NCBI GenBank assembly: GCA_021323375.2
Contig: JAJPCT020000026.1
Coordinates: forward strand, 8,574-72,573
DNA from: Candidatus Wolframiiraptor gerlachensis
Lineage (GTDB): Archaea > Thermoproteota > Nitrososphaeria_A > Caldarchaeales > Wolframiiraptoraceae
Direction of reading: 5' to 3'
DNA length: 64,000 nt
Part shown: piece after piece, positions 1 to 64,000 of the stretch
Layout: every line of letters starts with the position of its first letter
How positions within the stretch are numbered: the stretch's first letter is position 1
Notes under the pieces: model-generated
Database searches by the model: none
The model's input: only the letters and a program-made list of their open reading frames with translations
What the model was told of the DNA's origin: nothing
Translations under genes and position numbers: made by a program

Positions 1-770
1 GGGCAGTAGGAGATCCAGCCGATGCTCCTGAGCACCTCGTTCGCCAGCCTTCTACCCCTCTCAACCACGGCGAAGACCCTGATGTAATGATCCTTCGAGA
101 ATGATAGTATAGGCTTGGCGGCGATCCCAAGCCTGGCCGCCGACCTGGTGATGAATCCCGCGAGAATCCTCAGGGCGATCTCCTTGGAAAATGGCACTCT
201 CAGGGGCTTTGCATCATATTTTCTCAGACATGATTCTGGCTTGGCTCCAACGAGTGCCGGCATATCCGTGGCCGTCGCGCCTATAACGCCGCCCCTCCTA
301 CAACCCCTAACCCCATTCTCGATAAATGGCGCCGGCGACCCCGCCGGATCAATATCCACGTAATGGTATCTCGGTCTCTCCCTCCCACACTCGGCAAGCA
401 GCTCATTCGCATCCATGTAGGTCACCTCGACGAATTCCCCGAGTTTATTTATCTCCATGTTCAGCTTGATGAGCTCATATGCCCTAGGTGAGACATCATT
501 CACGGTCACCTCGCCGACAACATCGGTCTCGAGGAGCATCCGGATACTCCTAACACCAACACCAGCAAGAGCATCGCAAGCCCTGATCTTGAGCCCCCCA
601 AACCATGCGGCGAGGAATAACACCGTCACATCACGATTCGGCTTCGAGAATGGGTTAAAGAAGACGGGCAGGCTCGTTGGAGCGAAACTCCTTTCTTCAG
701 GGATCTTCGGCGAGTAGAATATCGCCCTCCCCTCTCTCCTCAGCTCAAGCTCATATCCGGGCTCCGGCAT
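1..770 (-). CDS. trm1: tRNA (guanine-N2,N2)-dimethyltransferase Trm1, 3' part runs off the window
   Basis: Manual translation from ATG at 770: MPEPGYELELRREGRAIFYSP...PVFFNPFSKPNRD...DALAGVGVRSIR...YVDIDPAGSP...ATATD. These are typical Trm1 motifs. It is absent from the ORF track because it is truncated. Confidence 0.9.
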   Translation of the reverse strand, partial: MPEPGYELELRREGRAIFYSPKIPEERSFAPTSLPVFFNPFSKPNRDVTVLFLAAWFGGLKIRACDALAGVGVRSIRMLLETDVVGEVTVNDVSPRAYELIKLNMEINKLGEFVEVTYMDANELLAECGRERPRYHYVDIDPAGSPAPFIENGVRGCRRGGVIGATATDMPALVGAKPESCLRKYDAKPLRVPFSKEIALRILAGFITRSAARLGIAAKPILSFSKDHYIRVFAVVERGRRLANEVLRSIGWISYC

Positions 771-1327
771 CATCTCCTCCCAAGCGCCCCCAAGACCTCG
801 CTCACAACAATCTCCGGAACCCTATCACGATTCTCCAGCGTCAGAGTGATCAGCCTCCTTCCAGCAAGCTCCTTAACCCTGAGGACAAGTGGATCCCTCG
901 ACCTATAATGGACCGTGAGGATCGCATGCTTGCTGGAGACTAGGAGCTTTTCAACCGCCTGCCTGAACTTCTCGCTATAGAGCTCCATTGGGCCAACCTC
1001 ATCAACAACAACTACATCCGCCTTCTCCACGGCCTCGAGTACGGCCGCAACCCCCACGCCCTCAAGATCATTCAAGTTGACAACGTATTTCCCGAGCCTC
1101 GGCCCTCCTCTTAGATCTATGTGCGCAAGTATCCCCTCGCCGCCGCCAATCCTCTTGACCGCGAACCCCATCCTCCTCCCCCGCTCCCGGATCTCCTGAG
1201 TATACATCCCGCCAACCCTAACCCCGAGCCCCATGAGCCGGTCAACAATCCTTAGGATGGCCGTGGTCTTCCCGGACCCCGGCAGTCCAGTCAGGGCATA
1301 GAAGATCCTCCCAGATCCCGCGCTCAT
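770..1327 (-). CDS. THEP1/NTPase_1 family nucleoside triphosphatase
   Basis: Walker A GLPGSGKTT, GGMYTQEIRERGRRMGF and VVVVDEVGPMEL motifs. Confidence 0.9.
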   Translation of the reverse strand: MSAGSGRIFYALTGLPGSGKTTAILRIVDRLMGLGVRVGGMYTQEIRERGRRMGFAVKRIGGGEGILAHIDLRGGPRLGKYVVNLNDLEGVGVAAVLEAVEKADVVVVDEVGPMELYSEKFRQAVEKLLVSSKHAILTVHYRSRDPLVLRVKELAGRRLITLTLENRDRVPEIVVSEVLGALGRR

Positions 1328-1380
1328 ATCCCGGAGACATTTTACAGCCTTGTCCGATAAAGAATGTTCGCTTACCGGGA

Positions 1381-2100
1381 TTAGTCGAGGATCACGAGTT
1401 CGAGCGGCGAGGTTGGCCTGAGTGGGATAATGCTGCCGAGCCCCCTCGAGACGTAGAGCAGCGTGTCGCCGAGATCATATAGTCCACGCGTGTAGGCGGA
1501 GTTCGTGAATATCGTGAAAGGCCCGAACATCACCCCACCATGAGTATGACCCGCGAGGATCATTCCTGCATCATGGGCATAAAGGGCGACATTAGGATCA
1601 TGCGCCAATATTATGTCAGCGCGGCGCCCCCCAAAAGCATATCTCCTATCATCCCTCCAATCGACGCCCAGTATTCGCCCGATCCCGCTCTCCACGACCT
1701 CATCTCGGAGAACCTTGAAGCCGCATTCTTCAAGGATTTGCATAAGCTTCCTCGTCCCGGCACACCAGTAATCATGGTTACCAAGGACGGCATACTTCTC
1801 ATCGGCCTCCATAGATGAGAGGTAGAGCTTGACTTGGTCAAGTGAGCCCGTGAACTCGTCAATAACATCGCCGCCATGTAAAATTATCCTCGGCCTCTCC
1901 TCCCCGAGGATTTCTAGAACCTGTTTCTCAACAGGTCCCATGCCATGGATATGCGTATCCACTAGGAAGGCCGTCTTAGCGCCTAGCCCAAGCCTAAGCC
2001 TCGTCACGATCATCCTATGCGCCTCGATCAAGGAGTAGATTGCCGCCGCGGCTCCCGCGACGACACCTGCTACAAACATCCTCCTCGAGATCCTCGACAA
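1381..2100 (-). CDS. YkuE-like metallophosphoesterase with twin-arginine signal
   Basis: DTH, GGD, GNHD and GHTHGG metal motifs; N-terminal SRRMFVAG plus a hydrophobic helix. Confidence 0.85.
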   Translation of the reverse strand: MSRISRRMFVAGVVAGAAAAIYSLIEAHRMIVTRLRLGLGAKTAFLVDTHIHGMGPVEKQVLEILGEERPRIILHGGDVIDEFTGSLDQVKLYLSSMEADEKYAVLGNHDYWCAGTRKLMQILEECGFKVLRDEVVESGIGRILGVDWRDDRRYAFGGRRADIILAHDPNVALYAHDAGMILAGHTHGGVMFGPFTIFTNSAYTRGLYDLGDTLLYVSRGLGSIIPLRPTSPLELVILD

Positions 2101-2128
2101 GTCCTCGGCTCACCCCCTCACTCGGGGG

Positions 2129-2776
2129 CTAGAAATCGTCTAGCTTTCTCTGTGCAAGCTTTGAAATAGTCTTCCATGTAAGTCTTATGTGCTCTTTCCG
2201 GATATCCCCCCTCATAAGGGCTTGGAGTAGGAAGTTCCGGGTCTTTGGATCTGAGGGGTATCCTGAGCCGAAGTCCCCGAGCTCGGCCTTCAGCCTCTCG
2301 ACAAGCATATCCCTCTCATGCTTCGCGATAATAGAGGCTGCTGAGACGACTGGATACTTTCGATCAGCTTTATGCTCGAGTATGAGGGAGCACTGGTGGC
2401 CCGCATAACGCTCTATCAACGCCCTGAAATCATAATACTTTGTCGAGGGCAGGTCTATGTAGGCGGCGTCGGGCCTAAGCCTATCAATAATCTCTGCGAT
2501 CATACGGGCCTCAAGCTCATTGATCCCCTTGGCGCCGCTTCTCCTCGTGGACTCATCTACTAGCCGGGCCTCGACAACTACTAGCTCAACCCTCTCCGCG
2601 ATCTTCTTTATCAGCTTGGAGAGCTCGGCCCTAACGCCCGGCGTGAGCTCCTTAGAGTCTCTGACACCGGCCTCGATGAGCTCGCCCACCCTCGACTGAT
2701 CCACGAGGATGCCCGCGATCACCATCGGGCCTATGACAGCTCCTCTACCCGCCTCATCTATCCCACAGATCCTCAA
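2129..2776 (-). CDS. rnhB: Ribonuclease HII
   Basis: GIDEAGRG, DSKEL, KAD..YPVVSAASIIAK and GSGYPSDP motifs. Confidence 0.95.
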   Translation of the reverse strand: MRICGIDEAGRGAVIGPMVIAGILVDQSRVGELIEAGVRDSKELTPGVRAELSKLIKKIAERVELVVVEARLVDESTRRSGAKGINELEARMIAEIIDRLRPDAAYIDLPSTKYYDFRALIERYAGHQCSLILEHKADRKYPVVSAASIIAKHERDMLVERLKAELGDFGSGYPSDPKTRNFLLQALMRGDIRKEHIRLTWKTISKLAQRKLDDF

Positions 2777-2859
2777 CGGATCTCACTCAAGCAATTACAA
2801 GTGATAAGGCTTTACCCGGGGGAGAGTGAGGGCTTTAAATACCCCAGCCTAGGAATCTC

Positions 2860-3945
2860 GTGGTTGGCATCGGGATGAGCTATCTGAGCCGCGTGAGAAG
2901 GTTTGTGGAGTCCCTGAGAGGTGATGGGTTAAGCGGGGCGCTGTTGAGAAGTCCCGCGAACATCTTCTACTTCACCGGCTATCGAGGTACCGGCTACTTC
3001 TTGGTCCCGGTTGATGGATTTCCCACGCTCTATGTCTCGCCCCTGAACTTTGAGCTGGCTGAGGAATCGGTCCCGGGGGATATTCAGGTCATTAAGCTTG
3101 AGCAAGGCTCCGACATTCGTAGAGTCTTCGAGCTCATACCAGAAAGCCTCAAAACGCGCATCGGGTTCGATGCTATGGAGGTGGAGGATTATCTAAAGGT
3201 CTCAGGCCAGCTTGTCGGCTCGATGATGCCGGTCTCCAAGCACATCTGGAAGCTCAGGATGGTTAAGGATGAGTCTGAGATCGAGAAGATAAGGAGGGCG
3301 TGTGAGATCTCGTCCAGATGCATGGAGCTCGCATCCGAGCTACTTGGAGAGGGCCTAACAGAATATGAGGTTAAGTCTGAGATATTGAGGGAGATGCTAA
3401 GCCTAGGCGGAGATGGGCCGGCATTCGACCCAATAGTCGCATCGGGCCCGAACTCATCAAAACCCCATGGAGTATACAGGAATAGGATGATCGAGAGAGG
3501 TGATGTCGTCGTGATCGATCTCGGCGTCATCTATGAGGGCTACTGCTCCGACATCACAAGAACATTCTATCTAGGACCAGGCTCGAATGAGGTATCTAGG
3601 GTGCATCAAGCCGTCTCAGAGGCTAAGCGCCGGGCCGAGGAGCTCATCAGGATAGGTGTAAGGGCCTCAGAAATTTACCATGCAGCGCATGGGGTCTTAG
3701 CGTCGGCGGGCTACGCAGACTACTTCTTACACGCGCTCGGCCATGGCGTCGGGATAGAGATTCATGAGCCACCGAGGCTATTCAGGGACTCCGAGGAGAT
3801 ATTCACCGAGGGAATGGTGATAACCGTGGAGCCCGGAGTATACTTCCCGAAAAGATTCGGCGTCAGAATCGAGGACACGATCCTCATCAAGAGGGATGGA
3901 GTCGAGAGACTGACCTCAGCGCCCTATGAGCTGGCCCTAGGCTAG
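2860..3945 (+). CDS. Xaa-Pro aminopeptidase / prolidase (M24 family)
   Basis: GYCSDITRT, HALGHGVGIEIHE, EPGVY and GVRIED motifs. Confidence 0.92.
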   Translation: MVGIGMSYLSRVRRFVESLRGDGLSGALLRSPANIFYFTGYRGTGYFLVPVDGFPTLYVSPLNFELAEESVPGDIQVIKLEQGSDIRRVFELIPESLKTRIGFDAMEVEDYLKVSGQLVGSMMPVSKHIWKLRMVKDESEIEKIRRACEISSRCMELASELLGEGLTEYEVKSEILREMLSLGGDGPAFDPIVASGPNSSKPHGVYRNRMIERGDVVVIDLGVIYEGYCSDITRTFYLGPGSNEVSRVHQAVSEAKRRAEELIRIGVRASEIYHAAHGVLASAGYADYFLHALGHGVGIEIHEPPRLFRDSEEIFTEGMVITVEPGVYFPKRFGVRIEDTILIKRDGVERLTSAPYELALG

Positions 3946-4739
3946 GCCCCGAATCTCCTCTGCCTCCTCTGATAAGTCCTTATCGCCCTCATCAGGTCTA
4001 TCTTACGGAACTCGGGCCAATAAACATCTAGAAAGATGAGCTCGCTGTAAGCCGATTGCCATAGGAGGAAGTTGCTTATCCTCTCCTCACCAGATGTTCT
4101 TATAATGACATCCGGATCCGGTATTGGGAGATCCGCCGTATAGAGATATCGGCCTATCACATCCTCGCTGATATCCTCTATACGTAGCTTCCCCGCCAAG
4201 ACATCCATCGCAAGCTTCCTCGCGGCATCAGTTATCTCCGCCCTCCCACCATAGGCGATCGCCAAGTTCACGTAAAGGTTGTCATACTCCCTCGTCTCCT
4301 TCTCAAGCCTCTCAAGAAGGCTTCTCAAATCATCGGGGAGGAGCTCCTTCCTGCCAAGAACCTTCACCCTTATCCTATGCCTATGCACCAAGTCGCCGTT
4401 AAGAACATCCTCAACCTTCTCACGCAATATCCTGAGTAGCTCCTCGATCTCCTTCTCGCTCCTCCTAAAGTTCTCGGTGGAGAGGGCGAAGAATGTCACG
4501 ACCTTGATCCCTAGCTCGAGGCACCACTTAATAACTTCCTCAACCTTCTCCGCCCCAACCCTATGACCGTACCATGGCTCAAGCCCTTTCTCCCGAGCCC
4601 ATCTTCTATTCCCATCCATTATAACCGCTATATGTGATGGTATCACGCCTCGCGATATCGTCCGGCTAAGCCACTTCTCATAAAGCTTGTAGGCGCCTAA
4701 AAACCTCAGCAGGCCCTGGAATATGCCCATCCCGGTCAA
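3942..4739 (-). CDS. uppS: cis-prenyltransferase (undecaprenyl/polyprenyl diphosphate synthase)
   Basis: HIAVIMDGNRRWA, STENF and IIRTSGEERISNFLLWQ motifs. Confidence 0.95.
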   Translation of the reverse strand: MTGMGIFQGLLRFLGAYKLYEKWLSRTISRGVIPSHIAVIMDGNRRWAREKGLEPWYGHRVGAEKVEEVIKWCLELGIKVVTFFALSTENFRRSEKEIEELLRILREKVEDVLNGDLVHRHRIRVKVLGRKELLPDDLRSLLERLEKETREYDNLYVNLAIAYGGRAEITDAARKLAMDVLAGKLRIEDISEDVIGRYLYTADLPIPDPDVIIRTSGEERISNFLLWQSAYSELIFLDVYWPEFRKIDLMRAIRTYQRRQRRFGA

Positions 4740-4774
4740 GGGCTCTTGGGTTAGGCCGATTGATAACCTTAACC

Positions 4775-5953
4775 TTAACGCTCAATCTTTCTTCTAAAGT
4801 ACTTGGAATATGTTTTTCGCAGGATTCTAGTAACCCATATCGTCACTATTATTGTTGCCATTCCGAGGACTGCTGTGATGACTAGTAGGAGGATGTGCGG
4901 GTTCTCGAAGCCTCCGGACGCGCCGACCACGAGCACTATGCCGGTCCTCTTGAGCAGCGCCCAGAGCCATGCGAGCAGAACCGACCCGCGGACCATGAGC
5001 CAGAAGCTTGGATCTCGCATGAACAGGTAGTATACCATGTTCGCGAGCAGCATTATGAAGATGGCGATCGAGATTATGTCTATCGAGTTGCTTATATATG
5101 TCCCGGCTATGAAGGGTAGCTTTCCAAGCCACCAGAGAACATGTGTCGAGAATTCTGGTGCATCCGGGTAAGCCTCCTGTATCGCTTTTAAAGTCGAGAT
5201 ATAGCCTATGTAGAATCCGAGCACGAGCAGGAGCGCGGAGGTGATGGCCGCGTATGCTCTTAGCTGCGTGTATGGAGGCAATCTGAATAGCTTTGTTATA
5301 TTCTTGAAACTTGATGCAATCCTTTGATCGAGGCCGAAGCCCCTTATGATGAAGTATATCCCGATCGCCGAGAGTATGAAGGGGAGCGAGGCCACGTTGA
5401 TTATGTAAAGTATGCCTATTATCGCCATTAGGAGGCCCGGTATCCCGAGGAATATCCTAGCGTATCTGGGCTCCGTGAAGACGAGCTTCAGGTATCTTCC
5501 GAGAACGAGCCATGTCTGCTCGACGGCCTCACTATGTCTCACGACAACCCTTCTAACGGATATTACAGGGAGCTTGGAAGTGATTATCGGAGTTACGAAT
5601 TGGTCCGTGACGCCATCGCTCACGAGCACGCATGCCTCCGCCTTAAACCTCTGGAGGACTTCCTCGAGCTCGCCCATTATCTTCATGTCGGCCTCGATGC
5701 CCTCGCCTTCCTTCCCAGCGACCGTGGCAACCTCAATATTGCCTCCGAACTTCTCAGAAAGCTCCCTGTATACCTTTAATGCCCCGAATATGGCGTTGGC
5801 GTCGGCCTCCTCCGGGTCGGCCAGTAATAGGGCTTGAGCGGCCTTGAGATTCTCCTCAAAGCCTATGATTGGTGTAGAGATGCCAGTCTTCCTCCCGATA
5901 TCATCGTCACGATCCACTACGAGGATCAGCAGCTTCTTCGGCGCCTCGGCCAT
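4775..5953 (-). CDS. DUF373 family membrane protein
   Basis: LVVDRDDDIG..G..TPIIG, DPEEADAN and VSDG motifs; multiple C-terminal TM helices. Confidence 0.85.
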   Translation of the reverse strand: MAEAPKKLLILVVDRDDDIGRKTGISTPIIGFEENLKAAQALLLADPEEADANAIFGALKVYRELSEKFGGNIEVATVAGKEGEGIEADMKIMGELEEVLQRFKAEACVLVSDGVTDQFVTPIITSKLPVISVRRVVVRHSEAVEQTWLVLGRYLKLVFTEPRYARIFLGIPGLLMAIIGILYIINVASLPFILSAIGIYFIIRGFGLDQRIASSFKNITKLFRLPPYTQLRAYAAITSALLLVLGFYIGYISTLKAIQEAYPDAPEFSTHVLWWLGKLPFIAGTYISNSIDIISIAIFIMLLANMVYYLFMRDPSFWLMVRGSVLLAWLWALLKRTGIVLVVGASGGFENPHILLLVITAVLGMATIIVTIWVTRILRKTYSKYFRRKIER

Positions 5954-6001
5954 CTATTATCTACACGTATCAAGTTTCTGGAGGGATGAAATAAGGGTTG
6001 C

Positions 6002-6907
6002 TCAGCTCTTTCCAACGAGCTCCTCCAGCCCCTCCCCATCCTCCATTAACGCCTTGAACTCCTCGAAGCTAAGCTTCCTCCCAGCGGCTAGCTTGAGCCT
6101 CGCCTCGGCCTTAAGCCTCTCCTTGACCATCTCAGCCCTCCTCTTCTCCTCTTCCTGCTTAAGCTTCTCTAGCCTCTCCTGAAGCTCGATAAGCCTCGAT
6201 GAGACCAGTATCTTCTCGGCCTCAAGCTCCATAAGCCTCTTCTTGGCGTCAAGATACTTCGCGTGCCACTCGTCGCTCTTCTGCTTAAGCTCTTGGATTT
6301 TCTCCCTCAAAGCCTTCCTCTGCTCGAAGCTCGCGCCCAGCTCCCTCTTCAAGGCGCCAATCTTCTCCCTCAAGGACTCTATCTCGCTTTCAGCCTTGGC
6401 GACCTCTTCCTCTAGGGCTTGAAGCCTAGACTGGAACTCCTCCCTCTTAACCACCTGCTCGAGCTTCGCGTGAAGCTCCTCGAGGAGCTCGCTCAGCCTC
6501 TTCTCCTCCTCCTTCGGGAGGGGTCCCGTCTGTATCCTCCAGTCTATCTCCTGCATCCTCGCCTCTATCTCCTCCCTGGACTCCTTGACCACCCGCAGCT
6601 TTCTAAACTCGGCTCTAACAGCTCTAAGCTCCTGCCTTTTGGCCTTAAGCTCCGCCTTCATCGAGCCGAGCTCCTCCCTGAGTTTGGCCAGGGCGTCGCG
6701 CTTCTCCCTATCAGCCCCCCTCAGGCCCCTCAGCTTCTCGGTGTAGGGCTTCATCTCCTCATGGATCTTATCCCTCTTCTCCGCGTATCTCCTAACCTCC
6801 TCCTCGACCTCGCTTATCCTTATGTTGAGCTGCCTCAGCTTCTCCCTCAGCTCCAAGACCTCGTTCTCGATCTTCTCATACTCGCTCAGAGAAGACATGA
6901 TACTCAC
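6002..6907 (-). CDS. Archaeal coiled-coil protein (COG1340-like)
   Basis: Continuous E/K/R/L heptads, DWRIQTGPL..EEEK and C-terminal GRKLSFEEF. Confidence 0.75.
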   Translation of the reverse strand: MSIMSSLSEYEKIENEVLELREKLRQLNIRISEVEEEVRRYAEKRDKIHEEMKPYTEKLRGLRGADREKRDALAKLREELGSMKAELKAKRQELRAVRAEFRKLRVVKESREEIEARMQEIDWRIQTGPLPKEEEKRLSELLEELHAKLEQVVKREEFQSRLQALEEEVAKAESEIESLREKIGALKRELGASFEQRKALREKIQELKQKSDEWHAKYLDAKKRLMELEAEKILVSSRLIELQERLEKLKQEEEKRRAEMVKERLKAEARLKLAAGRKLSFEEFKALMEDGEGLEELVGKS

Positions 6908-7710
6908 CTCAGCTCTAGATCTTCTTCTAAGAAGAATCTGGTGAGCGCGGCGTGAAGCTCGGAGAGCCCCTCCATAGTCGTAGACGAGACAGGGACTATT
7001 GGAATGCTTGCTATGATGTCCCGGAGAGTCTCAGCGACCTCGCGCGAGAAGCTCATAAGCCTCCCACGCGTCATACTCTCGAGGTCTAGGAGAAGCGTAT
7101 CGAAGGACTCGCTCCAGGCCTCCAGCTTCTCGACGTCCTCCAGCGAGATGGCATCTATCTTATTTAGGGCGTGGACCATGGGAATCCCGAGCGAGAAATA
7201 GACGGATGCTGAGAGAAACATGCTCGAGATGAAGTTCTTAACAACGCTGCAGAACATGGGGTCCAAGACGAATACCATGACCTTCCTATCCTTGAAGCCT
7301 ATGTTCTCGGCTATGATGTACCCCTCCTGCCTGAAGGCAAAGAGCTCGAGCTGCCCCGGGGTATCAACTATGACATAGTCGGCGTTATAGGAGTTTATCT
7401 CCTCCCTAAGATCCTCGACATGCCTAGCAGCCTCCCTGATAGAGGCTATGAGAGCCGCGTTCGGCCCAAGGCGCCTCGTAGACATGATCCTCTCATAGTC
7501 CACGAAATCCCTGATATCAACATCCGGCTCATAGGGGAGGACTTGGGCGGCTGGATCGAGATTCACAAGCACCACGAACTTGTCTTGAGATCTAAGCCAA
7601 TCTCCATAGGCGGATGTTAGCGTGGATTTCCCCGAGCCAGCCGTGCCAACAATGAATATCGTATTCACACCGCCCACCCCCACCGAACAACAAGTAAGCA
7701 TTATGAGCAT
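6904..7710 (-). CDS. GPN-loop GTPase
   Basis: GTAGSGKST, VNLDPA, LGPN, DTPGQ and NKID motifs; the real start is probably GTG near 7668. Confidence 0.92.
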   Translation of the reverse strand: MLIMLTCCSVGVGGVNTIFIVGTAGSGKSTLTSAYGDWLRSQDKFVVLVNLDPAAQVLPYEPDVDIRDFVDYERIMSTRRLGPNAALIASIREAARHVEDLREEINSYNADYVIVDTPGQLELFAFRQEGYIIAENIGFKDRKVMVFVLDPMFCSVVKNFISSMFLSASVYFSLGIPMVHALNKIDAISLEDVEKLEAWSESFDTLLLDLESMTRGRLMSFSREVAETLRDIIASIPIVPVSSTTMEGLSELHAALTRFFLEEDLELR

Positions 7711-7717
7711 TAATCAG

Positions 7718-8014
7718 CTAGAAGATCCCGGAGAAGCCCGAGAGCATCTTCTCGTCCTCGCTTTTCAAGATCCTCAGCACTTCCTCCCTCTCCTCGCCCT
7801 TAACCTCGACCGCGAGATCCTTGGCCAGCTCAAGGGCGCGCCCGCATTGCTCCTCGCTCCCGATTATCCTTATGTAGACGCCGCTCTTGCCCAGTATCCC
7901 CGCATCCCGCGAGATCACATTGGCCCTCGACACGATATCATCCTTCAATAGTATGTTCATGAGCTTCTCGCCAGCCTCCTTCTCAGCGTAGAGAACGAGC
8001 TCCATGCCCACCAC
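7718..8014 (-). CDS. Hypothetical protein
   Basis: 98-aa ORF packed within the operon, with typical composition. Confidence 0.7.
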   Translation of the reverse strand: MVGMELVLYAEKEAGEKLMNILLKDDIVSRANVISRDAGILGKSGVYIRIIGSEEQCGRALELAKDLAVEVKGEEREEVLRILKSEDEKMLSGFSGIF

Positions 8015-8218
8015 CTACTTCTTAGATGAGGCCCACCACTCCAAATACTCTGCATACTTCCTCTTCTTTTTCTCCTCTGTCACACCCACCTCAATATCCC
8101 TTCTCGCATCAACTACTAGATCCTGAGGGGTGTAAATGAGCCCGCAGCCCAGGCAGACATAGGAGCGCGTGTTCCGGTCATAGAGGATCTTCGCCCCGCA
8201 CTCACGACAGTAGGGCAA
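8015..8218 (-). CDS. Small zinc-ribbon protein
   Basis: CRECG...CLGCG pairs and C-terminal EYLEWW; TTG start at 8218 chosen from the TATA position (ORF track start 8260). Confidence 0.7.
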   Translation of the reverse strand: MPYCRECGAKILYDRNTRSYVCLGCGLIYTPQDLVVDARRDIEVGVTEEKKKRKYAEYLEWWASSKK

Positions 8219-8716
8219 CCCTGGATCGTCCCTCGCTTCAATCGCGCAGCTATTAAACATTATTCTGGTGGGTTGCTAGGCTAACCTCTTAATCATCAGT
8301 TTGATTATTTCGTAAATCTATGCGCATAGGAAGTATGCAGAAGATAACGCGATCAGAGAACTTGAAGCAAGATTAGGTTCAATACCTGCCTAGGAACAGG
8401 ACGAGTCATTTGTCTCCTAATTATGTATGAATAAATAAAAGAATCTAAACAAAATCCTCTCAAGAATATGCGACTTGATAGTGAAAAGTCTAGTCTAGTG
8501 TAGAATAAAAATGGGAGATGTGGGGGGTGGGGCTGGCCGGCGAGTCCTCGTAGCCGGTCCGGCGGGCATATCGTTTCGAGCAGAATTCAGCCGCATCAAG
8601 AAGAGAAAACATGATTTTTCGGAAAATTCACTCAGCTCTAGTGAATATTTAGTGTTGATCTTTTCGAGGCCTGCAAGCCTTTTATAGCGAGGTCCCGAAT
8701 AAATGCTTAGCTAGAG

Positions 8717-9109
8717 GTGATGGGCATGGATGAGGATCTAGAGCTTAGAGCGCTCAAGCTCAGGAAGCTTATGGAGCTCGCTTCCCTCAAGGCGAAAGCC
8801 ACGGATGTTAAGAAGGAGGCGGAGAGGCAGTTGAGCTTCGAGGAGGCTCTTAGGATAGTTAGGGAAAATCTCGTGGATCGCGGGGATGAGGTGCTCGACG
8901 CGGCGCTTAAGCAGTATCCCGAGCAGACCAAGAAGATCGTGATGATCTTGGCGGAGAAGATAGTCAAGGGGGAGATCAGCCAGAAGATAGGAGGAAGCAT
9001 GCTGATGAATCTCTTCGATTATCTCGGTATGCCTGTAAAACTGCGATCGCGGATACTCTATTATAAGAAGGGCGAGTATAAGTCAATCGAGGAATTATTG
9101 CGGTCCTGA
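8717..9109 (+). CDS. Putative PDCD5-like double-stranded DNA-binding protein
   Basis: DLELRALKLRKLMEL N-terminus, LVDRGDEVL..A..QYPE and a helical C-terminal part resembling archaeal PDCD5-related proteins. Confidence 0.6.
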   Translation: MMGMDEDLELRALKLRKLMELASLKAKATDVKKEAERQLSFEEALRIVRENLVDRGDEVLDAALKQYPEQTKKIVMILAEKIVKGEISQKIGGSMLMNLFDYLGMPVKLRSRILYYKKGEYKSIEELLRS

Positions 9110-9162
9110 AAGCATAGGGCAAACTTTATAGTCAGGCGCGGATTTCGCCATTCGAGGTAAAA

Positions 9163-9570
9163 TTGTCGGGAGAATACCAGATTCCTGAAGGCTACTACTA
9201 CACGAGGGATCACATCTGGATCAAGCCCGAGGACGGCGTAGTTACCCTAGGCGTGACTGATTATGGTCAGAAGAAGCTTAGGGATGTTGTTCACATCGAG
9301 TTGCCGAGCATAGGCCAGTCCATCGAGGAGGGTGAGACGCTCGCGGTGATAGAGTCCATCAAGGCATCAGTCGAGATACATTCACCGGTCTCCGGTAGGG
9401 TTGTTAAGGTAAATTCCAAGCTTATAGATAACCCGGAGCTGATAAACGAGGATCCATATGGCAGCGGCTGGATAGTGAAGATAGAGCTGGCCGAGGAGCT
9501 GAGAACCGAGGATCTAATGGAGGCCGATGAATACTCTAAATACATCGAGGACTTAGAGGAATCTGTTTAG
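9163..9570 (+). CDS. gcvH: Glycine cleavage system H protein (lipoyl carrier)
   Basis: YYTRDHIWI, LGVTDYGQ, ESIKAS lipoyl-Lys and PELINEDPYGSGW. Confidence 0.93.
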   Translation: MSGEYQIPEGYYYTRDHIWIKPEDGVVTLGVTDYGQKKLRDVVHIELPSIGQSIEEGETLAVIESIKASVEIHSPVSGRVVKVNSKLIDNPELINEDPYGSGWIVKIELAEELRTEDLMEADEYSKYIEDLEESV

Positions 9571-9577
9571 AAGGTCT

Positions 9578-9919
9578 GTGAAAATGGTGCTCGTCAGAGT
9601 TCATAGGGTTTCGAGCGTGAGGGATCCTGAGACCGGCAGATATGGCAAGATGATAGAGCTTATAGAGGAGAAGCGTGTCCAAGCATCGCCTAGAATCCCC
9701 GGGGCGCCTGAGACGCTGATGATCCAGTCCATGTTACAGGATCTTGCAAGCTACTTCCAGTCTATGGGGCTTGCGCTCGCGCCGCCCGCGAAAACAAAGA
9801 TGATACTATTCCTAACTGAGGAGGAATATGAGATGCTTGGGGTAAAACTGGATGTGAATGAGGTCTATGAGCTGGTCTTCGAGAAGGGCGCTATAAGGTT
9901 CAGGAGCGCTTATGACTAG
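9578..9919 (+). CDS. Arcadin-1 homologue
   Basis: DPETGRYGKMIELIEEK...ILFLTEEEYEMLG..LDVNEVYEL.FEKGAIRF matches the arcadin-1 pattern I recall from Pyrobaculum; 113 aa. Confidence 0.7.
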   Translation: MKMVLVRVHRVSSVRDPETGRYGKMIELIEEKRVQASPRIPGAPETLMIQSMLQDLASYFQSMGLALAPPAKTKMILFLTEEEYEMLGVKLDVNEVYELVFEKGAIRFRSAYD

Positions 9920-10526
9920 CCCGCGCCCTTAATGTTTGGATGGCGTAAATCATCCTCCAGGCCACGGTAATCATCGCGAGCACGGCTATCAGGATCATGG
10001 AGATCTCTAGAGCCTGCTTGATGAACGGCGTTATGATTGACGCGATGATTAGTAGTATTGTGCGCTCCGCCCGCTCCATGAACCCCACCCCCTTGAGATT
10101 TACTCCAAGGGGCTCAGCCCTATGTCTTACATAGCTAACCATGAGTGATGATGTTAGGGCGAATGCTCCCCAGAAGGCGCTGACGGCCCCCGAGGCTATG
10201 ATCGCCACATATATCGCTGCCTCACCCAGCTTATCGAAGACCGAGTCTAGGAATGCGCCCAAGTCGCTTGTCATCTTGAGTCTCCTAGCAACAGCCCCGT
10301 CCACGGCGTCGAAGAACCCGGAGAGCGCTAGGAATATGACGGCGAGAAAGTAGCTCGCTGGGGCGACAGCTCCTAAATAATAGAATGCGGCTGAGGCCAG
10401 AGCGGTAATGAAGGCCAGAGCTGTTACGGCCATGGGCTTTATTCCGAGCCTGGACAACCTCTCTATGAAGCCCGCGGAAAACTTCTCGAAAACTTCCTCC
10501 TCGAGCTTACGCCTCCTAGACGCCAT
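9900..10526 (-). CDS. CDP-alcohol phosphatidyltransferase (archaetidylinositol-phosphate synthase-like)
   Basis: DAVDGAVAR...GAFLDSVFDK signature; SLMVSYVR.RAE; GFMERAER. Confidence 0.9.
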   Translation of the reverse strand: MASRRRKLEEEVFEKFSAGFIERLSRLGIKPMAVTALAFITALASAAFYYLGAVAPASYFLAVIFLALSGFFDAVDGAVARRLKMTSDLGAFLDSVFDKLGEAAIYVAIIASGAVSAFWGAFALTSSLMVSYVRHRAEPLGVNLKGVGFMERAERTILLIIASIITPFIKQALEISMILIAVLAMITVAWRMIYAIQTLRARASHKRS

Positions 10527-10609
10527 CTCTCAAGCATTAGCTTGGAACCCCCCAATTTTAAATCTCTGTGGAATTTGAGCAGCCCTTATATAGCGCCCCA
10601 AATCATAAC

Positions 10610-10987
10610 ATGGTAATGATTAATAAAGAGCGGGTCAGGAGCAAGGTTATAGCGGCTCTAAGGGAAGCTTATGACCCCGAGATACCCGTGAACGTCTATG
10701 ATCTCGGGCTAGTCTATGGAGTTGATGTTGATGATGAGGGTAATGTTGAGATAAGCATGACCTTGACGGCTGTTGGGTGCCCGATGGCCGGCCTCATCAT
10801 CTATAGGATTGAGGAGGAGGTTAGGAGCAAGGTGCCGGAGGCTAAGAGCGTCAAGGTCAAGCTGGTCTGGGAGCCCATGTGGAGCCCGGAGAGGATCACC
10901 CCCGAGGGCAGGGAGATGCTGAAGAAGCTCTATGGCTATGATGTCGTGGAGGAGTGGATCAAGAGGTATAAAGAGCTGAGAGTGTAG
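10610..10987 (+). CDS. SufT/PaaD/MIP18 (DUF59) Fe-S assembly protein
   Basis: YDPEIPVNVYDLGLVY, MTLTAVGCP and LVWEPMW motifs; ATG at 10610 follows a TATA box. Confidence 0.9.
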   Translation: MVMINKERVRSKVIAALREAYDPEIPVNVYDLGLVYGVDVDDEGNVEISMTLTAVGCPMAGLIIYRIEEEVRSKVPEAKSVKVKLVWEPMWSPERITPEGREMLKKLYGYDVVEEWIKRYKELRV

Positions 10988-11049
10988 CGCGGTTCCTCAT
11001 ATTTAGAGATAGGATAAAGAACCGGCTTATCGGATGTTTAGAGCGTCTT

Positions 11050-11838
11050 ATGCCGCCGATATTCTGTGTTGTTAGCCTTGGTAGGGGTCGGGGTAAGACT
11101 AGGCTCATTGAGAGAATCGTGTCCGAGCTCTCCAAGCTTGGCGTGAGGGTTGCGACGATAAAGCACTCCAGAGAGAATGTTGATCTCGCGGACAAAGACT
11201 CTTACAGGCATCTCGAAGCAGGCGCGATCGAGACATCAATAATCTCGCCATCCGAGCTCATCACGATTAGGCGCGCTCAAGCATCCTTAGATGATGCCAT
11301 AAGATCCCTCCACGTTGAGGCGGACCTCATACTCCTCGAGGGTTTCAAGGAATCGAGTTATCCAAAGATTCTCTGCGCCGAGGATGAGCGCGAGGCTGAG
11401 GAGGCGCTGAAGAGGATCTCGGATGTAAGGGCGATTATTCTAAGGTCGCCCGGATCCATGGGGGAGATTTCCGGGGTTAGGGTTATGGGTGAGGATGAGG
11501 TCCTAGAGCTCCTAAGGAAGAGCGTAATGGATTACTGGGTCGAGCTCATTCCAGGCCTGGATTGCGGTAAATGCAGGTATGGGTCTTGCCAAGGGATGGC
11601 TGAGGCGATTAGGCGCGGTGAGGCCATGATAAGGGATTGTGTCATGAGGGGATTATCTAAGGCCAGGGTGATCGTGGATGGTGTTGAGGTTCCGCTCGGG
11701 CCATGGCCCCAGCAGCTTCTCCACAACCTCGTGAGGGCACTCGTTTCATCACTAAAACTTGGCGAACAAGCTCTCGAGAATGCTAGGATGATAGTGGTGG
11801 AGGTGAGGCTTGGGGGCGGGTCTTCTGGTGATGGCTGA
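11050..11838 (+). CDS. mobB: Molybdopterin-guanine dinucleotide biosynthesis protein B with C-terminal Fe-S domain
   Basis: GKT, VATIKH, KDSYRH..AGA, LEGFK and PGLDCGKCRYGSC...C motifs. Confidence 0.85.
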   Translation: MPPIFCVVSLGRGRGKTRLIERIVSELSKLGVRVATIKHSRENVDLADKDSYRHLEAGAIETSIISPSELITIRRAQASLDDAIRSLHVEADLILLEGFKESSYPKILCAEDEREAEEALKRISDVRAIILRSPGSMGEISGVRVMGEDEVLELLRKSVMDYWVELIPGLDCGKCRYGSCQGMAEAIRRGEAMIRDCVMRGLSKARVIVDGVEVPLGPWPQQLLHNLVRALVSSLKLGEQALENARMIVVEVRLGGGSSGDG

Positions 11839-12611
11839 TGGCGGCGATACTTGAGGGCCTGCGCTTCCAGCCCGGCACGAGCTTCATCCACAGGCTTGAC
11901 CCGAGGGTCAAGCTCCTAATATCCTCAACGCTCCTCATAACAGCCCTACTCTACTCTGAGATAACAGTCACAAGCATCGTGATCGCCGTTGAGGCAGCAC
12001 TCTCAGCGGCTAGCAGAACCCTCAAGAGATGGGCTAGAACAGTCTATGGCGCCATACCCCTCATAACACTCGTCTTCGCGATGAACTATATCTTCCTATC
12101 GCTTCAGGCCGGAGCGTTCACAGATCCCGAGATAATCTATAGGAGCTTCGCGGCGGCCTATAGGCTGATAGGCTTCCTTGCATCATTCTCCATCTTCTTC
12201 CTCACAACGACGCCGGAGGAGCTTGGGATGACCTTCACGAAGCTCAGGATACCATATATGTACTCGTTCGCTCTCATATCCGCGATAAGGTTCACGCCGG
12301 TGCTCGCTGAGGAGCTTCAGGCGATAATAGATGCGCAGCGGGCCCGCGGCCTAGAGCTCGATAAGGGAGGCCCGATAACCAGGATCAAGAGATACGTCCC
12401 AGTGCTGATCCCCCTGATAGTCAATGTTCTTAGGAGGAGCTATGAGCTCGCCGAGGCCATGGAGGTCAAATGCTTCGGCGCATCCGAGAAAAGAACATTT
12501 CTGAGAGAACTGAGGATGAGATCCATAGACTACGTGGTCCTCGTGATTACAGCCCTCTGCCTCGCGGTCTCGATATCCGCGCGGTTTTTCGTCGTTCTTC
12601 AAGTCCCTTAG
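11838..12611 (+). CDS. ECF transporter transmembrane component EcfT
   Basis: HRLDPRVKL, IRFTP, AQRARG and AMEVKCF motifs. Confidence 0.9.
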   Translation: MAAILEGLRFQPGTSFIHRLDPRVKLLISSTLLITALLYSEITVTSIVIAVEAALSAASRTLKRWARTVYGAIPLITLVFAMNYIFLSLQAGAFTDPEIIYRSFAAAYRLIGFLASFSIFFLTTTPEELGMTFTKLRIPYMYSFALISAIRFTPVLAEELQAIIDAQRARGLELDKGGPITRIKRYVPVLIPLIVNVLRRSYELAEAMEVKCFGASEKRTFLRELRMRSIDYVVLVITALCLAVSISARFFVVLQVP

Positions 12612-12652
12612 AGCCTTGGAATGATGCCTAGGGGAAAAGCTTAATCCCGAGC

Positions 12653-13180
12653 TTGAGTGATAAAAATAACATGCTTGGGCTAGGTGGTGAGGTTGAGCTA
12701 GTATCAGGCTTGATGCTTATAATCTTGGGGCTTGTGGTCGCGTTCTTCGGGAGGAAGCTCGCGAAGGCCGTCTTCTTCTTGATAGGTGGGCTTGTTGGGG
12801 CGCTTCTCGCCCTGCTGATATCGCCCATGTTCATCCCACCCCCATACACCTACATCGCCGCGCTAGTAGGCTTCGTTATAGTGGGCGTGATATTTCTCCT
12901 GCTCATGAAGTTCGGCGCGGGGATAATCGCGGGTCTCGCAACATTCATGCTCCTGAGAGGCATCGTTGACATACTCCTAGCGATAATCATCGCCCTGATA
13001 GTGCTGGTAATAGTGATTGTGCTCTTCGACAAGATCCTCTCAATCATAACAGCCCTCGTCGGCTCCCTGATATTCACGGCAGGGCTTCAACAGGCTGGAG
13101 TACCATTGCCAGACTTCCTGCAGCTAGTCATAATAGCGATCATAACGATTCTGGGCTCGATAGTCCAGCTTAAGACCTAG
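12653..13180 (+). CDS. Hydrophobic membrane protein (DUF4203-like)
   Basis: About 6 TM helices; GLVVAFFGRKL; TALVGS. Confidence 0.65.
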   Translation: MSDKNNMLGLGGEVELVSGLMLIILGLVVAFFGRKLAKAVFFLIGGLVGALLALLISPMFIPPPYTYIAALVGFVIVGVIFLLLMKFGAGIIAGLATFMLLRGIVDILLAIIIALIVLVIVIVLFDKILSIITALVGSLIFTAGLQQAGVPLPDFLQLVIIAIITILGSIVQLKT

Positions 13181-13724
13181 CCTTACCGAGGCTATAAGCC
13201 AGCTCAGCGGCTTCCACAGGATCATCTGTAAACCACGCCTTAATAATTCTGCGATGATCTAGGTAGCCATCTTCGCAGAATTCTCGGAGCCTATCCGAGG
13301 GATAACCGGTCCTGGTCAATATTATCAGTGGCTTCGCATAGATATACGCGAGAAATGCCTCGATTATCGTCCCAGCGCCGCCGCCAAGTATCACCATCGA
13401 GCTACAGCTCCTCGCGAGCGTTATGCTCCTCATCTGATATGTCATCCCGCTGAGAATCGGTATCACGTTGTACGGGCTATACCTAGGATGATCCTCGCCT
13501 ATGACCTCGTCCTCGACCGGTATAATGCCTATAGTCAGCCCGCCGCCCTCAACAAACTCCCTGCAAGCTATCCTCATCAGCCCACCATCACCACCACTCA
13601 TCAAGATAACTTCATCCCTGTATCTTAGGAGGGCCCGGGCGAAGCTACGCGCCTTATCCGCCGCGGCCGATGGAGGATTAGGATCGCTCGAAGCCCCTAT
13701 AGCTACTAGGATCCTTCTATTCAT
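13170..13724 (-). CDS. LOG family nucleotide-binding protein (TIGR00725-like)
   Basis: SGGDGGLM, GGLTIGIIP and GGGAGTIIE motifs. Confidence 0.85.
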   Translation of the reverse strand: MNRRILVAIGASSDPNPPSAAADKARSFARALLRYRDEVILMSGGDGGLMRIACREFVEGGGLTIGIIPVEDEVIGEDHPRYSPYNVIPILSGMTYQMRSITLARSCSSMVILGGGAGTIIEAFLAYIYAKPLIILTRTGYPSDRLREFCEDGYLDHRRIIKAWFTDDPVEAAELAYSLGKARS

Positions 13725-13767
13725 ATCAGCTCAGCAGCCCTAAGTGGAAAATAAAGATGAGGAAGGT

Positions 13768-14169
13768 TTAGGTCTCTAGTTCCAACCGGATCTCCGGCTT
13801 TATCCCCGCCTTCTCAAAGATTAATCCAACAGGACAGATCTCCATCGTCAGCTTCAGTGCCGTCTCAACCTCCTCCCTGCTCGCAGACGTCTTTATCCTA
13901 AGAACCCCCCTGATATTCTCGATCGTCTTTTCTCCCTTCTCTCCCTCAAGCTCAACCCTCAAGCTTTGGTAGCTCAGCTTCCTCTTCCCGGCGACAATGG
14001 CGAAGATCGTCCCAATGCATCCGGCCAGGCTCATGAGTGCCAGCTCGAGGGCTGTTGGGCCTAGATCTTCGCCCCCCTGATCTCTTGGAAGATCCACGAC
14101 AACGCTATGAGCTCTACCATTATCCACAGCGCTCCTGAAACCGGATATCCAGACTGATACGGCCTTCAT
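13768..14169 (-). CDS. OsmC family protein
   Basis: DLP...GGEDLGPTALEL..SLAGC and C-terminal CPV. Confidence 0.9.
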   Translation of the reverse strand: MKAVSVWISGFRSAVDNGRAHSVVVDLPRDQGGEDLGPTALELALMSLAGCIGTIFAIVAGKRKLSYQSLRVELEGEKGEKTIENIRGVLRIKTSASREEVETALKLTMEICPVGLIFEKAGIKPEIRLELET

Positions 14170-14230
14170 ACAAAATGGAGGTACCCTTCATATGGTAAAT
14201 ATTTTTCGCGGAGGGAGGTTGTATTTGCTG

Positions 14231-14524
14231 ATGAGTGTTCGCGACAGGGTTAGGGCTATGCTTAAGGCGAGGCTGAAGGAGGTTGATGAGCGGATAAAGG
14301 AGGCCGTGGAAAGGTATAGGCGAGGAGAACTGGATCGTGAGAGCTATATCAGGCTGAGATGCGAGCTCGAGCTGGAAAAAGGAAGAAGGGTTCTAGAGAA
14401 TCTTAGGAGGATGCTTGCGGGCCGCCGCTCACTCGCCGAACAACGGGACTCTTCCCAAGTAGTTCATCAGGATCCTCATGAGGTCTGTTCCACGTATTCT
14501 GCAGAGAGATCCACGAGCGCATGA
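14231..14524 (+). CDS. Hypothetical helical protein
   Basis: MSVRDRVRAMLKARLKEVDERI...GELDRESY; the tail overlaps the apgM 3' end. Confidence 0.55.
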   Translation: MSVRDRVRAMLKARLKEVDERIKEAVERYRRGELDRESYIRLRCELELEKGRRVLENLRRMLAGRRSLAEQRDSSQVVHQDPHEVCSTYSAERSTSA

Positions 14525-15670
14525 GATCTCGTCAAACCTCTTGACATCGTCTCTCCGGACATCGGGGCCCATGATCGCGATGGGAACTGGGTCTCCTCTA
14601 TGCTCCCCGACCTCGCTCGGCGTCGTGTGATCGCCGGTGATCGCGAGATAGTATTCCTCGGAGGTCACCTTCTCGACTAATGGTGTCAGCTCCCTCGAGA
14701 TCCACTCTATCACCTCAACCTTCTTGACGGGATTCTTGTCATGGCTCACGTTATCCGTTGCTTTCACATGTAGGAAGACGAGATCATAGCTGTCTAAGGC
14801 CCTTATAGCGGCCTCAACCTTCCCCCTAAGATTCGTGTTCACGGTCCCATTTGCCCCGGGGACTTGGATTAGGTCGAAGCCAACGGCCCTAGCGACTCCC
14901 TTGTATAATCCCCCGCCCGCGATCGCCGCGGCTCTTATGCCCCAAATCCTCGTGATCGGCTCTATCTTGGGGAGTGTTCCCGCTCCGCGGGGTAGGAGGA
15001 TGTTCGCCGGGAGGAGGCCCCTCTTGACACGCTCTAGGTTCAACGGATGCTCCGCCAAGATCTTGCCAGCCTTCTCGAGAAATTCCCGAAGAGCCTTAGC
15101 CGTCCTCTCAGCCTCCGGGCTATCATCAAGGGGCTGTGGGACCGCGGGCTTTACACCAGCCTTATGAGTATCGACGTCGGAGACGCATCTAGAAAGCCCC
15201 TCACCCCTGAGAACCAAAACTCCCCTATGCTCAGATGAGTGATGGAAGATCACTTGGACGCCGCTAACGCTCTCTATCCTTATATCCTTTAGAGCTTCTG
15301 CGAGCTGTCTAGCCTCCTCACTACTTATCCTCCCAGCTCTCCTGTCGATTACAATGCCATCATCGTTCACCGTTCCGAAGTTGCATCTAAAGGCCACGTC
15401 GCCCGGCTGTAGCTCGACGCCTACTCCAAGCGCCTCGAAAGCCCCCCTGCCCGGGTAACACGCATACGGATCATAGCCGAAGAGCGCGAGATGCGCTGTA
15501 TCGCTTCCAGGAGGCTGGCCCGGCGCTATCACATCCATTATCCCGCACTCTCCCTCAGATGCTATCCTGTTAAGGGTGTCAGCCCTAGCTGCCTGAAGAG
15601 GTGTTAAGCCCCTGAGAGCCCTCGTGGGCCTATCACCCAACCCATCACAAACAATTAGAACAGCCTTCAT
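14429..15670 (-). CDS. apgM: 2,3-bisphosphoglycerate-independent phosphoglycerate mutase (archaeal type)
   Basis: DGLGDRP, PGSDTAHLALFGYDP, GRGAFEALG, HVKATD..SHD and TGDHTTP motifs. Confidence 0.95.
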   Translation of the reverse strand: MKAVLIVCDGLGDRPTRALRGLTPLQAARADTLNRIASEGECGIMDVIAPGQPPGSDTAHLALFGYDPYACYPGRGAFEALGVGVELQPGDVAFRCNFGTVNDDGIVIDRRAGRISSEEARQLAEALKDIRIESVSGVQVIFHHSSEHRGVLVLRGEGLSRCVSDVDTHKAGVKPAVPQPLDDSPEAERTAKALREFLEKAGKILAEHPLNLERVKRGLLPANILLPRGAGTLPKIEPITRIWGIRAAAIAGGGLYKGVARAVGFDLIQVPGANGTVNTNLRGKVEAAIRALDSYDLVFLHVKATDNVSHDKNPVKKVEVIEWISRELTPLVEKVTSEEYYLAITGDHTTPSEVGEHRGDPVPIAIMGPDVRRDDVKRFDEISCARGSLCRIRGTDLMRILMNYLGRVPLFGE

Positions 15671-15764
15671 ACGTGCTAAAACCCTGTCTATGGGATGCTT
15701 TAAACATCAACCCCCGCCATGAATGTTGCATTAAAGCTATCTAGGAGCCTTATCACAATAGCGC

Positions 15765-15944
15765 ATGGCCCATATGTGTCCCAAGTGCGGCGGCGAGATG
15801 AAGAGCTTGGTCAGGAGTCTCTCGGCAAGGGTCGGCCCATTCTCCGTTAAGAGCTTTCTCCCGGCAGAACTCCAAGAATATAACTCGATTGAAGTCAGGG
15901 TGTGTGCGGTCTGCGGATACATGGAGCTATATTGGCTCAGGTAG
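15765..15944 (+). CDS. Small zinc-ribbon protein (59 aa)
   Basis: Manual translation MAHMCPKCGGEMKSLVRSLSARVGPFSVKSFLPAELQEYNSIEVRVCAVCGYMELYWLR; CPKCG and CAVCGYMELY; below the ORF-track cutoff. Confidence 0.8.
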   Translation: MAHMCPKCGGEMKSLVRSLSARVGPFSVKSFLPAELQEYNSIEVRVCAVCGYMELYWLR

Positions 15945-15949
15945 GGCGG

Positions 15950-16591
15950 CTAGGAAACCTCAACCCTCTCAATCTTTTCTAATGCCTGCGCGATAAGCTC
16001 CTCGACTGGCAGGGATTTCTCGATGCTCTCGATCTCCTCCAGCTTAGCCGCCGTCGCCTGCCTCCGCGGCACGAAGAGCGTGCAGCAGTCCTCCTGAGGC
16101 TTTATCGAGATATCATATGTCCCTATCTCCCTCGCCAAGCTCATTATCTCCTCCTTATCAAATCCTATAAGCGGCCTTAAAACAGGGATTCTGGCAGCGG
16201 CATCTATAACCCTGAGATTCTGGAGTGTTTGGGAGGATACCTGGGCCAAGCTCTCGCCCGTAACAAGGAATGCAGCCCCCTCCCTCTCAGCAACCCTCTC
16301 AGCGATCCTGAGCATGAACCTCCTATACAGGATGACGAGATATCTCGGATCAACCCTCGTCCTAAGGTAGGATTGTATCTCGGCGAGGGGCGCGAGGTAT
16401 AGTGTGCGCGTGGGCCCATGGCTTGAGAGGATCTTGACGAGTTGCATCGCCTTATAGACGCTGGATCTCGAGACGATTGGGAAGCTGTGGAAATGCAGGT
16501 AGACTAGCTCCACGCCCCTTCTAAGCATGAGATATGATGAGACGGGTGAGTCTATTCCCCCCGAGATCAGCGAGACCGCCCTCATCACCAT
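15950..16591 (-). CDS. thiI: ThiI-type sulfurtransferase, catalytic PP-loop domain only
   Basis: SGGIDSPV, TGESLAQVSSQTL.NL, LRPLIGFDKEEI, IGTYDISI and EDCC motifs; no THUMP domain. Confidence 0.85.
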   Translation of the reverse strand: MVMRAVSLISGGIDSPVSSYLMLRRGVELVYLHFHSFPIVSRSSVYKAMQLVKILSSHGPTRTLYLAPLAEIQSYLRTRVDPRYLVILYRRFMLRIAERVAEREGAAFLVTGESLAQVSSQTLQNLRVIDAAARIPVLRPLIGFDKEEIMSLAREIGTYDISIKPQEDCCTLFVPRRQATAAKLEEIESIEKSLPVEELIAQALEKIERVEVS

Positions 16592-16646
16592 CCATGGAAG
16601 ATATGATGCGTGTCCGTCTTAAACATCGCCCCCTTTGGCAACGATA

Positions 16647-17801
16647 TCATGCTCTCCTATACTTCGCGGCTATCTCCCCCATACAATCGATCACGTAATC
16701 GATCTCATCCTCGGTGGTCCATCTCCCTATGCTGAGCCTTAGTCCGCTCTTGGCTTGCCTCTCGTTTAGTCCTATGGCTAGTAGGACGTGGCTTGGCTCG
16801 ATCTTCCCGCTTGAGCAGGCGGAGCCTGTTGAGGCCGCCACACCCCTCTCATTCAGCTCCATTATCAGCCTCTCGCCATCGATGAATTCTAGCCAGAAGC
16901 TCGCGATCGTCTGGAGCCTCTTCTCCGGATGCCCGGTCAGGTGCACGCCACCTATCCCGAGCATCTCATGGATCAGTCTTCTACAAAGCCTCCCCAGCCT
17001 CTCGGCCTCATCATGCATGACTTCTCTGGCGATCTCACATGCCTTAGCGAACCCGATGGCCCCCGCGACATTCACGGTGCTGGATCTCAATCCATACTCG
17101 TGGCCGCCTCCATGAAGTAGAGGCTCCAGCCTGACGCCATCCCTGACATAGAGGCCACCAACCCCCTTAGGACCATAGATCTTGTGAGCGCTCAGGGTCA
17201 ACAGGTCCACGCGCATCTCCTCAACGTCCACCGGGAGCTTTCCAAGGCTCTGAGCAGCATCGACATGGAAATATACTCCGCGCTCCCTGCAAATCTCGCC
17301 AATCTCCTTTATGGGCTCTATTGTGCCGATCTCATTGTTCGCATGCATTATCGAGACGAGTATCGTGTCCCTCCTAATCGCCTCTTCAACGTCGCCGGGG
17401 TCCACGATCCCGTGAACATCCACTGGGAGATATGTTACCTCGAAGCCGTTTTTCTCGAGCCACTTACATGGCTCTAGGACGCTTGGATGCTCTATCTTGG
17501 ATGTTATGATGTGCCTGCCTTTTCCTCGATTGGCTAGGGCGACGCCCTTTATGGCGAGGTTATTGCTCTCCGTCGCGCTGCTCGTGAAGATGAGCTCCAT
17601 AGGGTTTGCATTGATGAACGCGGCAACAAACTCCCTAGCCCTCTCGAGGGCCTCCCTCGCCTCCATACCCCAGGCATGGGGGCTCATCGTGTTCCCGAAC
17701 TTCTCGCGGAAATACGGCATCATAGCCTCAAGAACCCTAGGATCAATCGGCGTCGTCGAGGCATAATCCATGTAGACACGGCGAGATCTAACCATGCTCA
17801 A
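16647..17801 (-). CDS. iscS: Cysteine desulfurase (IscS/NifS type)
   Basis: YMDYASTTP, ATESNN, SAHKIYGPKG and STGSACSS motifs. Confidence 0.93.
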   Translation of the reverse strand: MSMVRSRRVYMDYASTTPIDPRVLEAMMPYFREKFGNTMSPHAWGMEAREALERAREFVAAFINANPMELIFTSSATESNNLAIKGVALANRGKGRHIITSKIEHPSVLEPCKWLEKNGFEVTYLPVDVHGIVDPGDVEEAIRRDTILVSIMHANNEIGTIEPIKEIGEICRERGVYFHVDAAQSLGKLPVDVEEMRVDLLTLSAHKIYGPKGVGGLYVRDGVRLEPLLHGGGHEYGLRSSTVNVAGAIGFAKACEIAREVMHDEAERLGRLCRRLIHEMLGIGGVHLTGHPEKRLQTIASFWLEFIDGERLIMELNERGVAASTGSACSSGKIEPSHVLLAIGLNERQAKSGLRLSIGRWTTEDEIDYVIDCMGEIAAKYRRA

Positions 17802-17858
17802 GCCATGATCAATTATTGTTTTCTCACAATATATGCTCTCCCCGCGGCGATATCCCGG

Positions 17859-18710
17859 CTACCAAGCTTTGCAGATCATGTCATAATCCTCTTTTGCGAG
17901 CTTCCAGCCAGCCGCGCCTGCATTCTCCTCAAGATGTTGCCTCTGCAGGGCTTTCGGTATCGCTATCACTTGATCATGCCAGATAACCCAGTTAAGCGCT
18001 ATCTGAACAGGCGTCTTGGAGTATTTCTCGGCGAGCTCCATGAGCAGCTGGATCCTCCTCTCCGTGGGCTTCTTGAGATCAGCTAGAAGGGCGCCCCTCG
18101 CGAGGGGAGAGTAGGCCACCGCAGTCATGCCATTCCTGAAGCAGTATGGTATCAGATCCGCCTCAATCTTCCTATTATAGAGGCTATACTCCGCCTGGAT
18201 CGCGACCACATCGGTTGTGGATAGATAGGATCTCGCCTCCTCTATCTGGGTGGGCGAGAAGTTGCTTAACCCGATGTATCTTATCTTACCATCCTTATAG
18301 AGGCGCTCCATAGCCCTCATGCTCTCCGAGAGGGGAATCACATCACTCGGCCAGTGTATGTAGTATAGGTCTATGTAGCTTGTCTGAAGTCTCTTCAAGC
18401 TCCTCTCACAAGCCTTCAACAAATCATCATATCTCAGGTTTGTTGGCCACACCTTACTTGCTATGAAAACCTCGTCCCTCTTGAAGGCTTTTATCGCTTC
18501 TCCGACGAGCTCCTCCGCGTGGCCACCGCCATACATCTCAGCAGTATCTATATGCGTCATGCCGAGCTCTATAGCATATCTTATCGCCTCAACGGCCTCT
18601 CTATCCCTTGAATAATCTGGCGAGCCACCACCGCCAATCAGCCACGTCCCAAGACCTATCGCAGCTATTCTCTCGCCAGTCTTACCCAAAAACCTATACT
18701 CCATGACCAT
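17859..18710 (-). CDS. Aldo/keto reductase
   Basis: GLGTW, IDTAEMYG, DLYYIHWP, IGLSNF and AYSPL motifs. Confidence 0.93.
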   Translation of the reverse strand: MVMEYRFLGKTGERIAAIGLGTWLIGGGGSPDYSRDREAVEAIRYAIELGMTHIDTAEMYGGGHAEELVGEAIKAFKRDEVFIASKVWPTNLRYDDLLKACERSLKRLQTSYIDLYYIHWPSDVIPLSESMRAMERLYKDGKIRYIGLSNFSPTQIEEARSYLSTTDVVAIQAEYSLYNRKIEADLIPYCFRNGMTAVAYSPLARGALLADLKKPTERRIQLLMELAEKYSKTPVQIALNWVIWHDQVIAIPKALQRQHLEENAGAAGWKLAKEDYDMICKAW

Positions 18711-18807
18711 AACTATACCTCAACTCGATGTTCCATCCCAAATATGATATATGTGTTCACTCGCTGGGAACGTATTTTAGCCGCCCCACTTAAAGGTAAG
18801 GCTCGGG

Positions 18808-20136
18808 TTGTCTTTAGCTCGTATGTCCCTGAGTTTAAGGCTTCTCCTGACCTTGGAGATGGCCTTCGCGGGGATATACCTAGCCCTGACCAGGAATCTC
18901 CTCGTAATTTATCTAGCCTCGATAGAATTTGATGTGGGCGGCATCTCCCTTATAACATTAATCGCCACAGCCATCGCATCCCTCGTCTCGATAATTCTTT
19001 GGAGGTTCCCGAACCTCCTTACCCGAAGAGTTAAGCTGAAACTCCTGTTATTCCATGCACTTGAACGGGTCTTCTGGATACCAATAGTACTCGTAAGAGA
19101 TCTGGTGAGCATAGCGATCTTTTACACAGTGATAAGCTTCTCGTCAACAATCATAGTATCTTTAATGAATCTCCTAATTTACTTATCATTCGACGAGGCA
19201 GGAGTCAGAGATGTTACCGCGAAGAGAGCGATCGCCGGAAACCTGATGAGTATCATAGGATCTATGGCGGCGATAACGACGCTAGCAATGTTGCCAGAAG
19301 ACCTGAAATTTGTCATAACGTTTGTCATGGGTTCTCTGATAGGCCTTCTCGCCACACTCGTACTCTCTATCGCAGATATGAGGCATCTTGAGGGCGCTGA
19401 AGTGCCGAGGAAGGTTGAAAGGCCCGAACAGATGTTCACAATATCATCGTTCCTGCTCGCGATGCTGACATCCAGCAACCTCCTCGGAATAGTGTGGACG
19501 CCCTATCTGATGGGGGTTCTAGGGGCGCCAGACTACCTTGCAGCCACCATGAATTTCATCTCGACGATCTTCGGCATTGTGGGATCATTTTTCTGGGCGA
19601 GGAGATCTCTCGGAAGCTTTAGACTTGCTATCGGCAGCTTAATACTGGTCCCAATCGCCGCCTTCATCACGCCAATACCCACAGCCCATCTTGGGGTAAT
19701 GGCCTTCGGCTCGTTCATGTTCACTGGAGCAAGCTTTCTCGGAAATTTCCTATTTGCTAGGTACTTGAGGGAGTTCGGTGCGGTCAGGTCCAGCATAATG
19801 CTCTCCATGCTTGCGAACCTCTCCCAGCTCTTGGCAACACCATTCGGCATGATCTTCAGCCAGAGCTATATGCTCCTATTCACCTCAGTGATCTTAATTA
19901 GGCTGCTATCCGTGGCACTCGCATTCCTCACGGTACCGGAGGTCGCAACGGTGCCAGAGGAAGTCGCGAGAACATACTCTCAGCTCATCTACGCGAATAG
20001 CCTCATGGGATACTCGTACATCTTGGAGACGAGCAAGGAGGTGGTGGCTCTCACAGTCAGGCTCCTCGCCCTAGCCATGGTGCTGATCCTCCTCTACATA
20101 CTCTACAAATTCATCTTCTTCCTAGCCGGGGTCTAG
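18808..20136 (+). CDS. MFS-like membrane transporter
   Basis: About 12 hydrophobic helices in two halves. Confidence 0.6.
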   Translation: MSLARMSLSLRLLLTLEMAFAGIYLALTRNLLVIYLASIEFDVGGISLITLIATAIASLVSIILWRFPNLLTRRVKLKLLLFHALERVFWIPIVLVRDLVSIAIFYTVISFSSTIIVSLMNLLIYLSFDEAGVRDVTAKRAIAGNLMSIIGSMAAITTLAMLPEDLKFVITFVMGSLIGLLATLVLSIADMRHLEGAEVPRKVERPEQMFTISSFLLAMLTSSNLLGIVWTPYLMGVLGAPDYLAATMNFISTIFGIVGSFFWARRSLGSFRLAIGSLILVPIAAFITPIPTAHLGVMAFGSFMFTGASFLGNFLFARYLREFGAVRSSIMLSMLANLSQLLATPFGMIFSQSYMLLFTSVILIRLLSVALAFLTVPEVATVPEEVARTYSQLIYANSLMGYSYILETSKEVVALTVRLLALAMVLILLYILYKFIFFLAGV

Positions 20137-20176
20137 GGGTAAGCTAAAAAGCAGCCGAGTCTCCCTAATCCATCGC

Positions 20177-20839
20177 ATGAATGGTTTAGGCGAGGAAGCC
20201 CTCAGGGAGTTCGCATCCAAGCTCTTATTGGATTTCATCACGCTCATCCCGAAGCTCATCCTCGGGACAATCGTGGTGATAATCGCCTTTCTAGTGCTCA
20301 AGTTCATAGGCGGGGCTATCAAGAAGCTTCTTTCAATCGTGGATCTCGATGGATTCGTGGAGAGGAGCCTCGGCGTGAAGCTCCCAATATCCTTTAACTC
20401 CATCATCCTCTGGATCTTCTATGCTGGAGTTCTCTTGGCATCGCTCTACGGTCTAATTCACATATTCTTGGGGCCGGAGTACCTGAGCCTAGCCAACTCG
20501 GCGCTAATCTACGGCGCTAGGGTGATAAGCGTCATAGTCCTAGCGCTCATCCTCTTCACGGCATTCTCAGCACTGATAGAGAAGATAAGGATCGAGAGCA
20601 GATTGAAGGGATTCCTGCTCTTCATTGCGATGCTCCTCATAACAACGATGCTGATAGATGTAACCGCCTTAAGTGAGCCGGTCAAGGAGGCCCTATACAT
20701 GGGCCTAGCCATTGGGATAGGATTATCCCTTGTGACTTTCTCGATCTGGTTCTTCTTCGGCGAATACTTGGAGAGATTGGTCGAGAGGCCGAGTAGGAGG
20801 AGACAGTCGGAGAGCCCCGAGCGGCAGAACACCAGCTAA
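20177..20839 (+). CDS. Membrane protein with mechanosensitive-channel-associated TM helix (CmpX-like)
   Basis: FITLIPKLI...IKKLL..VDLD N-terminal helix pattern; multiple TMs. Confidence 0.55.
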   Translation: MNGLGEEALREFASKLLLDFITLIPKLILGTIVVIIAFLVLKFIGGAIKKLLSIVDLDGFVERSLGVKLPISFNSIILWIFYAGVLLASLYGLIHIFLGPEYLSLANSALIYGARVISVIVLALILFTAFSALIEKIRIESRLKGFLLFIAMLLITTMLIDVTALSEPVKEALYMGLAIGIGLSLVTFSIWFFFGEYLERLVERPSRRRQSESPERQNTS

Positions 20840-20971
20840 TCCTCCCGAAAATTGGGCTCCATGCGGCTTAGGAAAGAGGCTGGATAAGACTCAAAAGCTA
20901 GTCGTTATATGTCGTTGCTGGGGGATAGCGTGCCTCGTCGAAGCGGCCGAGGGTCTGAGGGTGGCTCGGAG

Positions 20972-21949
20972 ATGCAGGCTGAGAAAAAGATCTATCTCCG
21001 TATAGAGGATCTGCCCTCGGTCGGCGCGGCCACGGCCCAGAAGCTTAGGGAGATAGGCTTCTCGACGATAGAGTCGCTGGCGACGGCGACGATCGCCGAG
21101 CTGGCGGCTGCCGGGATTGGTGAGAAGAGGGCTGCTGAGATAATAGCGGCTGCTAGGGAGGCAATAGAGATAAGCTGGGTGACGGCAAAGCAGCTGGCCG
21201 AGCTTAAGAAGGGTGTTGGGCGGATAACGACCGGCAGCAAGGCCCTCGACAACCTGATCGGCGGAGGAGTTGAAACACAGTCGATAACGGAGTTCTTTGG
21301 GGAGTTTGGGAGCGGTAAATCCCAGCTATGTCACCAGCTAGCTGTTAACGTCCAGCTTCCGCCTGAGAGGGGTGGCTTGAACGGCGCGGCCCTCTACATA
21401 GACACCGAGAACACCTTCAGGATCGAGCGTATAGCCCAGATGGCGAGACACGTGGGGCTCGATCCGGATGAGGCCTGCGAGCGGATAATCTACGCGGAGG
21501 CCTACAATAGCGATCACCAGATTCTACTGCTCGAGAAGGCTGATAGGGTGATCAAGGAGAATAATGTCAGGCTGATAATAATAGACTCGCTCACAGCGCA
21601 TTTCAGGAGCGAGTATGTTGGGAGGCAGAGCCTGCCGGAGAGGCAGCAAAAGCTTAACAAGCATATGCATAAGCTTCTCAGGCTTGCTAGGGCCTTTAAC
21701 GCCGCAGCGGTTGTTACGAACCAGGTGATGGCCAGGCCTGATGAGTTCTTCAGCGCCATGGCCGTGCTCCCGGTGGGAGGTCACATTGTCGGCCACACGA
21801 GCCACACGAGAATATATCTGAGAAAAGCGGCTGGGAAGAATGTTAGGATAGCGAGGCTCGTGGCGAGCCCATATCTCCCGGAGGGCGAGGCGCTCTTCAG
21901 GATAACGGAGAACGGGATAGAGGACTTGGAGGGGGAGGCTGCTGAATGA
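20972..21949 (+). CDS. radA: DNA repair and recombination protein RadA
   Basis: [43 protein letters not shown] and ARLVASP motifs. Confidence 0.97.
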
Positions 21950-22359
21950 GCCAGCAGGCTGGTAGAGCCGTGAAAAACTTCTTCACACTACTCTTCTCGG
22001 GCAAGATAAGCAAGGCCGAGGAGTCCCTTAGCAGGCTGGAGAAAAAGCTCGGCAATAATGGCTACTACAAGGCTCTTTACGGGATATACTACGCCTATAT
22101 CACCGATGACCGGGACTCCTTCATATTCCAGCTCTGGAAAAGATACCTCGGCGGCGAGGATAAGGCCAACCTCAAGAAGATATTCACAGATCTACTCAAG
22201 GAGGCTTATGATCCACCCAAAGACTTCATACAGGCTTGGATCGACCTAATAGATATGATAGATTCGCTTCCAGTACCGCATAAGCTTTCTAAAGAGCAGG
22301 CAGCATTAGAAAGCGTGGAGGAGGGCGAGGTAGAGGCGGAGGCCGAGCAGGAATCCTAG
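21946..22359 (+). CDS. Hypothetical protein translationally coupled to radA
   Basis: ATGA overlap with the radA stop; 137 aa. Confidence 0.7.
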
Positions 22360-22368
22360 AAGGAAGCC

Positions 22369-24378
22369 CTACTCCAGCCCGAATTGCTTAATGATTCTAT
22401 CGGCGATGGCCTCAGGGGTGAAGCCGAAGTCCTTTATCAAGTCTTTATAGGGCGCTGACTTCCCAAACCTCTCTATGCTTATCACGAGGCCATCCTCCCC
22501 GACATACTTGTACCAGCAGAGCCCCACTCCAGCCTCTATCGCGACTCTTCGCTTAATGTGTCTTGGAATGACGCTTCTCTTATAATCCTCATCTTGGAGT
22601 TCGAAGACCTCGAATGATGCCATGTTGACAACCCTTACCCTGAGTCCCCGGCTCTCAAGTATCTTCTTTGCATCGAGGGCTACGTGCACCTCGGAGCCCG
22701 AGGCTATGATGAGGAGATCGGGCTCGCCATCCCTTGCATCCGCCAAGACATATGCTCCCCTCCTTATGCTCTCGGCCGGCGGGTATATGCTCCTATCAAG
22801 GGTTGGGACCTTCTGCCTAGTGAGAATTATGGCGGTGGGGCCATCTTTCCGGCTTATCGCCATATCCCACGCGACCGCAACTTCATTCGCATCACATGGT
22901 CTAATGACCCACATGTTTGGTATGAGCCTGAGGGATGAAAGCTGCTCCACGGGCTGATGCGTGGGCCCATCCTCCCCAACCCAGACAGAGTCATGAGTAA
23001 ATACGTAGATAACCTGTAGCCTAGCCATCGCCGCGAGCCTGATCGGCGGTCTCATATAATCCGAGAAGACGAGGAATGTTCCACCGTATGGCAAGATCCC
23101 GCCATGATACGCCATGCCATTCATTATGGCCCCCATCGCATGCTCCCTGACGCCATAGTGTATGAACCTGCCAAGAGGATTATCGGCCTGAAAGCTACCA
23201 TAATCATGGAGATATGTGCCAGTTGACTCCGCGAGATCCGCGGACCCCCCGATCATCAGGGGCAGATACTTCGCAATCGCGTTGATCACCTTATTATTCG
23301 CCTGCCGGGTGGCGAGCTCCTCATCCTTACTAAAGGTGGGTAGATGCTTCCTATACTCGGTGCCCCAATCCCTGTTAAACGCCCTTATTAGGAGGTCGGC
23401 GAGCTCCGGATAATTCTCGCGATACTTCTCGAAGAGCTTCCTCCACTCAGCCTCCCTCCGCTCACCCTCCTCGATCTTCCTCCTCCTATATTCCCAAACC
23501 TCCTCGGGTACATAGAATTCCTCCAGCGGCCATCCAGCCCTCTTCTTAACCTCCATCACGACCTCCTTTCCGAGTGGAGCACCATGCGCCCTGCAATCAT
23601 CCTGCATAGGAGTCCCATAGGCTAGATGCGTCCTCACGGCTATGAATGAGGGCCTAGACGTCTCCTCCCTCGCCCTTCTCAAGGCCTTCTCAAGCGCGTC
23701 AAGATCATACCCATCCTCAATACTCTGGACATGCCAGCCAAATGCCTCAAACCTCTCCACAACATTCTCGGACCATGCAAGCGACGTCGGCCCATCTATC
23801 GAGACCCTGTTATTATCCCATATGACGATTAGCTTATTGAGCTTTAAGTGGCCGGCGAGAGCACCTACCTCGCTTGACACTCCCTCCATAAGATCGCCAT
23901 CACTACATACCACGTAGGTGTAATGGTCAATTATATTGAAACCCTTTCTATTGAAGTAGCTTGAGAGATATTTCTCAGCGATCGCCATTCCAACTGAGTT
24001 CCCGAGACCCTGACCAAGAGGCCCCGTAGTGGTCTCGACGCCCGGCGTCAGCCAGCTCTCCGGATGACCCGGCGTTATGCTATCAAGCTGCCTAAACCTC
24101 TTAAGATCATCAAGCGTTATATCATACCCGTTAACGAAGAGTGTCGCATATAGCATAGCGCTAGCATGTCCCGCGGAGAGGACAAACCTGTCCCTATCAA
24201 TCCACTTCGGGTTCTTGGGATTGAACTTCAGAAACCTGCTGAAGATTAGATGCGCTATATGTGCTGCTCCTAGGGGCATTCCGGGATGACCAGATTTTGC
24301 GCGTTCAATCTGATCAAGGCTGAGAAACCTGATGGTATTTATGATAACCTCGTCAAGGGATCTTTCACTCATCTTCAC
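22369..24378 (-). CDS. tkt: Transketolase (full-length, single polypeptide)
   Basis: SGHPGMP, RDRFVLSAGH, GDLMEG, GVREHAM and GEDGPTHQP motifs. Confidence 0.96.
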   Translation of the reverse strand: MKMSERSLDEVIINTIRFLSLDQIERAKSGHPGMPLGAAHIAHLIFSRFLKFNPKNPKWIDRDRFVLSAGHASAMLYATLFVNGYDITLDDLKRFRQLDSITPGHPESWLTPGVETTTGPLGQGLGNSVGMAIAEKYLSSYFNRKGFNIIDHYTYVVCSDGDLMEGVSSEVGALAGHLKLNKLIVIWDNNRVSIDGPTSLAWSENVVERFEAFGWHVQSIEDGYDLDALEKALRRAREETSRPSFIAVRTHLAYGTPMQDDCRAHGAPLGKEVVMEVKKRAGWPLEEFYVPEEVWEYRRRKIEEGERREAEWRKLFEKYRENYPELADLLIRAFNRDWGTEYRKHLPTFSKDEELATRQANNKVINAIAKYLPLMIGGSADLAESTGTYLHDYGSFQADNPLGRFIHYGVREHAMGAIMNGMAYHGGILPYGGTFLVFSDYMRPPIRLAAMARLQVIYVFTHDSVWVGEDGPTHQPVEQLSSLRLIPNMWVIRPCDANEVAVAWDMAISRKDGPTAIILTRQKVPTLDRSIYPPAESIRRGAYVLADARDGEPDLLIIASGSEVHVALDAKKILESRGLRVRVVNMASFEVFELQDEDYKRSVIPRHIKRRVAIEAGVGLCWYKYVGEDGLVISIERFGKSAPYKDLIKDFGFTPEAIADRIIKQFGLE

Positions 24379-24428
24379 GTGACGATGAGAGTCTTCCTAT
24401 TAAATTTAAGCCCAGTTATTGATGCTGA

Positions 24429-24728
24429 TCAAAGTATGTTGAAGACGATTATCAGGCTGATGATCCACATAGCCCCGTAGGCGGTTGCCCCGCTCAAGTA
24501 TAGTCTCCTCCCGAGCATCATCCTCTGCTCTTGGGGCAATATTATCCTAAGTATTATCGCTGAAAGTATGTAGACGGCGATGGCGAGCGTTATCCCGAGG
24601 AATATGGTCGGCTCATACAACCTCAGGAGAGCTGTTAATGAGCCCATCATCACACCGCCAATGAACCTAGCCCAGTAAAGCTTGTCCTCGAGCTTCAAGA
24701 CCGTGTCACCTTGAATCCGGAAAGCCAA
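24429..24728 (-). CDS. Small 3-TM protein, EMC6/Rab5ip-like
   Basis: KLYWAR..GG..G, three TM helices and C-terminal LYLSGATAY..MWIISLIIVFNI resembling the EMC6/Rab5ip pattern. Confidence 0.55.
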   Translation of the reverse strand: MAFRIQGDTVLKLEDKLYWARFIGGVMMGSLTALLRLYEPTIFLGITLAIAVYILSAIILRIILPQEQRMMLGRRLYLSGATAYGAMWIISLIIVFNIL

Positions 24729-24796
24729 GATCTCTTAATATTTGCGGGCAACACTTGTTAATAAAAGGATTCGTCTAGAATGATGGGGCTGGAGAG

Positions 24797-26749
24797 TTGG
24801 TGAGAGGATTGGAGCCTGCATCATATTTTGAGCTCAGGAGGGCTCTTAGGGAGATCTCGGGCCTAATAGTTGGAGCTAGGATTCTCAAGCTCTATCACAT
24901 GGATGATGGATCGATTATTCTCAAGCTTAGGTCTGAGAGTTTTTCTGGGGAACTTAGGATAGTGCCGGGCCTATTCTTCTACTTTGTTCATGGTGGCTAT
25001 GAGAAGCCCATTGAGCTTTCGCAGGTTGGTAAGATGATGAGGAGCCTGATTGAGGGCATGAGGATAAGTGGAGCTAGCTTGGTCGAGGGTGAGAGAATTC
25101 TGATAATGGAGCTGGAGGGCAGGCAGAGGCTCAATATGATCTGCGAGTTCCTCCCAAAGGGGACTATCGTGGTCTCGGATGAGGCTGGCAGGATACTTGC
25201 ATGCCTTCAGAGGCTGGAGATGCGGGATAGGCGGATAGCTCCCGGGGAGCGGTATATTCTCCCACCACTCAAGCCGGCGCCCTCGCTCGAGACCTTGAAA
25301 GAGGTTTTGGAGAGGCGGCATGCGCCAGAGAAGAAGATCGTATCCATCCTCGCCTCGGAGGCCGGGCTTGGTGGAAGATATGCCGAGGAGATATTACAGC
25401 TCGCTGGGATCAGTCGCTCGAGAAAGATTAGCGAGCTTAGCGCGGAGGAGGTCTCTAGGATATTGGAGGTAGCACGAGAGGTCTTCGCGATGATTGATAA
25501 TGGCCAGCCAGTTGTAGCCTTCTCCCCCGATGGCGTGGTCCAGCCGCTACCATACCCCATGAAGATCTATGAGTCTAGAGGCTGGAGATTTGAAAGGGTT
25601 GAAAGCCTGAATGACGCCTTCAGGATCGCATATGAGCATTACCTGGCCAGCATGCTCGAGCAGGAAAAGAGGAGGGTTTTGGAGGAGAAGCTTAGGGATC
25701 TCGAGAAGAGGATTGGGGAGAGGCGAGCTAAAGCTGATGAGCTCTCGGCTCGGGCAATAGGGTTAAGGAGGATTGCTGAGAAGCTCTTTCAAGCATCGGG
25801 CCAAATCGAATCCCTAAAGCATGTGCCGGGGAAACATGATATTGATGGGATGAGGATAAGCGTTGATGAAAGGAGCAGGAAGATGCTTGTCTCCGATGAT
25901 GGCGTCGAGGTCGAACTGAGTCCAGATGAGCCGATTATGAGGCAGGTCTCACGGATATTCGATGAGGCCAAGAAGGTGATGAGCGCGGCGGAGAAGCTGA
26001 GGGCGGAGGCCGATGAGCTTGAGAAGCGCGTTGAAAAGCTTAGGGAGTTAATGAGGAAGTCTGCTGAGGAGCTGCTGCTTAGGGTGTCTGCGAGGATTAA
26101 GCCTAGCAGGGCCAAGTGGTATGAGAGGTATAGGTGGTTCATCACGTCCGAGGGCTTCCTTGCAGTGGCTGGTAAGGATGCATCAAGCAACATAGCCCTC
26201 CTGAAGAAGCACTTGGAGCCCGATGACCTGGTTTTTCACGCGGAGGTTAGGGGGGCCGCGGCGGTCATCCTGAAGAATGGAAGATCATCCAGCGAGCAGT
26301 CGAGGATAGAGGCAGCGCAGTTCGCCGCGGTCTATAGCAGGGCATGGAAAGAGGGTTTGAGAACGATGACGGTCTATTATGTCGAGCCGGACCAGATATC
26401 CTTTGAGCCGCCGTCGGGCCATTACCTCCCGAGAGGAGGCTTCATCATAAAGGGCGAGAGACATTATATTCAAACAAGGCTTGAGCTGGCAATAGGGATC
26501 ACGGAGGATCTCGAGCTAGTATATGGCCCGCCAACAGCCGTGGCCGAGAGAGCCAAATCATATGTGAAGCTCGAGCCGGGGAGTAAACATGCAGACGAGC
26601 TCGCGGACATGATCCTCAAAAAACTCCTCCCAGGCGTCGAGCTGGACTTAAAAACAATAAGGGATCTAAAGGAGCAGATAAAGGAGATAATACCATATGG
26701 AAGAGGAAATCTAGTTGAGGCCGTCGAAGAGCTGGGAATTAAGAAATGA
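24797..26749 (+). CDS. rqcH: Ribosome quality control factor Rqc2/NEMF (RqcH)
   Basis: NFACT-N (ERIL), HhH (GLGGRYAEEI), coiled coil, KWYERYRWF, GKDASSN, FHAEVRGA and GGFIIKG. Confidence 0.9.
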   Translation: MVRGLEPASYFELRRALREISGLIVGARILKLYHMDDGSIILKLRSESFSGELRIVPGLFFYFVHGGYEKPIELSQVGKMMRSLIEGMRISGASLVEGERILIMELEGRQRLNMICEFLPKGTIVVSDEAGRILACLQRLEMRDRRIAPGERYILPPLKPAPSLETLKEVLERRHAPEKKIVSILASEAGLGGRYAEEILQLAGISRSRKISELSAEEVSRILEVAREVFAMIDNGQPVVAFSPDGVVQPLPYPMKIYESRGWRFERVESLNDAFRIAYEHYLASMLEQEKRRVLEEKLRDLEKRIGERRAKADELSARAIGLRRIAEKLFQASGQIESLKHVPGKHDIDGMRISVDERSRKMLVSDDGVEVELSPDEPIMRQVSRIFDEAKKVMSAAEKLRAEADELEKRVEKLRELMRKSAEELLLRVSARIKPSRAKWYERYRWFITSEGFLAVAGKDASSNIALLKKHLEPDDLVFHAEVRGAAAVILKNGRSSSEQSRIEAAQFAAVYSRAWKEGLRTMTVYYVEPDQISFEPPSGHYLPRGGFIIKGERHYIQTRLELAIGITEDLELVYGPPTAVAERAKSYVKLEPGSKHADELADMILKKLLPGVELDLKTIRDLKEQIKEIIPYGRGNLVEAVEELGIKK

Positions 26750-26771
26750 TGTTCACAGAGCGCATGAAGTC

Positions 26772-27392
26772 TCAGGGATGGGCTAGAGCTTCCTCAAGCT
26801 CCCTCAATTTATCTTCTGTGACAAATACCGGCAGTTCTCCTAGGTAGATTAGGTCATCTCGATACCATGGCCCCTCTACCCATATTGCCGCCTTGCATAT
26901 CGGTCTTCCCCCAGCTCTCTTAACAAGCTTTTCCAGCGCGTTTATTGTTCCACCCGTTGAGACGACATCATCGAGTATACAGACCCTCTTGCCAGAGACC
27001 TCCTTGACATCTTCCTTGGTTAACACCATTATCTGCCTCTCCCTCGTGGTTATAGACTTAACCTCCTCAATGAGATAATCCATCATGTATGCTTTGATGC
27101 TTTTCCTAGCCACGACAAGCCTCTTATGGGCTAGCGATTTCGCGACCTCATATGCGAAGGCTATGGCCTTAGCCTCCGGGGTAACTATGATGTCGGGCCC
27201 CAACGGCTTTAGCCTCTCCGCAATAGCCCTCGCCGCCGCCGAGATGAACTCTATATCGCCGAAAATTATCCCACCGTTAGAGGCTATCCATAAGCCCTCA
27301 TCAACCTGAACTAGGGGCAGATGCCTGACGACGCCAGCCACACAAACCCTATGAGATTCCTGGCCCCTGTATAGCTCAACGCGCTCAAGCAT
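26772..27392 (-). CDS. Adenine/purine phosphoribosyltransferase family protein
   Basis: TPEAKAI, VVARKS and ILDDVVSTGGT PRPP-binding loop. Confidence 0.88.
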   Translation of the reverse strand: MLERVELYRGQESHRVCVAGVVRHLPLVQVDEGLWIASNGGIIFGDIEFISAAARAIAERLKPLGPDIIVTPEAKAIAFAYEVAKSLAHKRLVVARKSIKAYMMDYLIEEVKSITTRERQIMVLTKEDVKEVSGKRVCILDDVVSTGGTINALEKLVKRAGGRPICKAAIWVEGPWYRDDLIYLGELPVFVTEDKLRELEEALAHP

Positions 27393-27393
27393 C

Positions 27394-28116
27394 TTAGATC
27401 ACCGCAAACAAGTAATGGAGAATTGCTAGGGTCAAGGCCGATATGAAGCCCACAATTACGACGAGGTCCAAGATCTTGAGTTCTCGACCCAGCGACCTCT
27501 TTCTATTGAGCGAAAATGCTCTGAGCTCCATCGCTAGGGTAAGCCTCTCCGCATTCTCAATACTTCTGACGAATAGGGGGATCAAAACAGGAACATAGTT
27601 CTTAATTCTCCTAAATAGCGAGCCCTTGTCCAGCTCGAGCCCTCTTGATGACTGTGCCTCCTTGATGGCTTTATAGTCCTCAGCTATGGTGTGTAGGTGC
27701 CTCATCGTAAGGCCCAGCACGAAGACCGCCTTATATGGAAGCCTGAAGGAGTTCAGTGCATTAACAAGATCCCTCATACCAATTGTCGCGATAAATCCCA
27801 GTGAGGTCAATAATATCAGAAACAGCCTCAGGCTCATGAATACGCCGAGCTGTAGGTTGATGCCGCTCTCATGGCGCTGGAATAGAGACCATTCATGCAT
27901 GAATGACCATAATAGAAACGCGATTATGAGGAGGGGGGTCATGCCCTTTAAGCCCCTCATTATGAAACCTCGTCTATCGCTGAGGAGCAGCGCAGCCATA
28001 ATAGCCGCTGCTAAGGCGGCGATCACGAGAAGATCCTTGCTTATAAAGGCCAGTGCAATAACCGAGGAAAAGGCGATAATCTTTGTTCTCGGATCGAGAT
28101 CGAGGTCGACCATCAC
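27394..28116 (-). CDS. ECF transporter transmembrane component EcfT
   Basis: LDPRTKI, AQSSRG and AMELRAF motifs. Confidence 0.9.
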   Translation of the reverse strand: MMVDLDLDPRTKIIAFSSVIALAFISKDLLVIAALAAAIMAALLLSDRRGFIMRGLKGMTPLLIIAFLLWSFMHEWSLFQRHESGINLQLGVFMSLRLFLILLTSLGFIATIGMRDLVNALNSFRLPYKAVFVLGLTMRHLHTIAEDYKAIKEAQSSRGLELDKGSLFRRIKNYVPVLIPLFVRSIENAERLTLAMELRAFSLNRKRSLGRELKILDLVVIVGFISALTLAILHYLFAVI

Positions 28117-29591
28117 GTCACCACCTCCGCGAGCTCTAAGAGCTCAGCCGGAGGTTCCAGCCCTAGCTCCTCGACAATAAGCCGATTTAAGAGGATCTCC
28201 CGAGGGGATCCATCAGCCGCTATGGTGCCATCTTTCATCACTATTACTCTGTCGCTTACACTTAACGCGAAGTCGCTATCATGTGTTACCACGATTATTG
28301 TTTTGCCCATAGACTTTAGGCGGTTTATCATTGATGAGATTATCGCCAGCGTTCTTTCATCCTGTCCCGTTGTGGGCTCATCGAGTATCAGGATCTCAGG
28401 ATCCATCGCGAGAGCTCCCGCTATTGATAGCCTAATCTTCTCGCCCATGCTGAGGAGATATGGTGGATCATCCTTGCGATCAATAAGGCCGAGATCCCTA
28501 AGCGCGTCCTCCGCATATTTCTCGCTTAAGCCTAGGTTCCTCGCCCCGAATACAACCTCATCCCAAACAGTCTCGCATGTTATATGCTTGTCCGGATCCT
28601 GAAAAACCATGCCCACAGACCTCGATAGCTGCGCGGTGCTATACCTCCTAGTATCTTTGCCTAGAATGATAACCCTCCCCTTAACCGGCTTGAGCAGACC
28701 ATTAATATGCTTGACCAGAGTTGTTTTACCGGAGCCATTTGGCCCCATTAAAGCCACACACTGGCCCCTGAAAATCTCCAAATCAATTTCTCTCAGCGTG
28801 TAATTCTTCTCCTTAGAGTATCTGAACCAAACATTCTCAAACGTTATTACGGGATCGCTTCCATAGGAGGGTGATGGGGATGGAACATTCTCGCGTAGTT
28901 CCACTTCAGGCTTTATCGGCATGCTTTCTCCACTTAGGGATATTATCCTGTCAATGGAGTTTTCCAGCCCCTTGAGCCTTCTAGTCATCACGATTAGGCC
29001 CTTGCCATCCATCTTCAACATGTTAATCGTTTTAGCGAGCTCCATGATTCCTCCCCAGTCTAGATTAGCAGTCGGTTCATCCATTACCAAGTATTTCGGG
29101 GCCGTGATTATCGCGGATGCTATTGCAAGCCTCTGCTTGAGTCCGCCTGATAGCTCATGGACATAATATGTCCTATAATTCATTAGGCTGAACTTCTCCA
29201 GCGCCCACCTAACTTTCGCCTCTATCTCGCGATCATCTAGACCGAGGTTTTCTAGACTGAAGGCCAAGTCCTCCTCCACCGTGAGGCCGAAGATCTGCAT
29301 CTCATAGTTTTGCATAACGATGTTTATCAGCCTCACGTTCTCTTGAATCTTTGATGCGAGTACATTCTTATCATCAACTATGACTCTTCCCTCAACCTCA
29401 GCTTTTATCCTGTTTGGTATTATGCCGACTAGGCAGTATGCCAGCGTCGTTTTGCCTGAACCGCTTGGGCCAACGATCGCGACGGCCTCTCTGGGCTTTA
29501 CCTCAAAGCTTAAGTTCCTGAAGATCCAGTCCTTATCATATCTGCATCCGAGATTCTCAACTCTAAGCCCGTCTTTGCCTATAGCCTCCAT
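28113..29591 (-). CDS. ECF transporter fused double ATPase (EcfA-EcfA')
   Basis: Two Walker A (GPSGSGKTT, GPNGSGKTT), LSGG/LSMG and DEPT motifs. Confidence 0.92.
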   Translation of the reverse strand: MEAIGKDGLRVENLGCRYDKDWIFRNLSFEVKPREAVAIVGPSGSGKTTLAYCLVGIIPNRIKAEVEGRVIVDDKNVLASKIQENVRLINIVMQNYEMQIFGLTVEEDLAFSLENLGLDDREIEAKVRWALEKFSLMNYRTYYVHELSGGLKQRLAIASAIITAPKYLVMDEPTANLDWGGIMELAKTINMLKMDGKGLIVMTRRLKGLENSIDRIISLSGESMPIKPEVELRENVPSPSPSYGSDPVITFENVWFRYSKEKNYTLREIDLEIFRGQCVALMGPNGSGKTTLVKHINGLLKPVKGRVIILGKDTRRYSTAQLSRSVGMVFQDPDKHITCETVWDEVVFGARNLGLSEKYAEDALRDLGLIDRKDDPPYLLSMGEKIRLSIAGALAMDPEILILDEPTTGQDERTLAIISSMINRLKSMGKTIIVVTHDSDFALSVSDRVIVMKDGTIAADGSPREILLNRLIVEELGLEPPAELLELAEVVT

Positions 29592-30142
29592 TTTAGAAGC
29601 CTCCTCCTAAGCAGCGGCGGGACTACAGCTTTTACGACTATTGGTGTTCCAATAAGGATCGGCGGTAGATCGCTTAATGCTAGGAACATTATAGCTGGCC
29701 CGAAGGGCGCTACCCCAACCCAGTCAAAGCCTATGGCGACTATCGGCACCATGATTATGCCCGAGATAAATGAGATGATCATGATCTTGAGGAGACCTTT
29801 CGAGCTTAGAGAATCTTCGGGCTTGCAGAAGAGCCCTGGGATTAGCCCAGTCAAACCGACGCCAATTAAGTCGAATATTGGTGTGGCTGGGTTAAAGTAT
29901 CCGCCTAGGACGGCCCATAACGTGTTGCCCAGCGCGCCCGCGAGGAATCCTATCACAGGGCCGAAGAGAACTCCAAAGACGCATGGGAGGAATGCCAAGA
30001 CCCTCCAGTGAATAGCGCCTGGGATTAGAGGTATTGGTGCTGTTAGGAGGAAGCCCACACCAGTCACCGCTGCAGCCATAACAGTATAGGCTATGGCTGT
30101 CAGGGCATCAGGCCGAGAATATCTTATCGCTTCACTGCTCAT
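29579..30142 (-). CDS. ECF transporter S component
   Basis: GVLFGPVIGFLAGALG motif; about 6 TMs; first gene of the ECF operon. Confidence 0.85.
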   Translation of the reverse strand: MSSEAIRYSRPDALTAIAYTVMAAAVTGVGFLLTAPIPLIPGAIHWRVLAFLPCVFGVLFGPVIGFLAGALGNTLWAVLGGYFNPATPIFDLIGVGLTGLIPGLFCKPEDSLSSKGLLKIMIISFISGIIMVPIVAIGFDWVGVAPFGPAIMFLALSDLPPILIGTPIVVKAVVPPLLRRRLLKWRL

Positions 30143-30154
30143 GGCGAATGATCC

Positions 30155-30218
30155 TTTACACGAAAATATAAAAATTCTGAGCATTTAGACATACAATTTA
30201 CACGATAATGTATAAATT
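30155..30218. promoter_or_regulatory. Tandem 22-bp operator-like repeats overlapping the ECF operon promoter
   Basis: TTTACACGAAAATATAAAAATT (30155-30176) and TTTACACGATAATGTATAAATT (30197-30218) are 19/22 identical. The second lies in the palindrome AATTTACAC-N6-GTATAAATT. Confidence 0.6.
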
Positions 30219-30435
30219 CCCTTATAAGCTGATGAATCAATGGTCAGCACCTGTATACTCTTGCGAGGAAACGTAAACTAGCCTCGAACATCTTCCATAC
30301 GCTCATTCTGAGAGCAATATTGTTGAGCTACTTGCGAAATATGGCGTTCTGAGTATGTGTGGGGGCTCTGTATCCTAGATGCTTTAAACATTTAAGAGTA
30401 TCCGGCTATATGGTTATGTGGCAGTGGAGTAGGGC

Positions 30436-31023
30436 TTGAGGATTACTGATGAAGTGCTTGTCCGCGAGGTCATGTCAAGTCCAGTGATAGAGTGTAGCTT
30501 GGATGAGAGCGCTCAGGAGATTGCTGAGAAGATGATGAAGTATAAGGTTGGAGCCGTCATCGTTACTTCTGATGATGGCTCGCCGCTCGGGATCATAACC
30601 AAGACGGACTTAGTTGAGAAGGTTATCGCCAAGAATGCGAGGCCCAGCGATGTAAGGGCGAGGGATATAATGTCTACGCCACTCCACACGATAGATCCCG
30701 AGGCCAAGATCGAGGATGCTGTCAGGAAGATGAGCAAGCTCGGCGTCAGCAGGCTGGCCGTGGTCTATAAGAATAAGCTCGCGGGCATAGTAAGCCTCAA
30801 GGACATATTACAAGTAACGCCGGAGATACTTGAGATAGTGAAGGAGAACATGAAGATAATGGGTCTCCGCCTTCTCAGGAGAAGCGGTGAAGGATACCTC
30901 GAGGGATATTGCGATAGCTGCGGAGAATGGTCGGACATGCTACTAAACGTCGAGGGCCAATATTTATGCGAGGACTGTAGGCTTGATCTCCTGAGAAGAA
31001 GAGAAGGGGAGAGTGAGGAGTAA
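30436..31023 (+). CDS. CBS domain pair protein with C-terminal zinc ribbon
   Basis: VREVMSSPV, LGIITKTD, DIMSTPL and GYCDSCG...LCEDC. Confidence 0.9.
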   Translation: MRITDEVLVREVMSSPVIECSLDESAQEIAEKMMKYKVGAVIVTSDDGSPLGIITKTDLVEKVIAKNARPSDVRARDIMSTPLHTIDPEAKIEDAVRKMSKLGVSRLAVVYKNKLAGIVSLKDILQVTPEILEIVKENMKIMGLRLLRRSGEGYLEGYCDSCGEWSDMLLNVEGQYLCEDCRLDLLRRREGESEE

Positions 31024-31060
31024 TCAAGGTATTTGAGTCGCCCGAGATCTACGAACCTTA

Positions 31061-31774
31061 ATGATCAGGCTTATCTCGCTTGATGCGTGGAATACTCTAC
31101 TTAGGCTTGATCTGATAACGAGGGCTATTGCTGAGAGGCTGGGCGAGCGGATCGGCATGGATGGGGAATCCATGCTCAGGGTTATGATAAGCGTTTACAG
31201 GGGGCTCAAGCCCAAGTGGGCTTCCGGGATGATCAGCGACTCGGTGATTGTGGATGCCGCTCAGCAGGCGCTCGCCGAGAAGCTCCGCATTCCGCGGGAC
31301 GTGGTCTCAAGGGCCGTGGAGGACGCCTTTAGCATAATGGATCCGTGCGAGCTGGTCTACCCTGATGCATGGAGCACCTTAGAGGATTTATCAAGGGAGT
31401 TTAGGCTCGCGATAGTCAGCAACGTCTTCTACTGGCCTGGAAGGCTGACGAAGAGGGTCATAGAGGGCGCAGGGCTCTCGCGATTCCTCGAAGCGCAGCT
31501 ATACGCGGACGAGGTCGGCATAGGCAAGCCGGATAGAAGGATATTCATGAAACTATGCGATTCGATGGGGGTCTCGAGCGAGGAGGCGGCGCATGCCGGG
31601 GACGAGCTCATGGAGGATATTGGAGGGGCCATCTCATCCGGGATGAAGGCGATTCTCATAAGACGAAATGCTGAGAAGCCCTTGATAATCGGGGAGCTGG
31701 GCCTCGCGATTATACCCAGACTCTCAGATCTAGGATATGTCCTGATGATGCTTCAGCAGCGCGCTGAAACATAA
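31061..31774 (+). CDS. HAD superfamily hydrolase
   Basis: DAWNTL, IVSN, GKPDRRIF and HAGD...DIGGA motifs. Confidence 0.88.
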   Translation: MIRLISLDAWNTLLRLDLITRAIAERLGERIGMDGESMLRVMISVYRGLKPKWASGMISDSVIVDAAQQALAEKLRIPRDVVSRAVEDAFSIMDPCELVYPDAWSTLEDLSREFRLAIVSNVFYWPGRLTKRVIEGAGLSRFLEAQLYADEVGIGKPDRRIFMKLCDSMGVSSEEAAHAGDELMEDIGGAISSGMKAILIRRNAEKPLIIGELGLAIIPRLSDLGYVLMMLQQRAET

Positions 31775-31807
31775 AAGATAGCATCACATCCTTACATTAT
31801 TGTAGGC

Positions 31808-32275
31808 GTGGGCGTAGAGGGGTCGAGGAGCTGTAGATTCGTCGCGGATGCCATGCTCAAGAACATAGTCTCATGGCTAAGGATACTCGGATACGATACG
31901 ATTTACTGGGGTGGGGGTGATAGGGAGGTTCTAGGCATAGCTGAGGCTGAGGGCCGGGTTATACTCACCATGGATAGGGGCCTAGCGGCGATTGCCGCGA
32001 GAAGGGGGCTAAGAGCATTCTTATTCCAGGAGAACGATATACCCGGGATCCTCGCGAGAATTGCGCGTGAGCTTGGCCTAAGCCTGAGCTTCGACCCGAG
32101 ACACACAAGATGCCCAGTCTGTAATCACCCGCTAAACTTGGAGCATAGGTCTGGCAGGGAGGAGTGGGTTTGCCCCGGATGCGGCAAGAAGTATTGGCGT
32201 GGGTCTCACTGGAGGAACATAAGCCGGACGCTTGAGGAGGCCAGGAGAAGGCTTTCAAATTCTTCAACAACATGA
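31808..32275 (+). CDS. Mut7-C RNase domain protein (DUF82)
   Basis: FVADAML...WLRILGYDT, ILTMDR, RCPVCN and CPGCGKKYWRGSHW motifs. Confidence 0.9.
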   Translation: MGVEGSRSCRFVADAMLKNIVSWLRILGYDTIYWGGGDREVLGIAEAEGRVILTMDRGLAAIAARRGLRAFLFQENDIPGILARIARELGLSLSFDPRHTRCPVCNHPLNLEHRSGREEWVCPGCGKKYWRGSHWRNISRTLEEARRRLSNSSTT

Positions 32276-32321
32276 CGCTCGCGGAATTTTAAATATCTAG
32301 GATGAGGCTTATCTCGATGGT

Positions 32322-32936
32322 ATGGAGAGGCTCAGCCTAAGTGAGGGCACATATCTTGTGAAGCTTGCTAGAAAGACGATAGAGGTTTATCTCTCCGGGA
32401 AGATGCCGGCTCCACCCGATGATGCTCCCGAGAAGATTAGGAGGAAGCAGGGCGTCTTCGTAACCCTCTACACCTATCCGGAGAGGGAGTTGAGGGGCTG
32501 TATAGGGATCCCGCTGCCCGAATACCCGCTGATAGAGGCAACCATGAGGGCTGCGATAGCATCAGCGACCGAGGATCCCAGGTTCCCGTCGGTCTCCCTC
32601 GAGGAGATGTCGAGCATAATCGTGGAGGTTAGCGTGCTAACGCCGCCCGAGGAGATAAAGTTCACGGATCCAAAAGAGCTCCCGAACATGATAAGGATAG
32701 GAGAGGATGGCCTGATAATTGAAGCGGGCATCTATAGCGGCCTCCTACTCCCGCAGGTTCCAGTAGAATATGGCTGGTCGCCCGAGGAGTATCTCATGCA
32801 TCTCTGCATTAAGGCCGGCCTCGCGCCCACATACTGGCTTACCGGCAAGATGAGGCTATACAGGTTCTCTGCGCAAGTATTCGAGGAGGAGTCTCCTAAG
32901 GGCAGGGTTATCGAGAGAAGTTTAGGAAGATGTTGA
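32322..32936 (+). CDS. AMMECR1 domain protein (TIGR00296)
   Basis: GVFVTL, LRGCIG, EDPRF, EVSVLT, GLLLPQV and LCIKAGL motifs. Confidence 0.93.
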   Translation: MERLSLSEGTYLVKLARKTIEVYLSGKMPAPPDDAPEKIRRKQGVFVTLYTYPERELRGCIGIPLPEYPLIEATMRAAIASATEDPRFPSVSLEEMSSIIVEVSVLTPPEEIKFTDPKELPNMIRIGEDGLIIEAGIYSGLLLPQVPVEYGWSPEEYLMHLCIKAGLAPTYWLTGKMRLYRFSAQVFEEESPKGRVIERSLGRC

Positions 32937-32955
32937 TGTGGAAAGGTAGCGTGAA

Positions 32956-34101
32956 ATGCCGCCCCGCAGAATACACCTTGGAATATGCGGTATAGGTTAT
33001 GGACATGCCGCGAGATCGCTGATTATACTACGTGAGCTGGAGAGACGCGGCTTCACGATAACCGTCTCCTCCTACGGCGATGGCCTGAGATATCTAATAT
33101 CTGCTGGAGTTAATGCGCTGCCATCGCCGCCGGTATCCTATGGTGTGCTGCCCGAAGGCAAGGTCAGCATAAAGATGACCATTTTCCGAAACATCACGCT
33201 TCCGATCAGGTTTTTGGAGCAGCTATCCTGCGAGCTTGGCTATGCCGAGGATGCGGACCTAGTCTTATCAGACTCGAGAGTATCCACGACGCTGGCCGGA
33301 AAGATCCTCGGGAAGCCAACATTCACGATACTCAACCAATTCAACATAAGGATAGAGTACCCCCGGTATCGGAGGCTGATAGAGATTCTCGAGGCGGCTT
33401 GCTATGCTCCTGGGGAGATTTGGGGACTCAGCAACGAGATCCTAATAGCGGATTATCCCCCGCCATACACGATCTCGAAGTGGAATCTTGTCATCCCGGA
33501 TAGGTTTCTCGAGAAGACCAGCTTCATAGGCCCAGTTATCGAGAGGCTTGAGAAGAATCCGCGGAGAGATGAACTTTGCGAGATGTATGGCTTGGATCCG
33601 AGAGGCGGCCCGATAATATTCTATCATGCCAGCGGCCCAGCTTATGAGCGGAGGATTTTGACGAGGCAGATACTGCCAATACTCGATGAGATCGCTAGGG
33701 AGTATCAGGTCATAGCGACACTCGGCGGCGATGAGCCCGGGTATGCTGCCGAGCGCGTGAGGGTTTACCGATGGGTGGATGATCCGATGAGGATATTCGC
33801 GATCTCGGATCTGGTTATCTGCAGGGCTGGGCAGACGACGCTGGCCAAGGCCCTCGCATCTGGGAAGCCCGTGATAATGATACCGATACCAGCGCATGGT
33901 GAGCAGCTTGGCAATGCATTATCGGTCGCCGAGTCCGGCGCGGGCATAATCCTCGAGCAGGATAAGCTCTCACGTGAGACGCTTGAATCAGCGATAAGAA
34001 GAATCCTGTTGGATGAATCTTTTCGGGAAAGCGCGGAGGAGTATCGAAAACTCCACATGAGACTTAATCCGATCGAACAGATCTGCTCGAGAATTTCTTG
34101 A
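32956..34101 (+). CDS. GT-B glycosyltransferase (GT28/MurG-like)
   Basis: GIGYGHAARS, DLVICRAGQTT and IPIPAHGEQ..NA motifs. Confidence 0.85.
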   Translation: MPPRRIHLGICGIGYGHAARSLIILRELERRGFTITVSSYGDGLRYLISAGVNALPSPPVSYGVLPEGKVSIKMTIFRNITLPIRFLEQLSCELGYAEDADLVLSDSRVSTTLAGKILGKPTFTILNQFNIRIEYPRYRRLIEILEAACYAPGEIWGLSNEILIADYPPPYTISKWNLVIPDRFLEKTSFIGPVIERLEKNPRRDELCEMYGLDPRGGPIIFYHASGPAYERRILTRQILPILDEIAREYQVIATLGGDEPGYAAERVRVYRWVDDPMRIFAISDLVICRAGQTTLAKALASGKPVIMIPIPAHGEQLGNALSVAESGAGIILEQDKLSRETLESAIRRILLDESFRESAEEYRKLHMRLNPIEQICSRIS

Positions 34102-34163
34102 AAATATTGCGGGAAAACCTTTATCTCATGGGGCCTCTATTCTTTCTACAAGGAAGGTGGTAG

Positions 34164-34655
34164 ATGAGTAGTAGGCCTAAAATCTCCTCCTCCGTAACGC
34201 CTGAGATGATTACTGGGATCGTTAATGTTATCTTCGATCACGGGGGCAAGGTGGATATAGCCCGGATAGCAATCAATCTCCAGAGCGATGTTGATGAGCT
34301 CCTCCCAGTAATAGACGTGGCAGAAGCCCTAGGCCTCGTGAAGGTGGAGAATGGAGACATAGCGCTCACGGAGCTCGGCAGGAAATTTGTGAAGGCAAGG
34401 CCGGATCAAAAGAAGCTCATTCTAAGGGATGCTCTGAGGAATGTCGAGCCATTCGCCACGATATTCAAACTCGTTGAAGAGAGGGAGGAGTTCACGGCCG
34501 AGGAGCTCTTCGAGGAGATCTCGGAGATAAGCGGGCTTAGCGAGGAATACAGGGACCCGGAGGAGATTCACCGCATGCTCTTAGAATGGCTACTATACAC
34601 AGAGCTCGTCGAGTATAATGGAGAGGAGAAGACGTTCAAGGTAAAGAAGAGCTAG
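34164..34655 (+). CDS. Stand-alone AAA-associated (NitT/TauT ATPase C-terminal) domain protein
   Basis: GGKVDI..IA..L..DVDELLP..DVAEALGLV.V.NGDI.LT.LGRKF pattern. Confidence 0.75.
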   Translation: MSSRPKISSSVTPEMITGIVNVIFDHGGKVDIARIAINLQSDVDELLPVIDVAEALGLVKVENGDIALTELGRKFVKARPDQKKLILRDALRNVEPFATIFKLVEEREEFTAEELFEEISEISGLSEEYRDPEEIHRMLLEWLLYTELVEYNGEEKTFKVKKS

Positions 34656-35428
34656 CTTAGAAGGGTGTAGATCTCGTCAACATACTTGTAGAACTCTGGG
34701 CTCCTCCTCTGCCTCGGTCTATCGAGATCGACCTCGACTACCCCGGCGATCTTAGCCGGCCTCTTCGTCAGGACTATTATCCTGTCGCATAGCTCCACGA
34801 GCTCCTCTATATCGTGGCTCACCATGACGACGGAGCTCGGCGGCATGCTCTGATTCAGCCAGAGGGACTCCACCTCCCTCCTCAGCGATATTGCTGTCAG
34901 CGGGTCTAGATTGCTGAATGGCTCATCCATTAGGAGGAGATCCGGCTGAGAGACTAGGGCGCGGGCTAGCGCGACTCTAGCCTTCATCCCGCCGCTCAGC
35001 TCCGCGGGATACGCGGACTCGAAGGCCGTTAAGCCAACCATATCCAGAAACACCCTCGCCCTTTCAATCTTATCATTCTCACTCAGATCCTTCTCATGGA
35101 TTAATGCCAGCATGACGTTCTCGAGAACGGTATACCATGGGAAGAGGGCTGGGCTCTGAAACATTATCCCAATCCTCGGCGTCGGCTTCTTGAGCGGCTT
35201 GCCCCTAAAGAGGACCTCACCCTTCTCGGGCTTAATGAGGCCCGCCATTATCCTGATTAGCGTGCTCTTGCCGCATCCACTCGGCCCAGCTATCCCAATA
35301 AACTCCGCGTATTTCACGTCTAGGGAGAGGTCATCAAAGATCCTGATATTCTCGCCCTTCCTCAGCCTATATCCGAAGACTATGTTCCTGAGTTCCAGTA
35401 TCGGCTCCTTGATGCTGGGTCCATTCAT
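34652..35428 (-). CDS. NitT/TauT family ABC transporter ATP-binding protein
   Basis: GPSGCGKST, FQSPALFPW, ELSGGMK, LMDEPFSNLD and SHDIEE motifs. Confidence 0.92.
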   Translation of the reverse strand: MNGPSIKEPILELRNIVFGYRLRKGENIRIFDDLSLDVKYAEFIGIAGPSGCGKSTLIRIMAGLIKPEKGEVLFRGKPLKKPTPRIGIMFQSPALFPWYTVLENVMLALIHEKDLSENDKIERARVFLDMVGLTAFESAYPAELSGGMKARVALARALVSQPDLLLMDEPFSNLDPLTAISLRREVESLWLNQSMPPSSVVMVSHDIEELVELCDRIIVLTKRPAKIAGVVEVDLDRPRQRRSPEFYKYVDEIYTLLS

Positions 35429-36999
35429 TACGCAACACCAACCATCTTCACGGCCTTCTCGTATAGCCTCCTCCATAAGAGCCTATTCAGGAGGACTATG
35501 AAGCCCGCCATCCAGATTGTCGCGGCGATTAGGAGGGCGAGGTCCCCCTCATCCACGGCTATGCTGAGCATCCTCCCTATGCCGGGGCTCCCAAGGTCCC
35601 ACGTGAATTCTCCCAAGATCGCGCGCTCAGCTATTACCAAGGTGTTCCACCCGCCGCCGAAGCAGACTATGAGCCCCATGATAAGCGATGGAAGCATCCT
35701 GGGGAGATAGAGGTGTCTGAGCTTCTGCAGCCTAGTCATCGCGAGGGCCTTACAAACCTCCTCCTCCTCATACGGTATGCCTCTCAGACCATCCAGTAGG
35801 AAGAAGAGGAGATACCATTGTGTTCCGAGGAGTATCATGAGGAGCGCGCCTAGCTCGAGTGGGAGCCCTAGATCCACGACGGCCTTCGCGATTAGCGGGA
35901 GGATGAGTGTCGCCGGGAAGGATGCTATTATCTGGAATAGCGGTATCAGGATCTTCTCAAGCATCCCCTTCTCATAGATTAGGATCGCGACTGGCAGTGT
36001 CCAGAGGAGGGCGAAGGCCACGGCGGCGGAGACGCGGGCTAGCGAAAACCCGATCATCACGAGGGGATCCACCACGCCCAGTCTTTGAAATGCCTCCACT
36101 ATATCCTGGGCCCAGGCTAGCGTGACCCCGGCCGAGACCCTTCCCGAGATACTATGTCCTAGAAGCGTGACCACGACAGCTAGCGCGGTGATCAGCAGGA
36201 TCCTCGGGGCCCCGGATGGAATCCTCAGCTCGAATAATGTGATTCGGGGGCTTAAGCTGAATGATATCCGCCTTGCCATGCGTGATAGCCACCCTGAGAC
36301 CCTCTCGATCCAGACTCTAGGTATCTCAGCCGCCCTCTCCTCGAACTTGTATCTCTCGCTAAGCCTCATCACGGGAATGAAGACGAGAAGATTCGTGAGA
36401 ATAACGGCGGCGACGACCACGACCAAGCTGGCTATGAACTCGATCACCCTCCCAGCCATGATATAGCTCGTCGAGAGCGTTCCTATCCCGAAGAGGCTCC
36501 ACTCGGCCTCCCCTATCGTGATTATCTCGCAGGCGACGAGAAAATATAGCCCATTGGCCCATGATGGTGGAAGGTTGCTGGCTATGCCGGGGAAAGCCGC
36601 CGGGATATAGAGGCTGGACAGCCTCCTCCATAGGCCTAAATCTAGGGCGTTAGAGGCCTCCAAGAGCTCCGGGGGTATTAGCCTCACGCTCTTATAGACC
36701 CCGAATGCTATGTTCCATGCCTGGCTCGTGAATATTAGGAAGATTGCGGCGAGCTCCGGCCCTATGACTGGGTGAATAATTATGAACACGTATAATGCTA
36801 TTGGGAAGAAGCTGAGGATTGGGATTGACTGGAGTATATCAAGGGCTGGAATTACGATCTTCTCCACCACCCTGTTAACGGCGGCGGGGATCCCAACACA
36901 TAGGGAGAAGATTATTGAGACGATAAGGGCCACCGTCATCCTAGCCCATGACATCCCTACAGCCGCTAGGATCGTGAGCAGCTCCTCTAGGATAGCCAA
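35428..36999 (-). CDS. NitT/TauT family ABC transporter permease (double domain)
   Basis: LDILQSIPIL, FTSQAWN, FQIIASFPA, GTQWY and GGGWN motifs. Confidence 0.9.
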   Translation of the reverse strand: MAILEELLTILAAVGMSWARMTVALIVSIIFSLCVGIPAAVNRVVEKIVIPALDILQSIPILSFFPIALYVFIIIHPVIGPELAAIFLIFTSQAWNIAFGVYKSVRLIPPELLEASNALDLGLWRRLSSLYIPAAFPGIASNLPPSWANGLYFLVACEIITIGEAEWSLFGIGTLSTSYIMAGRVIEFIASLVVVVAAVILTNLLVFIPVMRLSERYKFEERAAEIPRVWIERVSGWLSRMARRISFSLSPRITLFELRIPSGAPRILLITALAVVVTLLGHSISGRVSAGVTLAWAQDIVEAFQRLGVVDPLVMIGFSLARVSAAVAFALLWTLPVAILIYEKGMLEKILIPLFQIIASFPATLILPLIAKAVVDLGLPLELGALLMILLGTQWYLLFFLLDGLRGIPYEEEEVCKALAMTRLQKLRHLYLPRMLPSLIMGLIVCFGGGWNTLVIAERAILGEFTWDLGSPGIGRMLSIAVDEGDLALLIAATIWMAGFIVLLNRLLWRRLYEKAVKMVGVA

Positions 37000-37053
37000 G
37001 CCCTCGTCAGAATCTTTACAAATGCATGTCTTCTAGAAATGGGTTTCCAGGGG

Positions 37054-37470
37054 CTAGAGATGCCTCCTGATCATCTCCTCTATCGCGGGTCTTGGCCTAG
37101 CGCCGATCATCATCTCCACGGGCCTCCCTCTCTTGAACATGATGAGCGTTGGTATGCTCATGATCCCGAATCTCATAGCGAGTCCCCTATTTCTATCAAC
37201 ATCCACCTTCACCACAGCGAGCCTCCCCGCATAATCCCTCGCTATCTCATCCAGTATTGGGGCTATCATGCGGCAGGGCCCACACCATTCAGCCCAAAAA
37301 TCCACTAAGACGAGATCATGAGACCTGATGAACTCGTCAAACTCTTCCTCATCTAAGTGGATCGGCTTCGAATATTCTGTAAGCTTTTCGGCTTGGGTTT
37401 TATCGGCCCCGCTCATCAACCTCTTTAGCTTCTCATACTTTAACCTCTCAAGCTCCCAGTCTTCCGGCAT
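37054..37470 (-). CDS. trxA: Thioredoxin
   Basis: VDFWAEWCGPC and SIPT motifs; archaeal N-terminal ELERL extension. Confidence 0.93.
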   Translation of the reverse strand: MPEDWELERLKYEKLKRLMSGADKTQAEKLTEYSKPIHLDEEEFDEFIRSHDLVLVDFWAEWCGPCRMIAPILDEIARDYAGRLAVVKVDVDRNRGLAMRFGIMSIPTLIMFKRGRPVEMMIGARPRPAIEEMIRRHL

Positions 37471-37557
37471 ACAATGTCTCCGCATGGTAACCATCTAATA
37501 AATATGGGCTAGCCTCGAAAGGTTCATTTAATGGGTCTCGGCGGCGTTTAGTGAAAA

Positions 37558-39225
37558 ATGCCAGCTCTCACTGTGAGGAAACAGCGTTTCTGGAGCCTTC
37601 TCGGAAGAGAGCTGAGTGATGAGGAGCTTTCAAACCTCCTCCACGACCTCGGCCTTGATGTTGAGGAGATTACAGACGAGTATTTCAGGGTCGAGTATAA
37701 CCCGAATAGGCCGGATTTCTCGAGCCCTGTGGGTATTGCGAGGGCGGCGAGGGGCCTCCTCGGGATATCGGTAGGAGCTCCGAGATACAGGCCTAGGCCT
37801 GCTAGGACGTATATTGAGGTTGATCCTAGGCTTAGGGATGTAAGACCCTATGTAGCCGCCGCGATAGTCAGGGGGCTGAAGCTGGGAACCGAGGAGCTTG
37901 GGGAGCTGATAGCAATGCAGGAGGATCTTCACTGGATCCTCGGAAGGGATAGGGCAAAGGTCGCGATAGGGCTCCACGACCATTCCGCGGTCAAGCCCCC
38001 ATTCAAGTATGTCGCGGCGAGGGGTGACGAATACAAGTTTATACCTCTGGGCGGATACTCCCCCATGACGCTCGACGAGATACTAGAGAGGCATGAGAAG
38101 GGGATCCGATACGCCCACATCCTGAGGGGGAAGCCATTCTACCCCTTGATACTGGATTCCTTGAATCGGGTCCTCTCCTTCCCGCCGATAATAAACTCTA
38201 GGCTGACGGAGCTTAGCGAGAAGACCACGGACATATTCATCGACGTGACAGGCACTGATTTCAAGGCAGTCATTCACACGATAAACATACTCACGACGAC
38301 AATGGCTGATATGGGCGGCGTGGTTGAGCGCGTCAAGGTTAAGTATCCAGACAGGATCATATCAACGCCCATCTATAAGACGAGGAGATGGAGGGTGAGG
38401 AGGAGCAGCGTGAATGAGACCCTTGGCCTCGAGCTGAAAAGCATCGACATAGTCAGGGCACTGAGAAGAATGAGGCATGATGCCAGGGCTAGGGGGGAGG
38501 TGATAGAGGTTGTCCCGCCGCCATATAGGCCCGACATAATGCATGAGGTCGACCTGATAGAGGATGTGGCGATGGGCATAGGCTATGGTAACCTTGAGCC
38601 AACCCAGCCCCATATATTGATGTATGGAGGGCTTCACCCCGATACGGTGCTGGAGGATCTGGCTAGGGAGATAATGATAGGTCTCGGCTTTACGGAGGTC
38701 ATGAACTTCACCTTAACAAACGTCGAGAATGAGTATGTCAAGATGTGTGTTCAGCCTCATACGCATATCAAGCTCAAGAACCCTGTCTCACAGGAATACT
38801 CGATCCTAAGAACATGGGTTCTACCAAGCCTCATGAAGACCCTCGCCCTGAATGTTAAGGCATTATATCCGCAGAGGATATTCGAGATAGGGGATGTCGT
38901 CCATCCCGATCCATCTAGGCCGGAGAAGGCTTCTAGGAGGCTTAGGCTGGCCGCGGCCTCCTCACATTCAGAGGCATCATACTCTGAGATTAAGTCGGTG
39001 GTTGAGGAGATCTTGAGGAATCTTGGCGTGGAGGGGTGGGATCTAAGCCCACTGGATTCTATGCCGTTCATAGAGGGTAGGGCGGCTCAGATAATATGGG
39101 GCGGCGACGCGCTGGGATTCCTCGGCGAGATCCACCCGGAGGTCCTAACAAACTGGAGGCTGAGCATGCCGACGGCGGCGATGGAACTTGATCTTAGCCT
39201 TTTGGCCAAGAAGCTTGGACGGTGA
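37558..39225 (+). CDS. pheT: Phenylalanine-tRNA ligase beta subunit
   Basis: NPNRPD, QEDLH...GRDR..VAIGLHD, SFPPIINS, YRPDIMHEVDLIED and IFEIG motifs. Confidence 0.96.
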   Translation: MPALTVRKQRFWSLLGRELSDEELSNLLHDLGLDVEEITDEYFRVEYNPNRPDFSSPVGIARAARGLLGISVGAPRYRPRPARTYIEVDPRLRDVRPYVAAAIVRGLKLGTEELGELIAMQEDLHWILGRDRAKVAIGLHDHSAVKPPFKYVAARGDEYKFIPLGGYSPMTLDEILERHEKGIRYAHILRGKPFYPLILDSLNRVLSFPPIINSRLTELSEKTTDIFIDVTGTDFKAVIHTINILTTTMADMGGVVERVKVKYPDRIISTPIYKTRRWRVRRSSVNETLGLELKSIDIVRALRRMRHDARARGEVIEVVPPPYRPDIMHEVDLIEDVAMGIGYGNLEPTQPHILMYGGLHPDTVLEDLAREIMIGLGFTEVMNFTLTNVENEYVKMCVQPHTHIKLKNPVSQEYSILRTWVLPSLMKTLALNVKALYPQRIFEIGDVVHPDPSRPEKASRRLRLAAASSHSEASYSEIKSVVEEILRNLGVEGWDLSPLDSMPFIEGRAAQIIWGGDALGFLGEIHPEVLTNWRLSMPTAAMELDLSLLAKKLGR

Positions 39226-39231
39226 GGATTC

Positions 39232-40308
39232 ATGCGCTACATTGTGGTGGATGGCGGGGTTCTCGCGCTAGAGGAGAAACTGGACTTGCTGAGGGAAATT
39301 GAGGCGATAATCTTTGACTGCGATGGGACTCTCGTAGATGTCTCAACATCATTCCCGCTCGCCGGAAAGATAATAACAGCGATCTACCTCGATCAGCTCC
39401 TTGGGATAGAATGCAGGATGGGTGTCGATTATGATGAGGTCTTCCAGCTCATGAAGATGCTCGGGGGATTCAATAATATCAGGAACATCATCTCAGTAAT
39501 CCTTCAGGCGATTTATGTGGAGCTTGGATGCCCGGGCCTCGTGAGGAGAGATCTGGGGCCAATAGACTTGAGCCACTACATGAATCGAGTCTCATGGGAT
39601 AGAAGTAGCCCAAAGCCCCTAGAAAATGCTCTTAGATGGCTTATCTCCAGCACGATCCCCCTCCTCGGGGAATATGTGTCTCCGGGGGATGTTGAGGCAT
39701 TATTGGATAGAAGGGCTGTCTCCCTGCGAAGGCTGAGGGAATTTAGGGAGCTTATCGGCCCCATATCGCCATACGGCTCCGGAATAATGACAACGCTATT
39801 CAGCGAACTATACATCGGATCTGAGGGGATAAGGAGAAAGTATGGCGTGAATCCAAGATTCTATGAGGGCCCCGGTTTCATAAGGAATGAGAGGCTGATA
39901 ATCGAGCCGGAAGTGTTGGAGGAGCTCAGGAAGCTTGCGCCGAGGGGTCTCGCGATATTCTCTGGTAAGGGGCGCTGGGAGGCTGAAAAGATTCTAAGCC
40001 CAATCCTCCACTATTTTGATCTTGAGGCGAGCATTTTTACAGGAGATAATAGCAGGAGGGAGATGGATAAGCCCAATCCAGCAGGACTATTGGAGTGCTG
40101 TAAGAGACTCGGTGCCAAGCGAGTGCTCTATGTCGGCGATGGTGGGGAAGACTACTTCCTAGTCATGAAGGCGAGGGGGAATAACGTCGAGACATGCCTA
40201 GCAGCAGTCCTAACGAACAAATACTCATACGCCTTCTTCACGAGATGTTCAGCTGACGTGATTCTCGAGAATGTGAATTTTCTGCCCAAATTATTTAAGC
40301 GGCCTTAG
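39232..40308 (+). CDS. HAD superfamily hydrolase
   Basis: IIFDCDGTLVD, KPNP and YVGD motifs. Confidence 0.8.
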   Translation: MRYIVVDGGVLALEEKLDLLREIEAIIFDCDGTLVDVSTSFPLAGKIITAIYLDQLLGIECRMGVDYDEVFQLMKMLGGFNNIRNIISVILQAIYVELGCPGLVRRDLGPIDLSHYMNRVSWDRSSPKPLENALRWLISSTIPLLGEYVSPGDVEALLDRRAVSLRRLREFRELIGPISPYGSGIMTTLFSELYIGSEGIRRKYGVNPRFYEGPGFIRNERLIIEPEVLEELRKLAPRGLAIFSGKGRWEAEKILSPILHYFDLEASIFTGDNSRREMDKPNPAGLLECCKRLGAKRVLYVGDGGEDYFLVMKARGNNVETCLAAVLTNKYSYAFFTRCSADVILENVNFLPKLFKRP

Positions 40309-40321
40309 AGCCCTTATAACT

Positions 40322-40400
40322 GCCCCACCGCTGCGTTTGGCTCCCCGGAGAGGGGCGCTGAGCCCCAGCCATGATGGGGAGTTGTCGGCGGTGGGGCACA
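40322..40400 (+). ncRNA. Box H/ACA guide sRNA (single hairpin)
   Basis: Lower stem GCCCCACCGCUG (40322-33) pairs with CGGCGGUGGGGC (40386-97), followed by ACA (40398-400). Internal pocket, then upper stem GGCUCCCC/GGGGAGUU with K-turn-like GGA/AUGAU. 14 nt separate the upper stem from ACA. TATA-like TTTAAG at 40294. Confidence 0.75.
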
Positions 40401-40405
40401 TACGC

Positions 40406-41224
40406 CTATCTCACGAGCAAGATCATGGCGGTAATGATAAGTGCTAGGGAGAATATTATCCTCAATGTCGGCGACCTGATTCTCCAAGCAGTGGATGCTC
40501 CGAGCTGGGTTCCAGCGATTATCCCGGGTGCGAGTGCGAGTAGCTCGATAAGCTTCACATGTCCTAGGAGTAGGTGGCCGATGGTCCCGGAGATGGCGGT
40601 GAGCGCTATCATTAGCGTTGAGGTCGCAATGGCCACATGCATGGGAGCTCCGAGATGATATAGCATGGGGACCTTTATGGTGCCGCCGCCCACGCCGAAG
40701 AATCCCGAGACGATCCCGGCGAGAAAGCTTGCAGGGAGGAGCTTCAACAAGTCCACTGAATATGTGAAAAGCTCGCCGCGCGAGTCGCTGAGAACCCTCC
40801 TCCAAACAGCGATCCCGTCGCCCCTCCTAGCCGCTTTCCCGCTAGATTGCGAGTTCTTCCTCAGGATCATTGAGAGCGCTAGGGCGATGAGGAAGATGGA
40901 GAATAGTATCTTCAGCGGATCAGGTGCGATGAGCCCCGTGAGCACCGCTCCTAGAAATGATCCCGGCATCGTCGTGGTCTCAGCGACCAGTGCGAGCCTC
41001 CAGTCGAGCCTACCCTGCCTATGATAGGCGAATGCTGCCAAGAATCCCGTGAAGGGTATAGCGGCCATGCTGGTCCCAATGGCGTGATGGGCGTCGAATC
41101 CCGCTAGAAGCATGAGGGCGGGAACGATGAGGAAGCCGCCGCCGAGGCCGAGCATTGCGCCGAGAAATCCTGCCAACAACCCCAGCAGGATTAATATGAT
41201 CAAGTAGATGAGAGCCTCGATCAA
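40406..41224 (-). CDS. TauE/SafE sulfite exporter family protein
   Basis: GLGGGFLIVP, AIGTS, GVGGGTIKVP and AIATS motifs. Confidence 0.9.
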   Translation of the reverse strand: MIEALIYLIILILLGLLAGFLGAMLGLGGGFLIVPALMLLAGFDAHHAIGTSMAAIPFTGFLAAFAYHRQGRLDWRLALVAETTTMPGSFLGAVLTGLIAPDPLKILFSIFLIALALSMILRKNSQSSGKAARRGDGIAVWRRVLSDSRGELFTYSVDLLKLLPASFLAGIVSGFFGVGGGTIKVPMLYHLGAPMHVAIATSTLMIALTAISGTIGHLLLGHVKLIELLALAPGIIAGTQLGASTAWRIRSPTLRIIFSLALIITAMILLVR

Positions 41225-41257
41225 CTTGATAAATCCCGCCTTAGCCCCTCTAAAGCC

Positions 41258-42349
41258 TTATCGCGTGATCTCTTGGGACTTGACGAACTCGTAGAGCTCT
41301 CTTGCACGCGGATCCTTTTCGAAATGCTCTCGGATGGGCTTTAGGAGCTGGTTTAATGCCTCTGCCACGCCCTCCTTGAGATCTGCTGGATGAAGCCTGC
41401 CCTCAACATAATCCTTCTCAAGCTCTTCATAGGAGTAATACTCGATGGGACCGCCATACTTGCTCGGCCTATCTATATGCAGCTTTCCAAGCTTCCTGAA
41501 AATAATGTACTTGGCGTATTCCAGTATGGGGTTGTTCTCGGCGGTTCTCGGCGGGCAGTAAGCTCTTCTGATCTTGCTCCTTATCGTTTCCTCATCATCA
41601 TGGGCGAAGATGCTGGTCTCCGGAATGCTCTTGCTCATCTTCGACGCTATCTGGAGATTCATCCGAGGATCATCCTCGAATCCCTTAAGCTCAGATGGCC
41701 CCTGAAGACCCATGAGCATATGATGATGGACTGCCACGGGCTTCTTGAATCCGAGCTTGGGCGCGAGCTCCCTCGCGAGGATATTTGCCCTCCTCTGATC
41801 AAGTCCGAGCTGGCATATCTCAACACCCATATAGAATATGTCCGAGACCTGCATCGCCGGATATATTATCTGGGCCGCCTCCTCCAGCTCCCCAGCAACC
41901 CTCCCCATTATCGGGAGAGCCCTCAATATCCTCTTTATCGTCACATTCTTCGCCACCCTTATAACGAGTTTCCAATAGTCGGGATCGGCTGCCAAGTCAC
42001 TGGCCCAAACGATCTCAACCTTGCTAAGATCTACTCCAGCAGCCTTCCAGACCTCGAGAAGATATTCCCCAACTCTTCTTATCTTCTCGAGATCACCTCC
42101 CATCTTATTGTTTATCATTGCATGCCAGTCCGCGAGAAGGAGTTTGAACCTGCATCCAGCCTCCAGCAGATCCTCAAGCTTTATGGGCCTTAGTAGGGCG
42201 AGGGGTAGATGAGCTAAGCCACTGGGCTCGAAGCCGTCATACGCTACTGGATGCTCATTTACCTCAAGCAACATCCTGAGCTCCTCCGGCGTGATGACCT
42301 CCTCGGTCGGCGGCCGCATTATGAGCTTCATCCTCGTCTCCAGATCCAT
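41258..42349 (-). CDS. tyrS: Tyrosine-tRNA ligase
   Basis: YDGFEPSG.AH, LADWHA, YPAMQVSDI, GLDQR, KMSKS and LHPADLK motifs. Confidence 0.96.
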   Translation of the reverse strand: MDLETRMKLIMRPPTEEVITPEELRMLLEVNEHPVAYDGFEPSGLAHLPLALLRPIKLEDLLEAGCRFKLLLADWHAMINNKMGGDLEKIRRVGEYLLEVWKAAGVDLSKVEIVWASDLAADPDYWKLVIRVAKNVTIKRILRALPIMGRVAGELEEAAQIIYPAMQVSDIFYMGVEICQLGLDQRRANILARELAPKLGFKKPVAVHHHMLMGLQGPSELKGFEDDPRMNLQIASKMSKSIPETSIFAHDDEETIRSKIRRAYCPPRTAENNPILEYAKYIIFRKLGKLHIDRPSKYGGPIEYYSYEELEKDYVEGRLHPADLKEGVAEALNQLLKPIREHFEKDPRARELYEFVKSQEITR

Positions 42350-42679
42350 TTTAGCCCCCAGTAACCCGACTAAAAGCCTAGAGAAAAATATGCCTTCCTA
42401 CGGCCCAGTGGAGGGGTTATTCTCTTTTAGGAGTATTGCCAGCTATGGCCAAAGACCGGGCATGACGGAGAAAAAGCCTGCTCAACCAGTCCTAGGCGAA
42501 AAACAAGCCTTCCCGGAGCCCTTTCCATAAAGCCTCCTCCTAAGATCGTTTCACCACGCTGAAGATCTTCGATTCAAGTCCACTTATTTTCCTCACGCGA
42601 TGATAGGCTCATTCCGGAGATCACCTCAACCCTTAAATCAATCGAGTGGCTTGAAGATGTAATTGGGGAGTATAGAAAG

Positions 42680-45367
42680 TTGAAGGATAACTCAAGAAAA
42701 TTAGAGTTCCCGGTTAAGAAGGTCATTAAGCGAGATGGAAGAATAGTCGACTTTGACCCGACTAGGATACGTGAAGCTATAAGAAAGGCGATGGTCCACG
42801 TCAACCGCTATGACGAGGAGAGTCTGAACAAAGTCGTCGAATACGTCTTGAAGATAATCGCGGAGAAATATGGGGCCGAGAAGATACCACATGTCGAGGA
42901 GATACAAGATATAGTCGAGCTAAGCCTCGTAAAATTCGACCTCTACGAGGTCGCGAAGGCGTACATCCTATACAGAAAGGAGAGGGAGAGGATTAGAGAA
43001 GAGAAGAAGAGAATACTTGAGAAGGATCATGTTGATGAGGTTGACAAGGCCTTTAGCCTTAATGCCCTCCGTCTTATGGCAAGTAGATATCTCCTGAGGG
43101 ATGAGAGCGGCAGGCTGAGGGAGACGCCGAAGCAGATGTTCCAGAGAGTTGCAGCCCTAATAGTCATCCCAGACATACTCCATGATCCCCGGATCTTTGA
43201 TAGAGACTTCGGCCAGAAGGAGCATCCACAAGAGGACTTCGACTCAGTGAAATATGAGGGGAGGCTAGGCCTCGGCAAGAAGCCGGATGGATCATTTGAG
43301 GTAACTTGGAATAGATGGCACCTAGAACGAATGAAGTATCTCTATGATGAGTTGAACCGGGAGAGGGCAATGAAGGTCTCTTGGAGCGAATTCCTCAAGA
43401 TGCTCGAGGCGGGCGAGTTCGAGGGCTACTACGAGAACTTCCTCCAATACTATCAGCTTATGGTGAGCAAGAGGTTTATCCCGAATAGCCCAACACTCTT
43501 CAACGCTGGCACAAGGCTGGGCCAGCTCAGCGCGTGCTTCGTCCTACACATAGACGATAACCTAGAGTCGATAATGGATGCCGCGAAGCATGCAGCCCTA
43601 ATATTCAAGTCGGGTGGAGGCGTAGGCATAAACTACTCCAGGCTAAGGCCTGAGGGGGACATCGTCTTCTCAACATTCGGCGTTGCATCAGGCCCAGTCT
43701 CATTCATGAGAATAATAGACACCGTGACAGATGTGGTTAAGCAGGGCGGGAAGAGGCGTGGAGCAAACATGGGGATACTCGAGATATGGCACCCCGACAT
43801 CGAGACATTCATAAAGGCGAAGGAGCGGGAGGGCTTCCTCGAGAACTTCAACATATCCGTCCTGATCACGCCGGACTTCTGGGAACATTATGAGCAGGGC
43901 AAACCATACCCGCTAAGAAACCCAAGGGATGGAAAGATCTGGAGAACCATAGACCCGGCAAGGCTACTCAGAACAATCGCCGAGATGGCATGGAAGACAG
44001 GCGATCCAGGCGTCCTCTTTCAAGATAACATGAACAAACACAACATATTCTTAGAGAAACTCGGGCCCATAAGATCGACGAATCCATGTGGCGAACAGCC
44101 GCTTTACCCGTTTGAGTCCTGCAATCTTGGGAGCGTGAATGTTTACGCATTTGTTAGGCATGGTGAGTCGGGGCCGTATTTTGATTGGGATGGGCTTGCG
44201 GAGACTGTGAGGCTTGCTGTCAGGTTCCTCGACAACGTGATAGATGTGAACAAGTATCCGTTGAAACAGATAGAATATAGGACGAAGAGGTCAAGGAGGA
44301 TAGGTCTCGGCGTCATGGGGGTTGCGGATGCATTATTCGCGCTCAGGATACCGTATAACAGTGAGGAGGGCTTCCGCTTCATGAGCAGGCTCGCGGAGTT
44401 TATTGCCTATCACGCCTATCTCGCAAGCGTTGAGCTCGCCAAGGAGCGCGGCCCATTCCCGCTCTACTGGGACTCGGCATACCCGAAGGGAGAGCTCCCG
44501 ATCGAGGGATTCTATCATCCCGAGGAGTGGACATTGAACTGGAATAAGCTTGTCGAGGAGATAAAGAAGCATGGGATAAGGAATAGCCACGTAACCACGA
44601 TCGCGCCGACAGGCAGCATCTCGATGCTCGTCGACGTCTCATCCGGGCTGGAGCCGCAGTTCGCCCTAGTATATGAGAAGCGCGTAACCGTTGGAACATT
44701 CTACTACGTAGACATAGAGTTTGAGAGGCAGTTGAAGGAGCGTGGCCTCCTGAATGACGTCATACTAAAGAAGGTGGCTGAGAATGGTGGATCCGTTCAG
44801 GGCATCGAGGAGATCCCGGAGGATATGAGGAGGGTCTTTCTTGTCGCCTATGATATACCTTGGTGGGATCATGTTAGGGCACAATACGAGTTCCAGAAGT
44901 GGGTTGATGCATCGGTCAGCAAGACAATAAACATGCCAGCATGGGTTACGGTTGATGATGTCCTGAAGGCATATCTCTTTGCCTATAAGCTTGGGCTGAA
45001 GGGTATAACAATCTACAGGGATACATCTAAGTCCGCGCAGGTTTTGGTCACGCCGACGCAAAGGCTCTCAAAATACATCGCCCTAACCCCCAACAAGACT
45101 CTCGAGCTCATGAGGTCACTCGGGATCGAGCCACCCGCCGTTAGCGTCCAAGAGGTAGATGATGTCGAGCGTAAGAAGAGGGTACTCCAAGTAGCGTATG
45201 CGGGTGGAGAACATGCGGAGATAGAGGTTGAGAAAGCCGTCAGCAGTAAATCGGTCAAGAAGGAGCCATATGAGAGATGCCCCGAATGTGGAAGCCCGAA
45301 CCTCATCTATCAAGAAGGCTGCGTTAAGTGTATGGACTGCGGGTGGACAAGCTGCCTAGTCACCTAG
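42680..45367 (+). CDS. nrdJ: Adenosylcobalamin-dependent (class II) ribonucleotide reductase with ATP cone
   Basis: VIKRDG ATP cone, PNSPTLFNAG, LSACFV, TNPCGE, IAPTGSIS, SVSKTIN and a C-terminal CPECG..CMDCG zinc finger. Confidence 0.95.
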   Translation: MKDNSRKLEFPVKKVIKRDGRIVDFDPTRIREAIRKAMVHVNRYDEESLNKVVEYVLKIIAEKYGAEKIPHVEEIQDIVELSLVKFDLYEVAKAYILYRKERERIREEKKRILEKDHVDEVDKAFSLNALRLMASRYLLRDESGRLRETPKQMFQRVAALIVIPDILHDPRIFDRDFGQKEHPQEDFDSVKYEGRLGLGKKPDGSFEVTWNRWHLERMKYLYDELNRERAMKVSWSEFLKMLEAGEFEGYYENFLQYYQLMVSKRFIPNSPTLFNAGTRLGQLSACFVLHIDDNLESIMDAAKHAALIFKSGGGVGINYSRLRPEGDIVFSTFGVASGPVSFMRIIDTVTDVVKQGGKRRGANMGILEIWHPDIETFIKAKEREGFLENFNISVLITPDFWEHYEQGKPYPLRNPRDGKIWRTIDPARLLRTIAEMAWKTGDPGVLFQDNMNKHNIFLEKLGPIRSTNPCGEQPLYPFESCNLGSVNVYAFVRHGESGPYFDWDGLAETVRLAVRFLDNVIDVNKYPLKQIEYRTKRSRRIGLGVMGVADALFALRIPYNSEEGFRFMSRLAEFIAYHAYLASVELAKERGPFPLYWDSAYPKGELPIEGFYHPEEWTLNWNKLVEEIKKHGIRNSHVTTIAPTGSISMLVDVSSGLEPQFALVYEKRVTVGTFYYVDIEFERQLKERGLLNDVILKKVAENGGSVQGIEEIPEDMRRVFLVAYDIPWWDHVRAQYEFQKWVDASVSKTINMPAWVTVDDVLKAYLFAYKLGLKGITIYRDTSKSAQVLVTPTQRLSKYIALTPNKTLELMRSLGIEPPAVSVQEVDDVERKKRVLQVAYAGGEHAEIEVEKAVSSKSVKKEPYERCPECGSPNLIYQEGCVKCMDCGWTSCLVT

Positions 45368-45430
45368 AATTTGAGAATAAACTCGTAATCGCTAATAAGT
45401 GGATGGCGCGGGATCAGGCTAGGAGCATCC

Positions 45431-46522
45431 ATGAGTAAGCAGATCTATGCCTCTGACAAGATAAAGCAGGCTGTGCTCGAGCGCCTCAAGAAACTTGGAG
45501 AGCGTGTTGTATCCGACTTGGAAAGGGGGGCCTTCCCGAGGCTCGAGATCCCGGCGAGAACTACCTCAAACATAGTGTATGATGAGAGGTTGAGACAGTA
45601 TGTGCTCGGGAGCAGGAGGATGGAGAGAACCGCGAGGAATGTCCGGCACCTGAGGCCATTTGCCCAGCTCCTCTGGATAGCCGCATTCGCCAAGCAGCTC
45701 ATCCAGCGGGGTAAAACATCAACGCTCAGGGACACCTACTACGTCGCGATAGGCGAGGGAATAGACTTCGAGGATCAAGATGAGAGCGATGAGCTGATAA
45801 TGCAGCTTGAATCAATCTTAGACTTCCCGAGAGAGGACTTCAATATATTCCCGGAGGAGAGGGCGTCAATATACGGGGATCTCGTGATAGAGTATACGGT
45901 GCCGGGCTTCCGTGGAAAGAGGATAGATCTCTCAGCGCATCCTGATGGTTTCGCCATAGGCCCGGCGCTGACGACAGCCGAGTTCGTCAAGTGCGGAGCC
46001 GAGCAGGTCTTCGTGATAGAGAAGGGCGCGGTCTTCGCGAGATTCGTAGAAGAGGGAGCTGACAAGAAATACAAGGCGATACTGATACATACGGCGGGCC
46101 AGTCGCCAAGAAATTGTAGGAAGCTGATAAGACGTCTTCACGATGAGCTGAACCTGCCGATATACGTCTTCACGGATGCGGATCCATGGGGAGTCCACAT
46201 CGCGAGCGTCCTTATACATGGCTCAGCTCTCAGCGCCCACATAAAGGAGATAAACGTGCCTGATGCGGTCTGGGCGGGGGTGTGGCCCAGCGACATAAGA
46301 AGATACAAGCTCCCATCCATGAAACTCTCCGAACGCGATATCAAGCGGATCCAGGAGCTCGAGAATGATCCAAGATATCAGAATGACCCGTGGAGGAGGG
46401 AGATAAAGGAGTTCTGGAAGATTAAGAGGAAGGCGGAGCTGGAGGCATTCAGCAGATATGGCCTCGAGTTCATAGTGGAGGAGTTCCTGCCTGAGAGACT
46501 TGCAGAGCTCCAGAAACGCTAA
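45431..46522 (+). CDS. top6A: DNA topoisomerase VI subunit A
   Basis: STLRDTYY catalytic Tyr, FEDQDESD, VIEK, FTDADPWG and KAELEA motifs. Confidence 0.95.
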   Translation: MSKQIYASDKIKQAVLERLKKLGERVVSDLERGAFPRLEIPARTTSNIVYDERLRQYVLGSRRMERTARNVRHLRPFAQLLWIAAFAKQLIQRGKTSTLRDTYYVAIGEGIDFEDQDESDELIMQLESILDFPREDFNIFPEERASIYGDLVIEYTVPGFRGKRIDLSAHPDGFAIGPALTTAEFVKCGAEQVFVIEKGAVFARFVEEGADKKYKAILIHTAGQSPRNCRKLIRRLHDELNLPIYVFTDADPWGVHIASVLIHGSALSAHIKEINVPDAVWAGVWPSDIRRYKLPSMKLSERDIKRIQELENDPRYQNDPWRREIKEFWKIKRKAELEAFSRYGLEFIVEEFLPERLAELQKR

Positions 46523-46556
46523 AGAGGGAAAATAGCTATACGCATTGATTTCAAGT

Positions 46557-47407
46557 TTACCTGACCGAAGCCCATGCGTAAGGCCTCTGATCAAGTATTT
46601 CTGGATCGCTATTGCCAACACTATCACCGGTATTGAGATTATTACTCCGGCGGCGGCTAGTGGTCCCCAGAGGATCCCATACTGGTTGGAGAAGTAGGCG
46701 GCGAAGACCGTCAATGGCATGGCAGCCTCTCCAGGCGCTAGAAGCAGCGGTATCAGGAACTCCGCCCAGCTGAATAGGAAGGCGAATATTGCCGCGGTTG
46801 CCAGCCCACCCGAAGCCTGCGGCAAGACGATCTTATAGAATACCTGCCACTCATTACATCCATCAAGCATCGCCGCCTCCTCAGTCTCCTTTGGGACACT
46901 CTTAAGAGCGCCTATCATGAACCATGTCGTTATCGGGAGCGTCACCAGCGGGTAGACTAGTACAAGGCCTCCGAGCGTGTTGTAGAGCCCAACGGTTCTT
47001 GTTAAGACGACGAGGGGGTATAGTATGGCGACCGCCGGTATCATTCTCAGGCTTAGAATCCAGTTGGCGAATGCTGATCCGCCGGCACGGTATCTAAGTA
47101 TCGCGTAAGCTGTCATCGCGCCAAGGATGCATGTTACAAGCGATACGCAGATTGATACAATCAGGCTATTCATCAGATACCGGCCTATTGGCGGGAAATG
47201 TCCTCTAACGCCATAGATCCCGCCCGTGACAAGCACCTCGAAGTAGTTCCTGAGCGTCGGCTCCCTAGGTATGAGCTCGGGAGTCGCCCACTCGCCTATA
47301 GGCTTGAAGGATGTGGCGATCATCCATATAAATGGTGTCAGGTATGCGATGCATAGTAGCCAGCAGGCAAGAGTGACGATGATAGTGAGTATATGGGTTC
47401 TCCTCAT
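46557..47407 (-). CDS. Carbohydrate ABC transporter permease (3' end apparently frameshifted)
   Basis: NSLIVS, LRMIP, EEAAMLDG, WAEFL and QKYLIRGLT motifs. The ORF-track read-through to 46223 is probably an indel artefact; the nearest plausible stop is TAA at 46557-59. Confidence 0.88.
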
Positions 47408-47411
47408 TCTC

Positions 47412-48305
47412 TCACCCCCATATTATCTTCTCAACCTTGAATAGTCTCATGAGGGTCATCATGACTAGTGTTATGGCCATTGCGAGCAGGATTACGGAGA
47501 GGAGGGCGGCATAGCCGATATTTGCCTTAGCAGCTGTTAGTGTGAACCCGACCTTGTATATGTAGAATGGCAGCGTCGTCGTGATGTTTCCCGGGCCTCC
47601 GAAGGTCAGCATATAGATTATGTCGAAGATCCTCAGGGAGTCTATTAGTCGTAGTAGGGCTATCACCATTATAACCGTCTTCGCCATCGGAAGGACTATG
47701 TGCCTTAATAGGCTCAAACCCGTCGCGCCATCGAGGGAGGCGGCCTCCCGTATATCGGCGGGAACGCTTTCAATACCACTAGCGACAGCTAGCATAACGA
47801 AGGGAGTCCACTGCCATATATCCAGAACAGCCAGAACGAAAATTACGTTGAATGGATCGCCGAATGGTGCGCTGAGCCATGGCTGCGGGAGCAATCCAAC
47901 AGACTGGAGGAAAGCATTCAGCGGCCCGTATGTAAAGAAGATCATCTTCCAGTTCAAGCCTACTATTACGGCAGGTATGCTCATCGGGATCAGCATTAAT
48001 GATCTTATGAGGATCTTCCCCTGAAGATATCTTGATGTGAAGATTATCGCCAGCAGTACCCCCAGCCCAACCTGAGTCGGGACAGTAATCGCTGTCAGGA
48101 GAAACATGATCCCAATAGCATACCATGCTTCAGGATCATTTGCGAATGTCATGAAATTATCAAGGCCCGCGAATCTCGGAGCGAAGTCAACTAATGGGTT
48201 AAAGCTCTGAAACATCATGTAATAGAGGTAGATTGTTGGATAGATCGTCAACATCAGCAGAAGAATTAGCGCGGGCAGTATCAAGGGAAGCACGCCACGC
48301 CTCAT
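47412..48305 (-). CDS. Carbohydrate ABC transporter permease
   Basis: GLDNF, DIWQWTPF, EAASLDGA, LRIFD and T.GGPG motifs. Confidence 0.92.
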   Translation of the reverse strand: MRRGVLPLILPALILLLMLTIYPTIYLYYMMFQSFNPLVDFAPRFAGLDNFMTFANDPEAWYAIGIMFLLTAITVPTQVGLGVLLAIIFTSRYLQGKILIRSLMLIPMSIPAVIVGLNWKMIFFTYGPLNAFLQSVGLLPQPWLSAPFGDPFNVIFVLAVLDIWQWTPFVMLAVASGIESVPADIREAASLDGATGLSLLRHIVLPMAKTVIMVIALLRLIDSLRIFDIIYMLTFGGPGNITTTLPFYIYKVGFTLTAAKANIGYAALLSVILLAMAITLVMMTLMRLFKVEKIIWG

Positions 48306-48417
48306 TTTCTCAACACTATGCAGTTTTAGTGAATTATTCCTCATTTAAAGATTTGCGAGAACTATATTAGACGGAATGAAAAGCCTTATAAGCTTCCGAG
48401 AAATTATGATAATTGCT

Positions 48418-49923
48418 ATGTCCCGTGAAAAAGAACCTCATCCACTCTTTAATGAAAAGATATCGAGAAGGGAGGCGCTCTCTAGGGCGGCTAAGATCGC
48501 TATCGCGGCTGGAGTAGCTGCAGTGGCGGCTGGTGTCGGCGGCTATCTGGGCTGGCAGTATCTCGCAAAGCCTAAGGCGAAGATTCGTGTTGTCGCGATC
48601 GCGCACGCCGCCCCAGGCATGAAGGCTGTTGCCGAGGAGGACTTCATGAAAGCTTACCCGAATATTGAGGTTGAAACACTTCTATTCGACTGGGAGACTG
48701 GTAGGGACAGGCAGCTTCATGAATTCGCAACACGCGCGGGCGAATATGATGTCGTAATGTGGGACTGCATTTACACCGGCGCGTTCGCGCCCCACTGTTA
48801 TCCGATTGATGAGCTAAGGGCAAAGTACCCAGATGCCGAGATCTTCAAGGATTACGGCGACTTCCTTCCAACCATTGATAGGAGATACATGCAGTGGGAG
48901 GGCAGGAGAATAGGATATGTGATCTGCGCGAACGTCATGGCAATGTTCTATCGAAAGGATCTCTGGGAGGATCCAAGGATCAAGGATATGTATAGGAAGT
49001 GGATAGACAAGAACCTCGCAGACCTGCAGGCCAAGGCTCCTGAGATAGGTCTCGACCCAAAGAAGATACCAACAGAGCTGAAGGTCCCAACCGTGCTAGA
49101 GGATGTCTATGCCATTGGAAGGTTCTTCACTAGGAAGTTTAACCCCGACTCACCAGTTGAGGCTGGCAACACGATAATGGCGATGAGGACGCATACGATC
49201 CACTGGGAGTATGCTTGGCTCTTTGCTCAGTGGAGGAACTCGCCGGAGGGCAAGGCGAAGTGCGGCGAACTCAAGGAGCCATGGGGAGGCCTCTTCACGG
49301 AAGATGGCAGGATAGCATTCGACCCCGATGTCACTGACATGGGCGTTAAGGTGCTAAAGATGTTTAAGGAGTTCTGCGAATACGTGCCAAACCCGATGCA
49401 GACCGAGTGGTCAGAATGCATGGAGCTGCTCGGCAGAGGCCATGCAGCAATGTGGGCCGGATCATGGGCCTCAACATTCATAGACTTTATCGAGAAGGCT
49501 CCTGAGGAGTACCCGGAGACTGCTGGTAAGATCTGGGTGGCCCCGGCACCGGGAGTCCCGATAGATGGAACATGGCAGGTTGGTGTTAACAGGTACTCGA
49601 AGTACCCGAAGGAGGCTTGGCTCTACTGCCAGTACCTCGTGCTCCGCGAGTCAGCGATAAAGCAGTGGAAGGTCTCATCCTCATTCCCAGGCCGCCGCTC
49701 CGTGATAGAGGAGCTCGCACCACAGTATCCAGGCATATTCAAGGAGGTCTTCCTAGACTCACTACTCAGAGCCGACTTCAGGAACTATGTCCCAGAGAAC
49801 CCGATGCTCGAGGACTCAATAGCCAAGTGGGTCACAGAATACGTGGCCGGCAGAATCGACGCCGAGACAGCCATACGCGAACTAACAAAGGAGTGGAAGA
49901 GCATTCTCAAGCTCTCCTACTAG
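48418..49923 (+). CDS. Carbohydrate ABC transporter substrate-binding protein with Tat signal
   Basis: ISRREAL twin-arginine signal plus TM; YDVV, MFYRKDL and SKYPKEAW motifs. Confidence 0.88.
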   Translation: MSREKEPHPLFNEKISRREALSRAAKIAIAAGVAAVAAGVGGYLGWQYLAKPKAKIRVVAIAHAAPGMKAVAEEDFMKAYPNIEVETLLFDWETGRDRQLHEFATRAGEYDVVMWDCIYTGAFAPHCYPIDELRAKYPDAEIFKDYGDFLPTIDRRYMQWEGRRIGYVICANVMAMFYRKDLWEDPRIKDMYRKWIDKNLADLQAKAPEIGLDPKKIPTELKVPTVLEDVYAIGRFFTRKFNPDSPVEAGNTIMAMRTHTIHWEYAWLFAQWRNSPEGKAKCGELKEPWGGLFTEDGRIAFDPDVTDMGVKVLKMFKEFCEYVPNPMQTEWSECMELLGRGHAAMWAGSWASTFIDFIEKAPEEYPETAGKIWVAPAPGVPIDGTWQVGVNRYSKYPKEAWLYCQYLVLRESAIKQWKVSSSFPGRRSVIEELAPQYPGIFKEVFLDSLLRADFRNYVPENPMLEDSIAKWVTEYVAGRIDAETAIRELTKEWKSILKLSY

Positions 49924-49933
49924 CTCCACAAAT

Positions 49934-49958
49934 TCTCTCCCCCATTTTTCTCTTTTTT
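49934..49958 (+). terminator. Pyrimidine/oligo-T terminator after the SBP gene
   Basis: TCTCTCCCCCATTTTTCTCTTTTTT directly after the stop. Confidence 0.55.
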
Positions 49959-50012
49959 GAAGGGGGGCTTAAGCTAAATACGCCTTGTGGTGATTCTTAG
50001 GCTGGCTGAGGA

Positions 50013-50807
50013 TTGAGGTTTATTCTGGGATGGCCTGCCCTGCTGATCGAGAAGCCTGTTAGATCATTAATAGTTGCTGATGTTCATTTCGGCTTTGAGG
50101 CGGAGCTTGCGGAGAAGGGTATCAGGGTTCCCAGCCAGACCTGGAGGCTTGAGAGAAGCATCATCGAGCTCTTCGAGGAAACAGGTGCCGAGAGGCTGAT
50201 ATTTCTAGGAGACTTGAAACACATGGTCCCATTATCCTCTTGGATCGAGTGGAGGGAGATGCCTGAGGCGATTAGGAGGATGCGTGAGCTCGGTGTTGAG
50301 ATAATCCTCGTTCCCGGAAATCACGATGGTGATGTGGATAGGATTCTAGGAGACTTGGTCTCGTATCAGCCTTCAAGGGGCATGCTTCTTGAGGGGAGGC
50401 GGAGGATATACCTCCTCCACGGACATGCTTGGCCTGATGAGCGGGTTCTAGAGGCCGATGTGATAGTGATGGGCCATCTCCACCCGGTCGTGAGCCTGAG
50501 GACTGATATAGGCTCGGTCATAAGCAGGAAGGCCTGGCTATATCTTCGCGGCGATAAGAGGAGGCTTGCCGAGAAGCTGGGGATAAGCACGAGGAGGAGG
50601 GGTGGGATAGACTTGATAGTGATGCCGGCTTTCAACCCGATAGTATCCGGCTTATCCGTGAACAGTCTTCAGCCTCAGGAGAAGCTCTGGCCCCTAGTGA
50701 GGAGCGGCGCATTCGACCTCGACCAAGCCGAGGCGATAACGCTTGAGGGCGAGCGCCTCGGATATATAGGATACTTGAGGAGACTTCTACTGGAGCAGGA
50801 GGCTTGA
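50013..50807 (+). CDS. Metallophosphoesterase (ICC-like, Lhr/ligase-associated type)
   Basis: ADVHFG.E, GDLKH, PGNHD, HGH, MGHLHP and MPAFN motifs. Confidence 0.88.
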   Translation: MRFILGWPALLIEKPVRSLIVADVHFGFEAELAEKGIRVPSQTWRLERSIIELFEETGAERLIFLGDLKHMVPLSSWIEWREMPEAIRRMRELGVEIILVPGNHDGDVDRILGDLVSYQPSRGMLLEGRRRIYLLHGHAWPDERVLEADVIVMGHLHPVVSLRTDIGSVISRKAWLYLRGDKRRLAEKLGISTRRRGGIDLIVMPAFNPIVSGLSVNSLQPQEKLWPLVRSGAFDLDQAEAITLEGERLGYIGYLRRLLLEQEA

Positions 50808-51130
50808 CGAGCATACTTGTTGAGGCTGAGAATGCCGTGAGGATGGGCCGGGTAAGACTCCATGTCTTCAAGCCAAGTGGGAGGAGGAGATGGGTGGTCG
50901 TTGGAAGACATGGAGAATATCTCGTCCTCCCTGAGGCTGGCTACTGCTCATGCCCAGACTTCTTCTTCCGGGTCATGAGCGGGGAGAAGCCGACATGCTA
51001 CCACCTAGTAGCAGTCAAGCTAGCGATCGAGAGAAAACAGTTCAACATCGTGGAGAAGGATGATGCAGAACATGACCAGCTAATGGAGCACTGGCTCAAG
51101 GGCGAGACTCCAAAAGAAAAAGAACAATAG
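50804..51130 (+). CDS. SWIM zinc finger protein
   Basis: YCSCPDF...CYHLVA motif. Confidence 0.85.
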   Translation: MTSILVEAENAVRMGRVRLHVFKPSGRRRWVVVGRHGEYLVLPEAGYCSCPDFFFRVMSGEKPTCYHLVAVKLAIERKQFNIVEKDDAEHDQLMEHWLKGETPKEKEQ

Positions 51131-51194
51131 AACAGCTAAGGAACATGCTCTAGACTATACCCTCAAGGCTAATCTCTGCATCAAGGATAGCGGG

Positions 51195-52812
<1,618 letters not shown>

Positions 52813-52957
52813 CCTAGGCGTGATCATGTGCTTAGGTCCCCATCTCTGTGGCTGGCGGAGGAGGCCGCCACACATGGGCGGGCCGGGTCAGCGGCCCGAG
52901 GGCGTTTCGTGGGCGGCACCGCCGTCGCCGCCAGCCAATAGTATGTGTGGTGCCTCT

Positions 52958-52972
52958 TGGATAAAACCTGTC
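52958..52972 (-). promoter_or_regulatory. Putative rRNA promoter (TATA box)
   Basis: Minus-strand CAGGTTTTATCC lies about 25 nt upstream of a GC-rich leader helix starting at 52936. Confidence 0.55.
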
Positions 52973-53028
52973 GTAGTTACTTCTCGAGGCGGTAGCGCTC
53001 CCAAGACTTATATCTCATCCTTGGACTG

Positions 53029-54360
53029 ATGGTTTGGAGCATGTCTTTACCTCATTCTGGAGGATGTTTCAGTGATAATTCTGGCCGCTGGTATTGGGAG
53101 TAGGCTTAAGCCCTTTCCGGGGCCTCCCCAAGTGCTTGATGGAGCTCAGAGCCTGGGGTAAGATATTCTCGATTTTATCCTCGAGAGAGGGTTAGGCGAG
53201 CCGGCCTAGGAGGATCATCGTGGTCACTAGGCGTGAATTCTCGCATTCTATTCGAGCGAGGCTCCTAACGATGTTGAGCTTGTAGAGTTGGATCCTGATC
53301 GCTTTGAGAATCTTTATAGCCTCTGGGCGGCTGTGGGCAGGGTTGATGGGAGCTTTCTGGTCTTAATGTCAGATCATATCTTCGAGTATGAGCTGTTGAA
53401 AAGGTCTTGAGTGAGGCGGTTAAGGCGCGGGAAGCGTTCATGCTATGTCTGGATAGGGAGCCCTCGGTTATCGAGGCTGAGGAGGAAGCATGAAGCTGAT
53501 GCTGTTGAATGGGAGAGTGGTCGAGGCTGATAAGTCCTTAAGCCCCTCTACAGGATCGATACAGGATCATCTATTGTAATCCCATGCTAGGAAGTATATC
53601 GAGGGGGCTTATCAGGTTAAGGAGGCTCGAAGGCGGCGATAAAGGATGCGTTGAACCTCGCTGCCGCCGAGAATCAAGTGGGTTTGTTGATGTTACTGGG
53701 CTGCTTTGGAAGGATGTGGATACACTCAGGATCTTGAGAAGGCGAGGAAGCTACTGGCGGATATAGGAAGGGGCTTACGAGACCGAGTGATGGGCTTGTA
53801 TCACGATATCTCAATAGGCAGATCTCATCAAGGGACTCGATATCACTCTGTAGGCCGGAGGCTATATCAATCAAACATCATATCCATAATCTCATTCCTG
53901 ATTTGTGTTTGCGGAGCCATTTTCTCGCCCTCCAAAGCTTTCTCATGGGCGGCCTGCTGATCCAAGCATCATCAATAGTTGATGGCGTGGATGGCAGAGC
54001 TTACCAAGGCTCTTTAGGAGGGGTATCGAGCTTCGGGGCATACTGGACTCTTTTCTGAATAGGCTGGCGATCTCTCCGTGATAATGGGGCTTATTATCGC
54101 GCCATGACCCTCGACCAGATCATCGGCATCATCTCAATTCTCGCATCAGCAAACATAATCCTAGTGAGCTACCTAACCCATCCCCTCCAAAGGAAGCCCG
54201 GAATCGATATATCACAGATCGGTTTCATTCCGGTTCACGCGTGATGTTAGGCTCTTTCATGGTATTCTTAGCCGCTATTCTCGGGATGCCTCTCATCGCG
54301 TTGCTTTACGTAGCTTTATCCCCTAGCATACTATACGGCTGGCCTGATCTTAGCCGCCCG
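53029..54360 (+). pseudogene. Bifunctional IPCT/DIPPS (di-myo-inositol phosphate synthesis), multiply frameshifted, probably sequencing error
   Basis: Fragments in shifting frames: VIILAAGIGSRL, ENLYSL, FLVLMSDHIFE, WKDVDT, DGLVSRYLNR, SSIVDGVDG and SSFGA. Confidence 0.8.
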
Positions 54361-55003
54361 TATCAGATTAGCCGGGTCGCGCCCCGTTGTTATTGGGGAA
54401 GAGCCCTGGCCTAGGATATTGCATCCAATAGACCCTGTAAAGGGGCTGTGCCAGCTCATTGGAAGAATGAACTTGAAGCTGATCCTGACCGCTGTAATCC
54501 TCTCGGGTTGATTATTTGATCTCTGCTTGATTTCCGGTTCTTGGGAGTTAATGGAAAGCTCCTGCTCCATAGGCACATCATATTAATCTTGGAGGCCGCT
54601 CTGTTATCGGCTTCAGCTATATGATAATCTCTTCGATGAAGAGGCTTTTAGACCTTATCACGGTAAGGCTTGTAAGTAGGATTGGACAGCCAAGGAGCCC
54701 TTAGAAGGATCTTTATCGACCTTCTATGCGACTCTCGGCTTAATAGCTTAGCGTGCTATTCATGTGAGCTTCGCATCTATACCCCGATTGGGGGTCTCGT
54801 CTCAAAGATAGTGATGGCGGCAGGCCGCCATACTCTTCCCTCACAACAATATACAGGCTCAGGAGAAGAACATACAGGACATTCGCCGAGGTTTATGAGA
54901 AGATTTGTAGAGAATCTTGCTAGAAGGCTTGCTCAGTGAGTAGAAGCTTCCCACTTGGATAAATACCGTTTAAATCCCTGAGTATGACTGGGCGTGTGGG
55001 TTT

Positions 55004-55016
55004 GGAAAGCCTTATT
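55004..55016 (+). promoter_or_regulatory. BRE/TATA promoter of the unknown structured RNA
   Basis: GGAAAGCCTTATT resembles AAAGCCTTATAAG at ~48380 and lies about 25 nt upstream of the helix start at 55041. Confidence 0.55.
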
Positions 55017-55040
55017 CGCCCCCAATGAATACAATCTAGC

Positions 55041-55244
55041 GAGGCTGGCCGGAACAGGGACGCGCCCATAGAAGGAGGCTGCCGGGGTGCCCGGAAAGCC
55101 GTCCTCATGGAGCACCACATGCCGGCCCGTGAGCGCCGCGTAACTGAAGAGCTACGGTGCGGTGTGGCTGAAGGGGCGTCCCACCTCGGGGAAAAGCTCA
55201 CGCGGTGGGATGCTCACAAGCCACGCGCCTCCGAGGCCAGCCTC
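55041..55244 (+). ncRNA. Unidentified ~205-nt structured non-coding RNA
   Basis: Perfect 10-bp terminal helix GAGGCUGGCC/GGCCAGCCUC, several internal helices with G-U pairs on the + strand, an upstream TATA and a downstream T-rich tract. Confidence 0.65.
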
Positions 55245-55287
55245 CAGCATATTTTCTTATCTGTTGAAGGCTTGGGCAGAGGTCGCT

Positions 55288-55905
55288 CACATTCTCGGTA
55301 CTTTCTCGGGCTAAGCCCTGCAACAACCTCCTAGAGGTCGACGTTTATCACGTAGATCGCGTGTAGCCTCATCTTCGAGGCTTCTCGACTGCGATCTCGG
55401 GCGTCCTATAGTAGTATTGGTCGCAGAGGCTTTTGAGAAGCTGTATCTCGGCGGGCCTCCTAGCGCTTCCGCCGGCTTCAGGAGGGTTCTTGGTATCTGG
55501 AGTATGTTGTGGGCTGGTGTCGCCAGGCTGAATCTATCGGCATGGGGGCTATATCTCGCGATCTTGCTAATAGCCCTCGCGGTGAGATATGCTTGAGGGT
55601 CGAGAGCATTCTCGGGCGATGTGAACCCGGTCTCAACCTCGATTATCAGGCTCTTTCCATCTCTCCAGGTCACGTCCGCTACTAGGTCGTTGGCGAGGGA
55701 TACTCGAGCTCAACCCTATAGCCCTTGCTCGCGGAGATGCGCTGCAAGGACATACTCCATTATCGAGTGGTTTATCTTTATTCTATTCTCCTGTGAAGCG
55801 ATATCAGCCTCTCCGCGATCTCGCCGATCCTCCGCCCGATGCTTAGGCCATACCTCTCTCAGAAGCCTTTGAGCGGTCCTCACATCCTCCCTCGAAGGCG
55901 TCCAT
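55288..55905 (-). pseudogene. Conserved-looking hypothetical protein (PD-(D/E)xK-like), frameshifted
   Basis: Fragments NRIKINHSIMEYVLAAHL, LVADVTW and LIIEVETGFTSPENALDPQAYLTARAISKIARYS. Confidence 0.6.
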
Positions 55906-55970
55906 TCTGGCGCCGGGCGGGTTACGGGAAATAATTAACCTACCGCGCCATTGGATGCGGGCTGTGGCTG

Positions 55971-57158
55971 CTAGAGGCGCCTCACCCGGGTGTGGCCATA
56001 ACTATAAAGGCGTTAAGCCTCCCATACATTATCTGCCTCCCTCGACTCGATAACATATCCAGCCGACTCAAGAGCCCTCCCAAAGATCACGGGCTTCGAG
56101 ACTATCGCGGTCAGCCTTGCATCGGAGCTGCACTCGGCGTATTGATGTGCAGACTTTCTGATAAAACTTCTCTATCTTTCTTACCCCATCCTTCATCCGT
56201 AAGGCGGGTTCATCAATGATATGACTGGGCCTTTCATCGAGCCACCTCGCCAAGCCTCCAGCACATCTCCGACCACGAGCTTGACGGCGTTCCAGGACGC
56301 CCTGCTGCCTCGGCATTCGCGACCGCGCCCCTAATACTCTTCGGCGATGCATCGGAGCCGATGATTCTAGGCCTGAATCGAGATCAGCCTCGGCCTCAAG
56401 CTCCTCCGCGATCTCCCTTATCCTCTCCCCATCTATGAACTTGAGCTTGTTTAGAGCTAGGTCGCTGAGCCTTCGTGCACCCGGAGGTATCTTGAGGCGC
56501 CATTAGAGCCGCCTCTATCGGTATTGTCCCGCCGCCGCACATGGGGTCTAGGAGAGCCTCTTCCCTCCTCCACCCCGAGGCATTAACATGCCCGCGGCTA
56601 TGTCTCGGCTGAAGCGCGGCTCTATGATGATAAACCCTGTAATATCTCCTATGGAGCGATTCCCGGTCGTGTCTAGGCCTATCAGGAGCTCCGAGTCCCC
56701 TGATGAGGCAGTAGAGCTGGACATCGGGATTATCTAGAGTTAACCCTGAGCCTCCCACGCCCGTCCTCTCTCTAAAGCTCTCTATTACAGCCCTGCCGAC
56801 GGCGGCGCCATATCCATGCTCTGTGAATGGCTTGTCCTTCGAGTGCCTCTCGCCCTTAACAGCAGATGCACTGATCAGCTCCGATGAACTCCGTGTAATC
56901 AACGCTGCTTGCAGCCCTGTAAACATCGTCTAAAACCTCCGCCTTGGATCGGGATAGGAGCCACGAAGACCCTGTCTGGATAGTCCTAGAGGCGAGGTTC
57001 AGCCTTATCGATATCATCCTCATCCGCCTCGAAAAATATCTTCCCGATATCGGGTCTCGCCTCCACCCCGATAATCTCCCTACACTCCCGCGCCGCGACA
57101 TCCTCCAAGCCCCATGATCGTGGTCGCGAAGCACTCGAACCTCAACTGCTCAGATCAT
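55971..57158 (-). pseudogene. trm14: THUMP-domain tRNA (guanine-N2) methyltransferase Trm14-like, frameshifted
   Basis: Fragments ATTIMGL, LNLASRTI, HRRYYRVYHHRAAL and LLDPMCGGGTIPIEAAL. Confidence 0.8.
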
Positions 57159-57165
57159 CCCCAGC

Positions 57166-58326
57166 CTAGATCTTTATCTCCACAATATCGCCATCCTCGA
57201 GGGACATGATCCGGGCCAACCCTCTAGCCCTGAACCTTGACCGATGATCCCCAAACCTTTGCATACTTCATCTTCTCGGCAAAGTCCCTGTGAATTATCT
57301 CGGCCAGATCCCTTATCGTCGAGTTTCTGGGAGGATTATCGGCTTATCCGAGGTGATGCCCGCCTTCCTCGTATAGACCCTTATCAGGTCAAGCGAGTTG
57401 AAGATCTGCCTCTTAAGATCTTGAGCCCGGCGCCGCCCTCGGCCGAGACCGCCACCACCGGAATCTCGCCAGCAATGCTCTTAACCTCTTCGAGATCATC
57501 AGCAGCCGCCAGATCAATCTTATTCACAACTATCAGAGCTCTCTTATGAGTCATCTCCACTTATCACGACCTCCTCCGAAGTCCTCGATGCTGGCCTCGC
57601 CGTGAACCCCTGACCACGGCATTCCTTATCCCAACAGATCTAAGCAGATCCTCCACCTCCCTCACATTAGCCCTGAGACTTCCGAAAACGACAAGCCTTA
57701 TCCCACCGCTATCCTTCTTCTCGATCTCGATCTCACACCTCTTCACGCCTAAAGCTGACACCGGACTCATCATATATCTCAAGTATTCTCTCGAGCTGGC
57801 TTGCCGGATCCCGCGCCCCGTCAGAGCACAATCAATATCAGGTCCGCGTTCTTCGAGAATCCAATCGACCTATTCGTGAACTGTGTCTCCTCCAAGCCCC
57901 TCAGTCAGGATCCGCGGGAAGCTCGACGAGCTGGATCTCAACATCCTCATATATCATCATCCTGGACGGGCATGGTTGTAGTGAGCGGATGGCTCGAGAA
58001 CCTGGGGCTTCGCATTCGTTAAGGCCCTGCAGAAGGCTTGACTTGCCGGGAGTTCGCTGCACCGATCAAGGCACGCCAGGCGGCACCCTCCTTAGGAACG
58101 TGAAAATAATCCCTTCTGACGGCTCTCAGGGATGCCTTGCGCTCAGCCTCCTCCTAAGCTCCATCCTCCGCCCAACCTCCCCTAAGCTTCTCCAGTCCCT
58201 TATGATCAGGTATCAGGCTAAGAGCCTCCTCAAGCGCCCTAATCTTCTCCTCAATAGTCCTAGCCGCCTGATACTTCGCCAGCGCCTTCTCAGCCTCAGC
58301 CGGCAGATTGGCAGGTCGTAAGCCAT
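57166..58326 (-). pseudogene. DRG/OBG family GTPase with TGS domain, frameshifted
   Basis: Fragments PANLPAEAEKALAKYQAARTIEEKIRALEEALSLIPDHKG, IVVNKID and C-terminal LEDGDIVEIKI. Confidence 0.85.
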
Positions 58327-58460
58327 TATCATCATAAGCAGGAGTGTTTATTAACTGATCGCGCGCCTTTATCGCTCTTGTAAAATAAGATTCTCCTATC
58401 TTCTAAAACAAATTGAGGAATTAAAATTAATTAGCAGGGATAAATGGTTACTAACTCGCT

Positions 58461-59993
58461 ATGAGGCTGGATGACAAAGGCGCCTGTTTTCTTACAATTG
58501 ATGTTGGTACCGAGGGGACAAAATCGGCTATAATTGATGAGTTTGGACGCGTGCTTGGCATAAGCTATTATGAATATAAGCTGGAAGTCCCTAGCCCCTT
58601 ATGGGCGACGCAGGATCCTCGAATATGGTGGCATGCTGTAAAAGAAACTGTTAGAGAAGCAGTAATCTCAAGCAAAATTGATCCCGATAGAATAGCTGCA
58701 ATAGGTGTCTGTGGTCAAATGCATGGGCCAGTATCATTATCAAAGGAGGGTGAATTTCTTTATAATCAACCACCATTATGGTGCGATAAACGAAACATCC
58801 AGCAATGCTTATGGCTGAAAAGCAAGATTGACGAGGAGGCTCTCTTGGAAATTACTGGTAATCCAATAACGCCTGCTTGGATGGGTTTAAAGATAAGGTG
58901 GATAAAAGATAATCTGCCACATATTTATGAAAAAACTTATAAGTTCCTAACACCGAAGGACACAATTATATGCATGCTAACTGGAGAATTCGTTACAGAT
59001 TTCTCGGAAGCCTCGGGCTCTTATCTTTTTGACTGTAGAAAGCTTGAATGGAGCCCTTACTTAGCAGAGATACTCGAAATAGATTTGGAGAAGATGCCCA
59101 AAATATTCTCATCACATGACGTAGTTGGCGAACTTAGACATGATATTGCACGTGAATTTTCCTTGAAAGGAGGCGTGCCCGTAATAGCTGGAGGCGGTGA
59201 TTTTCCATGTGCAATGCTAGGAGCAGGTGGAATCTTCGTTGATCTTGCCGTGGATATCGCGGGGACATCATCCCTAATGGCGGTATCTACAGAAGACTTA
59301 AAAACTGATGAGAGATTGCTAAATCTTCATCATGTAATTAATGGCAAATGGATACTCTTTAATGAAGTTGAAGCAGGACTACTGAAATGGTTTAGAGAAA
59401 ATTTCGCGGAATCGGAAAAGGCTGTAGCCAGCATGCTTCATCGAACAGCATATAAAGTTCTAGACGAAGAAGCTAGCATGGTGCCTATTGGATCGGATGG
59501 TCTAATAGTATTTCCACATTTCATAGGAGAGAGGGTGCTGGGGAGATACAACTTTAAAGGAGGAATAATTGGTCTGAGCCTAATGCATACAAGAGCCCAT
59601 ATATTTCGAGCTCTTATGGAGTCAATCGCTTATGAATTAAGAAGAATTCTAGAGTTAATTGAGGAGCTAACTAAGGTTAAGGTTTGTGCAGTTAGACTTG
59701 TTGGCGGGGGAGCAACCAGTCCACTACTCACCTCCATTAGGGCAAATGTTTATGGAAAGAAGGTTGAGCTGCTGAGAAACTATCAAGGGGGATTAAATGG
59801 TCTAGCCATGCTCTGCATGATTGGATTAAAATTCGAAGGAGGAAACTTGAACAAAATTCTTGAAAGATTCATCCAAGTTGCAAGCATAGTCGAGCCGGAT
59901 AGGGAAGCCCATGAAAAGTACGAAAACTACTACAACGCCTACAAGCAATTCTATGATATCATAGGCCATTTTTACGAGAAAGATCATTTCTAG
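58461..59993 (+). CDS. FGGY family carbohydrate kinase (xylulokinase-like)
   Basis: IDVGTEGTK, QDPRIWW, GQMHG, WCDKR, TDFSEASG, AGGGD, GER and GGGA motifs. Confidence 0.9.
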   Translation: MRLDDKGACFLTIDVGTEGTKSAIIDEFGRVLGISYYEYKLEVPSPLWATQDPRIWWHAVKETVREAVISSKIDPDRIAAIGVCGQMHGPVSLSKEGEFLYNQPPLWCDKRNIQQCLWLKSKIDEEALLEITGNPITPAWMGLKIRWIKDNLPHIYEKTYKFLTPKDTIICMLTGEFVTDFSEASGSYLFDCRKLEWSPYLAEILEIDLEKMPKIFSSHDVVGELRHDIAREFSLKGGVPVIAGGGDFPCAMLGAGGIFVDLAVDIAGTSSLMAVSTEDLKTDERLLNLHHVINGKWILFNEVEAGLLKWFRENFAESEKAVASMLHRTAYKVLDEEASMVPIGSDGLIVFPHFIGERVLGRYNFKGGIIGLSLMHTRAHIFRALMESIAYELRRILELIEELTKVKVCAVRLVGGGATSPLLTSIRANVYGKKVELLRNYQGGLNGLAMLCMIGLKFEGGNLNKILERFIQVASIVEPDREAHEKYENYYNAYKQFYDIIGHFYEKDHF

Positions 59994-60015
59994 TCCAGGC
60001 AGAAACTCACGTGAA

Positions 60016-60031
60016 GTAAAAATATTTTTAC
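60016..60031. promoter_or_regulatory. Perfect 16-bp palindrome, candidate operator
   Basis: GTAAAAATATTTTTAC lies upstream of the SBP gene. Confidence 0.4.
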
Positions 60032-60099
60032 AACTTTCATTCGCATTTATTTACGTATTGGAAAAATATATATCCAGGCAGACGTACCGCTATACTGCT

Positions 60100-61884
60100 A
60101 TGACACGAGACGAGAAAAAGGGGATAGATTACGCAAATAAGAGCTTGAATGGAAAAAGCTTGATTTTAAAGAAGTTGTCCAGAAGACAAGCATTATCAAC
60201 GGCTGGTAAGGTTGCTATTGGTGTTGTCGTGGCGGGAGTTGTTGCCGGTGTTAGCGGATATCTGGCTGGTAGCGCAGCGGTTCCTACCACCACGATCGAG
60301 AGGACTGTGGAGAGAACCGTTGAGAGAACGGTAACAAAGACGGAAACTGTAACTGTCACTGGGACGGCTCCGCCACCCACTACAGTTGTAACCACGCCTG
60401 CGCCAACTACAGTTGTAACCACGGTTGTTACAACTCCGACAGCCGTGAGATTTGAGGGTGTTGAACTTACTGTTGCGACTCAAACAGGCCCATATATCGC
60501 GGAGCCCGTATATCACTGGAGAGATGTATGGTGTCAGCTAACAGGTGCAAAGGCAGTTAACGTGGTGGAGATTCCTTATGCAGAGCTGTTCGAGAAGATT
60601 ATGCTTGACTTAAAGGTGGCACGTACGTATGATATCCTAATTATCCCGGCCGACTGGGCTGGGGACATAATGGGTGGCGGTTATGTACTGCCACTCGACG
60701 ATTTTATGAAGAAGTATGGGTTCCCGGGATGGGAGGATGTAGTCCCAACGGTAAGAGAGAAGATACTTTCTTGGGGAGGCAAAGTATATGCCACACCATA
60801 TGATGGGGACTGCCACATCTTCTACTGGAGGAAGGATGCATTAGAAGTTCCAGAATATCAAGACAAGTTTAAGGATCAATATGGCTATAGGTACAACATT
60901 CCTCCAAAAACCTGGGAGGAAGTGCTGGATATAGCGGAATTCTTCAATGGATGGGACTGGGATAAGGATGGAAATCCAGATTATGGTATAGCCTTCTGCT
61001 TCAGGAGGGGAAGCCAGACTCCATGGTACTTTATCGACATAGCGGCCCAGTACACCGTAATGCCGCCGGAGGTTCCAGGGAAAATTGACAGGTATAGAGG
61101 CATATTCTACTTTGACCCAGAAACTATGGAAGCTCTTTGTGATACGCCCGGATGGATTGAGGGATTCAGACTATTCAGAGAGATGCTCAAGAGAGCGCCG
61201 CCGGGAGCAATTAACTGGTCTTCAGGTGACTTAAGGACTATATTCGTTTCAGCCTCGCCAAGTTGTGCTATGGCGGTTGACTGGGCGGACATAGGCGTTA
61301 TATCCGTAGACCCGACAATATCCAAGGTTAAGGATAAACTCGGCTTCTCAAGACTACCTGGAGCTCCAAGATACTACGATAGAGAGAAAGGAGTCTGGGT
61401 TGAGAAGTTCAACCAAGTATCAATACTCAACTTCGGCGGATGGGTTGGGGTCATCTCTAAGTGGTCGAAGAATCCTGAGGCAGCATATCATCTCCTAACA
61501 TTCTTGGCCAGCCCAGAGATAGACATACATGACGTTTGTGAGGGCGCGAGAAAGACCGGTAGGAACCCATACAGGTATTCACACTTCACTAACATAGATG
61601 CTTGGGTAGCATACGGGGGCTGGTCAAGAGAATCTGCTGAAGCATACTTAAAAGCCATAAAGAGCGTTTATGATGATCCAAATGCTTTAACAGACCTGAG
61701 GATACCCGGTCAGCCAGAATACTGGGACGCCCTAGACATAGCAATATCAGAGGTATTAACTGACATGAGGACACCCGAGGATGCTGCGAAGTGGCTCAAG
61801 CAGCAATGGGAGGAAATAACCAATAAGCGTGGAAGAGATCAGCAGAAGAGGCTGTATAGAGAAATGTTGGGCCTACCACCATAA
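60100..61884 (+). CDS. Carbohydrate ABC transporter substrate-binding protein with Tat signal and Thr-rich linker
   Basis: LSRRQAL plus TM, TVERT/TTVVTT linker, PYDGD, YWRKD, PPKTWEE and SKNPEAAY motifs. Confidence 0.9.
   Translation: MTRDEKKGIDYANKSLNGKSLILKKLSRRQALSTAGKVAIGVVVAGVVAGVSGYLAGSAAVPTTTIERTVERTVERTVTKTETVTVTGTAPPPTTVVTTPAPTTVVTTVVTTPTAVRFEGVELTVATQTGPYIAEPVYHWRDVWCQLTGAKAVNVVEIPYAELFEKIMLDLKVARTYDILIIPADWAGDIMGGGYVLPLDDFMKKYGFPGWEDVVPTVREKILSWGGKVYATPYDGDCHIFYWRKDALEVPEYQDKFKDQYGYRYNIPPKTWEEVLDIAEFFNGWDWDKDGNPDYGIAFCFRRGSQTPWYFIDIAAQYTVMPPEVPGKIDRYRGIFYFDPETMEALCDTPGWIEGFRLFREMLKRAPPGAINWSSGDLRTIFVSASPSCAMAVDWADIGVISVDPTISKVKDKLGFSRLPGAPRYYDREKGVWVEKFNQVSILNFGGWVGVISKWSKNPEAAYHLLTFLASPEIDIHDVCEGARKTGRNPYRYSHFTNIDAWVAYGGWSRESAEAYLKAIKSVYDDPNALTDLRIPGQPEYWDALDIAISEVLTDMRTPEDAAKWLKQQWEEITNKRGRDQQKRLYREMLGLPP
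60379..60423 (+). repeat. Coding direct repeat in the Thr-rich linker
   Basis: ACTACAGTTGTAACCACG occurs at 60379-60396 and 60406-60423. Confidence 0.8.
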
Positions 61885-61910
61885 TCTCCCATTTTTATTT
61901 TTTCCTTTTA
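61884..61910 (+). terminator. Oligo-T terminator/attenuator after the SBP gene
   Basis: ATCTCCCATTTTTATTTTTTCCTTTT. Confidence 0.55.
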
Positions 61911-61954
61911 AATCCAGAGTAATATGTAATGTTAGGGATTCGGGGTGGCATTAA

Positions 61955-62845
61955 ATGGGATCGACTGTTAAGCGCTTTAGGCTTGATAACTATATTCCCA
62001 TACTCCTAATAGCGCCATGTTTAGGTTATATATTCTTCTTCACAATATTCCCCGCGGCATATTCTATGGCTCTTTCATTATTCTCTTGGCACTTCTTAAC
62101 TGAGGAGGCACCAACCTTTGTCGGTATAGATAATTTCGTGAAAGCCTTTACCGATTTAAGGTTCCTGATCAGCCTAAGAAACACCTTCCTAATAGGCGTG
62201 ATGGCTACATCAATAGAATTGTTACTTGGGCTTTTCCTAGCACTTTATCTGAATAAAAATGGATTATTCTATTCTGTTGCGAGGGTTATATGCTTGTTGC
62301 CAATGATGGCCACGCCTGTAGGCATTTCTTGGTCTTGGAGGATGCTTTTTAACGAGCGGTATGGATTATTCAATAAGTTTGTTAGCTTATTCGCTGGAAA
62401 GGCGCTACCCTTCCTTTCAGATCCCAGCTTAGCGGTATTCTCAATAATTTTTGTTGATGTCTGGCAATGGACATCATTTATGTTCTTGTTAACGAGCGCC
62501 GCTGTACAATCACTTCCAAGAGAACCGTTAGAAGCAGCAGAAGTCTTTGGCGCCTCTGAATGGCAAAAGATTCGCTATATTGTTTTACCAATGATATCAC
62601 CAGTATTATTGGTAGCTTTTCTCCTAAGGTTCTTGGAAGCACTCAAGATATTCGATCCAGTATTCGTACTTACTGGCGGGGGACCCGGTTACTCATCTGA
62701 AACTATAACATTCTACACATACTTTGTGACGATGAAGTTCTGGTCTTTAGGCTATGCTTCAGCGATCGCATATATATTCTATGCCCTCACATTCATCCTT
62801 TCACTTATGGTTATAGTTCAGATAAGGGGTAGGATTAGGGGGTAA
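61955..62845 (+). CDS. Carbohydrate ABC transporter permease
   Basis: FVGIDNF, DVWQWT, EAAEVFGA, KIFD and TGGGPG motifs. Confidence 0.92.
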   Translation: MGSTVKRFRLDNYIPILLIAPCLGYIFFFTIFPAAYSMALSLFSWHFLTEEAPTFVGIDNFVKAFTDLRFLISLRNTFLIGVMATSIELLLGLFLALYLNKNGLFYSVARVICLLPMMATPVGISWSWRMLFNERYGLFNKFVSLFAGKALPFLSDPSLAVFSIIFVDVWQWTSFMFLLTSAAVQSLPREPLEAAEVFGASEWQKIRYIVLPMISPVLLVAFLLRFLEALKIFDPVFVLTGGGPGYSSETITFYTYFVTMKFWSLGYASAIAYIFYALTFILSLMVIVQIRGRIRG

Positions 62846-62849
62846 GAAT

Positions 62850-63707
62850 ATGGTGTCTGAGACCACACCAGTAAGAGTTGCAAAAACAATTGGCAGGATC
62901 GCAGCACTAATGTTCACAATATTAATTCTAGTGTGGTTCCTATTTCCGTTCTACTGGTCTTTTGTAACATCATTCAAACATCCTACCGATTGGCTCACCT
63001 CAAAGTTCATACCATTCGTCGATTTTCAGCCTTCTCTAATAACTTGGGATAGAACCCTGAATTTACCTGAAACTCAGAGGGCGCTGATAAATAATATCGT
63101 GATCTCGACCTCGACGGCCACTTTGGCGTTAATATTAGGCACCCCAGCCGCTTACTCGCTAGCTAGGTTTCAATTCAAAAGATGGAAGAATAGGGATATA
63201 GCTACATTCATCCTCTCGTTGAGAATGATTCCGCCGGCCGTTGTGATTGTGCCGTTCTTTATAATAATGTCAAACTTGAACCTCCTCGATACTTGGTTAG
63301 GCATAATATTCGTTCATACGACCTTCGTGCTACCTTTCGCCGTTTGGATAATAAGGGAGTTCTTCCTAGACTTGCCCAAAGAATATGAGGAGGCTGCGTT
63401 GATAGATGGTGGATCATATCTGACGGCTTTCCTGAAGATAGCGCTGCCTCTTGCAGCGCCTGGTCTTGTAGCGGCGTGGATCTTCTGCCAAGTCTTCTCA
63501 TGGAATGAATTCCTTTTCGTGCTGATCCTTTCGTATAGCAAGTCCATTACACTTCCATGGATTATTGCTTCCGGCGAGCACTCCAGAGGTATTGAGTGGG
63601 GCCTAATATCGGCTTATACAATCCTCGCGATAATAATACCAATAACGCTAGCAATTCTGATACGCAAATATCTGGCAAGGGGATTATCGCTTGGAGTTGT
63701 AAGGTGA
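62850..63707 (+). CDS. Carbohydrate ABC transporter permease
   Basis: AAYSLARF, LRMIPP, EEAALIDG, WNEFL and RGLSLG motifs. Confidence 0.92.
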   Translation: MVSETTPVRVAKTIGRIAALMFTILILVWFLFPFYWSFVTSFKHPTDWLTSKFIPFVDFQPSLITWDRTLNLPETQRALINNIVISTSTATLALILGTPAAYSLARFQFKRWKNRDIATFILSLRMIPPAVVIVPFFIIMSNLNLLDTWLGIIFVHTTFVLPFAVWIIREFFLDLPKEYEEAALIDGGSYLTAFLKIALPLAAPGLVAAWIFCQVFSWNEFLFVLILSYSKSITLPWIIASGEHSRGIEWGLISAYTILAIIIPITLAILIRKYLARGLSLGVVR

Positions 63708-63837
63708 TATTATCTAACAATCAATATTCTTAATAGTTAAGTAGTCAGTATCTTTATGAAATCTGCATGGAATGCCTCCACCTAGTTTATGCTTTATCAG
63801 AAGGTTTAAGATTTCCATTTTTTAAGTTGTGTGGAGT

Positions 63838-64000
63838 ATGGGGCTTCGAAGTTTTATTGCTGAGGCTGAAAGACTTCTAAGATCCGCCGGGGTTCAAGAG
63901 CCGTTAGTACAGGTGAATAAGGATCCCAGCTTCGGCGAGGTCTCCTCAACGGCAGCCTTCCAGCTCGCTAAGAGCCTTGGAAAGAATCCAGTCATCATCG
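63838..64000 (+). CDS. argS: Arginine-tRNA ligase, N-terminal part (runs off the window)
   Basis: MGLRSFIAEAERLL...DPSFGEVSSTAAFQLAKSLGKNP matches the ArgRS N-terminal domain. Confidence 0.75.
   Translation, partial: MGLRSFIAEAERLLRSAGVQEPLVQVNKDPSFGEVSSTAAFQLAKSLGKNPVII

Follow-up and report, generated by a model that had tools for sequence, protein, structure and literature searches.

Positions 55041-55244 of the window, the 64,000-nt stretch of Candidatus Wolframiiraptor gerlachensis DNA that was analysed, had been proposed from the sequence alone to encode a stable, independently transcribed non-coding RNA of an undescribed family. Is such an RNA gene indeed found here, what does it look like and with what might its product work? 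Comparative analysis revealed a genuine structured RNA gene of ~190-240 nt on the + strand at 55041-55244, a member of a previously undescribed family that Rfam does not contain and whose hosts are hot-spring and soil archaea. Two aspects are new relative to the sequence-only reading, namely, the wide range of the RNA family and the adjacency of the RNA gene to a gene encoding a nuclease-like protein.

A structured RNA gene outside known families

The complementary segments listed in the sequence-only reading are all present in the DNA, and the + strand fold beat 200/200 shuffles, both for the window copy (z -4.1) and for an intact copy of the locus found on contig C11 (z -9.7), in line with the stable RNA that had been proposed. 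That G-U pairs favour the + strand had also been argued; forward matches of 153-234 bits, as opposed to at most 42 bits in reverse, agree with this assignment, as do the numerous G-U pairs of the fold seen in the pair counts of the 27-sequence alignment. Homologues were readily found, with abundant compensatory changes, and each genome holds a single copy of the RNA.

The genome considered here contains two places matching the RNA, which correspond to one locus assembled twice, in the window and on C11; a MITE or other dispersed repeat was thus excluded. Positions 51453-58315 of the window are an error-rich second assembly of C11:14232-21097, with the two sharing 94.8% identity and differing by 172 indel events, mostly of 1 nt and about half in homopolymer context, and by 141 mismatches. 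The RNA copy in the window duplicates the locus with many sequencing errors and does not represent a second gene, and the earlier caveat that its fine structure may be corrupted by an indel-rich segment was well placed. Relative to homologues, the window copy lacks 3 nt in the apical hairpin of the arm termed P3 and 2 nt at the base of this arm, and a deletion of 7 nt, seen against 12 homologues, has taken out one of the two strands of a GCCGC-tetraloop-GCGGY hairpin. Those annotating window 51453-58315 should beware of this error-rich duplicate.

Neither the window copy nor any of 12 close homologues and 20 distant loci yielded a family at cut-off in Rfam 15, with the exception of rRNA and a single tRNA located elsewhere in the homologue loci. 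When 701 nt (54800-55500) were considered at E <= 10, only two chance-level matches were obtained, one involving a snoRNA of trypanosomatids and the other an sRNA of cyanobacteria; nothing was returned at E <= 1 for the 12 close homologue loci or, the same rRNA and tRNA aside, at E <= 0.1 for the 20 distant loci. No Rfam ribozyme or riboswitch model matched the RNA. RNase P RNA was rejected, with neither the type A (RF00373) nor the type T (RF02357) model being matched at E <= 10 in window 54800-55500 or at E <= 1 in the 12 homologue loci. Across the genome, RNaseP-T scored highest (13.3 bits) at a site other than the RNA locus, and the genome's own RNase P RNA is a full-length RNaseP_arch match of 141.1 bits (cut-off 84) at G000:C16:5336-5638. 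Similarly, archaeal SRP RNA (RF01857) was not matched at the locus, with the genome's own SRP RNA corresponding to a full-length match (91.1 bits, E 1.9e-21) at C25:74183-74498, and ARAGORN reported 0 tRNA or tmRNA genes in window 54500-55800. These results bear out both the absence of RNase P RNA, SRP RNA and tRNA hallmarks noted earlier and the proposal of an undescribed family.

Other candidates were also dismissed. For a box C/D or H/ACA sRNA, boxes were judged by eye and the sole snoRNA match was at chance level (14.8 bits, E 6) and on the wrong strand; moreover, the ACA at 55216-18 that an H/ACA sRNA would use is GCA in one and GUA in seven of the genus sequences (8/13 differ). An omega or CRISPR-type guide RNA was rejected given that the neighbouring gene product belongs to no Pfam family, that the genome contains one locus and that promoter, P1 and T-run leave no space in which a guide segment could lie. 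A type III toxin-antitoxin RNA was rejected too, as the alignment shows no internal repeats and the RNA gene, equipped with a promoter of its own, either converges with the protein gene or follows it. Finally, a 16-nt motif of the RNA recurs by chance in 56 viral contigs, yet 0/56 contain the RNA itself (best score, 14.5 bits), speaking against a viral origin.

The gene is flanked by signals of its own, both of which had been picked out earlier and both of which are conserved across most lineages examined. Some 25-38 nt upstream of the first helix (P1), a BRE/TATA-type archaeal promoter, GGAAAGCCTTATTC, comprising GGAAAG and CCTTATTC, is found at 55004-55017 (+). Most lineages have an equivalent element equally far from P1, with GCGAAAGCCTTATTC in the genus, GTGAAATGTATAAATC in genus g3, GCAAACGTTTATATAG in genus g6 and ACAAAAGTTTATATCA in Nitrososphaerales; no such element is evident in the Bathyarchaeia (L187) and Calditenuis (L203) rows. 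Downstream, a T-rich tract, TATTTTCTTATCTGTT, at 55250-55265 (+) likely serves as an archaeal terminator, and a T-run is seen ~5-15 nt past P1 in most lineages examined, being weak or unclear in the same two rows.

To our knowledge, RNA classes of this size that combine a multi-helix junction with a covarying long-range pseudoknot are seldom newly found, and few such RNAs are known in archaea besides rRNA, tRNA, RNase P RNA and SRP RNA. A full-text literature search found no paper describing this RNA or the neighbouring protein, and the main-text passages of a 2026 preprint in which prokaryotic intergenic sequences were clustered at scale name no RNA from Nitrososphaeria or Thermoproteota. A covariance model is now available for annotation of this RNA gene, which current pipelines overlook.

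Secondary structure and pseudoknot

The fold obtained by comparative analysis comprises P1, a conserved 7-by-4 internal loop and a second helix, P2, which opens into three arms. Two of these, termed A and B, are linked by a pseudoknot between an internal loop (arm A) and an apical loop (arm B). In an alignment of 27 sequences fitted to the model, compensatory changes are seen at 57/70 base pairs, and 94.1% of 1849 cells are paired, as compared to ~40% when partners were slid; 0/500 shuffles reached the observed values. The same architecture was obtained with MAFFT and RNAalifold, involving no model fitting, both for the genus (19/58 pairs compensatory) and for seven Nitrososphaerales sequences (22/77 pairs compensatory).

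P1 is formed by pairing of 55041-55050 (+) with 55235-55244, with 8/8 modelled pairs being 100% paired across the 27 sequences and 6/8 presenting a compensatory change. Next comes the J1/2 strand of the internal loop at 55051-55056 (+; GGAACA, family consensus CGRRANA), opposite GA(R) at 55233-55234. Within this region, GGAA.AGG is invariant across the genus, and the loop also appears in Nitrososphaerales (CGAAAAA / GAG) and Bathyarchaeia (CGAGACA / GAGA). A kink-turn was considered for this loop and rejected, since inspection by eye revealed no register placing tandem G.A/A.G pairs beside a 3-nt bulge. The 5' strand of P2 (GGGACGC; GGAGCGC in the intact copy) lies at 55057-55063 (+) and, according to RNAalifold, pairs with 55225-55232, with 5/7 pairs showing compensatory change. 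On the 3' side of the molecule (55225-55244, +), the 3' strand of P2, GCGCCUCC, is followed by GA, the J2/1 loop, and then by the 3' strand of P1, GGCCAGCCUC; CUCCGA in this region is invariant in the genus.

The first of the three arms, P3 (55064-55113, +), is an extended hairpin, interrupted by internal loops and capped by a conserved GGGG-NNNG-CC apex. Despite their differing sequences, 13/13 genus members each fold singly into this same hairpin, and compensatory changes are found at 14/14 pairs of helices 3-4 and at 3/6 pairs of helix 5. Arm A (55114-55163, +) is made up of a 9-bp helix (helix 6; 9/9 pairs with compensatory change), an internal loop containing the 5' strand of the pseudoknot, CGUGAGC, at 55128-55134, and the GCCGC-tetraloop-GCGGY hairpin, the 3' strand of which is missing from the window copy. 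Arm B (55164-55224, +) contains GUGGCU paired with AGCCAC, an internal loop (GAAG / ACA), a 12-bp stem (55174-85/55204-15) and an apical loop that includes the 3' strand of the pseudoknot, GCUCACG, at 55196-55202; compensatory changes occur at 5/6 pairs of helix 9 and 9/12 of helix 10. At least seven contiguous pairs can form between the two pseudoknot strands in 22/27 family sequences, in 8 different sequence versions.

The P1 helix, the 12-bp stem and the pseudoknot were all part of the earlier drawing, and each is retained with covariation in homologues. Of the helix drawn between 55162-69 and 55219-26, the inner 6 pairs (GUGGCU/AGCCAC) are conserved with compensation, while the outer 2 of 8 are not. 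Three further helices were not recovered in homologues because the window copy carries deletions, namely, GGAGGC (55074-79) with GCCUCC (55227-32), the arm drawn at 55081-126, and GCGCCG (55133-38) with CGGUGC (55155-60). In homologues, GCCUCC instead pairs with the GGAG just after J1/2, thus forming P2.

Distribution of the RNA and the adjacent protein gene

Full-length, single-copy homologues of the RNA were found in 29/34 other genomes of the same family (f1), and diverged forms in sister families, a subgroup of Nitrososphaerales and Bathyarchaeia; sequence similarity follows genus boundaries. BLAST, which is insensitive for RNA, yielded matches in 8/121 sampled genomes with the Nitrososphaerales copy as query and in 3/151 with the Bathyarchaeia copy. 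A genome-scale search of five distant genomes with the RNA model missed copies that were already known, such that negative results of that search carry no weight for distant lineages. The RNA gene lies 0.3-2.3 kb from the 5' end of the 16S rRNA gene, in divergent orientation, in four or more genomes belonging to two genera.

Examination of the opposite strand of the window revealed a broken copy of a convergent gene at 55204-55889 (-), the 3' end of which overlaps the 3' part of the RNA. The A6 alignment profile matches this region (C26:63777-64462) in pieces with stop codons, while the C11 copy is whole. The encoded protein of ~235 residues (~220-235 across lineages) has 565 relatives in public one-genome-per-species collections, with hosts including Caldarchaeales, ammonia-oxidising Nitrososphaeria, Bathyarchaeia and other Thermoproteota.

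The RNA adjoins this gene in three deep lineages, in differing orientations. In Caldarchaeales and at one Bathyarchaeia locus, the two are convergent and abutting, whereas in the Nitrososphaerales subgroup they are tandem on the same strand at 7/7 loci, with the RNA maintaining its own BRE/TATA element even in this arrangement. All other neighbours of the pair change between lineages. In genera g6 and g14 and in one g8 genome, the RNA adjoins the protein gene at 7/14 loci examined. Overall, the RNA lies beside the gene at 23/80 best protein loci from public genomes and was not detected there at 57/80, mainly in Nitrosopumilaceae, Nitrosotalea and most Bathyarchaeia; at such loci, the protein may work alone or the RNA may have diverged beyond the reach of the model.

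Within the order, presence and absence of the RNA and the protein agree. Neither is encoded in genus g2 (0/3 genomes) or in genomes G021, G009, G037 and G040, of which G037 and G040 are both 99% complete, while G061 contains both. The two are also found, albeit unlinked, in 2/2 genomes of genus g9 tested, and in genus g7 the protein is present in 3/3 genomes in which the RNA was not found. As a single deletion or assembly gap would remove both of two adjacent genes, shared absence is on its own weak evidence for a link.

The neighbouring protein matches no Pfam or NCBIfam family, PADLOC-DB contains 0 families for 5/5 family proteins at E <= 0.1, and its closest match by sequence among solved structures in the PDB, at an E-value of 0.69, is no relative. 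From the ESM Atlas, nothing but unnamed clusters of archaeal origin was retrieved; the nearest named cluster, PDDEXK_14 at 0.85, is a lead only. An AlphaFold model (mean pLDDT 89.7; <50 at residues 227-235) looks PD-(D/E)xK-like. Indeed, residues 46-199 of the model best match PD-(D/E)xK proteins, namely, XisH-like 2okf_B (Z 8.1, rmsd 3.0, 114 aligned), SPO1766 (3dnx; Z 8.0), AF1548 (1y88; Z 7.4) and NucS (2vld; Z 6.1), with these scores lying in a range (Z of ~8 and below) that unrelated pairs commonly show. Foldseek gave probabilities of up to 1.00 at E 3.8e-3, with no match at E <= 0.001. Six residues, D78, E91, E93 and K116, as well as E51 and K44, are invariant in 28/28 diverse family members, and these can be assigned from the model to a putative active site. 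The model superposes, at these middling scores, on the cores of nucleases of the XisH/AF1548/NucS/Hjc type, and the protein, like them, presents an acidic D...ExE motif together with a lysine. It differs from these in matching no sequence family in Pfam, NCBIfam, PADLOC or the PDB, and from PD-(D/E)xK nucleases in having an additional N-terminal three-helix bundle and C-terminal helices and in E93 occupying the usual position of the (D/E)xK lysine.

Possible roles and relation to known RNA-protein systems

The reading preferred here, held with a probability of about 0.5, is that the RNA would be a partner of the adjacent nuclease-like protein, with the two acting jointly as a ribonucleoprotein. 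Likely surfaces for protein or tertiary contacts would be two invariant elements, namely, the internal loop between P1 and P2 and the apex of P3. The arms would be clamped by the pseudoknot into a single rigid body, and the nuclease would be either placed on its substrate by the RNA or restrained by it. Counting against such a partnership, the RNA and the protein gene are not co-transcribed where convergent. In a more specific form of the partnership, which we regard as a tentative and rather unlikely extension, the RNA would be an obligate subunit of an unrecognised archaeal RNP endonuclease widespread in Thermoproteota, in which a rigid, pseudoknotted RNA would choose the substrate, or bring it into position, for a PD-(D/E)xK catalytic protein. 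Such an enzyme would follow the logic of RNase P/MRP using unrelated parts and might mature a stable RNA, such as pre-rRNA.

The adjacency could instead be inherited gene order of no functional meaning, with the RNA being a stand-alone regulator or a scaffold for other factors. The lack of linkage in genus g9, a protein family far wider (565 relatives) than the detected RNA (23/80 best loci) and the convergent genes with separate promoters are all in keeping with this possibility, which nonetheless seems somewhat unlikely when one considers that adjacency recurs in three deep lineages and two orientations while other neighbours change, and that genomes lacking one of the two lack the other as well. 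An improbable option is a self-contained ribozyme or an orphan riboswitch-like sensor with no dedicated protein. Like many ribozymes and aptamers, the RNA combines a multi-helix junction, a long-range pseudoknot and a few invariant unpaired nucleotides; however, the terminator directly after the closing helix and the lack of a downstream gene on the same strand leave no expression platform, and ribozyme and riboswitch models of Rfam find no match. A cis-antisense or 3'-end regulatory element, whose transcript would overlap and control the end of the neighbouring mRNA, is more doubtful still. In the genus, the last ~50 nt of the neighbouring ORF are indeed antisense to the 3' part of the RNA, and the RNA follows closely on the protein gene, on the same strand, in Nitrososphaerales, but no overlap exists in g3, the genes are apart in g9 and the RNA has its own BRE/TATA even in tandem. 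Moreover, a 70-pair pseudoknotted fold conserved independently of sequence far exceeds the needs of antisense pairing, and the overlapped protein tail is poorly conserved and modelled with low confidence (pLDDT <50 at residues 227-235).

It is very improbable that the RNA belongs to a known family (RNase P RNA, SRP RNA, guide/omega RNA or sRNA) and has diverged such that the models fail to recognise it, despite the size and P1-P2-P3-plus-pseudoknot layout recalling minimal RNase P RNA and the position beside a nuclease gene recalling omega RNAs. No Rfam family is matched at its cut-off, the genome encodes its RNase P and SRP RNAs at other loci, ARAGORN finds nothing, and the RNA is single-copy, with no room for a guide between promoter, P1 and terminator; as the neighbour matches no Pfam family, it is neither RuvC nor HNH. 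An RNA of a mobile element, virus or defence system, for instance the RNA antitoxin of a nuclease toxin, is hardly to be expected. Its patchiness within the order (genus g2 and most of family f4 lack it) and its nuclease-like neighbour would fit such an origin, yet there is one copy per genome, similarity tracks genus boundaries, PADLOC defence models match 0/5 family proteins, 0/56 of the motif-sharing viral contigs hold the RNA and tandem repeats of the type III antitoxin kind are lacking. The wide and mostly vertical distribution is more readily reconciled with a cellular task in the processing or repair of nucleic acids than with an element of mobile or defence type. Returning to the proposed partnership, the RNA provides a lead, through gene neighbourhood, on a large, conserved orphan protein family lacking a name or Pfam domain. 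Should the RNA and the protein prove to form one complex, a major archaeal phylum would be seen to contain a new RNP nuclease.

Of known systems, RNase P RNA, whether the minimal type T of Thermoproteaceae (RF02357) or type A (RF00373), resembles the present RNA in being an archaeal RNA of ~200 nt with ends closed by P1, a P2, a P3 hairpin and a core with a long-range pseudoknot, and in working with protein partners, as is proposed here. Still, the RNA matches no RNase P model, and the genome encodes a full-length type A RNA on C16. The RNase P pseudoknot joins two junction strands, whereas that seen here links an internal loop to a hairpin loop, and the putative partner is predicted to present a PD-(D/E)xK-type fold, unlike the RNase P proteins. 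Bacterial Y RNA/Rsr (Ro60 orthologue) modules consist of a structured non-coding RNA gene beside the gene of its partner protein, in either orientation. The present RNA gene likewise lies beside that of a putative partner in either orientation, with a patchy distribution and a proposed role in nucleic-acid handling, although the neighbour contains no TROVE/Ro domain (Pfam being empty) and ARAGORN detects no tRNA-like module.

In OMEGA systems, omega RNAs work with TnpB, IscB or IsrB, with HEARO RNA corresponding to RF02033. The RNA considered here is similarly ~200 nt long, pseudoknotted and encoded beside a nuclease-like gene. At the same time, it is single-copy, is not part of a transposon, leaves no space for a guide segment between TATA box, P1 and T-run and matches neither HEARO nor any other Rfam model, while its neighbour is PD-(D/E)xK-like in predicted fold rather than RuvC/HNH. 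Lastly, OLE RNA, with its Oap proteins, and raiA RNA are orphan large bacterial non-coding RNAs with protein partners. Relative to these, the present RNA is archaeal, much shorter than OLE, of unrelated sequence and structure (as judged by the lack of an Rfam match) and associated with a different putative partner protein. What it shares with them is a complex conserved fold revealed by comparative genomics and a recurrent gene association.

A structured RNA gene assembled twice

The RNA gene at window positions 55041-55244 (+) contains each of the complementary segments listed in the sequence-only reading. The surrounding + strand sequence (55035-55255) was predicted to fold at -114.4 kcal/mol (z -4.1), with 0/200 shuffles folding equally well; the - strand folds slightly more weakly (z -3.5), and no long ORF was found across this stretch in the window. 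A scan of the whole window against Rfam 15 returned only the 16S rRNA gene (51265-52760, - strand) and no family at the RNA, where ARAGORN likewise predicted neither tRNA nor tmRNA. RNase P RNA and SRP RNA were considered and rejected as identities, since the genome carries both at other sites, namely C16:5336-5638 (141 bits, cut-off 84) and C25:74183-74498 (- strand; full-length match, 91.1 bits, E 1.9e-21), in agreement with the earlier failure to recognize hallmarks of RNase P RNA, SRP RNA or tRNA. The best type-T RNase P RNA score anywhere in the genome was 13 bits. The SRP RNA lies just below the Rfam gathering score of 96.5, such that annotation at the gathering threshold would miss it.

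BLAST located two full-length places for the RNA in this genome, i.e., the window and C11:17272-17514 (90% identity), the remaining six matches each covering at most 17 nt. Across the 6.9-kb locus, C11:14232-21097 and window 51453-58315 (contig C26:60026-66888) are 94.8% identical, differing by 141 mismatches and 172 indel events, most of them single-nucleotide and around half lying in a homopolymer context. In the window, indels extend through the 16S gene, and the protein genes are broken. Such indel-dominated differences fit uncorrected sequencing error rather than divergence, and therefore a single locus assembled twice, not the dispersed copies of a MITE. Window 51453-58315 is probably an unpolished, error-rich stretch, rendering any frameshift or pseudogene calls within it suspect. 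As had been cautioned, the fine structure of the RNA is affected, with the window copy lacking 3 nt of the apical hairpin, 2 nt at the base of P3 and 7 nt forming one strand of a small hairpin. Consistent with these losses, the first covariance model of the RNA (R1) scored the window copy at 153 bits as compared to 226 bits for the C11 copy, which folds at -148.7 kcal/mol (z -9.7).

Conserved fold, pseudoknot and flanking signals

The RNA gene is conserved, single-copy and structured, and belongs to a family absent from Rfam 15. BLAST detected one copy in each of 11/13 other genomes of the genus and no convincing match outside it. R1, and then R2, built from 27 model-aligned sequences, gave full-length, single-copy matches throughout the source family, f1. 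R1 matched 26/35 genomes, the source genome included (source genus g1 12/13, g4 3/3, g5 5/8, g3 5/7, g2 0/3), and R2 matched 29/34 other genomes (g1 12/13, g4 3/3, g5 7/8, g3 7/7, g2 0/3). In the 27-sequence alignment, standard pairs occupied 94.1% of 1849 cells, as compared to 37-42% when partners were slid by 1-3 columns, compensatory changes were seen in 57/70 pairs and 0/500 shuffles reached any observed measure, a caveat being that the alignment itself comes from model fitting; the unfitted genus and Nitrososphaerales alignments agree with it. For the genus sequences, MAFFT and RNAalifold gave 58 pairs, 19 with compensatory changes, and the P3 region of 13 sequences, folded singly, formed the same long hairpin each time despite differing sequences.

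The consensus fold comprises P1 (8-10 bp), an internal loop (5'-CGRRANA opposite 5'-GAR(N)), P2 and three arms, namely P3, with an invariant GGGG-NNNG-CC apex, arm A and arm B. The + strand assignment, originally made from G-U pairs, holds, with forward scores of 153-234 bits versus at most 42 bits in reverse; G-U pairs are frequent and also fix the strand.

The pseudoknot raised as a possibility, CGUGAGC/GCUCACG, pairs the internal loop in arm A with the apical loop in arm B and covaries. At least 7 contiguous pairs can form between these loops in 22/27 sequences, in eight versions (CGUGAGC/GCUCACG, CGUGAGC/GCUCAUG, CGUGGGC/GCUCACG, UCAUGAAC/GUUCAUGG, UACGGGC/GCCCGUG, CCCGCAAC/GUUGUGGG, UUCACGACC/GGUCGUGGG and ACGAGCG/CGCUCGU), 7 pairs being reached with shuffled loops in only 7% of trials. 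The five g3 sequences fell below 7 pairs in this ungapped test; by eye, these form CUCCG/CGGAG and GGG/CCC pairings that include one bulge. By our own reading of the Nitrososphaerales alignment, 5/7 sequences retain the pairing as 5 bp carrying two compensatory changes, and the remaining 2/7 have a central C-A mismatch.

Promoter- and terminator-like signals accompany the gene. Equivalents of the BRE/TATA element and T-rich tract seen in the window are predicted in most lineages examined, ~25-38 nt ahead of P1 and within ~5-15 nt after it, respectively; neither is clear in the rows from Bathyarchaeia (L187) and from Calditenuis (L202, L203). Some 60 nt ahead of the RNA, GTATGAC (window 54982-54988) recurs at the same position in homologue loci in either orientation (GTATGAC, GTCATAC, GTATAAC or GTATTAC), ~20-25 nt before the BRE/TATA in most lineages, Nitrososphaerales included; this motif could serve as a regulator site or as a second promoter element.

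Recurrent adjacency to one protein family

Adjacency of the RNA to one protein family recurs across deep lineages, in differing orientations. In all four RNA-bearing f1 genera, an ORF of ~221-272 aa converges on the RNA, its end falling at or within the 3' part of the RNA, with the outer flanks varying by genus (UPF0020 methyltransferase and CDP-alcohol phosphatidyltransferase; MFS transporter and trypsin-like protease; SBF and YHS-ATPase). In the source genus, the ORF extends antisense into the RNA gene for ~17 codons until its stop (window 55204-55260, - strand; L049:1670-1719); being poorly conserved and of pLDDT <50, this tail resembles incidental read-through more than functional protein. 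Across 76 genomes of the order Caldarchaeales, the protein was found in 28/34 f1, 15/19 f2, 3/4 f3 and 1/18 f4 genomes. Its f1 pattern mirrors that of the RNA, both being missing from g2 (3 genomes), G021 and G009; in G004, which has the RNA, the contig breaks off on the protein side.

When 14 further loci were searched beside the protein gene with all filters off, diverged full-length RNAs (29-52 bits) were obtained in 7 (g6 4/4, g14 2/2 and G061 of g8), with none in g9 (0/4) or g7 (0/3). Among the best 80 protein loci of 565 relatives from one-genome-per-species collections, the RNA directly follows the protein gene in 23, comprising 16 Caldarchaeales-type, 1 Bathyarchaeia and 2 unclassified archaeal loci, all convergent, and 4 Nitrososphaerales loci, where both genes share a strand. 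Three more Nitrososphaerales genomes show this tandem layout (7/7). Aligned with MAFFT and RNAalifold, these seven sequences present P1, the loop, P2 and three arms as in the family, with 22/77 pairs compensatory. The remaining 57 loci, chiefly from Nitrosopumilaceae, Nitrosotalea and most Bathyarchaeia, showed no RNA next to the protein gene; a copy elsewhere in those genomes could have escaped notice, as the genome-scale search misses even known distant copies. No other recurrent partner appeared among 42 flanking ORFs of distant protein loci. In Nitrosopumilus (L161:~1990-2050, + strand; L177; L193), the 190-nt gap just after the protein gene lacks the RNA and appears by eye to contain a box C/D sRNA (GUGAUU...AAUCAC terminal stem, AUGAUGA, CUGA).

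The RNA also lies 0.3-2.3 kb from, and divergent to, the 16S 5' end in the source genome (window/C11; 2.3 kb) and in G011, G013 and, in a second genus, G016 (0.3-0.4 kb in all three; L017:1-1113, L024:1-947 and L058:197-1204). Judged by synteny with L049, the intervening gene in the window would be a CDP-alcohol phosphatidyltransferase. This proximity hints at stable-RNA metabolism, but plain synteny could account for it.

Readings of the RNA-protein pair

Several explanations were weighed. The RNA could stand alone, with no partnership with the protein: in g9, it was found genome-wide (45 and 41 bits) on a different contig from the protein, between unrelated genes, and G036 of g7 has the protein with no RNA detected genome-wide. 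Against this, in G037 and G040, both 99% complete and without the protein, no RNA was found genome-wide. It could be a cis or antisense element; in the Nitrososphaerales subgroup, the BRE/TATA and T-run are both present, even though RNA and protein gene share a strand there, with the RNA second. It might also be a ribozyme or sensor, or a known family missed by the models; a permissive Rfam scan of 54800-55500 gave just two chance-level matches (E 5.5 and E 6), full-text literature searches turned up no description of the RNA or protein, and the main-text passages of a 2026 preprint clustering all prokaryotic intergenic DNA name none of these taxa. As to a mobile or defence element, the protein family has no match in Pfam, NCBIfam or PADLOC.

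The protein itself has 573 database relatives, the 120 listed all being unnamed or "hypothetical" and without a Pfam domain, and no solved structure matching it by sequence was found. Mean column identity among 11 aligned members is 53%. In some Thermoproteota (L150, L188, L189), its gene adjoins DNA-transaction genes (archaeal Nre; SNF2 helicase; ATP-dependent DNA ligase with FtsJ), which weakly suggests that this protein may act on DNA. The AlphaFold model (pLDDT 89.7, pTM 0.86) presents an N-terminal three-helix bundle and an alpha/beta core, and D78, E91, E93 and K116 are invariant in 28/28 diverse members. We infer that the RNA and this protein may act jointly as an RNP, the putative contact sites being the internal loop and the P3 apex, both invariant. 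The best structural matches of core residues 46-199, with middling scores, are PD-(D/E)xK proteins, and the role of the RNA would be to position such a nuclease or to restrain it.
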